From Neodothiora populina (Eukaryota), in assembly GCF_041146345.1 (NCBI RefSeq), contig NW_027191413.1, positions 124,001 to 188,000 on the forward strand: a DNA stretch of 64,000 bases, in the 5' to 3' direction. A program made the translations under genes and the position numbers. The notes beneath the pieces are model-generated. The model was not told where the DNA came from. It saw only the letters and a program-made list of their open reading frames with translations, and did not search any database. Shown here one piece after another: positions 1 through 64,000 of this stretch (positions are counted from its first letter, which is position 1; the number at the start of each line of letters is the position of its first letter).

Positions 1-1743
1 GGTGAATCGAAGAGGACGCGAAGTAAACTGACGCGAAGATCGGCGCTTGTGGCCCGCAGATTTGGGTCGACCAGTCAGGGATTTGAGAGAGCGCGAGGAG
101 CTCGGGCGCGCAAGCATTGGTTGATCAAATTCGATAATAGCCGAACGTCTTTTGATGTCCCGATTTCTTTTAGAGACTGGTATTCCAATGGACGGCGTCG
201 CCACGTTCGCCTCGTCGATGTCCGTGCGGGAAGGATCATCCTGAAGTTGGGGTGAAATCAATCGGTCCTCGTCGGAGAAGACGGTGGAGTCATCATCGCT
301 GCCATAAATCATATCGCGACAAGCAAGGCAGAGCCTTAATCGTCCAGGTTGTCCAAAGTCTTTTCCAGGAACAAGTTGGGTACATTGCGAATCGAAAATC
401 TGACCACAAGTCCTGCAATGGTGCTTCCTTCGAAACGTAGAGAATGCAACACCACAACGGAAGCAATCTCTTGCATTCTCGTCCTTCATCCAGAACTCCT
501 TGCTGAGGACCCTCCGCCTCCAGTGCGCTGGGACGAACCCAGTCTTGCCATTCTGGCTCTGTGATAACCTTGACCGCGGTCGTCTGTTCTGGAAGCCTGC
601 GTTGAAGTTGGGCGGGATTTCGGACACTGGTGTCGCGACTGGAGTATTCGCCTTGCTGTTGGACGCTGAGGGGACCGTCGACGATGATTGTGAGATGCGT
701 AAGTTCGGCAGATGCGAAGCACTGACCCGTAGAGTAGGTCTCTCTCTTGTGTCGGAAGCAACGAGAACGGGAGAAGACAAGGCAGATTTACTGTTGATCG
801 AGAACTGTTCCGACTGAGAAGGGGTCTGCGACTGCCGTCGAGAGGGCGCGCTGGTTGTGTGAGAGATTTGAGAGGGAATCGGCTTCAAAGGCGGCTGCAG
901 TGATTCAACACTTGGCATAGGCGAGGCCAGCCTCGGTGATTGGTCACCCGGAGCAATAGTAGCACTCTCATCACGCATGAATGGTGCACCCTGGAAGGAA
1001 GATCGATTTGACATCGGAAGGTCTCTAATATCAGCCGGAGAGGTTACCGAGGGCGAACCCTGAAGCTTAGCAAGAGCGAGGTTGAGGTGCATATCTCGTG
1101 ACGCTGGTCGTGAGTGAGCTTTCTGGACAGGTCGCTGGAGCACAGTAAAGCCGGATTCATCGGCATCATCGAAGAGTGAGGATGGTTGAAAAGGCGCCTG
1201 TGAACTGAAAGAACTTGGCCGTGTCGAAGACAGGTTCAAGCTGCTGCGTGACACGTGCTGTGATGGAAGAGTTCTTGGCGTCATGGACGGAGAAGGTATC
1301 GAAGGAGTCGCCAGTGGTGGCGCAGGGATAGGTCTCGCCCTGTCCTCCAGGTTGGCCTTGTAGACGGCACTCGACGAACTCTTGATGGATGCATTATCAG
1401 GAGGGTAGCCAAAACTCGCGCGACTCGCTGGTCTGCCTGAAGTTTCGGAGGTTGGTGACGAGGCACCAACACTCTGCCTCAGTCTCGAGTACAGTCCACT
1501 GATTCCACCGCTGACAAACTCTTTCGGACCAGATGCCCTGCCACCAGTAGCGCTTCCATCGAAGTCTCTAAATGAAGTCAGGGCGTCGGATTTTGAGGCG
1601 GTTGTATGGATATCGTCGAGTGCTTGAGCCAGAGCTTCCTTATCAACGATGGACCGTAGTGAGGAGACGGAACCTCGACGAGAACGGAAAGCGGGGACCG
1701 GTTGAGTAGAAGAAGCAGACGGAGCCCTCCTTTCATGAGCCAT
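1..1743 (-). CDS. FAB1: PtdIns(3)P 5-kinase Fab1/PIKfyve, N-terminal part (runs off window start)
   Basis: Reading frame from ATG at 1743 (MAHERRAPSASS...SRRGSVSSLRSIVDKEALAQALDDIHTTAS), absent from the ORF track presumably because no stop lies in the window. The same frame has a FYVE domain at ~300-520: VLSKEFWMKDENARDCFRCGVAFSTFRRKHHCRTCGQIFDSQC...RLCLAC. Confidence 0.9.
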   Translation of the reverse strand, partial: MAHERRAPSASSTQPVPAFRSRRGSVSSLRSIVDKEALAQALDDIHTTASKSDALTSFRDFDGSATGGRASGPKEFVSGGISGLYSRLRQSVGASSPTSETSGRPASRASFGYPPDNASIKSSSSAVYKANLEDRARPIPAPPLATPSIPSPSMTPRTLPSQHVSRSSLNLSSTRPSSFSSQAPFQPSSLFDDADESGFTVLQRPVQKAHSRPASRDMHLNLALAKLQGSPSVTSPADIRDLPMSNRSSFQGAPFMRDESATIAPGDQSPRLASPMPSVESLQPPLKPIPSQISHTTSAPSRRQSQTPSQSEQFSINSKSALSSPVLVASDTRERPTLRVSASHLPNLRISQSSSTVPSASNSKANTPVATPVSEIPPNFNAGFQNRRPRSRLSQSQNGKTGFVPAHWRRRVLSKEFWMKDENARDCFRCGVAFSTFRRKHHCRTCGQIFDSQCTQLVPGKDFGQPGRLRLCLACRDMIYGSDDDSTVFSDEDRLISPQLQDDPSRTDIDEANVATPSIGIPVSKRNRDIKRRSAIIEFDQPMLARPSSSRSLKSLTGRPKSAGHKRRSSRQFTSRPLRFT

Positions 1744-2513
1744 ACTGTGCTTTCCTTTTCGCCGAACGCGACTGTTGCTGCTTTCGCTGTCGCTGTCGCT
1801 GCCTGGTTGCCCAAGCTGACCAATTCATCCCGCACTGGTGTTGTTTATCTTCTTACTGACTTGTCTCCTAGACAGGCATCGCCACAGAAGCAAGGTAGAC
1901 AATATAGATATATCTCGAATCTGCGATCAAAAGGTGTACAGGAATGGATGTCTTTGTCATATGTTGTATATTGATGCTGTCCGCGAGGATGGATGGAAGT
2001 ATGCTATCGAACAGATGTGCCTTGACAAGGACTCTTCATGAAACAGACGGATACGAGAAAGTGAAGGCTGCCCACTCTCCTTACATCATGTGCGAATGAT
2101 TCCAACCTCTTCGAAATACCCTGGACATTACACATCACTGCCGTTCTGACGTGTCACCCCTTCACGCTAACACATGACGCCTCGGGGGTTCATCGTCTCC
2201 CCCCGCCTGCCTATCTTGGCACCGTCGGCGCACCTTCCCCCATACCTCAAGGTAGCCAAGTTTCTTTCACCAAGGCCTCAGATGTGTTTCATGTTATGTT
2301 GAATTATGCAGTGCATAATCTGTCACCTTGTCTGAGACGCGTCGGATCAACTGTGCTTGTACTCACCTTAGATAGTTCCGCACGTCAAACGCCCTTTCCT
2401 CTTTGTGATTGATGTCGCTTTGAATGGTGTGCAAGATGTACCTTATCTACCTTAGGTAGCGCACTGATCTTACAGTACGCTCCGAACCTCTACTTGGTAA
2501 GTCCATTGAGATA

Positions 2514-5153
2514 ATGGTAGCCATGAAGACTTGGTTGCATAAGGAGATACATTCTCAACTTACTGGACTTTCAATGCAGCCTGAGGGCAACGGCATGCTG
2601 CACAACGATGCCCGTGCCCCTAGCAGTGTACATAGAGATGGCTATACTTTCTGGCTGCGTAACATTGTAATCCCTCCAGAATTAGTCATAATCTCTTCTG
2701 TCAGTTGGGTGACAGTACGATTTATGGCAACAAAAGCTAATCTGGCTCTTCTATAACAGTGGATTAACCCAAAAGGGCCCCAGTGCTTCGTGGCTGATGC
2801 TACAGTCAGCATTCTTGCAACTTTCGAACCCGCAGCAGAGAAAAACCTTCCCACCCTGGAACAGAGATGCGGTACTCCAGTCTGGGTTACTTCGTTCGAC
2901 TTGTTTGCCACTCTGGACCAGAAGCATGACTGCGTTCGACTGATGATCAGAACCTGCGAAGTAGGCTCACAATCTGACGTGATTTCGAAAGTGGTCTCGG
3001 ATCGCAAATTGCTCGCCGAGTGTCTCCAACTACAGAGGCTACTGATTAGGCTCAAGAAGCTTCAGGAAAGTAGAGAAGTGGAAGGGCGCGCGAAAATGGA
3101 AGACGAATCGAACGAAAGTGATGGAGAAATCTTGACACAGTTGCCACCTTGGACTGATGGGCAGCAGAGTGATCAGTCCAAGGTTGCAGATGAACACCTG
3201 CCTCCGGACTCCAGCATGCTACTTGATCAAGGTCCAGCTCTGCCTGCTGAACCGTTCTCTACCGAGCCACCATATCTAGCAGAAAGCTCGATGCCCGATG
3301 GCCTAGATGCCTCCGAGCCCGAGCCTGAATCTGCGATGTCAAATCCACAGGCGTCTTGCGATGACCGTGTTCCACTGGCAACAATTGTCAAACGATCTGC
3401 AAATGGAGACAGAATGCCGCACCCACTCTATCTCAAGTATGCCCGTAAACGGCTGTCAGCGAAGCAGAAAGCAACTCCACAGATAGAAGACGTCTCCGAA
3501 GAGCAACCAATCACGCATCAGCCTCCGGAAGGAGGAGGTCTAGTTGCTGATGTCGAGAGTAAGGATACTGAATTACCCACTCGACCACTATCGGGAACAA
3601 CGTCTCCAGCACAAGCGCCGCAGTCGGAGGACAGTGAAATTCTGTCCGGGTGGAGTAATACTCCTGTCCGGGAGTTGACAAAAGAGGACTATCCTCCTAA
3701 CGATAGTGATGTCGATGATGATCGCCCGGCGCAGAAACCCGTGGTCAGTCATGACCATCCCAGCGATCATCACAACGAGCACGTTGACACCACCGATAAA
3801 GGTGAAGGGAACATCAATGTCGAGGGGCTAAAGAGCCCCTGTAGAAGCGCCACACATTCACCTAGACTGTCCGCCCAACTGTCACCTAATGCCGGTCTAG
3901 CACCGAAGAATGAGTTGGGCCCACCACCAGGTCTGTCGGATGCGACGGACGAGCATCAAGACATTGCATCGTCACCTCCGCGAAGCTCATCCGTAGTGTC
4001 GTTCCAATCCCAGGCCAAGGTAGCAGAAAGTCCGTGGCTCGATCGAGCATCCTCCTTCAAGCGCAAACACAGCCCGCAGCTGCAGCAAGGAAATCCTATG
4101 AAACGGCAAAAGTCAGAGGGCTTGACCTGGTCACAGCCTAGCCAGCAACCTGCGGAAGACCCTCGACTTGCTTACCGACGACGACGGCGTGAATACTTCA
4201 AGGACATGAAGCGAAAAACATCTCCCGAAGCAGATGTCTTACCCAAAGCCGATGCTATGACGTTGCCGGCGCAGCTGGCTGAGGACACTATTAGCACCAC
4301 TCGTGCTCCCGGTGAGAACTTGCCTGATACCGTTGGAACCCCCCTGAAACTGCAGCTCGAATCATAATCAGTAGAAGGCCAATCGCACGAGATAGTCCAT
4401 GCAGCGAGGCACCCAGCAGAGCCGCGACGGGAATCAGTGCAACATCTGACTTTATAGCGAGAGCAACCTCACTCGTACGGCCCGCAAGGTTAGCCGAGCT
4501 TCGTGTAACCGAAGAGCCACAGCGGACGGTCGACTGGTGAGTCTGACAATCAATCATGATTGCTAAGAATAACCAGTCCATGAACTAAATCAAAATTCTA
4601 CCCCAGGCTCCAAGATGTATACACCTCCGACCCTCGATCCAAGATCCCCCAGATCGATGTCTACAAAACATACAAAGCCGCCTTCTCTAGCAGCGAAATC
4701 CGACCCCAAGCAGGAGTGGCCTTTTTCAAGTACATTCCCATTTTGTTTTCCAAGTCTCGAATCGAGAAAGTCGAAGATCCCAGCACCAGCACGACAGCAT
4801 ACTATGTTCGAGGCATCGGCTTGAAGCTAGACTCAGACCAAACCCAGCAACAAGGTGTGTCTCATGAGAATATTCCAACGAGAACACTCGACACCAATAC
4901 TCTCCCCTTACAGCCAAGACGCATGGATAAAACCCGTCTTGAAGCATTTTACGACTCCTTCGCAGCTCTGGGAAAGCCTCTATCGCAACAGGGAAATGCA
5001 TGGGCGACGAAGACGACAACGAAGAATGGACAGCATGATCATGATACTCTCCATCAAGAACAGCAGCAGCGGCATAGTTCGTCGCGGAGAGCAAGTGGAA
5101 GTGAGAGGAATATCGACGTCCTGTCGTGGACACTCGGTGGCAGACATATATGA
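2514..5153 (+). CDS. Putative Est3/TPP1-like (shelterin) OB-fold protein with long disordered linker and C-terminal RFX-like winged helix
   Basis: Hand-spliced with introns 2700-2759, 4312-4355 and 4537-4606, which keep the frame. N-terminus MKTWL...W.NPKGPQCFVADATVSILATF resembles the Est3/TPP1 OB fold (from recall). Last exons give VDWLQDVYTSDPRSKIPQIDVYKTYKAAF...FFKYIPILF...YYVRGIGLK. Confidence 0.55.
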
Positions 5154-5660
5154 AGAAGCAAAGAGAGAGAGAACGAAGGTGAACTATCGACTCGGACGAC
5201 TCTGTACTTCTAGTGCTACTCAAAAACAGAGGCACTTGCTCATCACCGAAAGCGACGGACGCTCTTGTCCCGTGTTCAGTCGTGGTAAATGACTTAATTT
5301 AATTTAGCTAAGACTAGATCCAAAAGCATATCACAGCTCAATCGACTTGGAGGCAAACAGGGTAGCAAGGACAGCCATGTGTGTTCTCAAGTACATCTCC
5401 AAACCCGTTCCTACTACTTCAAAATAAATGAATCTTTCTCCGACAGACCTTCTCTGTTCCCTTTCCATGTACAAAAGCTTTCAAAACCAAACAATTGACA
5501 AAATAGAGAGAAAGTGGAATCAACAAGATCAAGAAAATGGACTGCAGGATAAGTGCTAACAAGACACAAGCCTTACAGCCAAAAAAGGCGAGTAAGTGAG
5601 CCCAAGAAGAACATATAGTGGGAGTGCAAGGCCCAAGAAACAACACCGTCTCAAACACAT

Positions 5661-7148
5661 TCAAGTCTTCCAGATGAGACGTTCGACGACCTCGGGCTCC
5701 CACATGAAAGTGTCTTCAAGCCCGGAGAAAGTATCATCTCCCTCGACACTGTCTCCGAAGCCTTCTCCGTCGACCTCATCTTCCAAGTCTTCGGCATGCC
5801 CGTCGAGCAGATCGTCAGTATCTCTGAGCCTAGGACACGAAGTAGCAGGTAGATACCACACAAACTCGTTCTTGAGCTGTCGTGCAGTCAACGACGACTT
5901 GCCGTTTGCGGTAATCGCAGCGGCTTGCATGTCTTCGAGGCAAGACGTGATGGGAAGACGGATGATGTGCTTGACCATGGCTTCTGTGTCCGAATGCAAG
6001 GAATTCCAGGACTGAGCATTCGGTCCGACGACTAGGGCATAGTATGCTCTCATAGTTTCGGGGATACAGCCGGGGGAAAGGGTCTCTGGCTCTTGCTCTC
6101 GCTGTTGCTTCTGCGCAGCGTCATCGCTGGTCCATATGTCACGGACGAAAAAGTCGCTGCGTCTCGAATAGACAGATTCTGTGACCCGGGTGTGTTGAGC
6201 AGAAGTGCCGATTGGGGACTCAGCAACACTCTTGATGACCCATCTGTGGTCAGGCATCCATCCGTTCTTTAAAGGGTAGGCACATTGCCGCCAGTGATAC
6301 CTACATCCGGATCCCTCGATAGAGCCGTCGTATCCTGCTTGGGCGGTCTCATAGGCCCGGCACGTTCGGCAGTATTGGGGCAGAGGCGCATGGAAAACCG
6401 GACAACAGGATTCGGTTGTCAGAATCACCACTTCGAGCTTTCGAAGGTTGGTTAGGCCGTGAAGGTACTTGCGGGTGGCCTGCCAACGGGGTAGTTGGGC
6501 AAGTGGCAGTCCAAGGTACGCGATCGCCTCGGAAGGTGCAAAGAGGAACAGAACGAGAGTGGCGTGAAGCTCGAGTTTGAACTTGCGGATCTCGGTGCTG
6601 TGACCATGAGTGTGTACATACTCCAGGAAATCATGCAGAGCTAGAATGTCGTTACCCCACCAGCCGCTGGTACGGGAGACAATGACATAACTGCGAGCGC
6701 AAAAGTCTGTCACGTCCCCAGTGGGTAGACGACAAGCACTAGAGAAGACGAAAGGAGTTGTTCTCATGTACCATTGAGTGTATTCATCCTGGAGAGCCGA
6801 GGAGATCACACTGAACGGAGAGACAACAGTATAGTGAACGGTCGTGATATCTCTCTTGTCTTCGCGGCGTACTGTTTCGCCATTCCAGTTCAAGGTGAGG
6901 GCACTGGAGGCGCCGCTTCTAGGATACCTACGAAGGCGAAAAGGATTGACATTGCGCACGTTCTCGAAGATGAGGGCCAGGATCTCGCTAGGAAGCGTCA
7001 GGAGGGTGCAAGAGCCAGGTATCAAGCGGAGCTCGTTGAAGTTGGTCGAGAGCGACTCCTCAGAGGGGGTGATTGCCCTGGTAGATCTATGCGAATCCCA
7101 AGTTTCCGCTTCAACGCCCCAGGGGAGGGTATTCAGTACAGATTTCAT
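5661..7148 (-). CDS. F-box-like domain hypothetical protein
   Basis: Long ORF with first plausible ATG at 7148 (MKSVLNTLPW). F-box-like motif LLTLPSEILALIFENV; acidic C-terminus. Confidence 0.6.
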   Translation of the reverse strand: MKSVLNTLPWGVEAETWDSHRSTRAITPSEESLSTNFNELRLIPGSCTLLTLPSEILALIFENVRNVNPFRLRRYPRSGASSALTLNWNGETVRREDKRDITTVHYTVVSPFSVISSALQDEYTQWYMRTTPFVFSSACRLPTGDVTDFCARSYVIVSRTSGWWGNDILALHDFLEYVHTHGHSTEIRKFKLELHATLVLFLFAPSEAIAYLGLPLAQLPRWQATRKYLHGLTNLRKLEVVILTTESCCPVFHAPLPQYCRTCRAYETAQAGYDGSIEGSGCRYHWRQCAYPLKNGWMPDHRWVIKSVAESPIGTSAQHTRVTESVYSRRSDFFVRDIWTSDDAAQKQQREQEPETLSPGCIPETMRAYYALVVGPNAQSWNSLHSDTEAMVKHIIRLPITSCLEDMQAAAITANGKSSLTARQLKNEFVWYLPATSCPRLRDTDDLLDGHAEDLEDEVDGEGFGDSVEGDDTFSGLEDTFMWEPEVVERLIWKT

Positions 7149-7723
7149 ACTGCTGAGCTTCGAGGTATCAATAGAACGCTTTGAGTCCAGGGACAAGAGT
7201 AGTTGCTCGAGCGGTATCCAACGAATGGTGTCAAAAAGTATAAAAAAATGTATAGGGGCCTGAGACACTGTAGCAATACAATCGAGGATAGTAGAAGAAG
7301 CAGGATTCGAGGATAGCAATGTATATATATAGCAATTAAAAAGAATGTGTGTGCATAGGCAAAAGCCAATTGCATCTGTGATTAGTTGTAAATACCAAGT
7401 TTGTTGCACCAGCACAGAAGATTCGATTATATAGCTCGGCTGCTACACAAAGTTCGTTGGAGGAAGGCATGACCGGCAATTCGGATGCGAGCGAGCAAGT
7501 TCCAGTTCTGTCCAAATGTTGTCAAGTACTTGTTGGCTATTTGAGTCTCACATATGTTGTTCTGTATGCGCTTTATACGTGACACTGGCCGTTAATCCTA
7601 GTCATTGTCGACCTATAGGTTCTCTGTAGACAGAGGCCCCCTGTCAGAGTGATCATGGTAAGTTTGTTATGCGTCAGACTATGTCGTGGATGTCATATGA
7701 CATAGAAGTAGAACAATCACAGT

Positions 7724-9860
7724 TCATCGGCGTAACCTCGTGAGCCTTGTAGCCACTCCTCTGGATTCCTGGTTCGAATTTGCTGCAGCAATCGCAGCAA
7801 TGCCATCAAAAACTTGGCTGAGACCCTCATCGTCATCCTCTCGGGGCAGAGCTGCAAATCGCTTGATATCAGACGAAAGTGCTGTCGTTGTGGAATGTTT
7901 TGCCGTTGTCGTCAACGCAGTCGTGGACTTGCCACGGAATGACGACGTTACGGTCATCGGTGCAAACAGTGCAGCATCAACGTCTACATCGCTCCCCCGG
8001 GGCTCTTTTGTTGAGGTGTGATTTTCAGCAACTCCTTTTCCTGCTTTTGTAGGCTTTTTGGGTGGTACATGTGCAGCTTCAGCAGGCTGAGTGACATGTT
8101 TTAAATCATCATCGCAGGCAAGTTTAGTCTCAGGGACAGCTTTCTTTCCACGGGCGCGTGTCGTAGTCTTTGTAAGGGTGGTCGCCTTCTTTTTTTGCAG
8201 CGGCGCCTTTTCGGACATTTGCTTTGACAGTGGTTCTGGCTTCGATTTCTCCTTAATTCCCTCCACGTCGGTGTCTACCGTAGTTGCGTCAGACTTTCGG
8301 GGAGACGCCAGATTTGCATCTTGCTCTGCCAAAGGCTTCCTATTGCGGATTGTTCCAGAGTCGTTCATTCTGGCTTCATCTTTGCGTGCAACAGTAGATG
8401 ACTGATGTAAAATATTCTGCTTATGTGCTTCCCGTGGTGGTTGAGGTGAGGTGGGCATGACAGCAGCCACTTCTACAGTCGGAGGAATCTCGTTTACCTC
8501 AGGCTTTGGAGCCACCTTCTTTCCACGGCCTTTCCGCTTTGGAGGGTCTTCCGCCGCTATTTCTGTACGAGCGACTGCCTCATTTGGTGAGCTTTCCGGG
8601 GTTTCTTGTAGCGGGGTATCAACGACTATTTTCTTGGTTCGTCTCGGTTTGGATGTGGTCGTTATTGTCGAAGATTCACAATTCGAATCAATCTCGCGTG
8701 AACCAGCATTCCGTGTTTGAGCTGTAGGCTTATTGCTATGTGTGTCATTCCGCGCCGCCATCGCTAGTTCTGGGGCTTCTTCGAAAGCTGACAATCTGCG
8801 TTTTCTCGTCTTTTTCGTAGATTTCTCAGTGATCTTTTGGACGTTGATTTCGGCAGTAACCTGAGGCTGGGAGAGAATTTGTGCCTGCTTCTCGTCTTCA
8901 GTGGTCACTTCCTTCTTGGAAGATGCTCGACTGCCATGCTGCACGCTGAACAGATTGGAAGACTCAGCCTCTGTCTTTGCCTTTACCCTTGGCTTCGCCT
9001 TAGCCTTTTCTTTGGCGACACGTTGCGAATCCTCGGGCACAGGATTCGCATGTACAATTGTTCTGCAGTCGGCTTGGTCGGCCTCCTCTGGACTATCATT
9101 TTCTTTGGAAGCTTCGGCTCGCGCTCGCTTGCTTGGCAATCGTTGCGGAGCTAATTGAGACGCAGCAGGCGCCTCGGCCTGATATGCCTCACTTTTTGAT
9201 ACTCGACTGGGCGCCTTTCTCTTTTTGCTGACAGGGGCAGGAGGTCGTGCTATGGTCGCTTTGTCGAAAGATAGTTCGTCATCATCCTCGGCATTGTCTT
9301 GCACTGTATCCACCTCCTCTGCCTTATGTTCATCCTCAACAACCTCCCTTATGGCTTCACGATTTTCTTTTGTGCGTTTTGTCGCGGGCTTCTTCTTGGT
9401 GAACAATGCTTTTCTCTTCTTCGGTGCCTTCCGTATTGGTCTTTCGGAAAGTACTGCCTTCAAATCGACCTCGTCATCTGCAGCCGGGATTGCTTCAGCT
9501 GCTTCAACCTTAGTCTCAATAAGGACATTCGACTCATGCTGCTTGATTCTTGGGACAGCAACACTCGGCGAGCGCTTCTTAGTGAATGCAAATCCATCGA
9601 CTGTATATCCATTGAATGGTTCTTGTGGTGGCTGTGCTTTTTGAGTTGACGGAGGCTTTTGTACTGGGTTACTACCGGCCTTGAAGACGAATCCAAAGTT
9701 GCCTTGTATCGCTCGAGCACTACAGTTGTCAACCCAGAATGTTCATAGTAATTATGTTCATTCCATTATCGGCTTACCCGGCGCCTCGTTGTCGCATCAA
9801 ATGACGCTCTTCGCGTACTCCTACTTTCTGTATCAACAAATCATTCTTCCGGGGGATCAT
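7724..9860 (-). CDS. Lys/Glu/Thr-rich low-complexity hypothetical nuclear protein
   Basis: ATG at 9860 and intron 9720-9777 join MIPRKNDLLIQKVGVREERHLMRQRGAG|ARAIQGNFGFVF to the 579-aa ORF. Many basic NLS-like clusters. Confidence 0.6.
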
Positions 9861-10133
9861 AATCAGCACTAACCCAAGGCCACATCCATCTTCCACCTCA
9901 TGCAGACTATATACAATGCTTGTTATTCGCGATAATACCTATTCAATACTGCTGTATTTACAAGACGTCATGTTTGTTTACCACGGAGGTGTCTGCGGAG
10001 AGGAAGCCGGATCAACAACGGCCCGAGATTCACGAAGTACGCGACGTCGTTCCAGGGTCCGGTATGGGAATCTGAGCTCGTCCGTAACTTTTTATGAAGC
10101 TGTGCGACTCGGTCGCAACAAGCCATCGCAGAC

Positions 10134-11908
10134 ATGACTCGACCGCCGCTTCCTCGAGGCGCGGATCCGTCGCTGCTGAAATCGTATATATGCCGCAGAT
10201 GTATCCTGAACAACACACGCAATGCTAGATCCAGAACATTCCAAACGTCAGCACGACAAAGGAAGGCGCAGAACGAAGCTGACGCCGAATGGCAGTCACG
10301 GGCGCAAGAAGTCGCCTCTGGCCAACGGAAATCCATGTTGACAGTTCTGGAAGAGCGCGGCTTCATAAAAGATATCGCAGGATCGCGGAGCTCGCTGGAG
10401 AAGCTATTGAACAATAAACGGACTGCAGCGTATGCGGGAATAGATCCCACCGCACCTTCTCTACATCTCGGACATTTACTTCCCGTTATGATTCTTTTCT
10501 GGCTACACATCCATGGCTACCACGCGATTTCCCTGGTGGGAGGTGCTACTGCCAAAGTCGGAGATCCATCTGGCCGTCTCTCCACCCGCACAGACATGGA
10601 TACGGATACTCGCATAACCAATCTCACTGCTATGCGCTCCCAAGTAGGACAATTATGGCAGAATCTGGTACCGGTGGTGGCAAAGCATGGATATATCAAG
10701 ACTCCCACATGGAAGAGTGATGTTTACGACAACACGACCTGGCTAGCGAATCTACCCATCATCGATTTTCTGGCTGTCTTGGGTCGAGGCGCAAGGATGG
10801 GTACGATGATGGGAAGGGACACGTGAGTGAGTCCCTGGTGTTACATGATCACTCATCGCTGGGGATTGGTCAGCTGATTACGAGAGAATCACAGAGTACG
10901 CAACAAGATGACAAAAGGCGATGGCATGTCCTTTGCTGAGTTCACTTATCCTCTGCTACAAGCGTGGGACTGGTGGCACATGTACAAGACAGACGGAGTG
11001 CAGCTGCAGATTGGTGGCTCCGATCAGTATGGAAACATCGTCGCAGGAATGGATGCCATCAAATACATCAAGTCTTCGCAGTCGGAAAAAGACGAGACCG
11101 ACATTGATCCCATGGAGGCGCCGTACGGCATCACCACCCCGCTTCTCACAACCAGCTCTGGGACAAAGTTCGGGAAGAGTGCTGGCAATGCTGTCTGGCT
11201 AAACCAAAACATGACAACACCCTTTGATCTATACGGCGTTAGTCGTCTAAACATTCTCAAATTGACACACAACGTATACTGACCATACTCTAGTTTCTCC
11301 TTCGCTCCTCAGACTCGGACGTGAAGAAATACCTCTGCCTCTTCACTTTTGTTCCCCTGCCTCAAATCGAGCAAGCAATGGAACAACATCTCGCCGACCC
11401 AGGCAAGCGCGTCGCGCAACATCTACTCGCGCGCGAAGTTCTCGACCTTGTGCATGGCGTCGGAGTAGGAAAAGCAACAGAGGCGCAACATTGCCTACTC
11501 CGCAAGCCAACTTTTGAGTCCTTGGTATCGTCATCCGTAACAATGAGAGGAAACGCCGCTGCCCCGGACACAGTTGGCACTGCGGAGGAAACGACATCGA
11601 CTCCACAATCCGGAATCAACAAGACAAGATTACCCAAAAGTCTCGTGGTGGACACGCCCATCTCACACATTCTCTGTCATGCCGGTCTAGCCCCTACCAA
11701 GTCCGCTGCGAATCGTCTGATCCAATCGAACGGCGCGTACATTGGCGTCAGATCCGAGAATGACAACGGAAGCGAACTGGTTTTCCGTCCTATTCGTGGT
11801 CTGACTACTGAATTCGTTAATGAGGTTGTGCAAGAAACAGGCATGTTGGTGCTCAGAGTAGGAAAGTGGAAAGTCACTGTTGTTCAAGTCGTCAATGATA
11901 GTTCATAG
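10134..11908 (+). CDS. MSY1: Mitochondrial tyrosyl-tRNA synthetase (Msy1/CYT-18 type)
   Basis: Introns 10823-10894 and 11238-11293. Motifs YAGIDPTAPSLHLGH, GDPSGR, EFTYPLLQAWD, QIGGSDQYGNI, KFGKSAGNAVW; C-terminal S4-like LRVGKWK; Arg-rich presequence. Confidence 0.96.
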
Positions 11909-11978
11909 TGATACTAAGAAATTCAGGTACAACTCAGTCCATACTCGCATATCAGGTCGCACCTTCTCCTGATCAAAA

Positions 11979-12850
11979 ATGGTTGCCGTCCCGGTCCCGT
12001 TCCCGCGTGAGTGTCCTTCTTCCCTCCTGAAATCCACTACAAGTATTGCATAGGACTCGAGGTAAGTGCAATCCAGCCATGGCTTCCAATTAGCTTTTTC
12101 GCTGGTTCGAGTCTCTATAGTTTCCCTGCTGCCGTCAGCCTGTCTTCTTCTCCTTTCATTCTCCAATCTCAGCAACAGCACAAGCAACCAATACATCCCC
12201 AGCACAGCAACAACAACAACAGTAACAACAGCAACCACCACCTCAGCCGCCGCCTGTGCTGCCGCCTGTGCTGCCTCTGCTGCCGCCTGAGCCGTCGCCT
12301 GCGCCCCCGCCTGTGCCCCTGCCTCTCAGTCGGGCTGGCGTGGAAGCGCAAACGCCTTCATCGAGTTCATAATTCTGGGCGTCGCCTGGTGCGTTAGCGC
12401 CCTTCTCCGCAAATTGTACGAGTCCCCTGCTGTCTGGCTCTGGTATCATATCCAGGGGAGATGGCGTGCCCGCCTTGAGGGCATCTATTATTATGAATCG
12501 GCAACAATGCGTGCCGCCAAGGAAAACATCGCGGCAATACGGGCCTCCAAGCCAGCGCGAGAGAGGGAGGCCGCAAGGCGGAGAAGATGGTCGGGCTTGC
12601 CGATATAGTTAGCAGGCAAGGTATGGGGATGAGGATTTGGGGAAGGGAGAGGGGAAGGGAGAGGGGGAGCCCTGGATGGGGGTGGAGAGACCCTCACACC
12701 AACGATGTATTCTTCACGTTAAATAATTCTGCTGAACAAAGTATTCATTCTCTCTGCAAGATCAATCCCAAAGCGCTGAAACACAGGCCCGTGACACCAG
12801 ACGACAAGTATCTCAGCCATCGACTCACTCCTCATTATCTGAAGACCCTT
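11979..12850 (+). pseudogene. Degenerate copy 1 of the orphan gene at 14965-15534
   Basis: Nucleotide similarity to ~14692-15850, e.g. cactacaag...ggactcgaggta, ctcctttcattctccaatctcagcaaca and gcaagatcaatcccaaagc...aaacacaggcc. The homologous frame is interrupted by TGA at 12288-12290 and lacks the ATG of copy 2. Confidence 0.6.
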
Positions 12851-12876
12851 CTTCAAACACTAGCCCCAACTTGTAC

Positions 12877-12975
12877 ACTACCGAAGTTGTCGATGAAACT
12901 GTACACAATACAGGTAACTTGTGCTCAGAGTAGGCAAGTGGAAAGTCACAGTTGCCCAAGTTGTAAGTGATGATA
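12877..12975 (+). pseudogene. Diverged duplicate fragment of the TyrRS 3' end
   Basis: Translates TTEVVDETVHNTGN-(1-nt shift)-VLRVGKWKVTVAQVVSD versus TTEFVNEVVQETGMLVLRVGKWKVTVVQVVND at 11804-11902. Confidence 0.85.
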
Positions 12976-13477
12976 TATATGATGCAGAGTTGGCAAAAGA
13001 ATCATAAGAACAAGCTCCCGGCTCGGCCGAGTTCAAGGCCGCTAGAGGTGGTATCGATGGAGAACAAGGTCGGTTATGGATGAAGAGATTGCATAGATCT
13101 CCTGTCATTGTAGCATGGAAAAAGGCAACATGTCTGTGAATTCCTGCACCCATTGTTAGCCAAGATCTCCAAGATGCTTCAAGGTCCTGAAGAACAAGTG
13201 ATTGACCCATCGGAGGAGTGTTTGCAACAAACCATGGTGTGAACGTCAAATGGCCAGGGTTGCCCTCGTGGAAATCTCGCTGAAGCTAGTACCGCCAAGC
13301 CTTTCATGCAAGGTCAGGTCCATGACATCAAGCACGCGAAGTGCATGCCAACTTCCACAGCAGGTACAGGTAGGTACTTTACTGTAGTACAAAGGCATTC
13401 CTCAGCATTCCATTTCTTATTATTACATCTCACGTTCGACAGCCTCACCTCTCCTCTACCAATATCACATCCTACCT

Positions 13478-14563
13478 ATGAGCCGACAAATATTCGATGC
13501 CATTGCTGTGTCGTCAATGTCTATCTACGATAGCTTCAATCAACTCCTCATACCATTAACAACTCTGGAAGATCACACCAAGCTGTCGTTTCAGCCGCAG
13601 GAACTAACATTGATAGACGTATTCATCGTCATTGTCCTCTTCCTATTCAGATCCCTCCTTCACTTTGTCAGCCTACGGCGGGACGATGGTGTTCAGCATG
13701 GCTCTCTGGGAACGCCAAAGATGACGCTTTCTATGCCTCTTCGCCTCTCGAAGAGTGACATAGATCGCTTTTCCATGACAGTTCAGCAAGATCGGTCCAA
13801 AGATTTAGATATGAGCAATCCGCAGATATTGCTGTTCTTATCCAGTGTCACTGAACCAGCCATGTTATTGCTCCTTGCAAAACGCTCATGTCCAGTGAGA
13901 CCACTCGGTGCAGTCAATATGAAGAATAGATTCGAGCTGCTGCGCACTGATGGCAAGCCGTCTCCCCTATTAGCTGCAAAGGAAGCGACTGTCACTGCAT
14001 CTCTGCACGGAGCCCCGAAGATTGCAAAGAGAGGCCTCGAGTATGATATTGAGACGACCCTCAGTCTTCGTGACCCCGAAAGTGGAGGCCAGGTCCCTGT
14101 CTTCCGGCAGGTTTTCACCATGCTGCAGTTCATGAAAGTAAAGCAAGATGTGCCTCGCGCTGCTGAAAAGTCAGAAGTCATCACCTCTGCTGCCGTGAAG
14201 TTGCCGATCTACATGGGAACAGACGAACCATCGAAGTGGGCAGCCATATGCAAAGACTACAATCCCATCCACATCTTCAATCTTGCCGCAAAGATCTATG
14301 GATTCTCTGGGAAGATCGCTCACGGCAACCATGTTGTAGCGAAAGCACTAGACATCATATCTAGTCGTTCAGAAGAGTCGCTGCATGTCTTGTACAAGAT
14401 GAAGATGCCAATCTGGATGGAGGTGAGCTTCCGTCGACCTATAAGCGTGCCATCGCGGCTCGAACTCCAGGTTATACAAGGACCAAAGGACGACACAATT
14501 GCAGAGTTCAGGGTGGTCCACGCAGACAAGGTTTGCGTCGAAGGGGCCTTGGGAAAGCTTTGA
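13478..14563 (+). CDS. MaoC-like (hot-dog fold) dehydratase/enoyl-CoA hydratase 2 family protein
   Basis: 361-aa ORF with the hydratase-2 motif KDYNPIH...AAKIYGFSGKIAHGNHV and a C-terminal VSFRRPISVP. Confidence 0.85.
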   Translation: MSRQIFDAIAVSSMSIYDSFNQLLIPLTTLEDHTKLSFQPQELTLIDVFIVIVLFLFRSLLHFVSLRRDDGVQHGSLGTPKMTLSMPLRLSKSDIDRFSMTVQQDRSKDLDMSNPQILLFLSSVTEPAMLLLLAKRSCPVRPLGAVNMKNRFELLRTDGKPSPLLAAKEATVTASLHGAPKIAKRGLEYDIETTLSLRDPESGGQVPVFRQVFTMLQFMKVKQDVPRAAEKSEVITSAAVKLPIYMGTDEPSKWAAICKDYNPIHIFNLAAKIYGFSGKIAHGNHVVAKALDIISSRSEESLHVLYKMKMPIWMEVSFRRPISVPSRLELQVIQGPKDDTIAEFRVVHADKVCVEGALGKL

Positions 14564-14964
14564 GCAAGTACCACAGGATAACGGACGTTACGAATAGGAT
14601 ATCTAAGATGTTAGGAAACGTAGGTATAGTCCATTTCATATTCACATATCAATATGAAGAAGTACGTTCCCACGAAGAACCCTTCACCAGCATGGCCCCC
14701 ATTCCCGCTCGCGTTTCCGATCGGATACCTGTATCGTTCTTTCCTCCTAGATTACACTACAAGCATGGGAAAGGACTCGAGGTAGGTGCGACCCAGTATG
14801 GCTTCCAATTCTTCACGTTTCCGCTGGTTCGAGCCCCTATATTGTCCCTGCTGCTGTCAGCCTGTCTTCTCCTTTCATTCTCCAATCTCAGCAACAACAG
14901 CAGGAGCAGAAGCCCTCAAGATATCCCCAGCAATAACAGAAGCAACAGCAAGCAGAACTTCGAG

Positions 14965-15534
14965 ATGACCACCACTACCACCATCGTCCAGGTCATGACC
15001 AGCACCATCACCGCCATGGCCACCACCACTGTCACCATCACCGCCGCAGCCTCCACTACCTCCACCACCGCCTCTCAGCCCGGCTGGGAGCACAAAATCA
15101 ACGCCATCAGCGGGTTCACGAGCCTGTGTGCCGGCTGGGTTGCCGAGATTAGCCCCCTTGGTTGGTTTCTTGGTGGTTACCTCCTCCGCCAATTGTGGGA
15201 ACGCCCTGTTGCCTGGGTCTGGTTGCATCTGCCAGAGCATTGGCGTGATCGCCTTGTGGATCTCAGGACTGGGCCGGCGGTGTGGCGTGCCGCCCGGCAA
15301 GACTTCGACCAACGTGAAGCCTCCAGGTCAGCACGAGAGGAGAGGGCCGTAAGGTCAGCACAAGAGGAGAGGGCCGCAAGGCAAAGGACCGCGGAGGAAG
15401 GGAGGCAGGAGTCGGCCCAGGCATACAAGGACTGGCGCACCAACGTTTCGGCGGACAGAGATGCGTGGGCCCTCGAAGCCCAGATGATGGAGGAGGGCTC
15501 GCCATTACTCCGGCGAATGCCCAAGGCGCGATAA
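14965..15534 (+). CDS. Orphan protein (Thr-rich N-terminus, hydrophobic Trp-rich middle, Arg/Glu/Ala-rich tail), copy 2
   Basis: In-frame ATG at 14965 within the 333-aa ORF. Protein-level similarity to copy 1 (LLRQLWERPVAWVWLHLPEHWRDRL vs LLRKLYESPAVWLWYHIQGRWRARL) suggests coding history. True start uncertain. Confidence 0.5.
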   Translation: MTTTTTIVQVMTSTITAMATTTVTITAAASTTSTTASQPGWEHKINAISGFTSLCAGWVAEISPLGWFLGGYLLRQLWERPVAWVWLHLPEHWRDRLVDLRTGPAVWRAARQDFDQREASRSAREERAVRSAQEERAARQRTAEEGRQESAQAYKDWRTNVSADRDAWALEAQMMEEGSPLLRRMPKAR

Positions 15535-15835
15535 ACAGGCAGGGGCAGAGGGGGTGGAGCCCTAGAGGGGGGGGGGGGAGGCCCTCACACCAACGACGAG
15601 TCCACACCTCTACGTGGTGTTGGTGACAGCGATCCGATTTTTTTCATAAGATCTCGGATTTAACTAAGCTGGACTCAGACATCTGCTAAACAAAGTATGC
15701 TTTCTTTCCGCAAGATCAATCCCAAAGCACCGAAACACAGGCCTGTGACACCAGAGACAGGTATCCTATTCGACTCGAGCTCTCTCATCTCTCGCCTCTC
15801 TTCCATTGCAGCCACAGCCATCGGCTCACTCCTCG

Positions 15836-16706
15836 TTATTCGAAGAGCTTCCTCCAGAGAGAAGTGCTGACCTGTGGTTCTGTCTGTGGCTTTGGCGGTG
15901 GTGGCGCCCATATCCTCTCTGTGCCCTTGCGCACTTCTATGCCGCCATAGGGCGGATACAGGACCTTGTGATTGCCAATAACTTGGATGGCTCTTGCACA
16001 GCAGGTAAACATTACTTCGCAGTGTCGTTCCGTGCAAGTCGCAAGTGTAAACATCTCTGGATCTCCCAAAGCCGCATCGTATTCCTGTTGTCTCAGCATA
16101 TGGAGGTTCAACGCTAGGAGTCTCCTACGAAGGTCCCCATCAGCGATAGCTGCTTGGAAGAGGAAGGTGCGATGCATGACCAATTCGACGGTACCTATTG
16201 ACGACGCAGGGGAACCGCTCTCGCGTCTTTTGACCATGGCATCCCACGAAAGCACAACAAATTGAACGTGTTCTGTTGAAAGTCTTGTCAGCTTCACTGT
16301 AAAGTATGATTGGCAATAGAAGACGGAACACACCTGGCGCTATGAACAGCAATCTGCCGGGCTCGATCATTGACTCCAAAATCCGCGCATGAACCCAGTC
16401 GCATTGGTCCGCACTTAGGAGGCCTTTCAAGAACAAGCAGCTCCATTGGCTACCTACGCACTCATAGAACCGTAGCAGCGCCGGGTTGAGTCGTTCCTCG
16501 AATGGCAAAGTTGTCAAATCCATGTTGTAAGATGACAAAAGATAATGCAAAAGGAAGCGTCTGAAAGCCACTGCTCTTGAACCTATCATCGGCACTATGT
16601 CTTTGGCAGTGAGCGGTCTGGTGGGCCTGTACGGTGGCGGATCGTCACAGTTATCGCCAAATTGGTCTTTGGTGGCGCACGCCGGAGGTGGTGGAGAGTT
16701 GTCCAC
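15836..16706 (-). CDS. Hypothetical protein, two exons
   Basis: Intron 16273-16333 (GTGTGT...CTGAC...CAG) joins the 204-aa and 165-aa ORF frames. TATAAATA near 16808-16815. Start unclear (GTG at 16706 or ATG at 16589). Confidence 0.45.
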
Positions 16707-17228
16707 GTTATGAGAAGCTGATGAGTCCTTTGGGCTTGGTGCTGAGATCGGCAAAAGACTGATAGCAAGGATGAATATGATGCTGAGAAGAGTGAGGTCG
16801 TGGCTGTATTTATACCAGATTGATGCACATGGAGCTTACAACAAGCTTTCGCATTAAAGTCTATTGCATCGTAGGTCTTACCATATCTACGCTGCTATAG
16901 GCTGGAGTGGGATGGTTCAAGAAACTACAATCATAGGCGCCGTACAAGACCGAGTTGTTGTCGAACGATTCGATGGATCGAGGCAGCATTCACTTGGTAG
17001 CATTCACTTGACACCGAATGAAGATACAAACGATCACTCATGGCTGTCTATATAGAAAATGGTAGCAGATGCTCTGCGGTATGCGGAAATGTGACATGTC
17101 GCGAGGACTCAAGCAATATGTAATGTGATCTGTTGATGGAACGCTCGACAACAGCGATATGCGATCCCAGCATTTTAAGATTGCAATGATTCATATAATC
17201 GTTTTATCGGGATTACTATCATCAATAA

Positions 17229-17327
17229 GGCCGGATAGTGTAGTGGTTATCACGTTTCCTTTACATTGGAGTCTACAAAATTTCAATAGATCGGAAAAGG
17301 CCGCGAGTTCGATCCTCGCTCTGGTCA
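17229..17327 (+). tRNA. tRNA-Val(TAC) with 26-nt intron
   Basis: GGCCGGA acceptor stem pairing with TCTGGTC; A-box TAGTGTAGTGG; anticodon arm TTTCC-TT-TAC-A[intron 17266-17291]C-GGAAA; T-loop GTTCGAT. Confidence 0.95.
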
Positions 17328-17627
17328 TTTAAATAGTGTACGAACGACTAACCAACGTTCTTCCTTTTGCTTTTCTCATCTGGAATTGTTCTTTGTTTTT
17401 GCGTATCTGGACAAGGTTTACAATGTTCTATTTGTTCGACCTCGTAGGTGTGACTACTTTCTTTCTTCACACCTATATAGAATGGTTGATGGGTGATGAT
17501 GAGTGCATTTCGTTGGCATTTTGCTGACGCTGGCATACGGGCTTGTCTCTAGGAGCACGCTCCGCCCCTCGAATACTTCATCTATCGACATGCTTGCGTC
17601 TGTCTATACGGCTGTATATAGAAGAGC

Positions 17628-17806
17628 TCGTTACTAATCAATCTTCCCGATAATTTGTTAATAGATTGGTAATAAACAGTCGATGACTTCAAAATGAACA
17701 GGCAATAAGTCGCTAGTAAAGAGGCGACGAATTTATAGTGAACGGTTGACGAAATTAATGAATTGTCATTGAATTCTGATGAGTATCTGGTAAATGGTCA
17801 ACGACC
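17628..17806 (-). repeat. Dispersed 22-bp tandem-unit element, copy A
   Basis: Minus-strand units ggtcgttgaccatttaccagat / actcatcagaa / ... / acttattgcctgttcattttga / agtcatcgactgtttattacca. Confidence 0.75.
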
Positions 17807-18339
17807 AAAAAACAAATTGTTTTGTAGGTTGTCTACCCTTAGGGCGACAACCTTAGACTATATAGATTATCGCCATTCCTCAGGCAAGAGACATGCTTCT
17901 GCGCATAGTCATTGAAGCTATACATACACACCGTCTACACGAGGGGATGTGAACCCTACGAGATGCACTATTCCGGACCCATTCACAATACTACAGTCTC
18001 CACATGGCAGCGACATCACCTCACGACCATCCGATCTCAATGATCTCGTACGAGTCTACCAGCATCAGGGTAATCATGGATTTTACATCTCCGCAATCAG
18101 TCCTTATGGCAGGTCGTATACATCAGTATAGAGATGTTCGTTCGATGTAAGCGTCATACAGTACATAGACATGACGTACACGGTTCAGAACAACAGTGGG
18201 TGTCTACGAACCACAACTATCAAACGTAGGTGTAATCGTGTGCATTCTTTATATCTAATAATTGTCAAGTCCGATATCACGAGCACTTCCTTGCCAAAAA
18301 ACGAAAAGAAATTAATTTTCCACCGAAACCACTTTCCAA

Positions 18340-18661
18340 ATGCCTCACAGCAAGACCCCCGGCGGCGCAGGCGCATCCGCTAAGTTCGAGAAGCAGCAAG
18401 CACAGAGTACGCACCTTGCCTATCTTCACGCTGCGATCACAAGTACACAACAATATTGACATGAGGACAGCACATGGAACTGGCGCAGACAACGCCCCGG
18501 GCCACACCGAGGCCAGCCGTCCCGGCGAGGCCCCAGTTGCTTCGGACTCCGGAATCAGCAACGTCGGCATCGACAATGGATCGAATCAGCCTGGCGAGAA
18601 GGGCGTCAAGGGCGTTCCTGTCTCGAGTGAGCCGAGCAACCCTGGTGCGAACATGAAGTAA
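18340..18661 (+). CDS. Small Gly-rich hydrophilic protein (85 aa)
   Basis: ATG at 18340 and intron 18407-18470 (GTACGC...TTGAC...CAG) give MPHSKTPGGAGASAKFEKQQAQ|THGTGADNAPGHTEASRPGEAPVASDSG...GANMK, with GC3-rich codons. Confidence 0.7.
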
Positions 18662-19229
18662 ACTTTCAAGATTGGAGGGGAAGTAGAGACTCGCGGACAT
18701 GGAAGCTGGGGCCATTCTTGTTGATGGATTGGGAGGTGGATGATGGCATTGATGTTCATGACGACTTCATGAATCTGTACAAAGTTTGCTTGCTGTTGTG
18801 TCACGACTGGCATTGTGATGAACACATACGGACTTGCATTGAAGTGCAATGATACCACAATTGAAGCTTATATTCGTTTACTCCCCTGAATAAGCTGCAC
18901 TTAGATGTCATGATCTGGAGTTTTGTGTCATCGACTATCGTCTCCATTCCGTGTCCCACCCATCACCTCCTTCTTGTGTCTTGATTATAATCTCCATTTC
19001 GAGTAGTCATCGACTGTCATTTCCTTTGTGTCATCGCTGTGTCTCTACCTGTGTCAAATCCCTCTCTCCCTTTCTTCCTGAGTAGCCGCATCGTGTATAG
19101 TTGAAAAACCAATATCGAGTCTCTTAGCTTATCCGCTCGTTCCGCTGTCGGATATCTTTCGAATCCCCAAGCAGGGATCCATGTGTTGTATACGTATTCA
19201 ATGCACGCAAAGAGAAGGTGACAGACCAT

Positions 19230-20397
19230 CTAAGCTTCGTCGGCACAGTAGCAGTCTTCGTCCTCATAGACGTCCTCGTAGACGTTTCCGTTGGATTTTC
19301 CTTCACCTCTGGTGGACTTGGTGTTCTTGTCGAATACTTCTTCGGCGCGATCACTTTCCTCGTCAGTCAAAGTCTCGTCGTGACTGTGGCGCGCAGAATC
19401 ATCATCGTCGTCGTCGTCGTCATCATTAGATTCAGTCCGAGATGCAGAAGCTGGCAGAGGAGGCAGACTCTGTAGACGAGCGAGCCGTTCTCTCTTTAGC
19501 ACTGCTTCGCTTTTGGCATGTGGAGCGGAGCTCATCATGTCTTTTGCGCGACTGGAGCTCTTATTCGCATGAGGACGTTCGGATTTGATGGTTTTGGCCG
19601 ACGCAGAAGAAGGTAGGTATTCGTCGCTGCTGAGCGAGTCGACAGGAATAGACACGCCCTCTGCAGGTGCATAATTGTCAGACCTTTGAAAGAAGAGAGG
19701 GGAATCGTAGTCGATGACAGAAAACGTTTCGTCTTCGTTGGTCGGAGCGATGGTGGCACGTTTCTTGTTAGGCAAGTCAGGGGTAGTGGCGACTCCTGTG
19801 CCTCGTTTTCTTTTTCCTCCGTTGCTGACTTTATTGCCATTCTCGACATCTGTGTCCGCAGTGTTCAAGGTATCACTGGGGCCAGAAGCAGCCTCGATCT
19901 TTCTCTTGATCGCAGTCCAGGCGTTACGTGCAGATCCCTGCTTCAGTCCGATCAAGTTCGCGAATTGAGTTAGATCGATCTATAGAATCAGATCAACTCA
20001 CGGACAAGCGGTTTTGGCAATGGTAGACTCACCTGCGGATCGATTTTGAAACACTGAAATGCAGCCACGATGTGATTGCCTTCTCTGGCGCTGAACGTGT
20101 TTGGAGTCTTGGGAGACTTGGTCGTCAACTTCTTCCTGATTGCAGCCCATGCGTTTCGGGCGGATCCTTCCTTGAGATTGATCGCTATTGCGAAAGGCGG
20201 GAGGTCGATCTGCGCGGCGTCAATCAGTGAGCTCGTAGTTGTCAATTTTCGTGATGACGAAGTAGATAGCTAGGGAATAGGAGATGCGAGAATAGACTTA
20301 CCTGCGGTTCATTCTTCAGGGATTGGAATGCCGCGACCATGTATCTCGATTCACGCTCGGTGAAGAGAGGTATTGTTGGTCTGCTGTTTGGCGCCAT
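19230..20397 (-). CDS. Protein with two tandem small helical (Myb/HTH-like) domains and an acidic tail
   Basis: Introns 20210-20301 and 19980-20032. Repeats FTERESRYMVAAFQSLKNEPQ|IDLPPFAIAINLKEGSARNAWAAIRKKL and FSAREGNHIVAAFQCFKIDPQ|IDLTQFANLIGLKQGSARNAWTAIKRKI. Confidence 0.75.
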
Positions 20398-21611
20398 TTT
20401 CTTTGCTACTGTTTTGAAACTATAGGCTATGTTCTTGCTTGTAAAGAGTACTTGGGCTCGAGAGGTATTTTGTTGTTGTTGATCTTGTTGCGATCAAGTG
20501 TAGAGTGAAAAACTTGGATGTAGTGACTCCTTCCTTCTTCTGTTTCGAAGTCAGGGAAGAAGTAAGCAAAGTGGTCCTAAAGTGAAGAAGAGCCCCAAAG
20601 GAAGTTGTCTCGAGAGTTAAGACGATTTCACTCCGCAAGCACGGCTCCGACGATAAAATGCTAAAAGCAGGAAAGTGCAAGTGCAAGTGAACACGAGCAA
20701 GAAGCAAAGAAGTGAAATTGAACCGCTCGCAGAACAAATGAATCAAAACACATCAAAAACACCTACCTCATCAGCCCCTCAAAAAGATCACCCCGACCTC
20801 ACGCCTCCCTGAAGCCCTCCAAATAAACCCCAGTGAAAACTTAGAGAACCAGTCACCCAACACCATAACCCAGAACCCCCAAGCTAGCTCAAGCTCAAAT
20901 TCGATTCGTCTAAACCACGCTCTTCCTCTTCTTTTCGGTCACCTGAGGGTTCTTACACGGGGGCGGTTCGCAGACCCAAAAGCAAAGCAAAGAAAGCAAA
21001 CCACAGTAGAGTGCCGATTGGAGGTTTGACGCCATTTACTTGTCCAGTGTTCTCGATTCTCTCTCCGTCTTATAGACAGGAGACAAGGGAAAGAAAAAAT
21101 GGGAGGGGAGTAGAATGTAATATGGTGTGTTTATTGGGTTTTCTGGTTCTGGCTCCGTCGTTAGGGGTAATACCTTCTTGCGTGCTACTTGCTGGTGCTT
21201 TTTGCAGATTTATTGTCGGTTGAGTGAGTGGGTTGTGGGTTTATGAGTTGCAGCAATTTTGTCTGAGGATATATAGTGGTTGTGGTGATGTGCTGCAGCT
21301 TGTTTCATGTTCATGAGTGATCGTGCATAAGGTACCTTAGGCACCTAGTCGTCGTGGGGATTTCATGCAGGGTTTCTTCTGTTTTGCGGACACTGCAGCT
21401 TGGAAGGTGCGCGTGCGTGAGACAGGCAGTTTTGTATTGGAGGCTTGTTCTTGGGTTTAGCATGCTCATGATCAGGGATGGGCTGATAATTAACTTCTTG
21501 GTATAGTCATTGCAAAGATGGGTATATAGCTTCAAATCATATAGCAACAGAGTTAGAAAATTGCCACCAGTCATTCATCTCTTCTTGGTCCTCGTTACCA
21601 ACACCGAGTCC

Positions 21612-23927
21612 TTAGGACCTTTCTGGACAAGACAACCTTTCCTCTTCTTCTTCAATCAAGGCTCTTTTTCTCTTGGCAGCTTTGCGCTCTATTTTGCTTC
21701 TCCTCTCCTTTTCCTTTTTCAATCTTGCCTCCTTGTCTTTTCCTCGTCCCTTACGCCGAAGGACCGGTTGTAAGAATCCATCGAGACGTACACCGCCCAA
21801 CATTTCTTCGTCATTTTCTTCACCTGCGACGGAACTGCCATCTTCGTCATTGCTATCGGCGCCTGAAATGACAGAAGACCCAACACTGATGTGTCTTGAC
21901 GGCTGCTTTCTTTTCGTCGACGGCATGGCTTGGATCCGAGGATCGTATCTGTGGGTGCGGCGCAGATGGTCGAGTAGCCTGCCTACTCTTGTATAGACGG
22001 AGCTGGTCTCACAATGCGGGCACTTCAATGGATCAGGTGGAACCCAATTCATAGGATTGAAGTCTAGTGCGTTTTGTCTTTTGATCTGTCCGGTGATTGT
22101 AGAGTGACCTCTTGCCATTTTCCGCTGGGCTTCTTGCTCGATTGCTACAATCTCTTCGGGCTTCTTCTTGTGGCTTCTCTTGAGATGATCGCGCCAACGG
22201 TATGCGCGTTCGTAGGGGAGCGCATGACGTTTGCACATGGGAAAGGGACAGAAATATCCTGCTTGGCTCTGAGTATCTTCTTCGGAAGTAGAAACATATT
22301 CGTTTTCTTCTCTTATTGGACCATACTCTGGGAATGTGCGGAAAGTCATGGTTTCGCCGAAGAGTGCCTCACATCGTTTTGTCGCACGCTGTATAACAGA
22401 TTGATCCCAGCCCGTCATTGCTGCGACACCGAGGACTTCGCTCCAATCCCGTAGGCCGAGCTTACGGGTATATCGAGGTGATGAAGGTGAATGTGCTGTG
22501 GTCTTGCTAGTTGTCTTCTTCCGTGGTGAAGTATGTGCTGGTTGAGAATGGTGATTCAAGTCTTCTGAGCCAGAAGATGAGTGATCGAGCGGACCAGCTG
22601 CACCAATCATGACCTGGTCTTCCTCCTCATCCGAAGGCTTAGTGCTATCATCTTGAGGTGCAGGAGTAAAGGCCCTCTTTCGTGACTTTGGTTTTTCAGC
22701 TCGCGATTTGGATGATACAACAGAGCGCACAGAGTCATCACTAGTATCCCCTGCATCTCTGTTACGCAAGTAATGACCTTCGCGTTGATGGTGCAAAGCC
22801 AGCAAAAGTGAATCGAGTCTGGACATGACTTGTCTCACGGTCGGAGCAAGTAATTTGTGCGAATAGTCATCGTCGGCAGAGAAGACTGGACGGGCAGTAA
22901 TCATTTCAGGGTCATCATCATTGTCTCCGTCATACTTGACTTCTTCGCTTTTGACAGGACCTACTGCAGCAGAATTGCCTGGACCAGGAGAAGATGTGGG
23001 CTGCCTTGGTGATGGAGATGGGGAAGACGATGGAGCGCTCAGTACTCTCGACAAGGGCGACGAAGAGACGGGAGATGACCTTGAGACAGACACAGATCTG
23101 GATCGTCCAGGATCTCTCGACATACTTCGAGACCTGCTTCTGTGCTCTCGCTCCACGGGATTGTTCAGCTCAGCGTCAGAGCGCAAGGTAGACCTAGGTT
23201 GACGCTGCAACCATGCTTCCTTTGCCTGTCTCAAGAAAGTTGCATACAATTCCTCCTCCAAACCTTTACTAGGCTTTTCAGGTCGTCGAACATCGATAGG
23301 CTTTACAGAATAAGCGTCCAATGCCTGATCCATACCCGATGCGCCAAACATGACATCGGCATGAGGGACGGCCTCTGGCTCCAAAGGCCAAGCAGTCCAT
23401 CTGGCATCCGGATACCACCGCTTCTCGCCCGTCGCTTCGTCCTTGGGGATCCATTTGCTTTTCCGCATAGCAGAGGCTTTGGATGCTTCGACGTTGCCAG
23501 CAGGCCGACGTAAGCGGGCTTTCAAGACATGAGCATTATATAGATGCGCACTAAGGTCGTTCGCGCGCAATTGGCCCAAAGAAGCAGCCACCGAACGATC
23601 TGCTTCGGTGTAATGTCGCCACGCGCGGGCCCATCTTTTGTTCACACGTCCAGATGCAGATCCAGGTTCGGAGATGGCGTCGTCTTCTGCCTCGGTCTCT
23701 CCATTTTCGAGGTCTGTAATACCTGCCGGTGGAAGCTCTACACTCTGGGTCCCTAGAAGAGAAGGCTCATAGTCTGAGACACCATCAATGCTTGACTCGA
23801 GCCTTCCGGAATTGGGCGAAGTAGGGGGATTTATCTCTTCAATGGAGAAATCAGAATCCTCTTCTGGGAAGCCCGGAGAGGATGGCACATCTGATGTTTG
23901 TCTGCTGTCGCCACCAAACAAGGACAT
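21612..23927 (-). CDS. RRN9: Rrn9-domain protein (RNA Pol I upstream activation factor-like) with two C2H2-like zinc fingers
   Basis: WRHYTEADRSVAASLGQLRANDLSAHLYNAHVLK...WYPDARWTAWPL fits the fungal Rrn9 domain as recalled. Zinc-finger-like segments CPFPMC...HLKRSH and CPHC...HLRRTH. Confidence 0.75.
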   Translation of the reverse strand: MSLFGGDSRQTSDVPSSPGFPEEDSDFSIEEINPPTSPNSGRLESSIDGVSDYEPSLLGTQSVELPPAGITDLENGETEAEDDAISEPGSASGRVNKRWARAWRHYTEADRSVAASLGQLRANDLSAHLYNAHVLKARLRRPAGNVEASKASAMRKSKWIPKDEATGEKRWYPDARWTAWPLEPEAVPHADVMFGASGMDQALDAYSVKPIDVRRPEKPSKGLEEELYATFLRQAKEAWLQRQPRSTLRSDAELNNPVEREHRSRSRSMSRDPGRSRSVSVSRSSPVSSSPLSRVLSAPSSSPSPSPRQPTSSPGPGNSAAVGPVKSEEVKYDGDNDDDPEMITARPVFSADDDYSHKLLAPTVRQVMSRLDSLLLALHHQREGHYLRNRDAGDTSDDSVRSVVSSKSRAEKPKSRKRAFTPAPQDDSTKPSDEEEDQVMIGAAGPLDHSSSGSEDLNHHSQPAHTSPRKKTTSKTTAHSPSSPRYTRKLGLRDWSEVLGVAAMTGWDQSVIQRATKRCEALFGETMTFRTFPEYGPIREENEYVSTSEEDTQSQAGYFCPFPMCKRHALPYERAYRWRDHLKRSHKKKPEEIVAIEQEAQRKMARGHSTITGQIKRQNALDFNPMNWVPPDPLKCPHCETSSVYTRVGRLLDHLRRTHRYDPRIQAMPSTKRKQPSRHISVGSSVISGADSNDEDGSSVAGEENDEEMLGGVRLDGFLQPVLRRKGRGKDKEARLKKEKERRSKIERKAAKRKRALIEEEEERLSCPERS

Positions 23928-24210
23928 GATCTTATTTGTTTTTGGAAAGACTCATTCCGAGTGTCCTCCTCCAGCCATTATCTTTGACTAGCTGACTGGG
24001 CCTAATGGAGACGAAGGAGCAATAATGGTAGAGCAAACAAAAGATCTCCGAGGTCAAGGTCCAACTTGCCGCAATCGAAGCTTGTTTGCTCTGTTTGTTC
24101 GAAACTCCCACTTTCTCGTCAGCAGCTTCTATACCAGCTTCGTCTCACTCCCGTCGTTACCAAAGCAAAACCACAACCACACCTACGCGTCATCTCCTCG
24201 CCGCGCAGCC

Positions 24211-25086
24211 ATGTCTTCATCCCAAGAAACTCTTCGAGCGCTAGAATCCTACCGGCAGCGTCTGCACGCGACCTCGACAAGTCTGGCCAAGATCCGCCAC
24301 GACCTCGAATTCAACGATCCGCTGCCCTCATGGACCTCTCTGTTGACCTCCCTGCAACTCGCCCAACACAACCTGCTGTCTCTACAGAACCTGCACACAA
24401 ACTCCCAGACCGCCCTGCGATCAGCCCACGTCTATCCTCTGCCTTCCTTCCCTGGTCGCACCCAAGAACCACTGCTCGGACAACTGCTGCGCAAGAAACT
24501 CCAGCCCGGCGTCGAGGATTGGATCGCAGACGGGGAGAAGAAGGCGGCTTCGTCGCTATTGTCAGAAGATACAGGGTCAGATACTGCTGCAGAGAAGACG
24601 ACGGCGATACCAGAGACCCTGACGGTGGCTCAATTGGAACATCTCTGGAACTGGGCCGGCCCCGAAGCAAATCGCATCGCGCGCGAAGACATTGGCGCGG
24701 AAGGTTGGGACGACGTCTTCACTCTAGCAGAAAGCGATGCCGGCATCGAGAATGTCGTCACCGGTCTGCGCAGGAAACTCTGGGAAAGCGATGATGAAGG
24801 GAGTGACGATGATGACGACGATGAAGCGGAAAAGAAAATGAAGACCGATGATGACAATGATGGAGATGCAATGAATATTGATGGTGAAGACAAGGTCAAG
24901 AAAGAAAAACAGACGACGTCGACGACCATCGAGTGGGGGGGAATGGACCGTGGCAGCAAAATCATGATGGCCAGGCCGTTCGACGAGTCAAGTACGCCGC
25001 TTCCGCTCGAGACTATGCTGAGATATAGTCTCACGGGTCAATTACCGCCCAGTGTCCCTGCTGGAGGAATGCCAATACGGCGGTGA
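24211..25086 (+). CDS. MED8: Mediator complex subunit 8
   Basis: ALESYRQRL...DPLPSW...AHVYPLPSFPGRTQEPLLGQLLRKKLQPGVEDW; C-terminal PLPLETMLRYSLTG. Confidence 0.9.
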   Translation: MSSSQETLRALESYRQRLHATSTSLAKIRHDLEFNDPLPSWTSLLTSLQLAQHNLLSLQNLHTNSQTALRSAHVYPLPSFPGRTQEPLLGQLLRKKLQPGVEDWIADGEKKAASSLLSEDTGSDTAAEKTTAIPETLTVAQLEHLWNWAGPEANRIAREDIGAEGWDDVFTLAESDAGIENVVTGLRRKLWESDDEGSDDDDDDEAEKKMKTDDDNDGDAMNIDGEDKVKKEKQTTSTTIEWGGMDRGSKIMMARPFDESSTPLPLETMLRYSLTGQLPPSVPAGGMPIRR

Positions 25087-25735
25087 TCGGACTCAATAGC
25101 AGAACCCATCATTCAAAATATCCATAACGGCCACACGAAGAGTCATTCTAGCTGCCTCTACGATCCTCTCTGAGCCTATTCAACACTATTAAAAGATGAC
25201 CACGAAGACCAAATTGAAGTCATAAGGGGAAAAAATAAATTGATTATGGACCGTAAAAGGTTTCCGGGGCGATAAGGGGGGGTATATCTCGGCAAAGGCC
25301 AACAAACATCGCCGCAGCGAGAAACAAGACTCCAGCTGCAGTCCCTCCAAACCGAGCAGACTTTTCAACCAAAAAACGGACAATTAGACGACCGATTCGA
25401 ACTCGGCCGTGCAAACAGCTCCTCGGAGCAGCGAAACGAAAGAAAACTCCGTAAGAGATTTGACGGGCGTGTAGCTTCTCGTCTTTTCCAATTTTTAAAA
25501 GCAAGTATCCAACGCCTTCTTTCCTTTCCTTTTCCTTTTCCTTGTTTTGCCTCTCATTTGTGATTAAGTGAACATTCATTTTCGTAAGATTGTTCCTCCG
25601 TTCTGACATTATATTGACGCCCTGTCCTGTGTCTCATGCTTGGTTTCAGAGATCAGGACCAGAGCTTTGCACTCGACCGCACAAGTGTTGTCGGTGTTTC
25701 GCCTAGGGGAGAAATATGTCGGGTCTCATGCTGGT

Positions 25736-25969
25736 CTATCGCCAGTACCCAGCATATCGCCCCTCGCTCGATCGAGGCTCTGCAGCCTGATATTTCGTCC
25801 CCGACCCAGACGTAGAACTGTGGTAGGGATATGCTGAGGCTGACCCTGAAGTGCGAGAGGACGAAGAGGAGGAAGGATGCTGGTGGATGATCACTGGTCC
25901 TCTGGATGACGATGAGGAAGAGGATGAGCCTTGGCTCGTGTAGCTCGGTGTGGAGTATCGTGACGACAT
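25736..25969 (-). CDS. Small Ser-rich protein (77 aa)
   Basis: ATG in a CACAATG context. TATAAAA near 26221-26227 followed by an A/C-rich leader. MSSRYSTPSYTSQGSSSSSSSSRGPVIIHQH...YAGYWR. Confidence 0.45.
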   Translation of the reverse strand: MSSRYSTPSYTSQGSSSSSSSSRGPVIIHQHPSSSSSSRTSGSASAYPYHSSTSGSGTKYQAAEPRSSEGRYAGYWR

Positions 25970-27674
25970 TGTGATTTTTGTTGTGCTTCTTGCTGAACTT
26001 CTCGCAGAAGTGCTTGTGACAGTGATGCTGGTGGTGGTGGTGGTGGTAGTGGCTATATTGGCTGAAGATTGAAGTGATGTATCACTTCGGAAAGCTTTTG
26101 AGTGGTCGCTTCGATGTTCTCTTCTTAATTGATGGAGACTGGTGAACACTTTGTAGATTTGTGGCTAGTGACGTTCTTGCAAGATGAATATGCAGGAACA
26201 GAGGTAATAGGAAGATCTCCTTTTATATTTGTGCAACCGATAGGCTACAGGCCTTTGCTCCAAATAGACTATGACTGGATAATAGACTCGATGACTACTT
26301 TTGGTTGTGGCGCTAGAGGCTGTGCAACGCCCTGAGGCTTTGCGCTTACTGGGCTGCTGACGGGGGTACTTTGTTGGCGGCTTTCTGTGGCGTGGGGGGT
26401 TGCTTAATGCAAGTATGGAACGAAGTGAGAAAAGAGCAAGTGTGCGGCAGTATGTGATTCCTATGATGTTTCTGAAAAGGTGATGTAGAAGATAGAAGGC
26501 AAGAAAAAAAGGACAACAGCGAGTATCTATACTTATCTCCAACAATACTCACGGCTTGTGGGCGACACACCAAACGCGTTGCGAATGCGTAGCCTCGATG
26601 GGGGGGGGGGGGGGGGGGGGTCCCAACTTCACCAGCAATAGTCACGCTCCCACGCACTAGGTAGAAGCACTGTGGACGAGGTAGGGGTCAAGAGACGTAA
26701 CTGTAGTTTTTGCCACTCGCAACGCGTGGTTTCCCAAGGCAGAAACGTTTGGTCGCCATCTATTATTGGTTCACGAATGGCGACCTTGTAACTGCGCATG
26801 CCCAGACCTGGGCTCGAGTCGCTGGAGGCTACAATCTTCAAGATACCAACCAGGGCCTACGCAGCGAGGCGAGAGCTGAGTGGAAACCAATTAACTCGTA
26901 CCTTGCAGCAATTGACGAACCAAATTTCAACTCCCGCCCTTGGAGATAAATCAGGGCATTGGTAGACTAAGAGGGTGGGCGAATCACTTACATGTTGGCG
27001 AGGACTTCAGGCAGAAGCCATGTACCTAGCTATTGGTGCATGCATGAAGTACCTGTAAATGGTGTGGGTCACGAGAGTGTTAGAGTGCCGCGTCTGTAGA
27101 CGGCTTCTGAGTTTCGTCATCATCGACTTGCCGTATGCGCCATCGTCGGCGCACGACGAACGTAACAGGACATCTACGATGGCGCCAATCTGACAATTGC
27201 ATACGTAGGATGATGTTCAATTGAAGAAACGTTCTCATGGTGATGGTGGAGCAAAACTAAAAACAGTCGTGGGTGTTCCATTTTTAGGAACAACTGTCAG
27301 GGTTTGGGGGCCAAAGCTTTTCCCACAGCTGCGGCTCGTCGACGGGCCGAAACCGAGCTCACCTCTAAAGTACTTCGTCTCTCGACGTCACGATAGAGAC
27401 ACGATTAAGATGTGGTGTAGCATGTTCGAAAGACAACACAACAGAGGTTCGGAGCTTCACGGAACGGTAGATGCTGCATGTTATATGTTATGTAAATAGC
27501 TATCAAGGTGTTTGCGAAAGAATGAGAAATTTCATAGGGTGTTATGATCGCACAAGTTCGTCTACACTTGTGCCACGGCTTCCTGTCAAGTAACCTAAGG
27601 TACAGTATGGTACCTTGCATGAAAATCAACGATTAGGGCCTATCAGATTCTCCTGTACGAAAGAACTCGTTTCT

Positions 27675-27860
27675 AGTCATTGACCGTTTAAGGGGTAGTT
27701 ATGGGAAACGCATTGACTAGTCATTAGGCTTTCATGAATTACCTATCAGAGACTCATTAACTGTCCATCAGAAGCTCATTGCCTGTTCATCAGGAACTCA
27801 TTGCCTATCTATCAGGAAATCACCGACCATTCATCAGGAAGTCATTGACTACCTAGAAAC
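27675..27860 (+). repeat. Dispersed 22-bp tandem-unit element, copy B
   Basis: Units actcattaactgtccatcagaa / gctcattgcctgttcatcagga / actcattgcctatctatcagga / aatcaccgaccattcatcagga / agtcattgact. Confidence 0.85.
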
Positions 27861-28056
27861 GACAGATCCTATAAGCGAAGCTTGTTCCTTGCTATGACCG
27901 GACTGTTACTTCGAAGTATTCTAAGGGTCGATGGGAATATTTGGTGCTTTGCAGTTTGTATACACACCACAAGCTGAACCCCTCTGGTATGATCGTAGTG
28001 AATATCGAGTAGTGTACACTATGAGCATAGTACCAAACCTCATACATCCCCAACAC

Positions 28057-29786
28057 TTACGCATGTCCGGCAGTGTCATTTCTGTCCATCTCTTCCTTCA
28101 GAATCTGCACTTGCTTCTTAAGCTCAACCCACAAGGGAAACCTTTCGAGCCTGGATTCGCCTCCACCTTCGAGGTAGACATTGCCACGGATGGATTTTGG
28201 AGTTTGATCAATTATCTTCATGTCGCGCACCAATTCGCAGAATGTTTTCAGTCCCTGCAGAGTCGGCTCGTACGCCGTCGCGATGGGCTGATTAGAGTCT
28301 GCCTGGCTGATAACTTCATAACCAACGGACTGGCTCTGTATCGCTCGGGTGCCTGCGTTCCACTGTTCCTCAGATGTTCCATCAGCTCGGGTAAAGATAA
28401 GTGCAGAGGGCAATTCCTTGTGGCTGGGCATCGAGACGTCTTCATTTGAATGCCTTTTATCGCCGCTGCTCATGCTCTCAGTATCGTGAACAGCCAGAGC
28501 CAGCAGCGCAGCGATAAAGGCTTCCTGCATGTATGCGAAGGAGAAGCCGTCAGTGATCTTTGACATGCCCTCGCAAATCTCGTCAGGAAACTCAATGTCC
28601 TCGTTATCACTGAGTTTCGTCTGCCAGAACTTCGCATAGGCGTAACGCTCGTCCTTGTTGGGGTCTGGAAAGTAGTATTTACGGTCAAATCGCGATGGAC
28701 GTTTCGCAATACCGGGATCCAATTGATCGAGATGATTTGTGCTACCAACCATGAGGATTCCGTCATTGTTCTTCAAACCATCGACCTCGTTCAAGAAATA
28801 TGAGCGAACGTTTGGAGTGATCAGGCTGTCCAAGTCTTCAAAGATGAGGTAGCAAGGGGCGAATCGGCGAGCCTGACCGAAGATCTGTCGAAGCGCATAT
28901 TCGGGGCCGGCAAAGCTACATTGGAAGGGCTTTGGTCAATATCAAGCTGAACGTCATGTATATGGTCAGGAAGGACAGAAAGGACGTACCTTGACAGTGT
29001 CTTCACATAGAGCGTTGGAATAGGGTCCTTCCTCTTGTATAGTGCATGCATCATTGCCTTGATGCTGATAGTCTTGCCGTTACCAGGAGGACCATAGTAG
29101 ATGACACCCCGCTTCCATGGCACCTTGAGCTTCTTGTAAGTCTCTCGCGAATTGAAGAAATTATCAACATCGCGAATGAGGGATTTCTTCATATCCTCGT
29201 TAAGGATCACGTTTTCCCATTCAGCAGCTTGCACACTCTCCCAGAGCTCGTGACTCTTCTGCCACATGCCCTGATCGAAAACCCAAACCTCATCGTGAAG
29301 TGCCATAGACCATCTACCGGCTTCCAACAAAAGTCGCTCCGTGGCCTTTGAAGAAGACGATAGGATATACTGGTTGGTAACACTCGGATATGCAGACATG
29401 CCGTCTCTTCCTTCTGCAATGTAGAGAACAAACTCTTTATTCTCCCATTCGACCATAAATTTCCCAAAATGCACATATTCAGCCAGTCCATCATTCTCGC
29501 CGTTAAGGCGGCGAACAGGAGGTCGGTATGACAGCCAAGTCAATCGATCTTGCTCTTGGTCAATCGGTGCCGCAGCAGCATGACCAGCTGCAGCGAAGGC
29601 GAGAATGTCACATGTTCCTCGTGGCGTTACAGTCAAGTGGAGCTGGGGATACTCGCGACGAAGAGCTTCTGTGACGACAATATCGGTATTGACTCGAGGT
29701 GCAGATGAATGTTCGAAGTAGGCAGTCGCGGCTTCGTTTTGATGGGCTGGAGCAGAGCTCAAGCGAGCAGATGTTGCGCCTGTCAT
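28057..29786 (-). CDS. Single-domain AAA+ ATPase
   Basis: Intron 28916-28989. Walker A GPPGNGKT, Walker B YLIFEDLD, SRH STNHLDQLDPGIAKRPSRFDRK. Confidence 0.92.
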
Positions 29787-32700
29787 GTTGACGATACGAA
29801 TCACAGTCTGGACGAACGCCAGAATGATTAAGACTACGAAATTCGACAGATTACGCGGATGGACAGCGAATATTGTAGATAGGCGGTCGAAGGACTCAAG
29901 CTCCTCTTTATACTGGACCAGCTGATCGGCCGAAGGATTCAACGTTCAAGAAGGTAACAACTATTGCCCAGCTTTCTCAGAAAACTCACTCTCCAAGCTG
30001 GCAAGACTGCGAGATTCGGATTCTTACTTCTCGACAGCTCTTCGATGTAAATGACGATTACTCTCGTCGTAGAGAGGTAGCGGTAAACATCGAGGTATAG
30101 TCCAATACCGCAATCGTCGCTGTATTCCGAGCTCCGACTCGAGCTCCGAGCTCCAAGCTTCTGCCCCAATTGGAGCTCTCCCCACATTTCCTATTCCGCA
30201 TCATGCCATACGTTCACCGAGTCATGATTTTGTGTACTTTGCCTCGGCTAATCATCTTTCCGTACAGTGGTTGACATGGGTGCTCCATGTACCTGCATTC
30301 TCCAAAATAAGACTATCTCACGACCTAATGCTCAGTGTGCGCTCGTGTCGTGGCCTGGCGACAGAAAGGCCTTTGATTGGCTGTCTCTCGATCACCACCG
30401 ATTCGGCAACGCGATGGTAATGCAACCACTAGGGCTACATGACAACCGCATTTATGATCCCATCAAGCAATGGTCCTCTGGTTGCATTTCCAAACAGAGC
30501 CACGAACGGCTGTGTTCGTGCCTCGAAGTCTTGCCAAAGCGGTCAACGAACTTTTGCCAGCACTCATACCATGCTTGGGCCCGCCGTGTCTCCATGCTGC
30601 ATACTTGTACACTTTGGGTTCCCGGGCAGGTAGTGGTCACTTCAGCGGCACCTATCATGCTACACACTACATTTCTGTGCCAGTCTCAAGTCAACAGATG
30701 GGGACAACAGGCTTTGAAAACCCCCTGGGTGGAGAACAAGCATGTGTTGAGCGAGCTCTGAACGCTTCATGTTGATCAGGCGGCAAAGCTTCTTATAGTA
30801 CCTGTAGCAGAAATGTACTCTGGTTACAGAAGTCTACCCATCTGTATTATTCCATCCACTTACGAGTACTCACTGTACCAGATCACACGCTATACTCTGC
30901 CGAGTAAGGCACAGCACAGTAATCTGTACAGATACTTTGCGGAAGGATTCTTGATCACTGCATGCGAGATGATCGTCGTCTTCGCACGACTACAGTACAT
31001 GCATGCTGCACCCACCCTCCTCGGCACTGAGGAACGGCTGACGCAGCGACTCACGCCTGCAACGCGACTCGTTGTACCGCGGCATCTAATCTACAGATAG
31101 TAAAGGTACCGCATCTGATCTATCAGAAGTTCTGAGCCTGTCCGCGATAGTTTCATGCGGCGGAAGGTATGCTCAGACGCAAGCAATCAATGGTGTAAAA
31201 GCCACGATCAGAGAAATCATAATCGTCACAGACTGCCAGCGAGTATTCGGCCAGACTATGTGGAACCCTTCGCGAACTGAAACGAGCACGGCTAGAGCAT
31301 CTCACTGCTCCGCCTATTTTGAGTAGCGAGCTTAAACAGCACTGTAATGTTTCGTTATCCGCAATGTACCTACATAGTATAAGCATATTAACGGATAGAT
31401 AGGTCGCATATACTCGTAATGAGAATCTATTCATTCAGCCACGAGTTTCGCAAGCTAGGAAGGGTGAGGGAGATCTTGATGTTAAAAGTCACCCCATCGA
31501 TATAAGTAACCACGCTGGTGGGTATCTGTAGGATTTTTGAATGCCCAACGAAAATCGCAGATGGTAAAGGGGGGAAATAGTCCGAAACATGCAATGGCCG
31601 TCTTTACGACTCGTTTTAGTGGATATCTCTATCCAATCGTGTCGTTGTTGCGAGCGATTCCACTTTAGGCATATACTTTGAACGACACGTGTAGTGACCA
31701 GGATGAAATTGCGACTCGTCCTGCTCGCCACGCGATGTGTGTGATGGGACAGGAACACCGCCTAGAAGCTATCGGGGCATCTAGAAGACTTGAGTCGCTG
31801 AAGAGGAAACCCCATACAGAACGTTGAATTAGAGTGTGCCCGCACGTGCGAGGGGTTGCAATCAAAACAAGACAATCTAAGATATCCAACAGAACATGAA
31901 TGGGCCGTCCATGCATAGTGCATGATGCATCGTCTCGAGAAGCATCTGTGCACAGGGTATACAAAGAAACCTCCACATGGGCATGTTTGAGCCCCATCAA
32001 GTGTTGCTCAGCTACCAAAATTTCAAGTCCTCGGGTCAAAACACAAGGCGCAGGCGCAGCCGCCAAGAAAACAAGCAAAACGGGGGCGAACGATCAAGTG
32101 AAAATCGTTCACCTAGACAAGCTTTGATGGGGCTCACTTGATGCTTCGTACATTTCCTACATTCAGATGGCCGCGGATGACCTCGGACTTCGCGCATAAA
32201 CCTCCCAATGCGTCAAAACCATCGCTGATAGGATCAGCAATAATTGTGTAAGCAGCTATACAAGCTCTCCACATGACCATTGGGTGGATAATGTCAGTCC
32301 TCAATTGCCGTGCAGAGTGTTGAGATTGCAATGTACAGATGATGCTCCGAGCATCAAGCACAACGCGTTGTTGGCAGGACAGAAACGGCACTGATTGACT
32401 AATCGCAAATTTCTGCCGGCCTGAGCGTCGTATCGCTTTCGCGGACGAGCTTCTAGACGATGAGTAGTCAATCCCGCACCGTGTGCTCCTAGTACGAGCC
32501 ACAGCGCAGTCCGTGACTCGGAACCCGCAATACCCAACAGTCGAGTATGACGATAACCGTGGTTCTCGAACCACTCAATTCTAGTGTGAGCAACCACATG
32601 ACCGAGTGGAGAACAGAAATATCTCAATCCTGGACAGTCTGAGTGAGACAGCGCTGACCTCGGCAATGTTGAAAGACTTTTGTCCTTTGAGTTATTCGAT

Positions 32701-33466
32701 GTCGTGAGATGTGATGCCGACGTCCAAGATCGATGTTCACATGTTCAGACGGAAGCAAAAGCAAAGCTTGGCTAATACGCTACATACGCAAATGGCCCAT
32801 AGTGGATGTCCCAGATGATTTGAAAGACTCCTCGACCGGCACATTCAAAAGATGGGTCCGGGGTGCGAGGGGTCGTCTGCGATCAACGTGAGTTCTATGA
32901 ATCATGCAGGGTCCATTCTCTACAGTAGAACTTGTTGAACGAGCGGAGGCGGCGGCATATCGGGAACACTGGCATGTTTCCAGCTGTCTCAACGAGACTG
33001 TCGCCCAAGCAATGCAATTTGACTGAGAGGGCTATGCCACCCCAGAAATTATTCCGACATGATAGGGAAGAAAGGAAAAAAAGATCAGTTGAGCCTTCGC
33101 AAACTTCGGTAAATCGTCATCGTTTCTCCTGGGAATTGGATGTTTCAACGGCGTATCTGCAGAAATCCTAAATAACCGCAGTTGGCTCACAGAGTTCCTC
33201 TAGCGCGCCTCTCCGCAAGCCCGGCAAGCTTTCTCCACACGCTAGGGGACTCCCCATAGCATCATTAATTACTGCATAAAAGACTTGCCCCGTCTCCTTA
33301 GCCTTTAGGATCACTCCCCCAAGCATTTCCACCCGTTGAAAAAGTTCCTCTTACTCCCTCGAGCTTTGCTGAGCGTTCAAGATTTTGCTCCGGCCTTTTG
33401 TTCCTTCCTAGATCTTCCTGGGTGATCACTATCAAATATTTGAGGAAATTCGAACATATAACCAAA

Positions 33467-34499
33467 ATGTCTACAAGCACCGCACAGGAGCACAACGATC
33501 TTGGCAATGCCGCTCTGCACAACAAAGAGCTGAATGATATGGACTTTGTCAATGGCCATGACTATGCTCCTGCGAACGGTACCAATGGCGCAAATGCATA
33601 CCCACGCCGAAGATTCGACTATGGTGGCAACCCTCTTGCACACATCAACACCGGAGAGTCCGTTCGTCTTCCTGCCTTTGGAGGTGAATTTCAACCTGGT
33701 CTGTATAAGAACATCAATGACCGCAAATTTGCCAACCCTGCGCCTCTCGGTCTCAGTGCTTTCGCTCTCACGACCTTCGTGTTGTCTCTGGTCAACCTCG
33801 GCACCGAGGGCTTAACCGCACCCAACATTGTTGTTGGTGCTGCATTCGCATACGGTGGTCTTGTGCAGCTGTGCGCCGGCATGTGGTAAGTAGACTGCAG
33901 TTTTAGCCTTCCTATTGTGTACTGACACATCAATAGGGAGATGGCAATTGGAAACACCTTTGGTGCCACTGCTCTGGCTTCCTATGGCGGTTTCTGGATT
34001 GGTACCGCTATCATCCTCACTCCCGGCGGCTTTGCTATCGAGAGTTCTCTCGAGGCGACAGGAGGCTCGGCTGCATTCTTGAACTCTTTCGGTCTCTATC
34101 TTATGGTGAGCACAGCGCGAAAAGTCTGCAATCAGTAGCAGCACTAACATATATCAGGGCTGGTTCATTTTCACCTTCCTTCTCCTCATCTGTACTCTCC
34201 GCTCCACTGTCGCCTTCTTCACTCTCTTCTTCACTCTCGACCTTGCCTTCCTGATGCTTGGAATTGCCTACATCACTGGAGCTCCCTCTGGAGCGCCTCA
34301 GACTGCCTGTCTGCGTGCCGGCGGCGCTTTCGGCATCATTGCCGCATTTGCTGCCTGGTACAATGCACTCGCTGGTATTGCCGATAGCAGCAACTCTTTC
34401 TTTGTTATCCCTGTTGCACACTTCCCCTGGTCCGAGAAGGGCCGTGAGAGACGCGACAAGGTGGACAACTCCGCGGCCCGCGCTGCCGAATCTGTCTAA
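33467..34499 (+). CDS. ADY2: GPR1/FUN34/YaaH (AceTr) acetate transporter, Ady2/AcpA type
   Basis: Introns 33886-33936 and 34106-34157. Motifs [56 protein letters not shown]. Confidence 0.95.
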
Positions 34500-34853
34500 G
34501 TTGGAGACAGAACGTAATGGAAAACGCCAGGTTTCGACGCTCGGAATATAACGCAGGGCGAATATTTGCGAGATCTGAAAATGTTCATATGGCTACTTTT
34601 GTTTTTGTTTTTTGTTTTTTCTTTCATTTGGTTGGATACCCCCTCAGGCACCTTCGGGATTAAGAATGTCTACGTCGAGCACCCCGAGTCTGGGACAGAT
34701 CGAATGAATGACTGATGTTTGTTGGTACTTGATGTGCTCTAATAATATTTTCTTTCTCACGTCGCATTCGGTTCCTTACTACAATTCCTTACGATTCACT
34801 TGTGACTATAAGAACATGATATGAGTGATTACATTACAGAGGAGTCCATTTTC

Positions 34854-35048
34854 AGTCATTAACAGTTCATAGGGAAGTCAGAAGAAAGTCATCAAATGTT
34901 TATTATGATTTCATTAACTGCTCACTAAAAACTCATTGCCTTTTTACGGGAGATTCGTTGTCCATTTACAAGGAACTCATTGCCTGTTCGTTAGAAACTC
35001 ATCAAGTATTCATCGGAAAGTCATTGCCTAAGAACAAGCTCCTTTGTA
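34854..35048 (+). repeat. Dispersed 22-bp tandem-unit element, copy C
   Basis: agtcattaacagttcataggga / agtcagaagaa / agtcatcaaatgtttattatga / ... / actcattgcctgttcgttagaa / actcatcaagtattcatcggaa / agtcattgcct. Confidence 0.85.
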
Positions 35049-36138
35049 TCGTACTTGCAATGGGTGGAACATGGAGTGAAGTAGGTCCGCTTTGATAACC
35101 TTAGGCATCCAACGCCTGCAGACACAATTTCTTATCACATGACACGGTCACATCGATTCGCATTTTAGTCAATTGTCAAATGTCTGAACGGGCCACCAAC
35201 ACGGATACCTGGGTAGACAACACGGCTGGCTTGCAGCTCTACCAGGAGCTTCGGCCACATGCTGCATTGTATGAACTCTACACCGTAGAGTTCATTACTT
35301 ATATCCGCAGTCGCAGCGGACATGTTATTGTGCCAATGCTACTGAGTACCGTTGTCCCGTACATGCCGTCACACTCGACTATGGCAGCGTCATCGTTCAC
35401 AGTCATAGCACGATGAGCAATCAGTGCCCTGCACACGTAGAGTATCCGCCGGGTTGGGTTCCAATCTTGCTCATCACTCCGGGGTCGTCCCTGAGAAACG
35501 GGCCATAATGTGGAGAAGAGGTAGCAAGAGGCAGAGATCTGCATCCCAGACGGTGCCTATGTTCTCTTTTTCCACGGACGGCGGACCGGGCAACGCTTCT
35601 TCTTCGCGGTCAAGTGCATTCTCTTGCGGTGAGAGGTTTCGTGAAGCCATCTCGGACGGATGGCCCTGTTTCTTTTTGGTCATTCTTGTCATCATAGATG
35701 TTTCGTGCGCCGCGGACACCCCCCCCCCCCTTGTCTTACTGTTGGTTTTCGGCTAATCGCCTTTTTTTTGGGTCAGTAGGTGTTCTCCACATGGAACGGA
35801 GTAATGGAAGGTCGCTGTTGCTTCCACGGCCCTGTGCTTGTGCTCGAGTGCTTGTGAACTGACAGTGTCTTGGTAGTGTCATTCCTTGGCCTTTGAGTAA
35901 GGTGGTACTTGCCCACTCTATCGGTAACTCTAATGCGCTTCAGCGCTTGTATTGCTAAGATCTCCACCAGTTTTGTTGTTCGCATGCGCTGGACCTATCT
36001 GATGAATTCTACTCGGTAGTCTTACATACCGCATTGGCCATCTTAGTATTTGACACGAATCACTGAGAGACCCTCTGGACAATATTGACAGCGCGTTCGA
36101 CGGCCCTGAGCTGATACTACACAGCAGCTTGTCTTGAG

Positions 36139-36235
36139 TCATATTGACCATTTACTGAGCAGTTATTCACGGTTTACTAAGGATTCATTGACCATTTATT
36201 ACGAAGTCACTGACTGAAAGCAAATCCCTTTGTAC
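36139..36235 (+). repeat. Dispersed 22-bp tandem-unit element, partial copy D
   Basis: atattgaccatttactgagc / agttattcacggtttactaagg / attcattgaccatttattacga / agtcactgact, then a caa...cctttgta tail shared with copy C. Confidence 0.7.
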
Positions 36236-36695
36236 TCGGAACATGATACTGCTTGTCGTATGACTGTGGTTCTTCAACCACGCTTGTCTTGACCCTTGCC
36301 TTCTAATTGGAGGTGCGAATATATATCTCTAATGGAACAAACACTTAGCACAACTAATCTCATGCTCCGTCTCTCCTTGTAACTTCCACTCTCTATACAT
36401 CTAAGAATAAAACCAAGAAGAACATCCAATACCAAACCTTGACTCCAACCCCTGAATATGCCGAAGAACCTACATCCATCCTGTACCTGAACCCTGAGAT
36501 AAAACCCTCCCCCCCCCCCCTGCCACGACTCAGAGGTATGTAAGTCCCCGTCTTCGTTGAGAAATACTGTGCTGTACTGTTGCTATGCCCTTTCTGCTCT
36601 GCTTAGTAGCCTTACGCAAGCAGGTAAGCCCTCGTGGGTATCACTATTGCTTATTTTACTGCTATATATCTTTCTCGCTCATGTTCGAGGTACCT

Positions 36696-36725
36696 ACTGC
36701 ACTGTACTGTACTGTACTGTACTGT
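36696..36725 (+). repeat. (ACTGT)n pentanucleotide microsatellite
   Basis: tactgcactgtactgtactgtactgtactgta. Confidence 0.85.
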
Positions 36726-37100
36726 AAGTATATCGACGGACTGTATATCGTCCTCCTGTGTCCATCACACTTCTCGCGCGTCGGCTTTCATGTAATCCGT
36801 GCCATCTGTGTACATCTCTCTCCAGTAGAGAACTAGTGTTGGAAAAAATACCCAACTTACGCTGATGAGTCAGAAGATTGGACGTTGGAGAGGATTGAAA
36901 GTCATGCGAAGAGAAAAGCCGTCTTTTCGAGGCGGTGGCGTTCATGGGATGTTCATCGCTATCTAACTGCGATCCCTAAACCATCATGACTCGGCCTGTT
37001 ATTGTACATGATGCCTACCTTACAAGACGCTGGATAGAGATACATTCGCCAAAGTACGAGAGAAGAAGGAAAAGAGGAGAAAGAGACAAGAAAAAGACCT

Positions 37101-40100
37101 CTAAAGCGCGGCAATGGCTCTCCTGAGAACCTCGAGACTTCGCTCCTCGACTCCCTTCTCTCCTCCTTCAATGCTTGTGCCACCATCAGCGGCCCGCAAG
37201 ATCCAGGCGATATCGCTCAAGATCCCCAAGTTTATTTCCTTCCTGTCCTTGTTCTGCTCGACTTGGGTCTTGAGTCGTCCAGTGTACTCCCACTCCTTTG
37301 CTGCTTCCTCCGCGCGCTCGACGACGGCACGGGGAATGCCGCACATGGAGGCGCAGTGCATTCCGAAACTGCCCTCGGCCACACCCTCCTCCAGCTGGTA
37401 CAGAAAAGTCACCCTTCTCTCATCATTGTCGACATGTATAGCCATCCTTTGCGCAATAACCTCAGGATGCCTACTAAACTCATCTGCGAGAGAGTGGTAG
37501 TGGGTGGCAAAGAAACCAACGCAGCCTACATGAGTCGCTACGTGATGCAAGACACTCTGCGCCACTGCCACACCGTCATAAGACGAAGTGCCGCGACCCA
37601 ACTCGTCGAGAATGACAAGAGACCTAGGGGTAGCTTCCGCGAGAATCTTTTTCGTTTCCGACAGTTCGACCATAAAAGTTGACTGTCCTGCGAAGATGTT
37701 GTCATGCGCGCCCAGGCGCGACATGATGCGATCAACCGGCGTCAAGGTTGCGGATGCGCATGGTACATAGCAGCCGACCTGAGCAAGAATCACAGCAATA
37801 CAGGTCATTCGCAAGATCGTACTCTTTCCAGCGGCATTGGCACCTGTGAGGAGTGAAATGTTGGGTGTGTTGCCACCTAGCGAAATGCTGTTGGGGATGA
37901 AGTCAGACACGCTGTTGAGCATGCAAGGATGTCTCAATTCCGTGAAGTCGAGCACGCTGCGTGCCGAGTCGACAAACTGTGGTCGACACGATGGCTCGCC
38001 CAGCGACAGAGATGCTTTGGCCAAGGAGATCAAGCAGTCGAGATGGGCGATAATCTTGACCGCCTGCAGCCAAGTGGTGTAGTCCTCGTCGAATCGAGCG
38101 TAGAATCTGCCAGCCACTTGCTTGACAATCTGAGCGTGAGTCTCTTGAGCTTCCTTGAGGCTTTGCACAAGTGTCTCGAGCTCGGGGAAGTAGTATCGTT
38201 TGCATTGTTTCGTGGCCGACATTTGCCTGAAAGACTTGGGAATGACCTTGTTGTTGACTTTGACTGGCACCTCGAGCTGGTAAATCTCTTTGCCACTGTC
38301 GGTGTACTTGATGGCCGAGCTACCCAGGTCTTTGCGACAACGTTTGAGCAGATCGTCCAGCTCGCCAAGGATCTCGTTGATGTGGTCTTCGGACTCGTCA
38401 AAGTCCTGTTCCACACCAGGTTGAGGAACCAGCAGTGCCTCCTCTTTGGCTTTGATGCGGTCGAATGCGGTCTTCCAGTGCTCGAGGGCGCCTGCAAGAT
38501 CCGGCATCGACGAGATGAGCTGGCCGAGTACGCCCTCGCCTTGGCCGAAACTACCGAGCAAGGACATGGTGTACTCGATCTGTTCAAAACCTTCAAGGAC
38601 CTTGACAAAGTCTTGCGCCTTGCATCTCCCTGCGTGAATTCGTGAGATGAGACGCTCCAGATCGGGCAATTTCGTCAATGAAGCAGTGAAGCGGTCTTGA
38701 ATGGAGTAGTCGGCATTCAGTGCTTCGACTGCATCAAGTCGGGCGTTGATTTTTGTGGCGTCCGCCAACGGATGGCAAACCCACTGGCGCAGCATGCGTT
38801 TGCCGAACGGAGTGATGCATCGATTCAGCATGGCGAACAAAGTGCCTTCGGCGCCGCCGTCGAAACTGTTTGCGAAAATCTCGAGGTTGATCAGGCTCTG
38901 GCCGTCGAGTACCAGACTCGTGGCCTTTCTGATTGGATCATACCACTGGAAGTTGCCCAGCGTGATAAGATCTCGTTCGATCTTGAGCATGGTCAGATAC
39001 CACATCAGACCTCCAAAAGCAGAGAAACAAAGCTCCTTGTCTTTGGCCTCACGAAGGACAGCCGGCCATGCCTCGATGTCATCTTCGGTGGGAGACTCAA
39101 AGTACTTTTCGCCAGCAAGAGTCATCGCAGCCCTCTCGGCGGGCAGGAACTCCTTTTCGGGCTTCAGGTAGTTGTAGATGGTCGTGGTCGGGGTGTTGTT
39201 CTTGAGGATGCGGAGTGCCTTTTGTGAGATGCACGACTGCAATTGACTGATCAGCTGGTGGGGTTTTTTCCTTGTCATGGATCAAGAAGATGAACGTCGG
39301 GCTTACCTTTTCCAGAATCACTTCGCCCGGTCTGGTCTGGGCAACGAAAGTCTCGAACTTGGTCATGTCTGCGTCGTCGACAAAGTCACAGAGCTGGAAC
39401 TGGGCGGTCGCGGTATCGACGAAAGCGATACCAAAGGCAGGAACGCCGTCGACTTCTCTCTCTTTGATGGCGGCGCAATAGGTGGACATGTCATCTTGGA
39501 GCATACCACCTTCGACAAGAGTGCCTGCAGTCAGGACGGAGGCCAGCTCTCGTCTGATGACTTTCTCTTCCTTTTGCGGTTTACCGGCCTTGCCGCCAGA
39601 CTTTTCGCCGCGTTCACGCATGTCTTTGCCGAGCGCAGTCTCCATCTGGTCGACTCGAGCAATCTTGAAACCCTTGGCGACGAACTGGTTCGCCCAGTGG
39701 TCAAGCGAGGCTTCTGGCACGCCGACCATGCGCATGTTGACACGATCGGTGAGCTTGAGATCGAAGAGCTGATGACCGACCGTGGCGTCGTTTTCGTACA
39801 ATTCGTAGAACTTGCCTTTTTTGAAGAAGACTATGGTGTCCATGAACTTGCACTTGATCTCCCAGTACTGCTTTTCAAAAGGAGAAAACTTGTTCCAGGC
39901 CAGAGGAGGGATGTAGAGGGTGCGAGGATCGTGGTCTGGGGTGGCTGGCTTGTTGCCGTCGGCATCTCTCATCTGAGCAAGCCAGGGATACCGCTGCTCA
40001 GGCTCCGTCATGTGGGCCTTTTGTTTCTTGGGCGGACCCGACCGGGGCTTCTTTGCAGATTGGGTTTGGGTCTTGCGCTCTTGAAGCTGGAGGTTGTCCG

Positions 40101-41047
40101 GATCGAATTTCCATTGTTGTGCCGTCGAGATGGAGGGAACGATAGGCAGGTCGTCGTCCATGTCGACCGGTGGCGTGGCGGCCGGCGAAGGCTTCCGAGA
40201 GGTTTGAGTTGATCTTTTGCGCGGCTTGGGCTTGGCGGGTGCCTCGTCGTCGCTACCGTCGGGCACGACGAAGTCGTCCATGTCATCTGGAGCAGAGGAA
40301 AGTGTGAGTGGGGGAAGACGAATCGTCGAGGGTCTTGCGGGTATACAGACCGTCCACCTGCGTCATGGCAGCCTCCATGGCGTCGTCCATGGCAAAGTCG
40401 TCGTCCGAGTCATCGTCGTCGACAATCTTCCTTCTCTTCGAGGCACGACCAGCTGTATTGGAGGAACGTGGCTTCAGTACGACGTCGTCGTCGTCAGATT
40501 CGTCGTCAGATTCGTCGTCAGATTCGGCGTAGCTGACTGCCTTTCTTGCCTGTGTTGTCTTCGAGTCAACTGTTCTGCGGGATTGTGATTGGGTATCGAG
40601 ACCAAGAAGACAAACCTTGCGAGGAGGAGATGAAGCCGGTTCAGGTTCAGGTGCGGGTCCTTCTTGACGCCCTACAGCATCAGCGTCGGATTCTTCTTCA
40701 GGAGTCGAGGCGGACGGGGAAGGCAGACCGTTTTCCTTGTTCTTTCCGTCGAGTCGGATGGGTGAAGAGGGCAATGCAGGACTCGAGGGAGCACCTCTGT
40801 CACTGCTCGGGGCCGGGGTCAGACTCGATGTGGAAGGAGCAGCTGCATTCGAGGCAGCAGGATCAGCAGCAGAAGGTTTGACAGTCGAGGCAGTCGAAGC
40901 GGGAGACGAGGCCGTGGGTTTCTTCTGCAAGAAGCCCAGAATGCTTCTCTGGCTCTTCTGAGATGCCGGGGCCGAGGCCGAGGATGTGCTTTTCGTCAGG
41001 GTTGGTTTGGGAGTGGCAGTCTCGTTGCCCTCGATTCCCCGAACCAT
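37101..41047 (-). CDS. MSH6: DNA mismatch repair protein Msh6
   Basis: Introns 40550-40615, 40287-40350 and 39237-39306. PIP-box-like QRSILGFL, mismatch-binding FFKKGKFYELYE, ATPase motifs TGANAAGKST and LDELGRGTSSYDG. Confidence 0.97.
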
Positions 41048-41245
41048 GTCGTTGCTTCTGGACTGCGAGGGTGTTGGGGACAATCTGGACTTTCCAGACT
41101 TCATCGAGAGTCGACAGACAAGATCATACAAGACAGTGGATGGCAATTGAGACAAGAGTATGAAGCAGACGCAAGAGGAAGGAAGCATACAGCAATCATC
41201 ATTCCAACTCTGGAAGGAAGGGAGGGCGACTTGCAGTAATAATCG

Positions 41246-41285
41246 ACGCGAGCTGCGGGAGACGCGATTGACACGCGATGACGCG
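41246..41285. promoter_or_regulatory. Cluster of four MCB-like ACGCG elements in the MSH6/FPGS divergent promoter
   Basis: ACGCG at 41246, 41262, 41273 and 41281, about 200 bp upstream of the MSH6 ATG. Confidence 0.6.
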
Positions 41286-41441
41286 CGCCAGTCGTCCACT
41301 TGGCCATTTGTCAGGGACGAGACCGACAAGACCTGGACATGAGTCATTCATGGTATATCGAGAACAGATACGGTAGGCATTCATTCTTTCTTCTTTCTTG
41401 TCACTTGCATCAACTCCCGGTGCAGAACCCGAAATGCGGTG

Positions 41442-43283
41442 ATGCTGCATCTGCTGTCAAAGCCACGAGTAACATCCAGCTCTTTCAACCGCTTCCACAG
41501 CCGTGGTCTGCTCGCTTCCGCCAGAATGCAGGGCGATTACAGTGTCAGTATGATTCGGTGATTGGATATCAATAGATGCAAGGATGATCGATTGACTGTA
41601 TGACGATAAACGTAGGCTGCAGTGGCGGCGCTCAACACGCTGCAATCCAACTTTGCCATCGTCGACGCCATCCGCAAGTCGGGCAAGGGCATGAACAAAA
41701 TGGCCATCCCAGAGATGATTGAATGGGTCAAGCGCATCGGCTACGAGGTGTGCGTTGTCTCGTCCTGCTGGTCGCCGCTCTCATAACTGATCATGTCTCG
41801 ATTGAAACAGCCCTCGGACTTTGACAAGCTGAAGGCCATCCACGTCGCCGGCACCAAAGGAAAAGGATCCACTTCGTCGTTTGTCTCGAGCATCCTGCAG
41901 CAGTACACCGGGTCCCTTTCAGTCAAAAAGGTCGGCCTCTACACTTCGCCTCACCTGCGCTTTGTCCGCGAGCGCATCCAGATCGACAACGCTCCCTTGT
42001 CCGAAGAAATGTTCGCCAAGTACTTCTTCGAGACGTGGAACAGACTCGAGCAGTCGGCAGAAAGAGAAGGCCACCCAGACCCCCAGAGCAGAGAGACAAA
42101 GCCCGTCTACTTTCGCTTCCTGACTCTGATGGCCCTGCACACATACATGAGCGAGGGAGTCGACTGCGCCGTCATCGAGTGCGGCATCGGCGGCGAGTAC
42201 GACAGCACAAACATGCTCGTGAACCCGAGCGTGTGCGGAGTCACCAGTCTGGGCATCGACCACACCGCCATGCTGGGCGACACGATTGAGAGCATCGCAT
42301 GGCACAAGGCCGGCATATTCAAGGCTGGCGTGCCTGCTTTGACTGTGCCTCAGCCCGCCCCAGCATTGGCCGTGTTGAAGGAGCGGGCGCAAGAGAGGCA
42401 GACGACGCTGACGCTGACCTCGGTCCATCGGTCGATTGCTTCGGGCGACATCACTCTCGGTCTCGCCGCCGACTTCCAGAAGACCAACGCCAGTCTCGCC
42501 ATCGCCATGGCTGCCGCTCATCTGGTCAAGCAAGGGGTCAAGGACTTGCCCACCCCTGGAGACTCGTCCTCGCCACTCCCCGCCGAGTTCCGCGCTGGTC
42601 TCGAGCAAGTCAAGCTGGGCGGACGCTGTCAAGTCAGGCCGGACCCGTCGCACAGCTTGACATGGTACATTGACGGCGGCCACACGCTCGAGAGCATCGA
42701 GATGGCAGGCCGCTGGTTCGCCTCGCACATTTCACCCTCCTCGTCTTCGCCCTCGTCACAGACCAAACAACCCCGCATCCTGATCTTCAACCAACAAACC
42801 CGCGACGCAGACAGTCTGGCTCGCAGACTGCACTCGACACTGGCCACCGCCCTCGACGCCGCTCCACCTTCTGCGTCTTCGTCGTCATCAGCCGAAGCCT
42901 CAGCCGCTGCAGAACGACAGACACAACGACCATTCACGGCCGTCATATTCTGCACAAACGAAACCTACGCCACCGCAGGCTTCAAGCCCGACCTGGCATC
43001 AATGAACACAGACTCGACCGACGTGTCCACCCTGCGCGTCCAGCACGATCTCGCCAATACCTGGAGGGCCGTCGACGCCGCCGCTGATGTGCGCATCGAG
43101 AGGACTATCGAGGAGGCGATCGCGCTGGCGCGTCAGATTGCCTCTGCCTCTGCCAGTGACGACAAGGAGAGGACGCAGACAGAAGCAGACGTCAAGGTCC
43201 TCGTGACGGGAAGTCTGCATCTCGTCGGTGGATTGCTCGAGGTGTTGGAGAGCGAAGATGTGGCTTCGTCGAAAACCACATGA
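41442..43283 (+). CDS. MET7: Folylpolyglutamate synthase
   Basis: Introns 41544-41615 and 41748-41810. Motifs ALNTLQSN, IHVAGTKGKGST, YTSPHL, ECGIGGEYDSTN, DGGHT, LVTGSLHLVG. In-frame ATGs at 41442 and 41526. Confidence 0.95.
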
Positions 43284-43588
43284 TGCCTTTTTCACTCTCT
43301 TCTTTCTTCCTTTTTCTCTCTCTTTCGGATGTAGTCATTATTCCAGCCCCTGACCAGAAACTTTCTCAGAGATAAGAACACAAGAAGAACAGGATAGAAA
43401 TGTGGGACTCGTGATACTGTATCATACGCCGGAACTCCTGATCGCTCGATAAAGACATAAAGTAGACCCAGCAATGTCTGAACCCGTGAAACTGTCAATC
43501 GCTCAATCAATGACATCGCTCTTTTCCCCTCTCTCTCTCCGCCATACACAGAACCATTCGACCTTCCTCCTCCGTCACTCGTTCAGTC

Positions 43589-45039
43589 TCACTCCGAAAG
43601 CCCCAGCTCAGCCGTCATCTCCGCCGGATTAGGCCAATAGAAACTCGCGACCGCGATGAGCACATAGACGAAAAAGCACAGGCTGCCCTCGAGGTAGTTA
43701 CTCTTTCCATCTCTCAGGAAGCCTCCGACGACCAGAATCGCCAGGATCAGCACTACGGAGTCAAACAGCTTGAAGTCCAGCGCCATGTTGATGTTCAGGC
43801 CCCAGCCCACAATGACCACCAGGGGCGTGTTGAGCAGCGCGGTCTGGACCGAGGCGCCGAGGACGTGCGACAGCGCGAGGTTCATCTGGTTATCCCACGC
43901 TTCGTCGATGGCCGTCAGATGCTCAGCGGCCTTCTCGACGAGCGGAATAAGGATGAGGCCTACGAAGGCGTCTTTCACGCCGCGCTCGACGATGAAGTCG
44001 ATTTGGAACACGAGGAAAATAGCCATGAGCGTGGCGAAGGTGATGCCGCACGCGAGACACAGCACCGTCTCGCTGAGCGTCAGCTTGGGCTTGGCCATGT
44101 CGCGCGCTCGGTCGCGGTCTTTCTGCTCGTCGTGCTCGAAGATCTCGTCGAAGAGGCCGTGGTGCGAGCGCGTTTGGAAGAAGACGTACACCAGGAATGC
44201 GAGCAGCAGGATGATGGCTGTCGCGCGTGATATGCGCAGCACTTCGGTGCGGAGCATCTCGGCGTCGGGAAGCAGCTCTTTGACTGCTGCTGCGTAGACT
44301 GCTGGGATCACGAGAGCCACTAGGAGGGGGGGCGATTAGTCTTTTGCCGAGTCGCGAGCAAAATGCAAAGAAAAAACTTACTGCCAGCAACAAGCATCAG
44401 GTTGCTTCCCGTATCACTGACTGCATCGTGAAACGTCTGCTCTTCCCTGATGAGCCCTCCGAAGAAGAAGCACAATCCGAGACACAGCAGCAAGTTTGCG
44501 AGAATACTACCCAAAATGGCAGCCTGGATGATATGCACACCCTCGTTGCCGTAGTGCTTCAACAGAACCATGAACAGAACAATCTCCACAAGTGACCCCA
44601 AAGTCGTCTCGAACACGACTCCGAAAACCTTGGGCAGCTTGCGAGCCAGCTCCTGTCCCGCGAACCCGATGAGATTCGCAGACGGCACCATGGCGATGTA
44701 CGAAGTAATGAAGATCCAGAGATGTTGTTCTGGCCGAGCCCAGAACAGAGCCATGGCCGTGGGCACAAACGGCCATAGCACATTCACCCAGCTGCTGGCA
44801 TTACACGAGCTGATCCAGATGATCTTGAACATGTGCGCCGGCTGGATTCCCCTCCTCCCACTCTCGCCCTCCGGGTTGATTCCTGGTGTGATTTTGTGTC
44901 CATTGTGGTTAAAGCCGGGGAGTTGCAGGGAATGGCGAGCCTCCTCTTGAGCCTTTGGTTCCGTCGTGTACTCGACCGGTGCGGTAGAACGGCGGTTCAA
45001 CCCACCCTGGGTTGATGTTGGTTTTGGTCTGGTCGTCAT
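43589..45039 (-). CDS. Ca2+/H+ exchanger (CaCA/CAX family)
   Basis: Intron 44320-44381. Alpha-repeat-like GSLVE...AAILGSILANLLL and PLVEKAAEH...GASVQTAL; DGKSNYLEG. Confidence 0.93.
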
Positions 45040-46200
45040 CCTCGAAGTGCCTTGTGACGAATATCCTTTGAATTATTCTTCAGTCGCTGATATTTTGTGA
45101 CATATCAGAACGACAAAAGCACCTCAGTAGTCCTTTTGCGTTCTTTATCCGTATCACAGACAACAACCACAAAAAAACCTGATTTGTTGCACTGCCAAGC
45201 CAGTGAGATGCACTTATGCCCCCTAGACACAAGTATATCTTATGAGGCGGGATGTGGGAAATGAGATGGCCTTGTCACCAGAAAAGCATAAAGTTCTTAA
45301 TAGGTAGGATCAGGGGTGGTGGTGAAGAAGCAGCAGGATATGTATCACAGGAGCAGGAGCAGCAGCAGCAGCACATTCGCATAACAGACAAAGAATGTCT
45401 TTCGCGATACTTAGCAGGAAATCTATTGCACACACACTCATTCTTCAGGTTCTAGATCCCCCCGCGACCTGTTGATGTGTACTTGTAAACACACGCAGGA
45501 GGCGCGCCGCCAAGGTCCACGTCGTAAGAGCCAAGCTCGCGAGGGCCATTTTCACGCATGGCGGTGGGAGCAGGTGAGCTTAGGGGCTGTGCAGATCTAC
45601 CTGAAGGTGAGCCTGTGCATAACAGCGCAGCAGCCAACCTATTCGTCGCATTCGTTGTCTGAAAAAGAACTCTTGCTCGATAGAAAAAAAAAGGCACGAG
45701 CTTGATCAGTAACGAAGTCGGTGTGCAAGCGAACATTGGACCGTTTGCCTTTTGCTTCTAAAGGGACCGACCCGACCCACCAGGCGTCTCCGTCATAGGC
45801 TTATTTGGCCGCTCAAGCTTCTAGGTTCAGGTCAGGTAAAGGCTTGGGTGTTTCTTGTTCGAGCTTGTCCTGAACATCTTGTTTCAACCGAAGACTCCAA
45901 TGCTTGCCGCCGTTTCCCCGCCGTCCCCATGCTCTTGGCTCTTTACATGCAGCAGACATCGGGATAAACTTGGCGACCTCCGCGCAGTATGGAACATGGC
46001 AACCCCCTAGCGACCGGTTCTAGTAAGTTGCAGCAGGATCTGCTGGTCCAGCTCGAGTCGATGGTTCGGAAAAGAGATAGGTCGCACATGCTTCGATTCA
46101 TCGATTCACGCTTAGTATGTTTGTAAGATTCGCAAATCGTGTGCTGCCTAATTGATGATGTCTAGTCTATATTGTAATCATCCTTCGACACGAGCCCGAG

Positions 46201-46262
46201 ATCTAAGCTAGCTTACCATGACTCTCGTATATGTCCTCTTGCTCTGCTTGCTTTCCCAGGAG
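46201..46262 (-). repeat. Diverged tandem copy of the esterase 3' end, including the stop codon
   Basis: Encodes LLGKQAEQEDIYESHGKLA* versus LLGKQVEREDIHESLGKLA* at 46295-46354; offset 92 bp. Confidence 0.9.
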
Positions 46263-46294
46263 TCCGACGGGCCCATCATGAACAATCAAGACAT

Positions 46295-47356
46295 CTAAGC
46301 TAGCTTACCAAGACTCTCGTGTATATCCTCTCTCTCAACTTGCTTTCCCAGAAGCCAGCCTATGTTGATGACGGCATCGACCATCCCCTTCTTTGAAGCC
46401 TCAATGGATGGGAACATGGCCCAGTGAGCGTGTGGAACGCCTGGGTAGAGGTCGAATTTGGTCTTGACGCCCCTTTCGTCCAGCACTCGCCCATATATGA
46501 GTCCATCGTCCCTCAACGGATCCAATCCGCAGACTTGAATATAAGTCGTCGGGTGCTCGTCATCAATCACGTCCAGGTTGTTGAATGGCGAGAAGTTTTT
46601 AGAAGCAAAGTCAGGACACCACATGCGCTTCACCATGCTCAAGACTTCGTTGTTGATCATTGCGGCGTTGGCATTCTGCTCTCGAGCCTGGTAGAACTCT
46701 TCGTAGCCCTTGGGCGCTTCGTTGAGTAACCATGGAACAGACAACCACAAGCCCGTCAATGGCAATTCTAACCTGTCTGTCTGGGCCATGGCCGCTGCGA
46801 CGGCAGCTACGTTGCCACCAGCAGATTCGCCACCAAGCACAAACCCAGCAGAAGGGTCAGCACCGATGCGAGAAGCGTTCTTTGCGATCCATTGCAGGTT
46901 ATCCCAGACATCGTGTGCCTGGACTGGGAACTTGAATTCGGGAGTCATGCGGTAGCTGATGCTGACCACTATCGCATCGTACAAATGAGCAATCGGTTTT
47001 GCATATGGAGTCGGAGAGTTGTTGTCGCCTGTGATGAACCCGCCACCATAAACAAGCACCACCAGTGGTCTTCCTGCTGATTGTTGCGCAGCTTGAGGCT
47101 TGAAGATCCGGGCTTCGTTCTCGAAACCATCTCGCATTGCGATGTTCATTACCGACACCTCAACCGGCAATTGTGGGAGTGCATCTCGTCGTTTACGATC
47201 CTCCAGCTCGCGATAGAAGCGCGCCGTGCTCGGCTCACTCATGTCGGGTATCTCACCTGTGGGCAGACTCTCAAAGAACTTCTGAAGCCCTTGAACGAAC
47301 TCAGGGTCCGGCTCGTTCAACTTCGACAGTACTTCTTGGGTAGGGAAAGTAGCCAT
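46295..47356 (-). CDS. Alpha/beta-hydrolase fold-3 (HSL-family) esterase/lipase
   Basis: Oxyanion YGGGF, nucleophile GESAGG, DPLRDDG and YPGVPH motifs. Confidence 0.92.
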   Translation of the reverse strand: MATFPTQEVLSKLNEPDPEFVQGLQKFFESLPTGEIPDMSEPSTARFYRELEDRKRRDALPQLPVEVSVMNIAMRDGFENEARIFKPQAAQQSAGRPLVVLVYGGGFITGDNNSPTPYAKPIAHLYDAIVVSISYRMTPEFKFPVQAHDVWDNLQWIAKNASRIGADPSAGFVLGGESAGGNVAAVAAAMAQTDRLELPLTGLWLSVPWLLNEAPKGYEEFYQAREQNANAAMINNEVLSMVKRMWCPDFASKNFSPFNNLDVIDDEHPTTYIQVCGLDPLRDDGLIYGRVLDERGVKTKFDLYPGVPHAHWAMFPSIEASKKGMVDAVINIGWLLGKQVEREDIHESLGKLA

Positions 47357-48017
47357 AACGAGTCTTATCAGTCGCAGGTCCCGTTGATCAATAAGGTAGA
47401 TTGGGGCAAGTAATCCAATGTGTTCAGTGATGGTGTAGTTCCTAGAAGATAGCGCTCTCTACCGTGTCTTATGTATCTCGTGGGGGACTGGGATGCTAAC
47501 CACTAATGTCTTTCTCCAATTCTTCAACGTCTCAGATCCACATCAGCGACAATCTCCTCATTCAACAACACCAAATCTGTACAAAAAGTGTATCAGATAT
47601 GCGCGAAACGTAGTCGTGCAGCAGGGTCTCGTTCCATGTGGTTTATACCCGGGCGTTCCGTCCTCCGGCGCAACGGATCTCGCCACATCCGAACAGCAAA
47701 CGTCACTCGAACGACAACTACATTCCCCAATCATACTGTCTATCAAGCACCCAGTGTATATCTTTCGAGTCGAATCCATTATCTCGTGCATACAGGAGAA
47801 ACATTTAAAAGCCGTAAGCATTGTTGAATGCCAGACATGTTCACCTTGCAGAGGTTGAAGCCCTAATTTATGCGTAAGGACCCACCTGACGACAGTACTC
47901 ACAGCACATGACAATCTAATCATGCCAAATCGTTGCACAGCCTGTTTTCAAGTGCAACATGCATTTCTCCTAGCTTTCGGCTTTTGGCAAACGGTTTGAA
48001 CCACTGACTTCAATAAC

Positions 48018-50957
48018 CTAAAAGCTTCGAGCGTAGATAGCTATTGTATTCGATGTCAGGTTTCCGCACTCTCCCGGCACACCCCCAGCGATCGCTCCTC
48101 CGTTACAAGGCCAGCAATTGTTCTACACACGCATGTTTAGTGTAATTTTACTCACATTCGCTAGCCGCATGCCTCACCTCTCCAGCTGGACCTTGTACAG
48201 TCAGGACTCCTACTACCACGGTCACATACGTGAGGATGTTCCCGCAATAGCAATCTGCACTGTTGGTGCCTTGATTCACCGTTCCGAAGAAGATGTAATT
48301 CTGGCGTTGACATAAACTGGCGCACTGCGAATTGATTATGCCAGGTACTGATGTTTGGTATGCCGCAAGAGCTTTGCCACTGGAAACGATAGGCAATCCT
48401 GTCTGGATGTAACAGCCAAAGTATGCGAACAAATTTGCGGTATTCGTCGGACCTAGATTGTTGCTTGTAAGTTGCGGGTTGGATACTCCCATGGGTCTCA
48501 CATACCGATCGGCCCCTGCAAAGAATTGTAAGCTCAGCGATACCTGCAGACAGAGTAATGAAGTGACTTACGCTTGGACCTGCTATGCCCTTGGTAATCC
48601 GTGTCAGTAGTCACATGTTTGTTGAGTATCAGTGTACCTACTGTTGGCCCCTAATGGTTGGTTTAGCAGTGAGCAAAGACAGGTCAGCTCAGATGCACAT
48701 ACCGAAGGTCCGCTTGGTCCGCTTGGCCCACTCGGCCCAGTGCTTCCAGTAGAACCAGCGGGTCCCGCCACACCGGCAGGTCCTATTGCTCCAGTCGCGC
48801 CAGTAATGCCAGAGGCTCCAGTTGGTCCTTCCTTTGGTCAGCTGGGAGCTTGTGAAGAAGTTGTACTCTTCTATCTTACCAGAAGGACCTGGGGGTATCA
48901 GCGATGATCGAACTTTATCACGAGCCGTAGATTCTCACCTGAAGGTCCACTTGGACCTGTCCAGCCTGTCGGCCCAGGTACACCTTGCGGACCCATTGTA
49001 CCAGTTGCACCTGTCGCACCTGTTGCGCCGGTAGGTCCTAGAAGAGATTTATGAGACTACATTCTGTGATCACTGTGGCACAGCAGGGAATCTACAAACC
49101 AATGGGACCCTACACAAGATTAACAGATAGTCAATCTGAATAGTGATGTCGGATACTCACAGCTGGTCCAGTCATTCCGCTTATACCTGTCGGACCAGTA
49201 GCTCCGACCATACCAGATGCACCCTAACAGCATTAGAAGCTTGCCGCGGGTAGATGTTCCTGAACGTCTTACTTGAGGTCCCTATCTGATCTTGTCAGCA
49301 AGGTCTCGAGCTTTGGTCAGCCTGGCACATATACCGTCGGACCGGTCGAGCCCGTTGCTCCAACGGTACCACTAGGACCCTGACATCTGTCAACCCAGGT
49401 ACACATTTTCGCGATTCTATTGTGCATCGTACTTGAACGCCCTGTATCTCCGTCAATGGTCTTCCAATTTCCCTTGATCACTAATGTTTAGCACTTACTG
49501 TAGGTCCGGACGGCCCTTGTGGCCCCTGTATCCATCTCAGCTGACAACCCATCATCGACATTCTCAGACGTCATACCACTACACCAGTATCTCCTTGCGC
49601 GCCCGTTTGGCCCTGCCAAAGGTCAGAAAAGACCTAAGATCGAGCATCAGATTGCACCCACTGTAGGTCCTGCCACTCCTTGAATGCCTTGTGGACCCTT
49701 GGAGCGCTGTCAGTCCTGTCTAGATTCCTGATCCCATCACATGAGTTTACCGTCGGCCCTATAGCGCCGGTCTGTCCCACTGCTCCAGATGCACCGTCGG
49801 CACCTGTGGCACCGGATGGGCCTATTTCTCGCTCAGCCAACTATGAGACTCGGAAACTTCAAGAGTATACTACCTGTAGGTCCAGTCGCACCGACCGCTC
49901 CACTGATCCCCGAAGCACCCGTCGGCCTGGAAAATAACGTCACTATATGTCTTGTATATCAGAACTTATAAAACTCACCCTGAAGGTCCCTGTACAGAAT
50001 GCATCAATACCGTCAGTCTCTAGTCTTTCACATCTCCACTCACCGATGGTCAGGTTGACCCTATCGGACACAAAGTCAGCAAATGATCGATTGCAGTTCA
50101 TACGTCAACCTACCAACTGGTCCTGCACTCCCACGCAACGTCGCACAGGCATTTGCATAGAGTGACAAGTAAATATAGACACATCCATCAGAAGCAATGC
50201 CTTCAACAAACGTAGCACGAACCGACCCATTACTAAAAGCGCAAAACTGCGCCTCTCCGTTCCAGAAAGCAGGATTGTTCCAATTGAGGAACCCATTTTT
50301 CATCGCGGAGAAAGTCGTCGTGATTGACCCCGGCGTCAGCGAAGGTACAAAGGGCGACCATGTCAGGCCAGGTTCCGTGGAGTAATAGTACAGAGCACCG
50401 TCGATGGTAGCTGTGAGCTGACCGTAGGAGTCGATTGCATACATTGGCGCAGTAGAGCAGTCGACCGTCATCGTGCCATTGGCGCCTATGTAGTGTGTTG
50501 ACTGGCGTTTATCATTCTGATTTGCGCCTACGCCTCCGACACTGCCTACTGGCCCGCCTTGGACTATCAGCACGAAGCTCTCGTCAGTCGATGTCGGTAT
50601 AGACGCAGAACCACTCGTCGTGTCCGCCACCACAAAGCCACTCGCCAACGAGGAGCTCGCTGTGCGCACCGATCCGAGTGTCTGTGACCAACTAAGCGTA
50701 GTGACAACATCAAACGACGTAGGCGCATTAGTAACCGAGATGGCCACCTCCGGGATCGGACGAAACGAAGTATTCGTCAGTACATCCGTATTGATCGAGA
50801 CCACCTCCTCGTGCACGACTGTCTGCAGCTGCGGCAGAGCGGCGCGCATCTCATAGGATTGGTATTGTAGTTGACAGGCATTCTGCCGAGTGGTTTTCTT
50901 GACAATGTCTACACAAAAGGGGCGTTGGGAACCTTCGATGATTGCGTCGCTTCTCAC
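48018..50957 (-). CDS. Microexon-encoded collagen-like protein with C-terminal WSC domain (in-frame TGA; possible pseudogene; 5' start unresolved)
   Basis: About 20 GT-AG introns splice in frame to ~76 consecutive Gly-X-Y triplets, followed by FAYFGCY...CASLC...YIFFGT...CYCGN...NCWPCNG...ECG...IAIYARSF*. The large upstream exon encodes a Ser/Thr-rich then Cys-containing domain. Confidence 0.85.
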
Positions 50958-51507
50958 CTATCTTTTTGTTTACTGTTGTTCGGTCTCTGCCTGAATACTT
51001 TGTTATGATGTGGCCAGAGGAATGCATCTATAGCATGGCTAGACTCTGCGAGCTAACTGATATGGTCAGGCTGTGTAACGTGAAGGCGCTTGATTGTGAT
51101 CTATCATTTTTCTCATATGAACAGCCTCCCCTGCCCTCCCCTGCCGCCCAAAACTGGTTCCAGAGTTGTGCTTGGGGTACGGCTACCGATATCTTGCAGA
51201 TTCCTCTGCTTGCTGGGAACTAAATCCTCAGGAAGAGACACACAGTGTCCCCGCTATCGAAATAACGAGAAGATCTTGTATAGCGCGGCGCTGTCTAGGT
51301 ACCTAAACGCCACATCAACGTCGACTATGTCGCTCACCGTCGTGCAGGGCAGCCGAAAGGCCAATCGCCACCCCTTGCATTCCAGGACAAAAATTTCCCA
51401 AGAGGTACACTGCAAGCGCGAAAATGTATCTCTCAGAGACATCGACCAGAGGCTAGCCAAAGACCTAGCATCTGCCTTCCCTGAGCAAATGCGTGTGGTC
51501 TTTCATC

Positions 51508-53286
51508 TTACTTGCCATTCCAAGAATCCAAGCCCAGCCCACCGACCTCCCACGCCGCAGCCGCATTGAATATACCCGCCTCACCGAACCGTCTGCCCAC
51601 GAGCTGCATCGCGATTGGAAGCTTCCCTTCGCCGTCCTCTGCATCGCCCCATCCGATCGGCATGCTCAGTCCCGGATGGCCAGTGCAGTTGAAAGGGCAC
51701 GTATTGAGCGAAAGCCCGATCGCAGGCGTCATTTTCTCCCTGACGCTCATGTCCAGCTCGGGGTGTTTCATGGCTACTCGGGGCGTGAGGGGCGTGACGA
51801 GCACGTCCACATCCTTCAGCGCTTCGTCGTAGGCGGCGCGCAGCTGCGAGACGTGCGTCATTGCTTTTGCTGTCAGTGCTGGGCCTCCTTGGGGGTGCGA
51901 GGCGAGAAATTCGCCGTTGATGAGCATGTTTGAGACGGCGGGATTGTGTTTTGTGAGAGTTGCCAGTGATGCGTCTGATAAGGGTGGTGGGGAGATGTCG
52001 GGCATGGGGTAGTTCAGTAGGGCTTGCGGTTGGTTCTGTAGGCCATAGGTGCCAATGCCGCATCGAGTCGCGATCGTCCAGATGCTGGGTCCTGCTGAGT
52101 GTAATGGGATGGAGACTTCCGTCACTGCGGCACCAGCAGAACGGAACCGCTCGATGGCATCGTACACGGTCGCTCGGACGACTTCTGTGAGCCCTGGCAT
52201 GGCGAAAGCCTCCTTCAGCACGCCGATTCGCAAGCCTTTGCCTGCTGCCGTTGTCGTCCATTCGCCACTGGCTTGCTTTGCTGCTATCCAGGTGGACAGA
52301 TCTTTCGTGTAATCTGGCACGTTTGAACGCAGTGGTGTTTCGGGGGTCATTCTCGGGTCAAGACCATCATAACCAGCCAAGACACCTAGGAGAGTTGTGA
52401 GATCCGTCAACGAGCTCGCCATCGGGCCTGCGTGGTCTATCATAGGATGTAAAGACAAGATGCCGCTATACGCGACCAAGCCGTGCGTAGGCTTGAGTCC
52501 ATAGATGCCAGTGAAGGCCGCCGGCAGTCTGATCGATCCGCCCTGGTCACCACCAACTGCCATATCGACACCTTCTCCAAGCTCATCGTCAATAGATGAG
52601 AGACCATGACGTTTCCTCCATGCTTTGACTTGGTTGATTGCGACCAAGCACGCACTGCCGCTCGAACTACCGCCTGTAGTGTACCCTTTCAGCCACGGAT
52701 TGTGGACGGTCCCATTCGCACTGGTGAAAGATATCGGAGACATGGAGAAGTGCTCGCAAGTAGCAGTACCGTACACAGTGCCTCCAGATTGCAGTACTCG
52801 AGAGACTACGACAGCATCGATTTTCGAGATTGGGTATTCTGGTTTACCGTTCAGCAGTTCGGGAAATGTGCCGCCGGTGATTGGAAGACCTGCGACTGAG
52901 ACGTTGTCCTTGAATGCCAGCGTCCGACCTTTGAGACGTTCGTGGGTGGGCGATGGATGTGTTACGTCGCATCGATGGCTCCATCCTCCCAGAGCGTTGT
53001 GTTCTGCCTTCCACCATGTTCGGGGTATTGTCCCAGCGTCTGGTGCAAGTCTAGGGTCTATGTACTCTGGTAGGTCTGCTATTTGTTTTCGAGTTGCATC
53101 TAGTCCGTTCAACAGTATGCGATAGTCCTCTGCGTCGGTCTCTGGGATCGTCACGTTGAGTTTCGATCCGATGCCGTGTATCGTCTCAATCGTGACTGCT
53201 TCATGGATTAGATTTCGTCCTATCTCTTCTCACAGCACAATACGATTACCTGTTGATTGCCCAGTGTTCAGTGATACGACAGACAT
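51508..53286 (-). CDS. Amidase-signature family amidase
   Basis: Intron 53199-53249. Catalytic motifs LAFKDN, GGSSSGS, GGDQGGSIRLPA, GLKPTHG. Confidence 0.95.
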
Positions 53287-54145
53287 GACTCAAAACCAGT
53301 GAGGAAAGCGATGGATACGAAGATGAGGCATCACACATGGTACCTACTGCTTTGTGAAGGCATCGCGTCTTTCTTGTCGTCTACGAGATAAGTTAGTTAT
53401 TACCTGCTCCAGTCATCCTACCTCGGCCACAGACTCGCCCACCACGATAAGGCCCGGTAATAACGCCTCCACATCTATGCATCCACGAGTACAGGGTCAT
53501 CCCACCGTGTGTATGCAACCTGTATGGGTAAAGCTCCTTATCAGCTCTTATCATGGTGGGATGAAACGCATCAGATGGGGGAATCGTTCAAGGAAGCTCG
53601 CCAAATTCCCAAGGCCAAGCCGCAGACTAGCCAAACAAGTACCGCTTGTTGCCCTATCACCTCCTTATCGGTACCAGCTTCACCTACACTTTGCTTGAGG
53701 GGATGGAGGGGCATGCCACTATTTCCTATGTTGTAGTATGGCACTTCGTAGCAAGCAATAACTTGAGTGGTGAGTCTTGACTTGTGTCGGCTCGTCACGT
53801 ACATTTGGACATCGTCGTCTCGGGGTCAAATCGTCTTCCGGAATTACCGCGAAGCGAATGTGGACGTCCGAGCCTATCACGATGGCAATGGTACCGCAGC
53901 GGGACGAATCACACAATACCTTATCATGGTTTACTTATCTTGTGGAGGGTGTCAGCAAGGTTGTATCAGCTCCCGTGGTGGATTAGGGACCATGGCGATG
54001 CTAGGCATCAAGTGTTGGCCGATCATGGCCTCATCTAAGACCTTCGTGGCGCTGTATATGTATCGCATACCTGTACATTATTCTCGGTTGCGTTTGATTT
54101 CTTCATTTATCATGCGCAGATAGACTTCTATAACACTTCACGAAC

Positions 54146-57100
54146 ATGGCATCATCGTCTCGGGGCTATCGTCTTGGTGTCGATGTCGGAGTGAGTCGAC
54201 ATACATGGTCTTGACTGACCATATGATACTGACTACTGTAGGGTACGTTCACAGACGTGTGTGTAGTGACACCCAACGGCGAGCTTGTGAGAAGCAAGGT
54301 CGCCACAAACACCTCTGATCAGTCCATTGGTGTAAAGGACGGTGTGGACAAGGTCCGCGCTATACTCAAGGAGAAGCATGGATGGGAGGGCAAGTTCGAC
54401 TACCTTCATCATGGAACGACTACCGCCACAAATGCAATTCTCGAAGGAAAGGGTGCCAAAGCAGGACTTATCACCACGAAGGGACATCATGATGTCCTAA
54501 ACTTTCGACGAAGTCAAATCCCTGGTGGTCTTGGTGGCTGGATCAACTTCGATCCTCCGCAGCCCATCGTGCCTCTGGAACGCACAGTGGAGGCCAGTGA
54601 ACGAGTGTCCATCACTGGTGAAGTCGTCCGTCCACTTGACAGAGACGCTTTCCGAGCAAGTCTGGCCGATCTGAAACGCCAGAAGCCAGAGGCGATCTCG
54701 GTGAGTCTGTTGAACTCGTTTAGTAACGATGTCAACGAGAAAGCCATCCGCGAAGTGCTCCTGGAAGAATTCGGCCCAGAAGTGGAGATCGTTACATCCT
54801 GCGATGTCCTCCCCGAAATCCAGGAATACGAGAGGACCGTGACTGTGACTGCCAATGCGATCGTGAAACCTGTCGTGAAGAAGTACATGACCAACTTGTC
54901 AAAGCTCCTGGCGGCAGACACAGACACAATCCGTATCTTGAAGTCTGACGGTGGCCTGACCTCAAGTGATCTCGCTGGAGAGCTGCCAGTAAACATCCTC
55001 ATGAGTGGTCCGGCTGGTGGAGTTGTAGGCGTCACCGATGTCATCTCAAAGAACACACCATTCATAAATCTAATCACTCTCGACATGGGTGGCACTAGCA
55101 CTGATTGCAGTATCATCCCGGGAGCCAGCCCTGCTGTGCGACGTGAAACGGTCGTTGGTCCATTGACTGTGCGGTCTCCGTCTGTTGATGTAAGGACAGT
55201 CGCTGCAGGAGGTGGCTCGATTGCGAATTACAACACTCTCACCAACTCCCTGCGGGTCGGTCCTGAGTCTGCAGGTGCTACACCTGGTCCGGCTGCTTAT
55301 GGCAAGGGAGGAAAGATGGCTACAGTAACCGACGCCAACTTGACTCTTGGCTATCTTCCTGCTTCTCTACTAGGTGGTAGCTTCAAACTTGACGTAGCTG
55401 CCGCAACAGAGGCTGTCGAGTCTATAGCGAAGCAGATGAACCTGAGTGTGAGCGACACAGCCGAGGGTATACTAGATCTCGCCAACGAGAGTATGATGGG
55501 TGCTATACGCAATGTTAGCGTCGAGCAAGGCTACGATCCTCGTGATTTTGCCCTCGTATGTTTTGGCGGTGCTGGACCACTACACGCGAACGCAGTAGGA
55601 AAATTGCTAGGGTCATGGCCAGTCATTATTCCCCCATCGCCCGGCGTACTTTGTGCACAGGGCGATGTCACCACGAAGATGAGCCACGAGCAGGCTTGCA
55701 CCTACATTCGGATGTTCTCTGACGTGTCTGCATCAGAGTTGAAGGCCGAATTCGGTGAACTCAAGGGAAGCTGCGAGAGTATCATGATTAAGGCTCTTGT
55801 CGATTCGTCTCCGAACTTGGATGTGTCTTACCAACTCGATATGCGCTACAAGGGACAAGCTCTGACTCTCACTGTCGCCATGAGCGAAAGCGAACTGGAC
55901 AACGAGACCACAGTGATCCTGGATAATCTGCGCGCCAAATTTGCTGTTGTGCACGAGCAGCAATTCAGTTTCTCTCTAGCAGACGCTGAGCTGGAGATCA
56001 TGCGCCTTCGTGTAAAGATCACCGATGCATCACCTGAAGTGCAGATCCAGAGTGTGCCTGTAGCAGATAGCGAGACACCCCCCGAGTCTGCTGTTGTGAG
56101 TAAGAACACAATCGTGTGCGACGGAGAAAAGATAGAAGCGACTTTGTGGAACCGTGAAAAGATCACCAAGAAGGGATACAAGATCTCAGGTCCTGCTGTG
56201 ATAACAGAAATGGACTCCAACACTCTCATCCTGCCAGGCTATTATGGAGAGATTGACTCGATTGGGAATGTTCTGATCCGCCCAACAGGTGCGAGTGAAC
56301 GCAAGAAAGAAATTGCCACCACTGCAGAGGAAGCTCGCGAAATCGTCTCAAACTCGCCTCTGATACCTGGTCTTGTTGCGTCCTCATTGGCCTCAATCCG
56401 ACGAGAGATGGACACACTTATGTTGCGTTGCGCCATGTCACCCGCCATTCGTGAGCAACAGGATGAGTTCAACGTCATTACCAACCCAGCAGGTAAAATG
56501 TTGGTTGGCCAATTTGGATCATTCATCACTCAGTTCCTTTCGTTCTGGAAAGGGACAATTGACGAAGGAGATGTGTTCATCACGAACGACACCTATCAAA
56601 TCAGTAAGTCGATTTTAGTACCGAGATCGTTCGCGGCGAACTAACGCGAAGCGATAGATGGATCCGTCACGCATCTTAACGATGTTATTGTGCTCCTGCC
56701 TATATGGCACAAGCACAATATCGTTGGATGGGCAGCCAACTTTGGCCACTTGACAGACGTCCAAGGCAGAGTGCCAGGCTCAATGTCTATCAACGCAACC
56801 TCGATCTTCGAGGACGGCCTACAAATCCCCTGTGTCAAGCTTTTCAAAAAGGGAGAGATGAACACGGATATGGTCGACGTTTTCTGTCGAAACTCACGTA
56901 TACCGGACTGGTTCAGGAGTGATTTGACCGCTTTGATTGCTGCCTGCCGGACTGCTGCCACGAGAGTGGTCGAGCTTTGCGATCGCTATGGTCCAGAGGT
57001 CTACCAGGCAGCCACTGACGAACTCCTCGAGCGCAACCGGAAAGCAGTGGGTCATTTGATCGACACATGCATAGGCGACGAACCCAGCAGCTTCACCGAC

Positions 57101-58333
57101 TTCATCGACGACGACGGCCATGGTGTAGGCCCTTGGGCGATAACCTGCTCGATGAAGAAACAAGACGGAAAACTCACCTTCGACTTTGATGGGACTAGTC
57201 CTCAGAGTGAGACATCGATCAACTTTTATCTGAGTTATACGATGTTCAAGATGTTTGTGGGCTATTTCTTGCTCGCCATCTATGATCCCCATTGTGTTGT
57301 CAATGATGGATTTCACGACCTGATCGACGTCAAAATCCCTGAAGGATCCATCTTACGGCCTGTTCGCCCTGCCGCACTTTCGTGTCGAACGCACTTGTTA
57401 GGCCGGATCATGGATGTTCTGACTGCATTGTTCGGTCAGCGAGATCAGACCTACAGGACAGCGGCTGGCTTCTCAGACTCACCCCATCTTTTCTACAGCG
57501 GCTACAAGCCCAACGGAGAGTGGTTCTTGCTTTATCAGATCGGATTTGGTGGCGTTCCTGCCAGACCCAAAGGCGATGGACCAGATTGCCACTGTCTCTT
57601 CCCAGCCATCAAATCCATCCCGACCGAGAACCTCGAGCTCTACTTCCCCATCATCATCGAAGCCAACGAGGCCGTTCCAGATTCTGGAGGAGCAGGTTTC
57701 TACCGTGGCGGCAATGCTCAACGTACCCTCTATCGCTTCCTCAATGCCGGCGAAGTCTCCCTGCACGACGATAGATGGTTCACGAAGCCCTGGGGCGTGA
57801 ACGGAGGGTCATGCGGGGCACGGTCCGAGAAATTCATCTTCGTAAACCACTCCTGGGGTACAGGGACACCCGAACGGATCATCCTGCCATCGAAAGCCGA
57901 TCACGTGAGGGTCAAGCCAGGCGATGTCCTCGAATGGATCACATGGGGAGGAGGCGGCCTCGGGGACCCACTGACTCGACCCGCGGACACAGTCGCACTA
58001 GAAGTCCACAGACGACTCGTGACACCAAAGGGCGCAAGAGAAAACTACGGCGTCGTGGTCAACACATCCACAGACTTCAGCGTCGACGTGCAAGCCACCG
58101 AGTCCCTACGAAACGAAATGAGGGCCGCACGACCAAAGGGCTGGGGCGAAAAAGTGTACAACCGAGGAGGCACACTGGACGAATTGCGCGAGAGCTGCAT
58201 CAGCGAGACAGGACTCGAGCCGCCGAAGCCGCAGTGGGAGCGGGATCCGTACGGTCCTCATACGGGCTTGCAGTATGTCAAAGACTGGTTTTCGCGGATG
58301 CGCGTACAGCAGGGCTGGGAGATCGAAGAGTAG
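54146..58333 (+). CDS. Fused hydantoinase A+B / 5-oxoprolinase family ATP-dependent amidohydrolase
   Basis: Introns 54191-54241 and 56604-56657. Motifs DVGGTFTD, HGTTTATNAILE, SGPAGG, DMGGTSTD, GPESAGATPGP, FGGAGPLH, ITND, HLND, GHLTD, SGGAGFYRGG, GGGGLGDP. Confidence 0.95.
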
Positions 58334-59028
58334 ATCTATTATGGATGACACTAGACTTGTTGAATCATCGTCTTTTTGCAGGAGAGTCCTACGCGGACGG
58401 CGCCACTGCGTGGTGCCTTCCTCAAGTGGAGAAGTGGAGTCTCGAAGCTCCAATGCGATTCCTCAATCACTTAGGGGAAGCAGTAGTGATCTAGTTGATC
58501 TGAAAGGAATGTGGGCCATGATGTATTGCTGCTTCTGCTGCTGTGAATGTCTGCATTTTGCGGCAGGTAATTGCGGTAAAAGAGCAGAAGTGCAGCGAAT
58601 ACGCAAAGGCTCGAGACGAGGTCCAGATGAAATGGAGTATCCGAGGTGTTTTTATGGCTTTTTTGATTTGCTTCATTTTATGCCAATTACATTTCTATGT
58701 CTTGACTTTTCTTTTCTGATCCGCTACCCTTTTTGAGAATGTCGCGTCAACGATATCTACATGGTGCAAAGGGAAGGCACAGCTGACAAAGGCAACCACC
58801 TCGTCTGAGACTAAAGCAGAAGGAACGAAAAACTTTCCGTAACGACCCCCCATCCTTGAAGGGAAATAAAACGCCAGACGTGATGAATAAAGCCAGCAGA
58901 TAGACAGACAGACCGTAACAACCGATAAAAAGAATCCTTCGTAAGAGAACAGACATCTCTCTTCTCTGTTTCGCTTCTCGTTCCTTTCGCCATATATAAA
59001 GGACTCGAGTATCCCTGCAAACAGATGT

Positions 59029-61143
59029 CTACCTGCCCCAAGTAGATCCAATACCACGCTTTCCGGTGTTTTGCCACTTGGCGAGCGAAGCGGTTTGATG
59101 TCTGTCAGCCTCACCCGCTCTGGCCATGCGGTTCATCTTCTTCTGGCCCAACTTGGCGATGCGTTCAGCCTTGTCGCGAGTCACCTCGTCGGTGATACCG
59201 TCCTCACGTCTGTTCATCCTGCTGACGCTGCGAGTGCGAGACATGGCGCGTGAGATGCTGCCACGCTTCTTGTCGGCAGCAGAGGCACCGGCATCGACGT
59301 CCATCATGTCGGCATCGCCGTCGCCAGAAGGACCGACGCTGCGGCCGCGAGAAGGACGAGAGAGGGAGCGAGCGCGGGCGGACAGAGCAGAAGTGTCGTA
59401 ACCGAGATCCTTGAGGCCCTTCTCCATCTTCTCCATCGAGATTGCCTTCTTGGTTCTGGGAATGACGGCGCGGTTCTTGAGGGACTTGCGCATCTTGGCT
59501 TCGTTACGGATGAGCTGTCTCTTTTCTCTGATGAGGTCGGCCTTGTGTCTGATCTCGGCCTCGTCAGCATCCTCGAGGTCGTCCTCTTCGTTGTCGTAGT
59601 AGCCCTCTGCCTCGAGTCTGGCTTCCTCGTCCTCGAGAGCAGCAAGCTTGGCCTCGATCTCGGGGTCGACGTAATCGTAGACGTTCTTTCCGTCGAGCAC
59701 TTCGGGCATCTTGTCCTCTCTCCAGTCGGGGTTCTCCAACATCCACTTCTCTTTGAGGTTGATGTTGTAAACACCGGCACCCCCGTTCTCCTCCTCGATG
59801 TCGCGCGCAAGGGTGATTCTGTTCGGGTCCTCCTTATCGTACTTGACTCTGCTCTTTGCGGCTTCGGGGATAAAGGTCTCGCGGGTGACGCCTCCGAGAG
59901 GCTGGGCGACGTGGATTCTCCGTAGAACATCGTTGAGACGTCCAGTGATTTCGCCAGACGAGTTGGTGGCAGCCTTCATCTTCTGTGCGTTTCGCTCAGC
60001 GAGGAGACGGTCGCAGGCGGCGTTTCGGACGTTCATCAAACCCTCGGTCGTTGTGCAGGAGAGCTGGAGAATCTCGACATTGTCAGACTTGGTCAAGTCC
60101 TGCAGGGCTTGCTGGGTCTCGGCGTCGAGATCCTCGGGTCTGCAGACGTCGATCTTGTTGATGACGACAAAGACAAGCTTGTTGGCGAACAGAGGCTTGA
60201 TGGACTGGAAGAGCTGCATCTGGGCAGAGACGGAGTAGCCACACTGCTCGGACAGATCCATGAAATAAAGAATGGCCGAACGCAAATGGGCAATGGCAGT
60301 GATGGACTGCATCTCAATTGTGTTCATTTCTTCAAGCGGGTGATCAAGAATACCGGGAGTGTCGATGGCCTGGAAGCGCAACATCTTGTAGTCGAAGTGG
60401 CCGACGAACAAACTCTTGGTGGTGAAAGCGTACGGCTGCACGTCGACATCTGCGCGGGAAATGTTCTTGAGGAAACTCGACTTTCCGACGTTGGGGTAAC
60501 CGCAGATGAGAAGAGTCCGCGTGTTGGGATCGATCGAGGGCAGACGACCCAAGTGCTGTCTGACCTGTTCGAGGTAGAGCAGAGGGTCCTTCATGCGTTT
60601 GCAGATGGTGGCCATGCGACCGAGGGCGGCAGTCTTGAGCTGCTTGCATTGGAAGAGCGACTGTCCGTACTTGAGCAGACGGATGTAATCTCTGGCCACA
60701 GTCTCGATCAAGTGCTTGGCCGTCGAGAGCTGACCGAGAGCGATTCTGAAATGGTCGGCATCGTAGAGGGTGTTGAGGAGATCCTTGTGGAAAGGGTGAA
60801 TGTCCTGGAGGCGAGGGAATCCGTCCAGAATAGCCGTCAACTTTTCCGTGAATGTCTCTGAAGTGTACTTGACTTTACGGATGTAGAAAGCTACACAAAT
60901 CACGCGCTTGTTAGTCTATTCTGGTCTTTGCTTTTACTATCATGCTCTATCTTCGTCTGATCAAAACCGCCTATAGAGAAGAAGCAGAGAAAAGAAAAAG
61001 GGAAATCGCCCACCTCTGATTCTGGTAATCTTGAATCCAGCTCTGATTTGCGTGGGCAGACGTCTCTGGGTTCTGCTCAAGACAATGTCGAGAAACTCCT
61101 GCGACGTGGGCACAGGCGCGATATCCTTCCAAGTCGTCTTCAT
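59029..61143 (-). CDS. NOG1: Nucleolar GTP-binding protein 1 (60S biogenesis)
   Basis: Intron 60891-61013. [13 protein letters not shown]...[35 protein letters not shown]. Confidence 0.98.
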
Positions 61144-61807
61144 CTTGGGCGACTTTTATGGGTATACAATAAAATAAAAGATGCAACAAAGAGATTTGCC
61201 CGGCAGAAACAAAGTCAAGATTAGGAAGGCAGAGAAAGCCCCGAATCTTTTTTGCCCCAGATTCTCTTCGCACCGCCTGCCAGATGCGGAATTTATTGTC
61301 CATCTTGGCGGCTGTAAACCCCGACCTCCGATGTCTTGGCTCTGTCTCCCGGCACGACGAGGTAAGACCCTTGATAACTTTAATCGGAGACACGCACTTC
61401 CATTCATCCACAAGGTGGACGCATCCCGGCTACTGTACAGTATACCGTACCAGCACATCCCAAGCAGTAATGCTGTCTGGCAATTTGCACAAAAACGAAG
61501 TGGTCAACGCAGTATGTTTTGCTCGTATCAATTAATTCACATTGTTCACTACGTTATGATGATCCTTGTCGTTTGACAACCCAACTTTCCAAATCCATCC
61601 TTTGCCACATCCAATACCTCATACATATGTAGTTGCGCCATACCTCACATCAAGTCTGCCTGCGTAAGACAAGCAGCACTGGGAACAAGTTAATTCATCC
61701 CATGCAGACATTAGTTTCATCTCCCATCACTCGTCAAAAGAAGCCCACAGATAACAGGGTTGCCCTCGTTGGTGTTGTCACCTTGACCAAACGAGAAGAA
61801 CCGTCCT

Positions 61808-62934
61808 CTAGGCACTGTACTCCTCACGTTGCTTCTTCTCCTTGGCCTTTTCGCTGGCTCCCTTGATGAATTGAGATAGGTCACCGACTGAATAGAAACA
61901 AAAGTCAGCCGACATGCAAGCAAAGATATCTGGACCAGACTAAACTTACCGGGAAGTTGGAACGGAAAGTCCAAAGCAGCGAGCATAATAGCGAAGAAAA
62001 TCCACCAGCCACAAAGATCGGTGACAAAGGTCAGAGCTCCAGCAGTGACAAGCAGAGTCCCAGCGATCGGTGGGGCCACCGTGGCACCCGCGTGGAAGGC
62101 GTTTGCGTTTTGCCAGTATGCTCCAGTGAGGCAGCCGAATGCAAGCACTAGAGTAAAGAAGATGAGTGCGAAGACGATGTTCGTCCTCAGTGAGAGAATA
62201 AAGTAAATCAGGCACAGCAGACCCATGAAAAGCAAGAAGAATCCAAAACTGGCGTTGAACGCTCCAGTGCTGAGACCAGCGTATGGATTCGTACCGGGCT
62301 CAGGGCTGTACAGTCCATATGCCATGTATATCGGCTGCAGAGTGGCGCCGAATGTGAGCCAGAAAGCCCCAAAGCTGCCGAAGACGACAAAGGGGAACGT
62401 GTTGCCGATGAACCATTCGCCGACTGAACCCAAGATCATGAGAAGCCCACCGAAGAAGAAGTAAGCTCCAATGTCAGATGCACCATTGCCGCCTGCTCCC
62501 CGCCAGCCCATGAGGATGCATGACAAGGGCGTCAGACTGAGCAGAAACCCTACAAGAGCACTTAACCAGAATCAGCAGAGTCCGCTACGACATCGGAAGT
62601 GAACGACTCACAGTGGCGTCGGGTTACCAAATGTCTTTCGCAGCTCACCAGCAACCTTGTTTTGAGGAGAGAGATATATCTTTTCAAACAGTTCAGGCGA
62701 GATAGAGATGCTGCCTGCTGTTCGAATCCTCCTTAGTGCAGTGTCTGAGTCTGTCGAGTTATCGAGATGATAGCCTGCTCAGATTACCTTAGCATATCCA
62801 AGTGCTGCAAGGCTGAATCACTGCTCACCATTGCTAAAGTCCTTCTCTAGGGGAGCATCGTCTATGCTTTGGGGCCCCGGTGCCGTCAGATTACGATTCG
62901 CCTGCGTCGCGTTGTAGTTGCTTTCTGCCGCCAT
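61808..62934 (-). CDS. GPR1/FUN34/YaaH family membrane protein, AlcS-like
   Basis: Three introns. ISPELFEKIYLSPQNKVAGELRKTFGNPTPL, GEWFIGNTFPFVVFGSFGAFW, SLRTN, LPVGDLS. Confidence 0.9.
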
Positions 62935-64000
62935 GTTATCGATTTGGATGGTGAGCTTGAATGGATTATTTTTGGACAATAAGAAACTCGAGGAGAACGA
63001 ATATCCGGGTCTAGTTATGGAACAACACCATGTGACAACAATGGACGAGACTCAGGATGAGGAGAAGCACCATAATATACGTCCCTCCAACGGGAGTACG
63101 GCTCCTCCCTCGGACGGAAGTGAACCACAACCCCATGCTGCCAGAAAAGGCTGCAATGGGGGGATCAACCAATCGAGCAAAGTCACGATGGTCTTGCACG
63201 GAGGAGGGGTCTGCCGTTCCCCCATTGTGTTTGTGTACAAGGTGTCGTATGCTTCCAGGCCGTTTTGCTTGAAGAGATCAACGTACGGAACTTGTCAAGC
63301 CTCGCGCTATCCTCTAGAGGGGGGAGCTTGAGGTTATCTCCGCTCCGCTTGAGCGGCTGGCTAGGGAAGTCAGCATTGCATGAGACGTTTTCCTTGGTAT
63401 ATAGCTTCAACAGCTATTGATGTCCTTTTATACCATGAGTAGGTGGGTACTGGAAGCGATACATTGTTTACCTTTTGGTCTGAAGTGTAGACAGATGTAA
63501 GCTACGACGAATTTCTTTCCCTCTGTAACAAGTCATGGATTGTTGCTCTCAGATGCCACACGGACGCTGTGCACGACGAGCTTACCTCCGTTGTACTTTG
63601 TGAAATCCTTTTCGAGTAAGACTATGCTCAAAAAATATCCCTTACAGGTACAAGTAGAAGACGGGCAGGCGGATACAAACCGTAATAGGGACCATAGACA
63701 GGCTAGCGTGTGGGGAAACACCACGCCATGCACGCTGGAGAAAGGCGGGGTGAGATCTTGGGGTACAGTAGCAAGCGATTCAAGACGCAAGATCGTCGCT
63801 AATTCGCTCGTACATCCCAAAGGCTACAACAGTTTTTGAGCGAAATATAGAGCACCACATCCAAAAAGAGCCTCAGCTAGTCTCTCAGGAGATCGCTGCT
63901 GAGGAACTTAAAAACCGTGGTCCTCGTGACTCGGGGTCCCTCGCCCCCATGATCGAGGTGGTTACCCAATGCAAATGCGAATCTTCAACTCTGACTAGAA

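Follow-up and report, generated by a model that had tools for sequence, protein, structure and literature searches.

A gene of Neodothiora populina for a collagen-like rod flanked by DUF7908 and WSC-like domains, divided by short introns into exons as short as 9 nt

Introduction

MCL1 of Metarhizium is reportedly a fungal collagen-like surface protein. MCL1-type proteins are secreted or cell-surface proteins of ascomycetes with Gly-X-Y repeats, as is the family described here, the likeness being one by description. Hydroxyproline-free collagens are represented in bacteria by BclA of Bacillus and Scl1/Scl2 of Streptococcus, whereas the fibrillar collagen genes of animals are built of 54-bp-type exons. 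In animal collectins, such as mannose-binding lectin and surfactant protein D, a trimeric collagen stalk presents lectin domains in threes.

The gene analyzed here lies in a 64,000-nt stretch of the Neodothiora populina genome (the window; contig NW_027191413.1, positions 124,001 to 188,000), to which all coordinates refer. Like BclA, Scl1 and Scl2, it encodes a GPT/GXT-rich repeat with almost no proline at the Y position and a globular domain at the rod end. The comparison claims no homology beyond the repeat. The bacterial collagens have no introns and end in C1q-like (BclA) or V domains. The exons resemble those of animal fibrillar collagens in that they open on a Gly codon, and the length of many is divisible by 9, but in the fungal gene they are as short as 9 nt, the introns include seven in phase 1 or 2, and intron length is approximately 52 nt. 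The comparison with collectins concerns a proposed working principle by analogy, not membership: the fungal family lacks a C-type lectin domain (none was detected when the exons and full-length relatives were scanned with Pfam) and a coiled-coil neck, and has putative lectin-type modules at both ends.

Fungal collagen-domain proteins, 508 in number, were found to be concentrated in Ascomycota (bioRxiv 10.1101/2021.10.08.463732). For MCL1, that preprint cites Wang and Leger 2006. In the available portion of that preprint, whose supplements might list domain partners, the terms WSC, introns and exons have no occurrence, and neither flanking DUF7908 and WSC-like domains nor a microexon structure is described. 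Literature searches returned nothing on DUF7908 or on a fungal collagen-like protein with a WSC domain, and those for a fungal microexon collagen gave only matches unrelated by title and abstract. No function was found described for the relatives with DUF7908, collagen and WSC domains.

Results

Exon-intron structure of the gene

On the minus strand, 21 exons separated by 20 introns could be joined in frame from 50957 to 48018 (Table 1). The preliminary description, made from the letters of the window, had noted about 20 short canonical introns; indeed, all 20 introns began with GT and ended with AG, their lengths were 49-62 nt, and 11 of them contained a strict CTRAY branch motif. The spliced frame comprised 76 triplet slots followed by a cysteine-rich C-terminal domain and a stop codon. 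The collagen part was composed of 18 exons of 9-125 nt, and one additional intron divided the WSC-like domain. The 19 introns of the collagen part were all located directly before or within a Gly codon, which had been claimed for most of them; seven introns were in phase 1 or 2, while the phase-0 exons of 9, 9, 9, 18, 27, 36, 36, 45 and 63 nt were multiples of 9. The four 9-nt exons and the other small exons of 10, 11, 17 and 18 nt were found where they had been reported. With the upper limit for a microexon set at 27 nt, 10 of the 18 collagen exons qualified, fewer than the roughly 18 microexons that had been proposed. Skipping of the 17-nt exon, the 11-nt exon or either 10-nt exon destroyed the frame and eliminated the C-terminal domain, and 11 of the 18 collagen exons could be skipped with the frame kept. 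This exon-intron anatomy is more than chance, as judged by the shuffles for the 9-nt exons (Table 1).

Table 1. Features of the collagen-like gene and its candidate leader
Feature	Position	Strand	Details
Exon 1	50114..50957	-	frame open from 50957; first in-frame ATG 50849; QNAC motif (N at 50882)
Exon 1 content	50114..50957	-	Ser/Thr-rich linker, DUF7908, first triplets GSA GPV, G split at exon end
Exon 2, 17 nt	50044..50060	-	phase 1 to 0; collagen register G-S-T-stop-P-S; flanks GTAGGT...AG and GTGAGT
In-frame TGA	50050..50052	-	in exon 2, triplet slot 4 of 76; Gly at remaining 75 slots
Exon 3, 11 nt	49979..49989	-	GPS G-, phase 0 to 2; frame-essential
Exon 4, 53 nt	49874..49926	-	
Exon 5, 71 nt	49751..49821	-	
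Exon 6, 36 nt, phase 0-0	49662..49697	-	
Exon 7, 36 nt, phase 0-0	49577..49612	-	
Exon 8, 27 nt, phase 0-0	49499..49525	-	
Exon 9, 9-nt microexon GVQ	49433..49441	-	flanking introns 57 and 53 nt; 153/20,000 shuffles
Exon 10, 45 nt	49335..49379	-	
Exon 11, 9-nt microexon GPQ	49273..49281	-	flanking introns 53 and 49 nt; 55/20,000 shuffles
Exon 12, 63 nt	49161..49223	-	
Exon 13, 10-nt microexon GPI G-, phase 0 to 1	49100..49109	-	frame-essential; retained with introns up to 170 nt permitted
Exon 14, 99 nt	48939..49037	-	Pfam Collagen 23.7 bits, 4.1e-5, single exon
Exon 15, 9-nt microexon, phase 1 (-G PS G-)	48880..48888	-	flanking introns 50 and 52 nt; 121/20,000 shuffles
Exon 16, 125 nt, longest collagen exon	48703..48827	-	Pfam PF01391 Collagen 28.6 bits vs cut-off 27.2, single exon
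Exon 17, 9-nt microexon GPT	48642..48650	-	flanking introns 52 and 52 nt; 22/20,000 shuffles
Exon 18, 18 nt, GIA GPS	48572..48589	-	
Exon 19, 10-nt microexon GPI G-, phase 0 to 1	48506..48515	-	skipping loses frame and C-terminal domain
Exon 20	48178..48452	-	last triplet and first five WSC-like cysteines; PF01822 match
Exon 21	48018..48122	-	last three cysteines (NNCWPCNGG...ECGN...IYARSF) and TAG stop 48020-48018
Weak signal-peptide exon candidate MQGVAIGLSAALHD	51338..51380	-	most hydrophobic of 150 combinations; needs 405-429-nt intron

Introner-like elements are multiplying introns of Dothideomycetes. The introns of this gene showed no mutual similarity, and their origin as a repeated element or by recent duplication of a unit was discarded; when the 20 intron cores were compared in pairs, the highest score was 1.0, whereas 200 shuffles gave a mean best score of 2.4. 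A further intron inside the WSC exon (donor ...CTCAC-GTATGT) was also rejected, being out of frame and placed where the relatives have no break. On the plus strand, the ORFs of this region (111, 99 and 93 aa) gave no Pfam match. A search of sequencing runs returned no RNA run containing the gene; the one run listed (X1), which shared 0.08 of the words, yielded contigs at 48524-48723 and 50061-50290; since these were colinear with the genome, introns included, and contained no joints, the run was probably one of DNA. The edge of one contig lay one base short of exon 2.

The collagen-like rod and its flanking domains

Glycine occupied the first position in all triplet slots except the fourth, which is a stop codon; the expected run of about 76 consecutive Gly-X-Y triplets was thus exact in its number of slots but interrupted near its beginning. 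The repeat had been called Thr-rich and hydroxyproline-independent, and the composition agreed with this, with Thr at 30, Ser at 19 and Pro at only 1 of the 76 Y positions, and Pro at 35 of the 76 X positions. In the Pfam check that had been proposed, run exon by exon, exon 16 and, at a lower score, exon 14 each matched the Collagen profile, the former above the cut-off.

The same check applied to the upstream domain identified exon 1 as DUF7908 (PF25485; E-value 1.9e-27, 96.6 bits against a gathering threshold of 27, profile positions 12-131 of 134). The domain kept 23 of the 23 invariant columns of a 17-sequence alignment, and a homologue search with exon 1 gave 338 relatives at an E-value of 1e-3 or below. 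The AlphaFold model of DUF7908 had a core pLDDT of 81-90, and its fold matches included beta-trefoils, a fold common in lectins. DUF7908 thus models, tentatively, as a lectin-type (beta-trefoil-like) fold, and the rod may therefore carry a head at each end. In P0044, P0046 and P0050, DUF7908 was instead placed on Thr-rich linkers, and collagen was absent.

The assignment of the C-terminal domain to WSC was borderline. Exon 20 alone matched PF01822 with an E-value of 3.2e-6 and a score of 27.7 bits, just below the gathering threshold of 27.8, over profile positions 1-56 of 82. The scores of relatives were 22.4-27.0 bits, P0059 had no match up to an E-value of 0.01, and the precomputed Pfam annotation assigns WSC to P0155-P0157. 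The hhalign comparison with the WSC domain of P0073 gave a probability of 28%, with the GC, C..C, FFG and C.C motifs aligned. The WSC pattern consists of eight conserved cysteines, and the spliced domain contained eight (GC, QC, LC, DC, YC, NC, PC and EC). The five cysteines of exon 20 aligned with those of relatives. The model of the P0155 C-terminal domain, made from a 5-sequence alignment, had a mean pLDDT of 38.5, and a sequence profile search of the PDB with the C-terminal domain found nothing relevant, with a chance match to phycoerythrin (E-value 0.62).

Relatives and variation of intron content

Hypothetical proteins at NCBI with DUF7908, collagen and WSC domains were found in Friedmanniomyces endolithicus, Elasticomyces elasticus and Pycnora praestabilis (P0010, P0153-P0157 and P0059). 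Four of these (P0010, P0153, P0154 and P0059) were clean full-length relatives with the same domain order in a single protein, which bears out the placement of an upstream domain, a collagen-like repeat and a WSC-type domain in one gene. Three further relatives had precomputed Pfam collagen, WSC and DUF7908 assignments. A metagenome scan with the family alignment detected 34 related loci; the scan with a single protein returned 142 pattern matches and no relatives.

The Friedmanniomyces, Elasticomyces and Pycnora proteins shared with the gene of N. populina the domain order, the Q.AC motif, the junctions into and out of the rod, and the C-terminal ending ...CGN...(I/V)(Y/F)AR(S/N/T)(F/E). Over the N-terminal part they were 36-45% identical to this gene, and exon 20 was 43% identical to the C-terminal domain of P0155. 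The join of exons 20 and 21 (...GPAGE-NNCWPC) corresponded to ...GDAGENNCYPC of P0010, and the ending resembled AVFARTE and AVYARNF. Unlike this gene, those relatives possess a signal peptide and have no internal stop.

The collagen part of the relatives ranged from intronless (L009 and L022, with 124 and 73 uninterrupted triplets, respectively) to divided into exons of 7-11 nt, and the Gly periodicity was retained across relatives that differ in X and Y residues. Since the rods of L009 and L022 are intronless, the Gly-phased exon pattern arose within fungi. L009 and L016 share 72% DNA identity and have 2 and 9 introns, respectively. Exons of 7, 8 and 11 nt in relatives could not be skipped without loss of the frame; an 11-nt exon of L009 occupied the gene position matching exon 3, and GPT-coding 9-nt exons like exon 17 also occurred in relatives (L002). 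A gene of the Friedmanniomyces type (L011) has phase-0 exons of 27-423 nt, in contrast to the 9-11-nt exons found here. A harsher splice model of the relatives, in which 77 of 112 introns lay at Gly codons, was set aside as it over-spliced the flanking domains.

It had been anticipated that gene predictors would miss or mis-model such a gene. Read-through or frame-shifted stretches were present in the collagen part of five of the nine NCBI-named relatives (P0001, P0002 and P0155-P0157), and the microexon structure accounts for public gene models of the family being often truncated or garbled. The homologue search found no public model of the locus of at least 430 aa, and the read-through ORF of exon 1 (50849-50079) had no exact match in the collection searched.

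Premature stop codon and missing leader

The first in-frame ATG lay downstream of the conserved QNAC motif, and no signal peptide was encoded upstream of this ATG, whereas all of the 15 relatives examined encode one in exon 1. The protein had been described as secreted, which, like an intact reading frame, is not supported for the present copy. An enumeration of 150 combinations of ATG exon and acceptor for an upstream leader gave none that was convincing; the most hydrophobic one (51380-51338) was short and had no positive charge before its hydrophobic stretch. Between exons 1 and 4, 254 stop-free canonical paths existed, and all required exons of 6-7 nt or donors scoring below 0, except the one that used the weaker donor GTTGGT at 50117 with the acceptor before 49989. 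This path, with an intron of 128 nt, was the sole simple bypass of the TGA. Another reading of exon 2 as 'VNLTI', similar to the LSTIT motif of relatives, was rejected because its frame was one base off at exon 3. The present copy looks compromised, and because of the in-frame TGA and the missing signal peptide it may represent a pseudogene or rely on alternative splicing.

The stop codon, the absent leader and the beta-trefoil-like model of the N-terminal domain had been overlooked in the preliminary description. Its observation largely holds and is partly confirmed, and its interpretation as a whole is partly supported.

Alternative explanations

The 9-nt pieces might lie inside four single introns of 111-119 nt, leaving a rod of 72 slots. 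The frame survives the skipping of any of them, and a model permitting introns up to 170 nt omitted them without harm to the Gly-X-Y register. Each 9-mer, however, is in frame, starts with Gly, is flanked by AG and GT, and creates two introns of 49-57 nt like the others; when the four merged stretches of intron, 9-mer and intron were shuffled, an exon of this kind appeared just 22-153 times per 20,000 shuffles. As relatives also have frame-essential exons of 7, 8 and 11 nt and 9-nt exons coding for GPT, we consider this alternative quite improbable. It is somewhat easier to imagine, though still improbable, that the Gly-X-Y stretch forms no triple helix and serves a monomeric wall protein as a flexible spacer, rich in Ser, Thr and Pro and probably O-glycosylated. 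With Pro at a single Y position, stabilization by hydroxyproline is impossible, Thr and Ser make up 49 of the 76 Y positions, no dedicated trimerization domain was identified, and DUF7908 occurs on Thr-rich linkers elsewhere. Nevertheless, a spacer needs no strict Gly periodicity such as that seen here and in L009 and L022, the periodicity is kept though the X and Y residues differ among relatives, and bacterial collagens rich in GPT, BclA among them, fold into triple helices that lack hydroxyproline. The division of the locus into two separate genes, one with exon 1 (DUF7908) and the other with the collagen-WSC exons, is very hard to maintain. The early TGA in the collagen part and exon 1 read into its own stop (50078-50076) would permit a DUF7908-only product, but the three parts are joined in single proteins in the four full-length relatives and in related loci, and in this gene neither an ATG nor a promoter-sized gap separates them, intron 1 being 53 nt.

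The present copy could also be intact, which is unlikely but deserves more weight than the readings above. The donor at 50117 would then skip the exon with the TGA (...GSAGP-GPSGPT..., the repeat being briefly interrupted once), and the leader would be supplied by a 5' exon that is unusual or escaped detection, or else the TGA would be an artefact of the assembly or the strain. This would agree with the existence of the stop-free path, with the score of the donor (5.1; accepted donors of the gene, 4.8-10.4), with the flawless remainder of the gene and with the weakly hydrophobic candidate exon at 51380-51338. On the other hand, the 128-nt intron stands against 49-62 nt in all others, a stronger donor (score 7.6) located 4 nt from 50117 would be ignored, and exon 2, apart from its stop, keeps the Gly-X-Y register perfectly and hence looks like a true exon. 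The candidate leader, short and uncharged ahead of its hydrophobic stretch, would require an intron of 405-429 nt, while the 15 relatives have theirs in exon 1.

Discussion

The gene is likely a member of an uncharacterized ascomycete family, in which a Gly-X-Y rod stands between DUF7908 and a WSC-like domain, and here the rod is shattered by introns and the copy looks compromised. The family was seen in Dothideomycetes and a lichen-forming fungus. What the sequences show is the layout of exons and introns, the order of the domains, the family itself and the microexon habit in relatives. The family plan comprises a signal peptide, a Ser/Thr-rich linker, DUF7908, a Thr/Ser/Pro-rich Gly-X-Y rod and an eight-cysteine WSC-like domain. 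The following mechanism is proposed from these observations. Three chains would wind into a hydroxyproline-independent triple helix, and at the collagen rise of 0.286 nm per residue the 228 residues would give a rod of approximately 65 nm, one end carrying three beta-trefoil-like heads and the opposite end three WSC-like modules. In this form it could connect glucan or chitin of the fungal wall with glycans outside the fungus, rather in the manner of an animal collectin. The copy in N. populina would be recently inactivated, or would need the alternative donor at 50117 and an undetected 5' exon.

In its boldest form, which we put forward tentatively and regard as doubtful in its entirety, the family would correspond in fungi to the collectins, as a collagen trimer free of hydroxyproline whose beta-trefoil and WSC lectin ends bridge the wall to foreign glycans, and its genes would record fast intron gain or loss targeted to Gly codons, with the rod intronless in some species and divided into 7-11-nt exons in others. 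If this is true, the family would lend itself to testing how exons shorter than the footprint of a splice site are recognized by an intron-defining fungal spliceosome.

Collagen-like proteins are common in ascomycetes, and a role is known for almost none of them. In the present family, a collagen-like rod is paired with two modules of the carbohydrate-binding type. Given this pairing and the fungi in which the family occurs, which are rock-inhabiting black fungi, a lichen-forming fungus and the aspen canker fungus N. populina, a putative role in adhesion or in bridging the wall to surfaces is plausible. The gene structure is the rarer part, as frame-essential exons of 7-11 nt recur in several genomes while close relatives keep the collagen part in one exon, and the family offers concrete loci for the study of intron turnover in repeats and of the recognition of very short exons.

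Exon-intron structure of the collagen-like gene

Splice models of the minus-strand collagen-like gene were computed by dynamic programming, in which Gly at each third codon was rewarded, stop codons were forbidden and introns were restricted to 40-100 nt; three exon boundaries were then set by hand. The gene comprised 21 exons and 20 introns, as summarized in the table. The preliminary description had proposed about 20 short canonical introns, and all 20 modeled introns indeed have GT-AG boundaries at lengths of 49-62 nt, with a strict CTRAY branch motif in 11 of them. The small exons it had listed were all recovered, and its statement that most introns fall before or within a Gly codon proved true of all 19 repeat-region introns, which either precede a Gly codon directly (phase 0) or interrupt one (phase 1 or 2). 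Comparison of the 20 introns with one another found no similarity, and neither a multiplying intron element nor a recent duplication of exon-intron units is therefore indicated. No second Gly-X-Y gene was found elsewhere within the 64-kb window, and plus-strand ORFs across the gene region gave no Pfam match.

Features of the collagen-like gene, its neighborhood and its clean full-length relatives
Feature	Position	Strand	Remarks
Collagen-like gene	50957-48018	minus	DUF7908, 76 Gly-X-Y slots, WSC-like domain
Introns 1-20 (nt)		minus	53, 54, 52, 52, 53, 49, 51, 57, 53, 53, 49, 51, 62, 50, 52, 52, 52, 56, 53, 55
Exons 2-19 (nt)		minus	17, 11, 53, 71, 36, 36, 27, 9, 45, 9, 63, 10, 99, 9, 125, 9, 18, 10
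Upstream in-frame stop	50960-50958	minus	
Intron-like stretch, 49 nt	50909-50957	minus	GTGAGA, pyrimidine-rich tract, TAG
N of QNAC motif	50882	minus	exon 1
First in-frame ATG	50849	minus	downstream of QNAC
Weaker donor GTTGGT	50117	minus	
In-frame TGA	50052-50050	minus	slot 4, exon 2
Intron dividing WSC-like domain	48177-48123	minus	
Candidate leader exon	51380-51338	minus	14 residues
Amidase gene (PF01425)	51511-53229	minus	99% identical to NCBI protein named from Neodothiora populina; assigns the window to that species or a closely allied strain
Alpha/beta hydrolase fold-3/esterase-type ORF	46298-47458	minus	387 aa, just downstream of collagen-like gene
P0010, P0153, P0154			named from Friedmanniomyces endolithicus
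P0059			named from Pycnora praestabilis MAG

Removal of the 17-nt exon, the 11-nt exon or either 10-nt exon broke the frame and lost the C-terminal domain, and the 10-nt exon 13 was retained even with the upper intron limit raised to 170 nt. Because skipping preserves the frame for each of the four 9-nt exons, these were assessed by shuffling. Gly-first, stop-free 9-mers lying between AG and GT, with both resulting introns at least 45 nt, arose by chance in 153, 55, 121 and 22 cases when each of the four merged stretches around these exons was shuffled 20,000 times. The exon structure thus exceeds chance, as indicated by the frame-needed exons, the shuffle result and a product matching a protein family.

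Domain composition and protein family

Exon 1 corresponded to Pfam DUF7908 (96.6 bits), which identifies the upstream domain that was to be checked by HMMER, while the Collagen model was passed by exon 16 alone (28.6 bits; cut-off, 27.2). Exon 20 matched the WSC model at E 3.2e-6 with 27.7 bits, just below the gathering score of 27.8, and the spliced C-terminal domain has eight cysteines. Since an intron divides the domain, the match spans only profile positions 1-56 of 82. Five full-length relatives likewise scored slightly below the cut-off (22.4-27.0 bits), and no WSC match up to E 0.01 was obtained for P0059. Profile comparison with the bona fide WSC of the relative P0073 gave a probability of only 28%, with GC, C..C, FFG and C.C motifs aligned; the domain is therefore named WSC-like. 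P0073 itself carries a full-scoring WSC domain followed by DUF7908 twice, and no collagen. The AlphaFold model from a 17-sequence alignment was confident in the DUF7908 core (pLDDT 81-90 at residues ~120-235) and poor elsewhere. Foldseek with this model returned no match at E<=0.001; beta-trefoils predominated among matches at E 0.05-0.4 (Symfoil, FGF, and fungal and ricin-type lectins).

An exon-1 HMMER search of the protein library detected 338 proteins at E<=1e-3, 24 of them at E<=1e-30. Four relatives were clean throughout, with a signal peptide, DUF7908, a long Gly-X-Y stretch and a matching C-terminal domain in this order. Precomputed Pfam annotation placed Collagen, WSC and DUF7908 on three Elasticomyces elasticus proteins, and the inferred exon 20/21 join (GPAGE to NNCWPC) corresponds to GDAGENNCYPC in P0010. 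The three parts therefore belong to one protein, as had been proposed. This architecture is already in public databases, labelled 'hypothetical protein'. The suspicion that gene predictors mis-model such genes was borne out by five of nine NCBI-named models examined (P0001, P0002, P0155-P0157), in which read-through or frame-shifted sequence interrupts the repeat. Many other family matches end soon after the first triplets; gene calling in the source contig collections may ignore introns. Collagen-free contexts of DUF7908 were also seen: in P0044 the domain is followed by a Thr-rich linker and then by a GLEYA/PA14 adhesin domain (Pfam), and P0046 and P0050 appeared similar by eye.

A total of 508 fungal collagen-domain proteins, with a concentration in Ascomycota, has been reported (bioRxiv 10.1101/2021.10.08.463732); WSC, intron and exon do not occur in the passages of that source consulted. 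The open-access literature searched yielded nothing relevant on DUF7908, on fungal collagen-like proteins with a WSC domain or on fungal collagen microexons.

Intron variation among related loci

A metagenome scan with a sequence alignment identified 34 loci, several being identical or near-identical copies. Gly-X-Y runs lay downstream of DUF7908 in 28 loci, and five of the remaining six have <=357 nt of downstream sequence; a C[WY]C[GSA] motif followed the runs in 20/34. A group of more remote DUF7908 loci, L029-L033 (36% identity), also has downstream Gly-X-Y runs, of up to 94 triplets in L031. The motif was not found downstream in these five, and their C-terminal end is therefore probably different.

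Uninterrupted triplets within one ORF numbered 124 in L009 (one exon, from 1927) and 73 in L022, and the Friedmanniomyces-type L011 has phase 0 exons of 27-423 nt. Canonical donors and acceptors, together with branch motifs, accompany exons of 7, 8, 9, 10 and 11 nt in L002, L006/L010 and L016; L016 (381-1467) has 9 introns and includes 7- and 9-nt exons. Despite 72% DNA identity over 691 nt, L009 has 2 introns ahead of the WSC anchor and L016 has 9. In L006 and L010 (84% identical), conservation covers the small exons (8, 8, 10, 8 and 11 nt) together with their splice sites, whereas the first flanking introns have diverged with indels; the difference in identity between exon (81%) and intron (76%) columns is modest.

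State of the window copy

The proposed anatomy holds except for an in-frame stop codon and a 5' end that is lacking, neither of which it had noted. Splicing yields a repeat of exactly 76 triplet slots, as estimated, but Gly is first in only 75, slot 4 being a TGA. Enumeration from exon 1 to exon 4 gave 254 stop-free canonical paths, of which only one was simple: a weaker donor bypasses exon 2 by a 128-nt intron, joining GSAGP to GPSGPT. Only one sequencing run was found; it probably represents DNA, and its coverage stops one base short of exon 2.

Neither Met nor a hydrophobic leader was found in frame upstream of the conserved QNAC motif, back to the stop. In all 15 related loci examined (34 loci in all), the same ORF contains, just ahead of this motif, an ATG and a leader that by eye resembles a signal peptide. 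The best candidate for a separate leader exon requires a 405-429-nt intron and was unconvincing. A well-formed intron-like stretch adjoins QNAC on the upstream side; its removal would attach an ORF beginning MHSSGH, without a hydrophobic leader.

The stop and the missing leader speak for a recently disabled gene. On the other side, the 40 splice dinucleotides are intact, and every invariant DUF7908 residue and all eight cysteines are retained, which speaks for a working copy or for an artefact of assembly or strain. We regard a compromised copy and its opposite as about equally probable.

Proposed function

The gene structure is real and unusual, and the protein family to which it belongs is likewise real but unstudied. 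The X position of the 76 slots is occupied by Pro in 35 and Ala in 18, and the Y position by Thr in 30, Ser in 19 and Pro in 1, a composition resembling that of hydroxyproline-free bacterial collagens. The collagen triple helix rises 0.286 nm per residue, at which three chains would form a putative rod of ~65 nm. Each end of such a rod would carry three domains, beta-trefoil-like at one and WSC-like at the other, and the whole assembly may act, by analogy, as a collectin-like bridging lectin.
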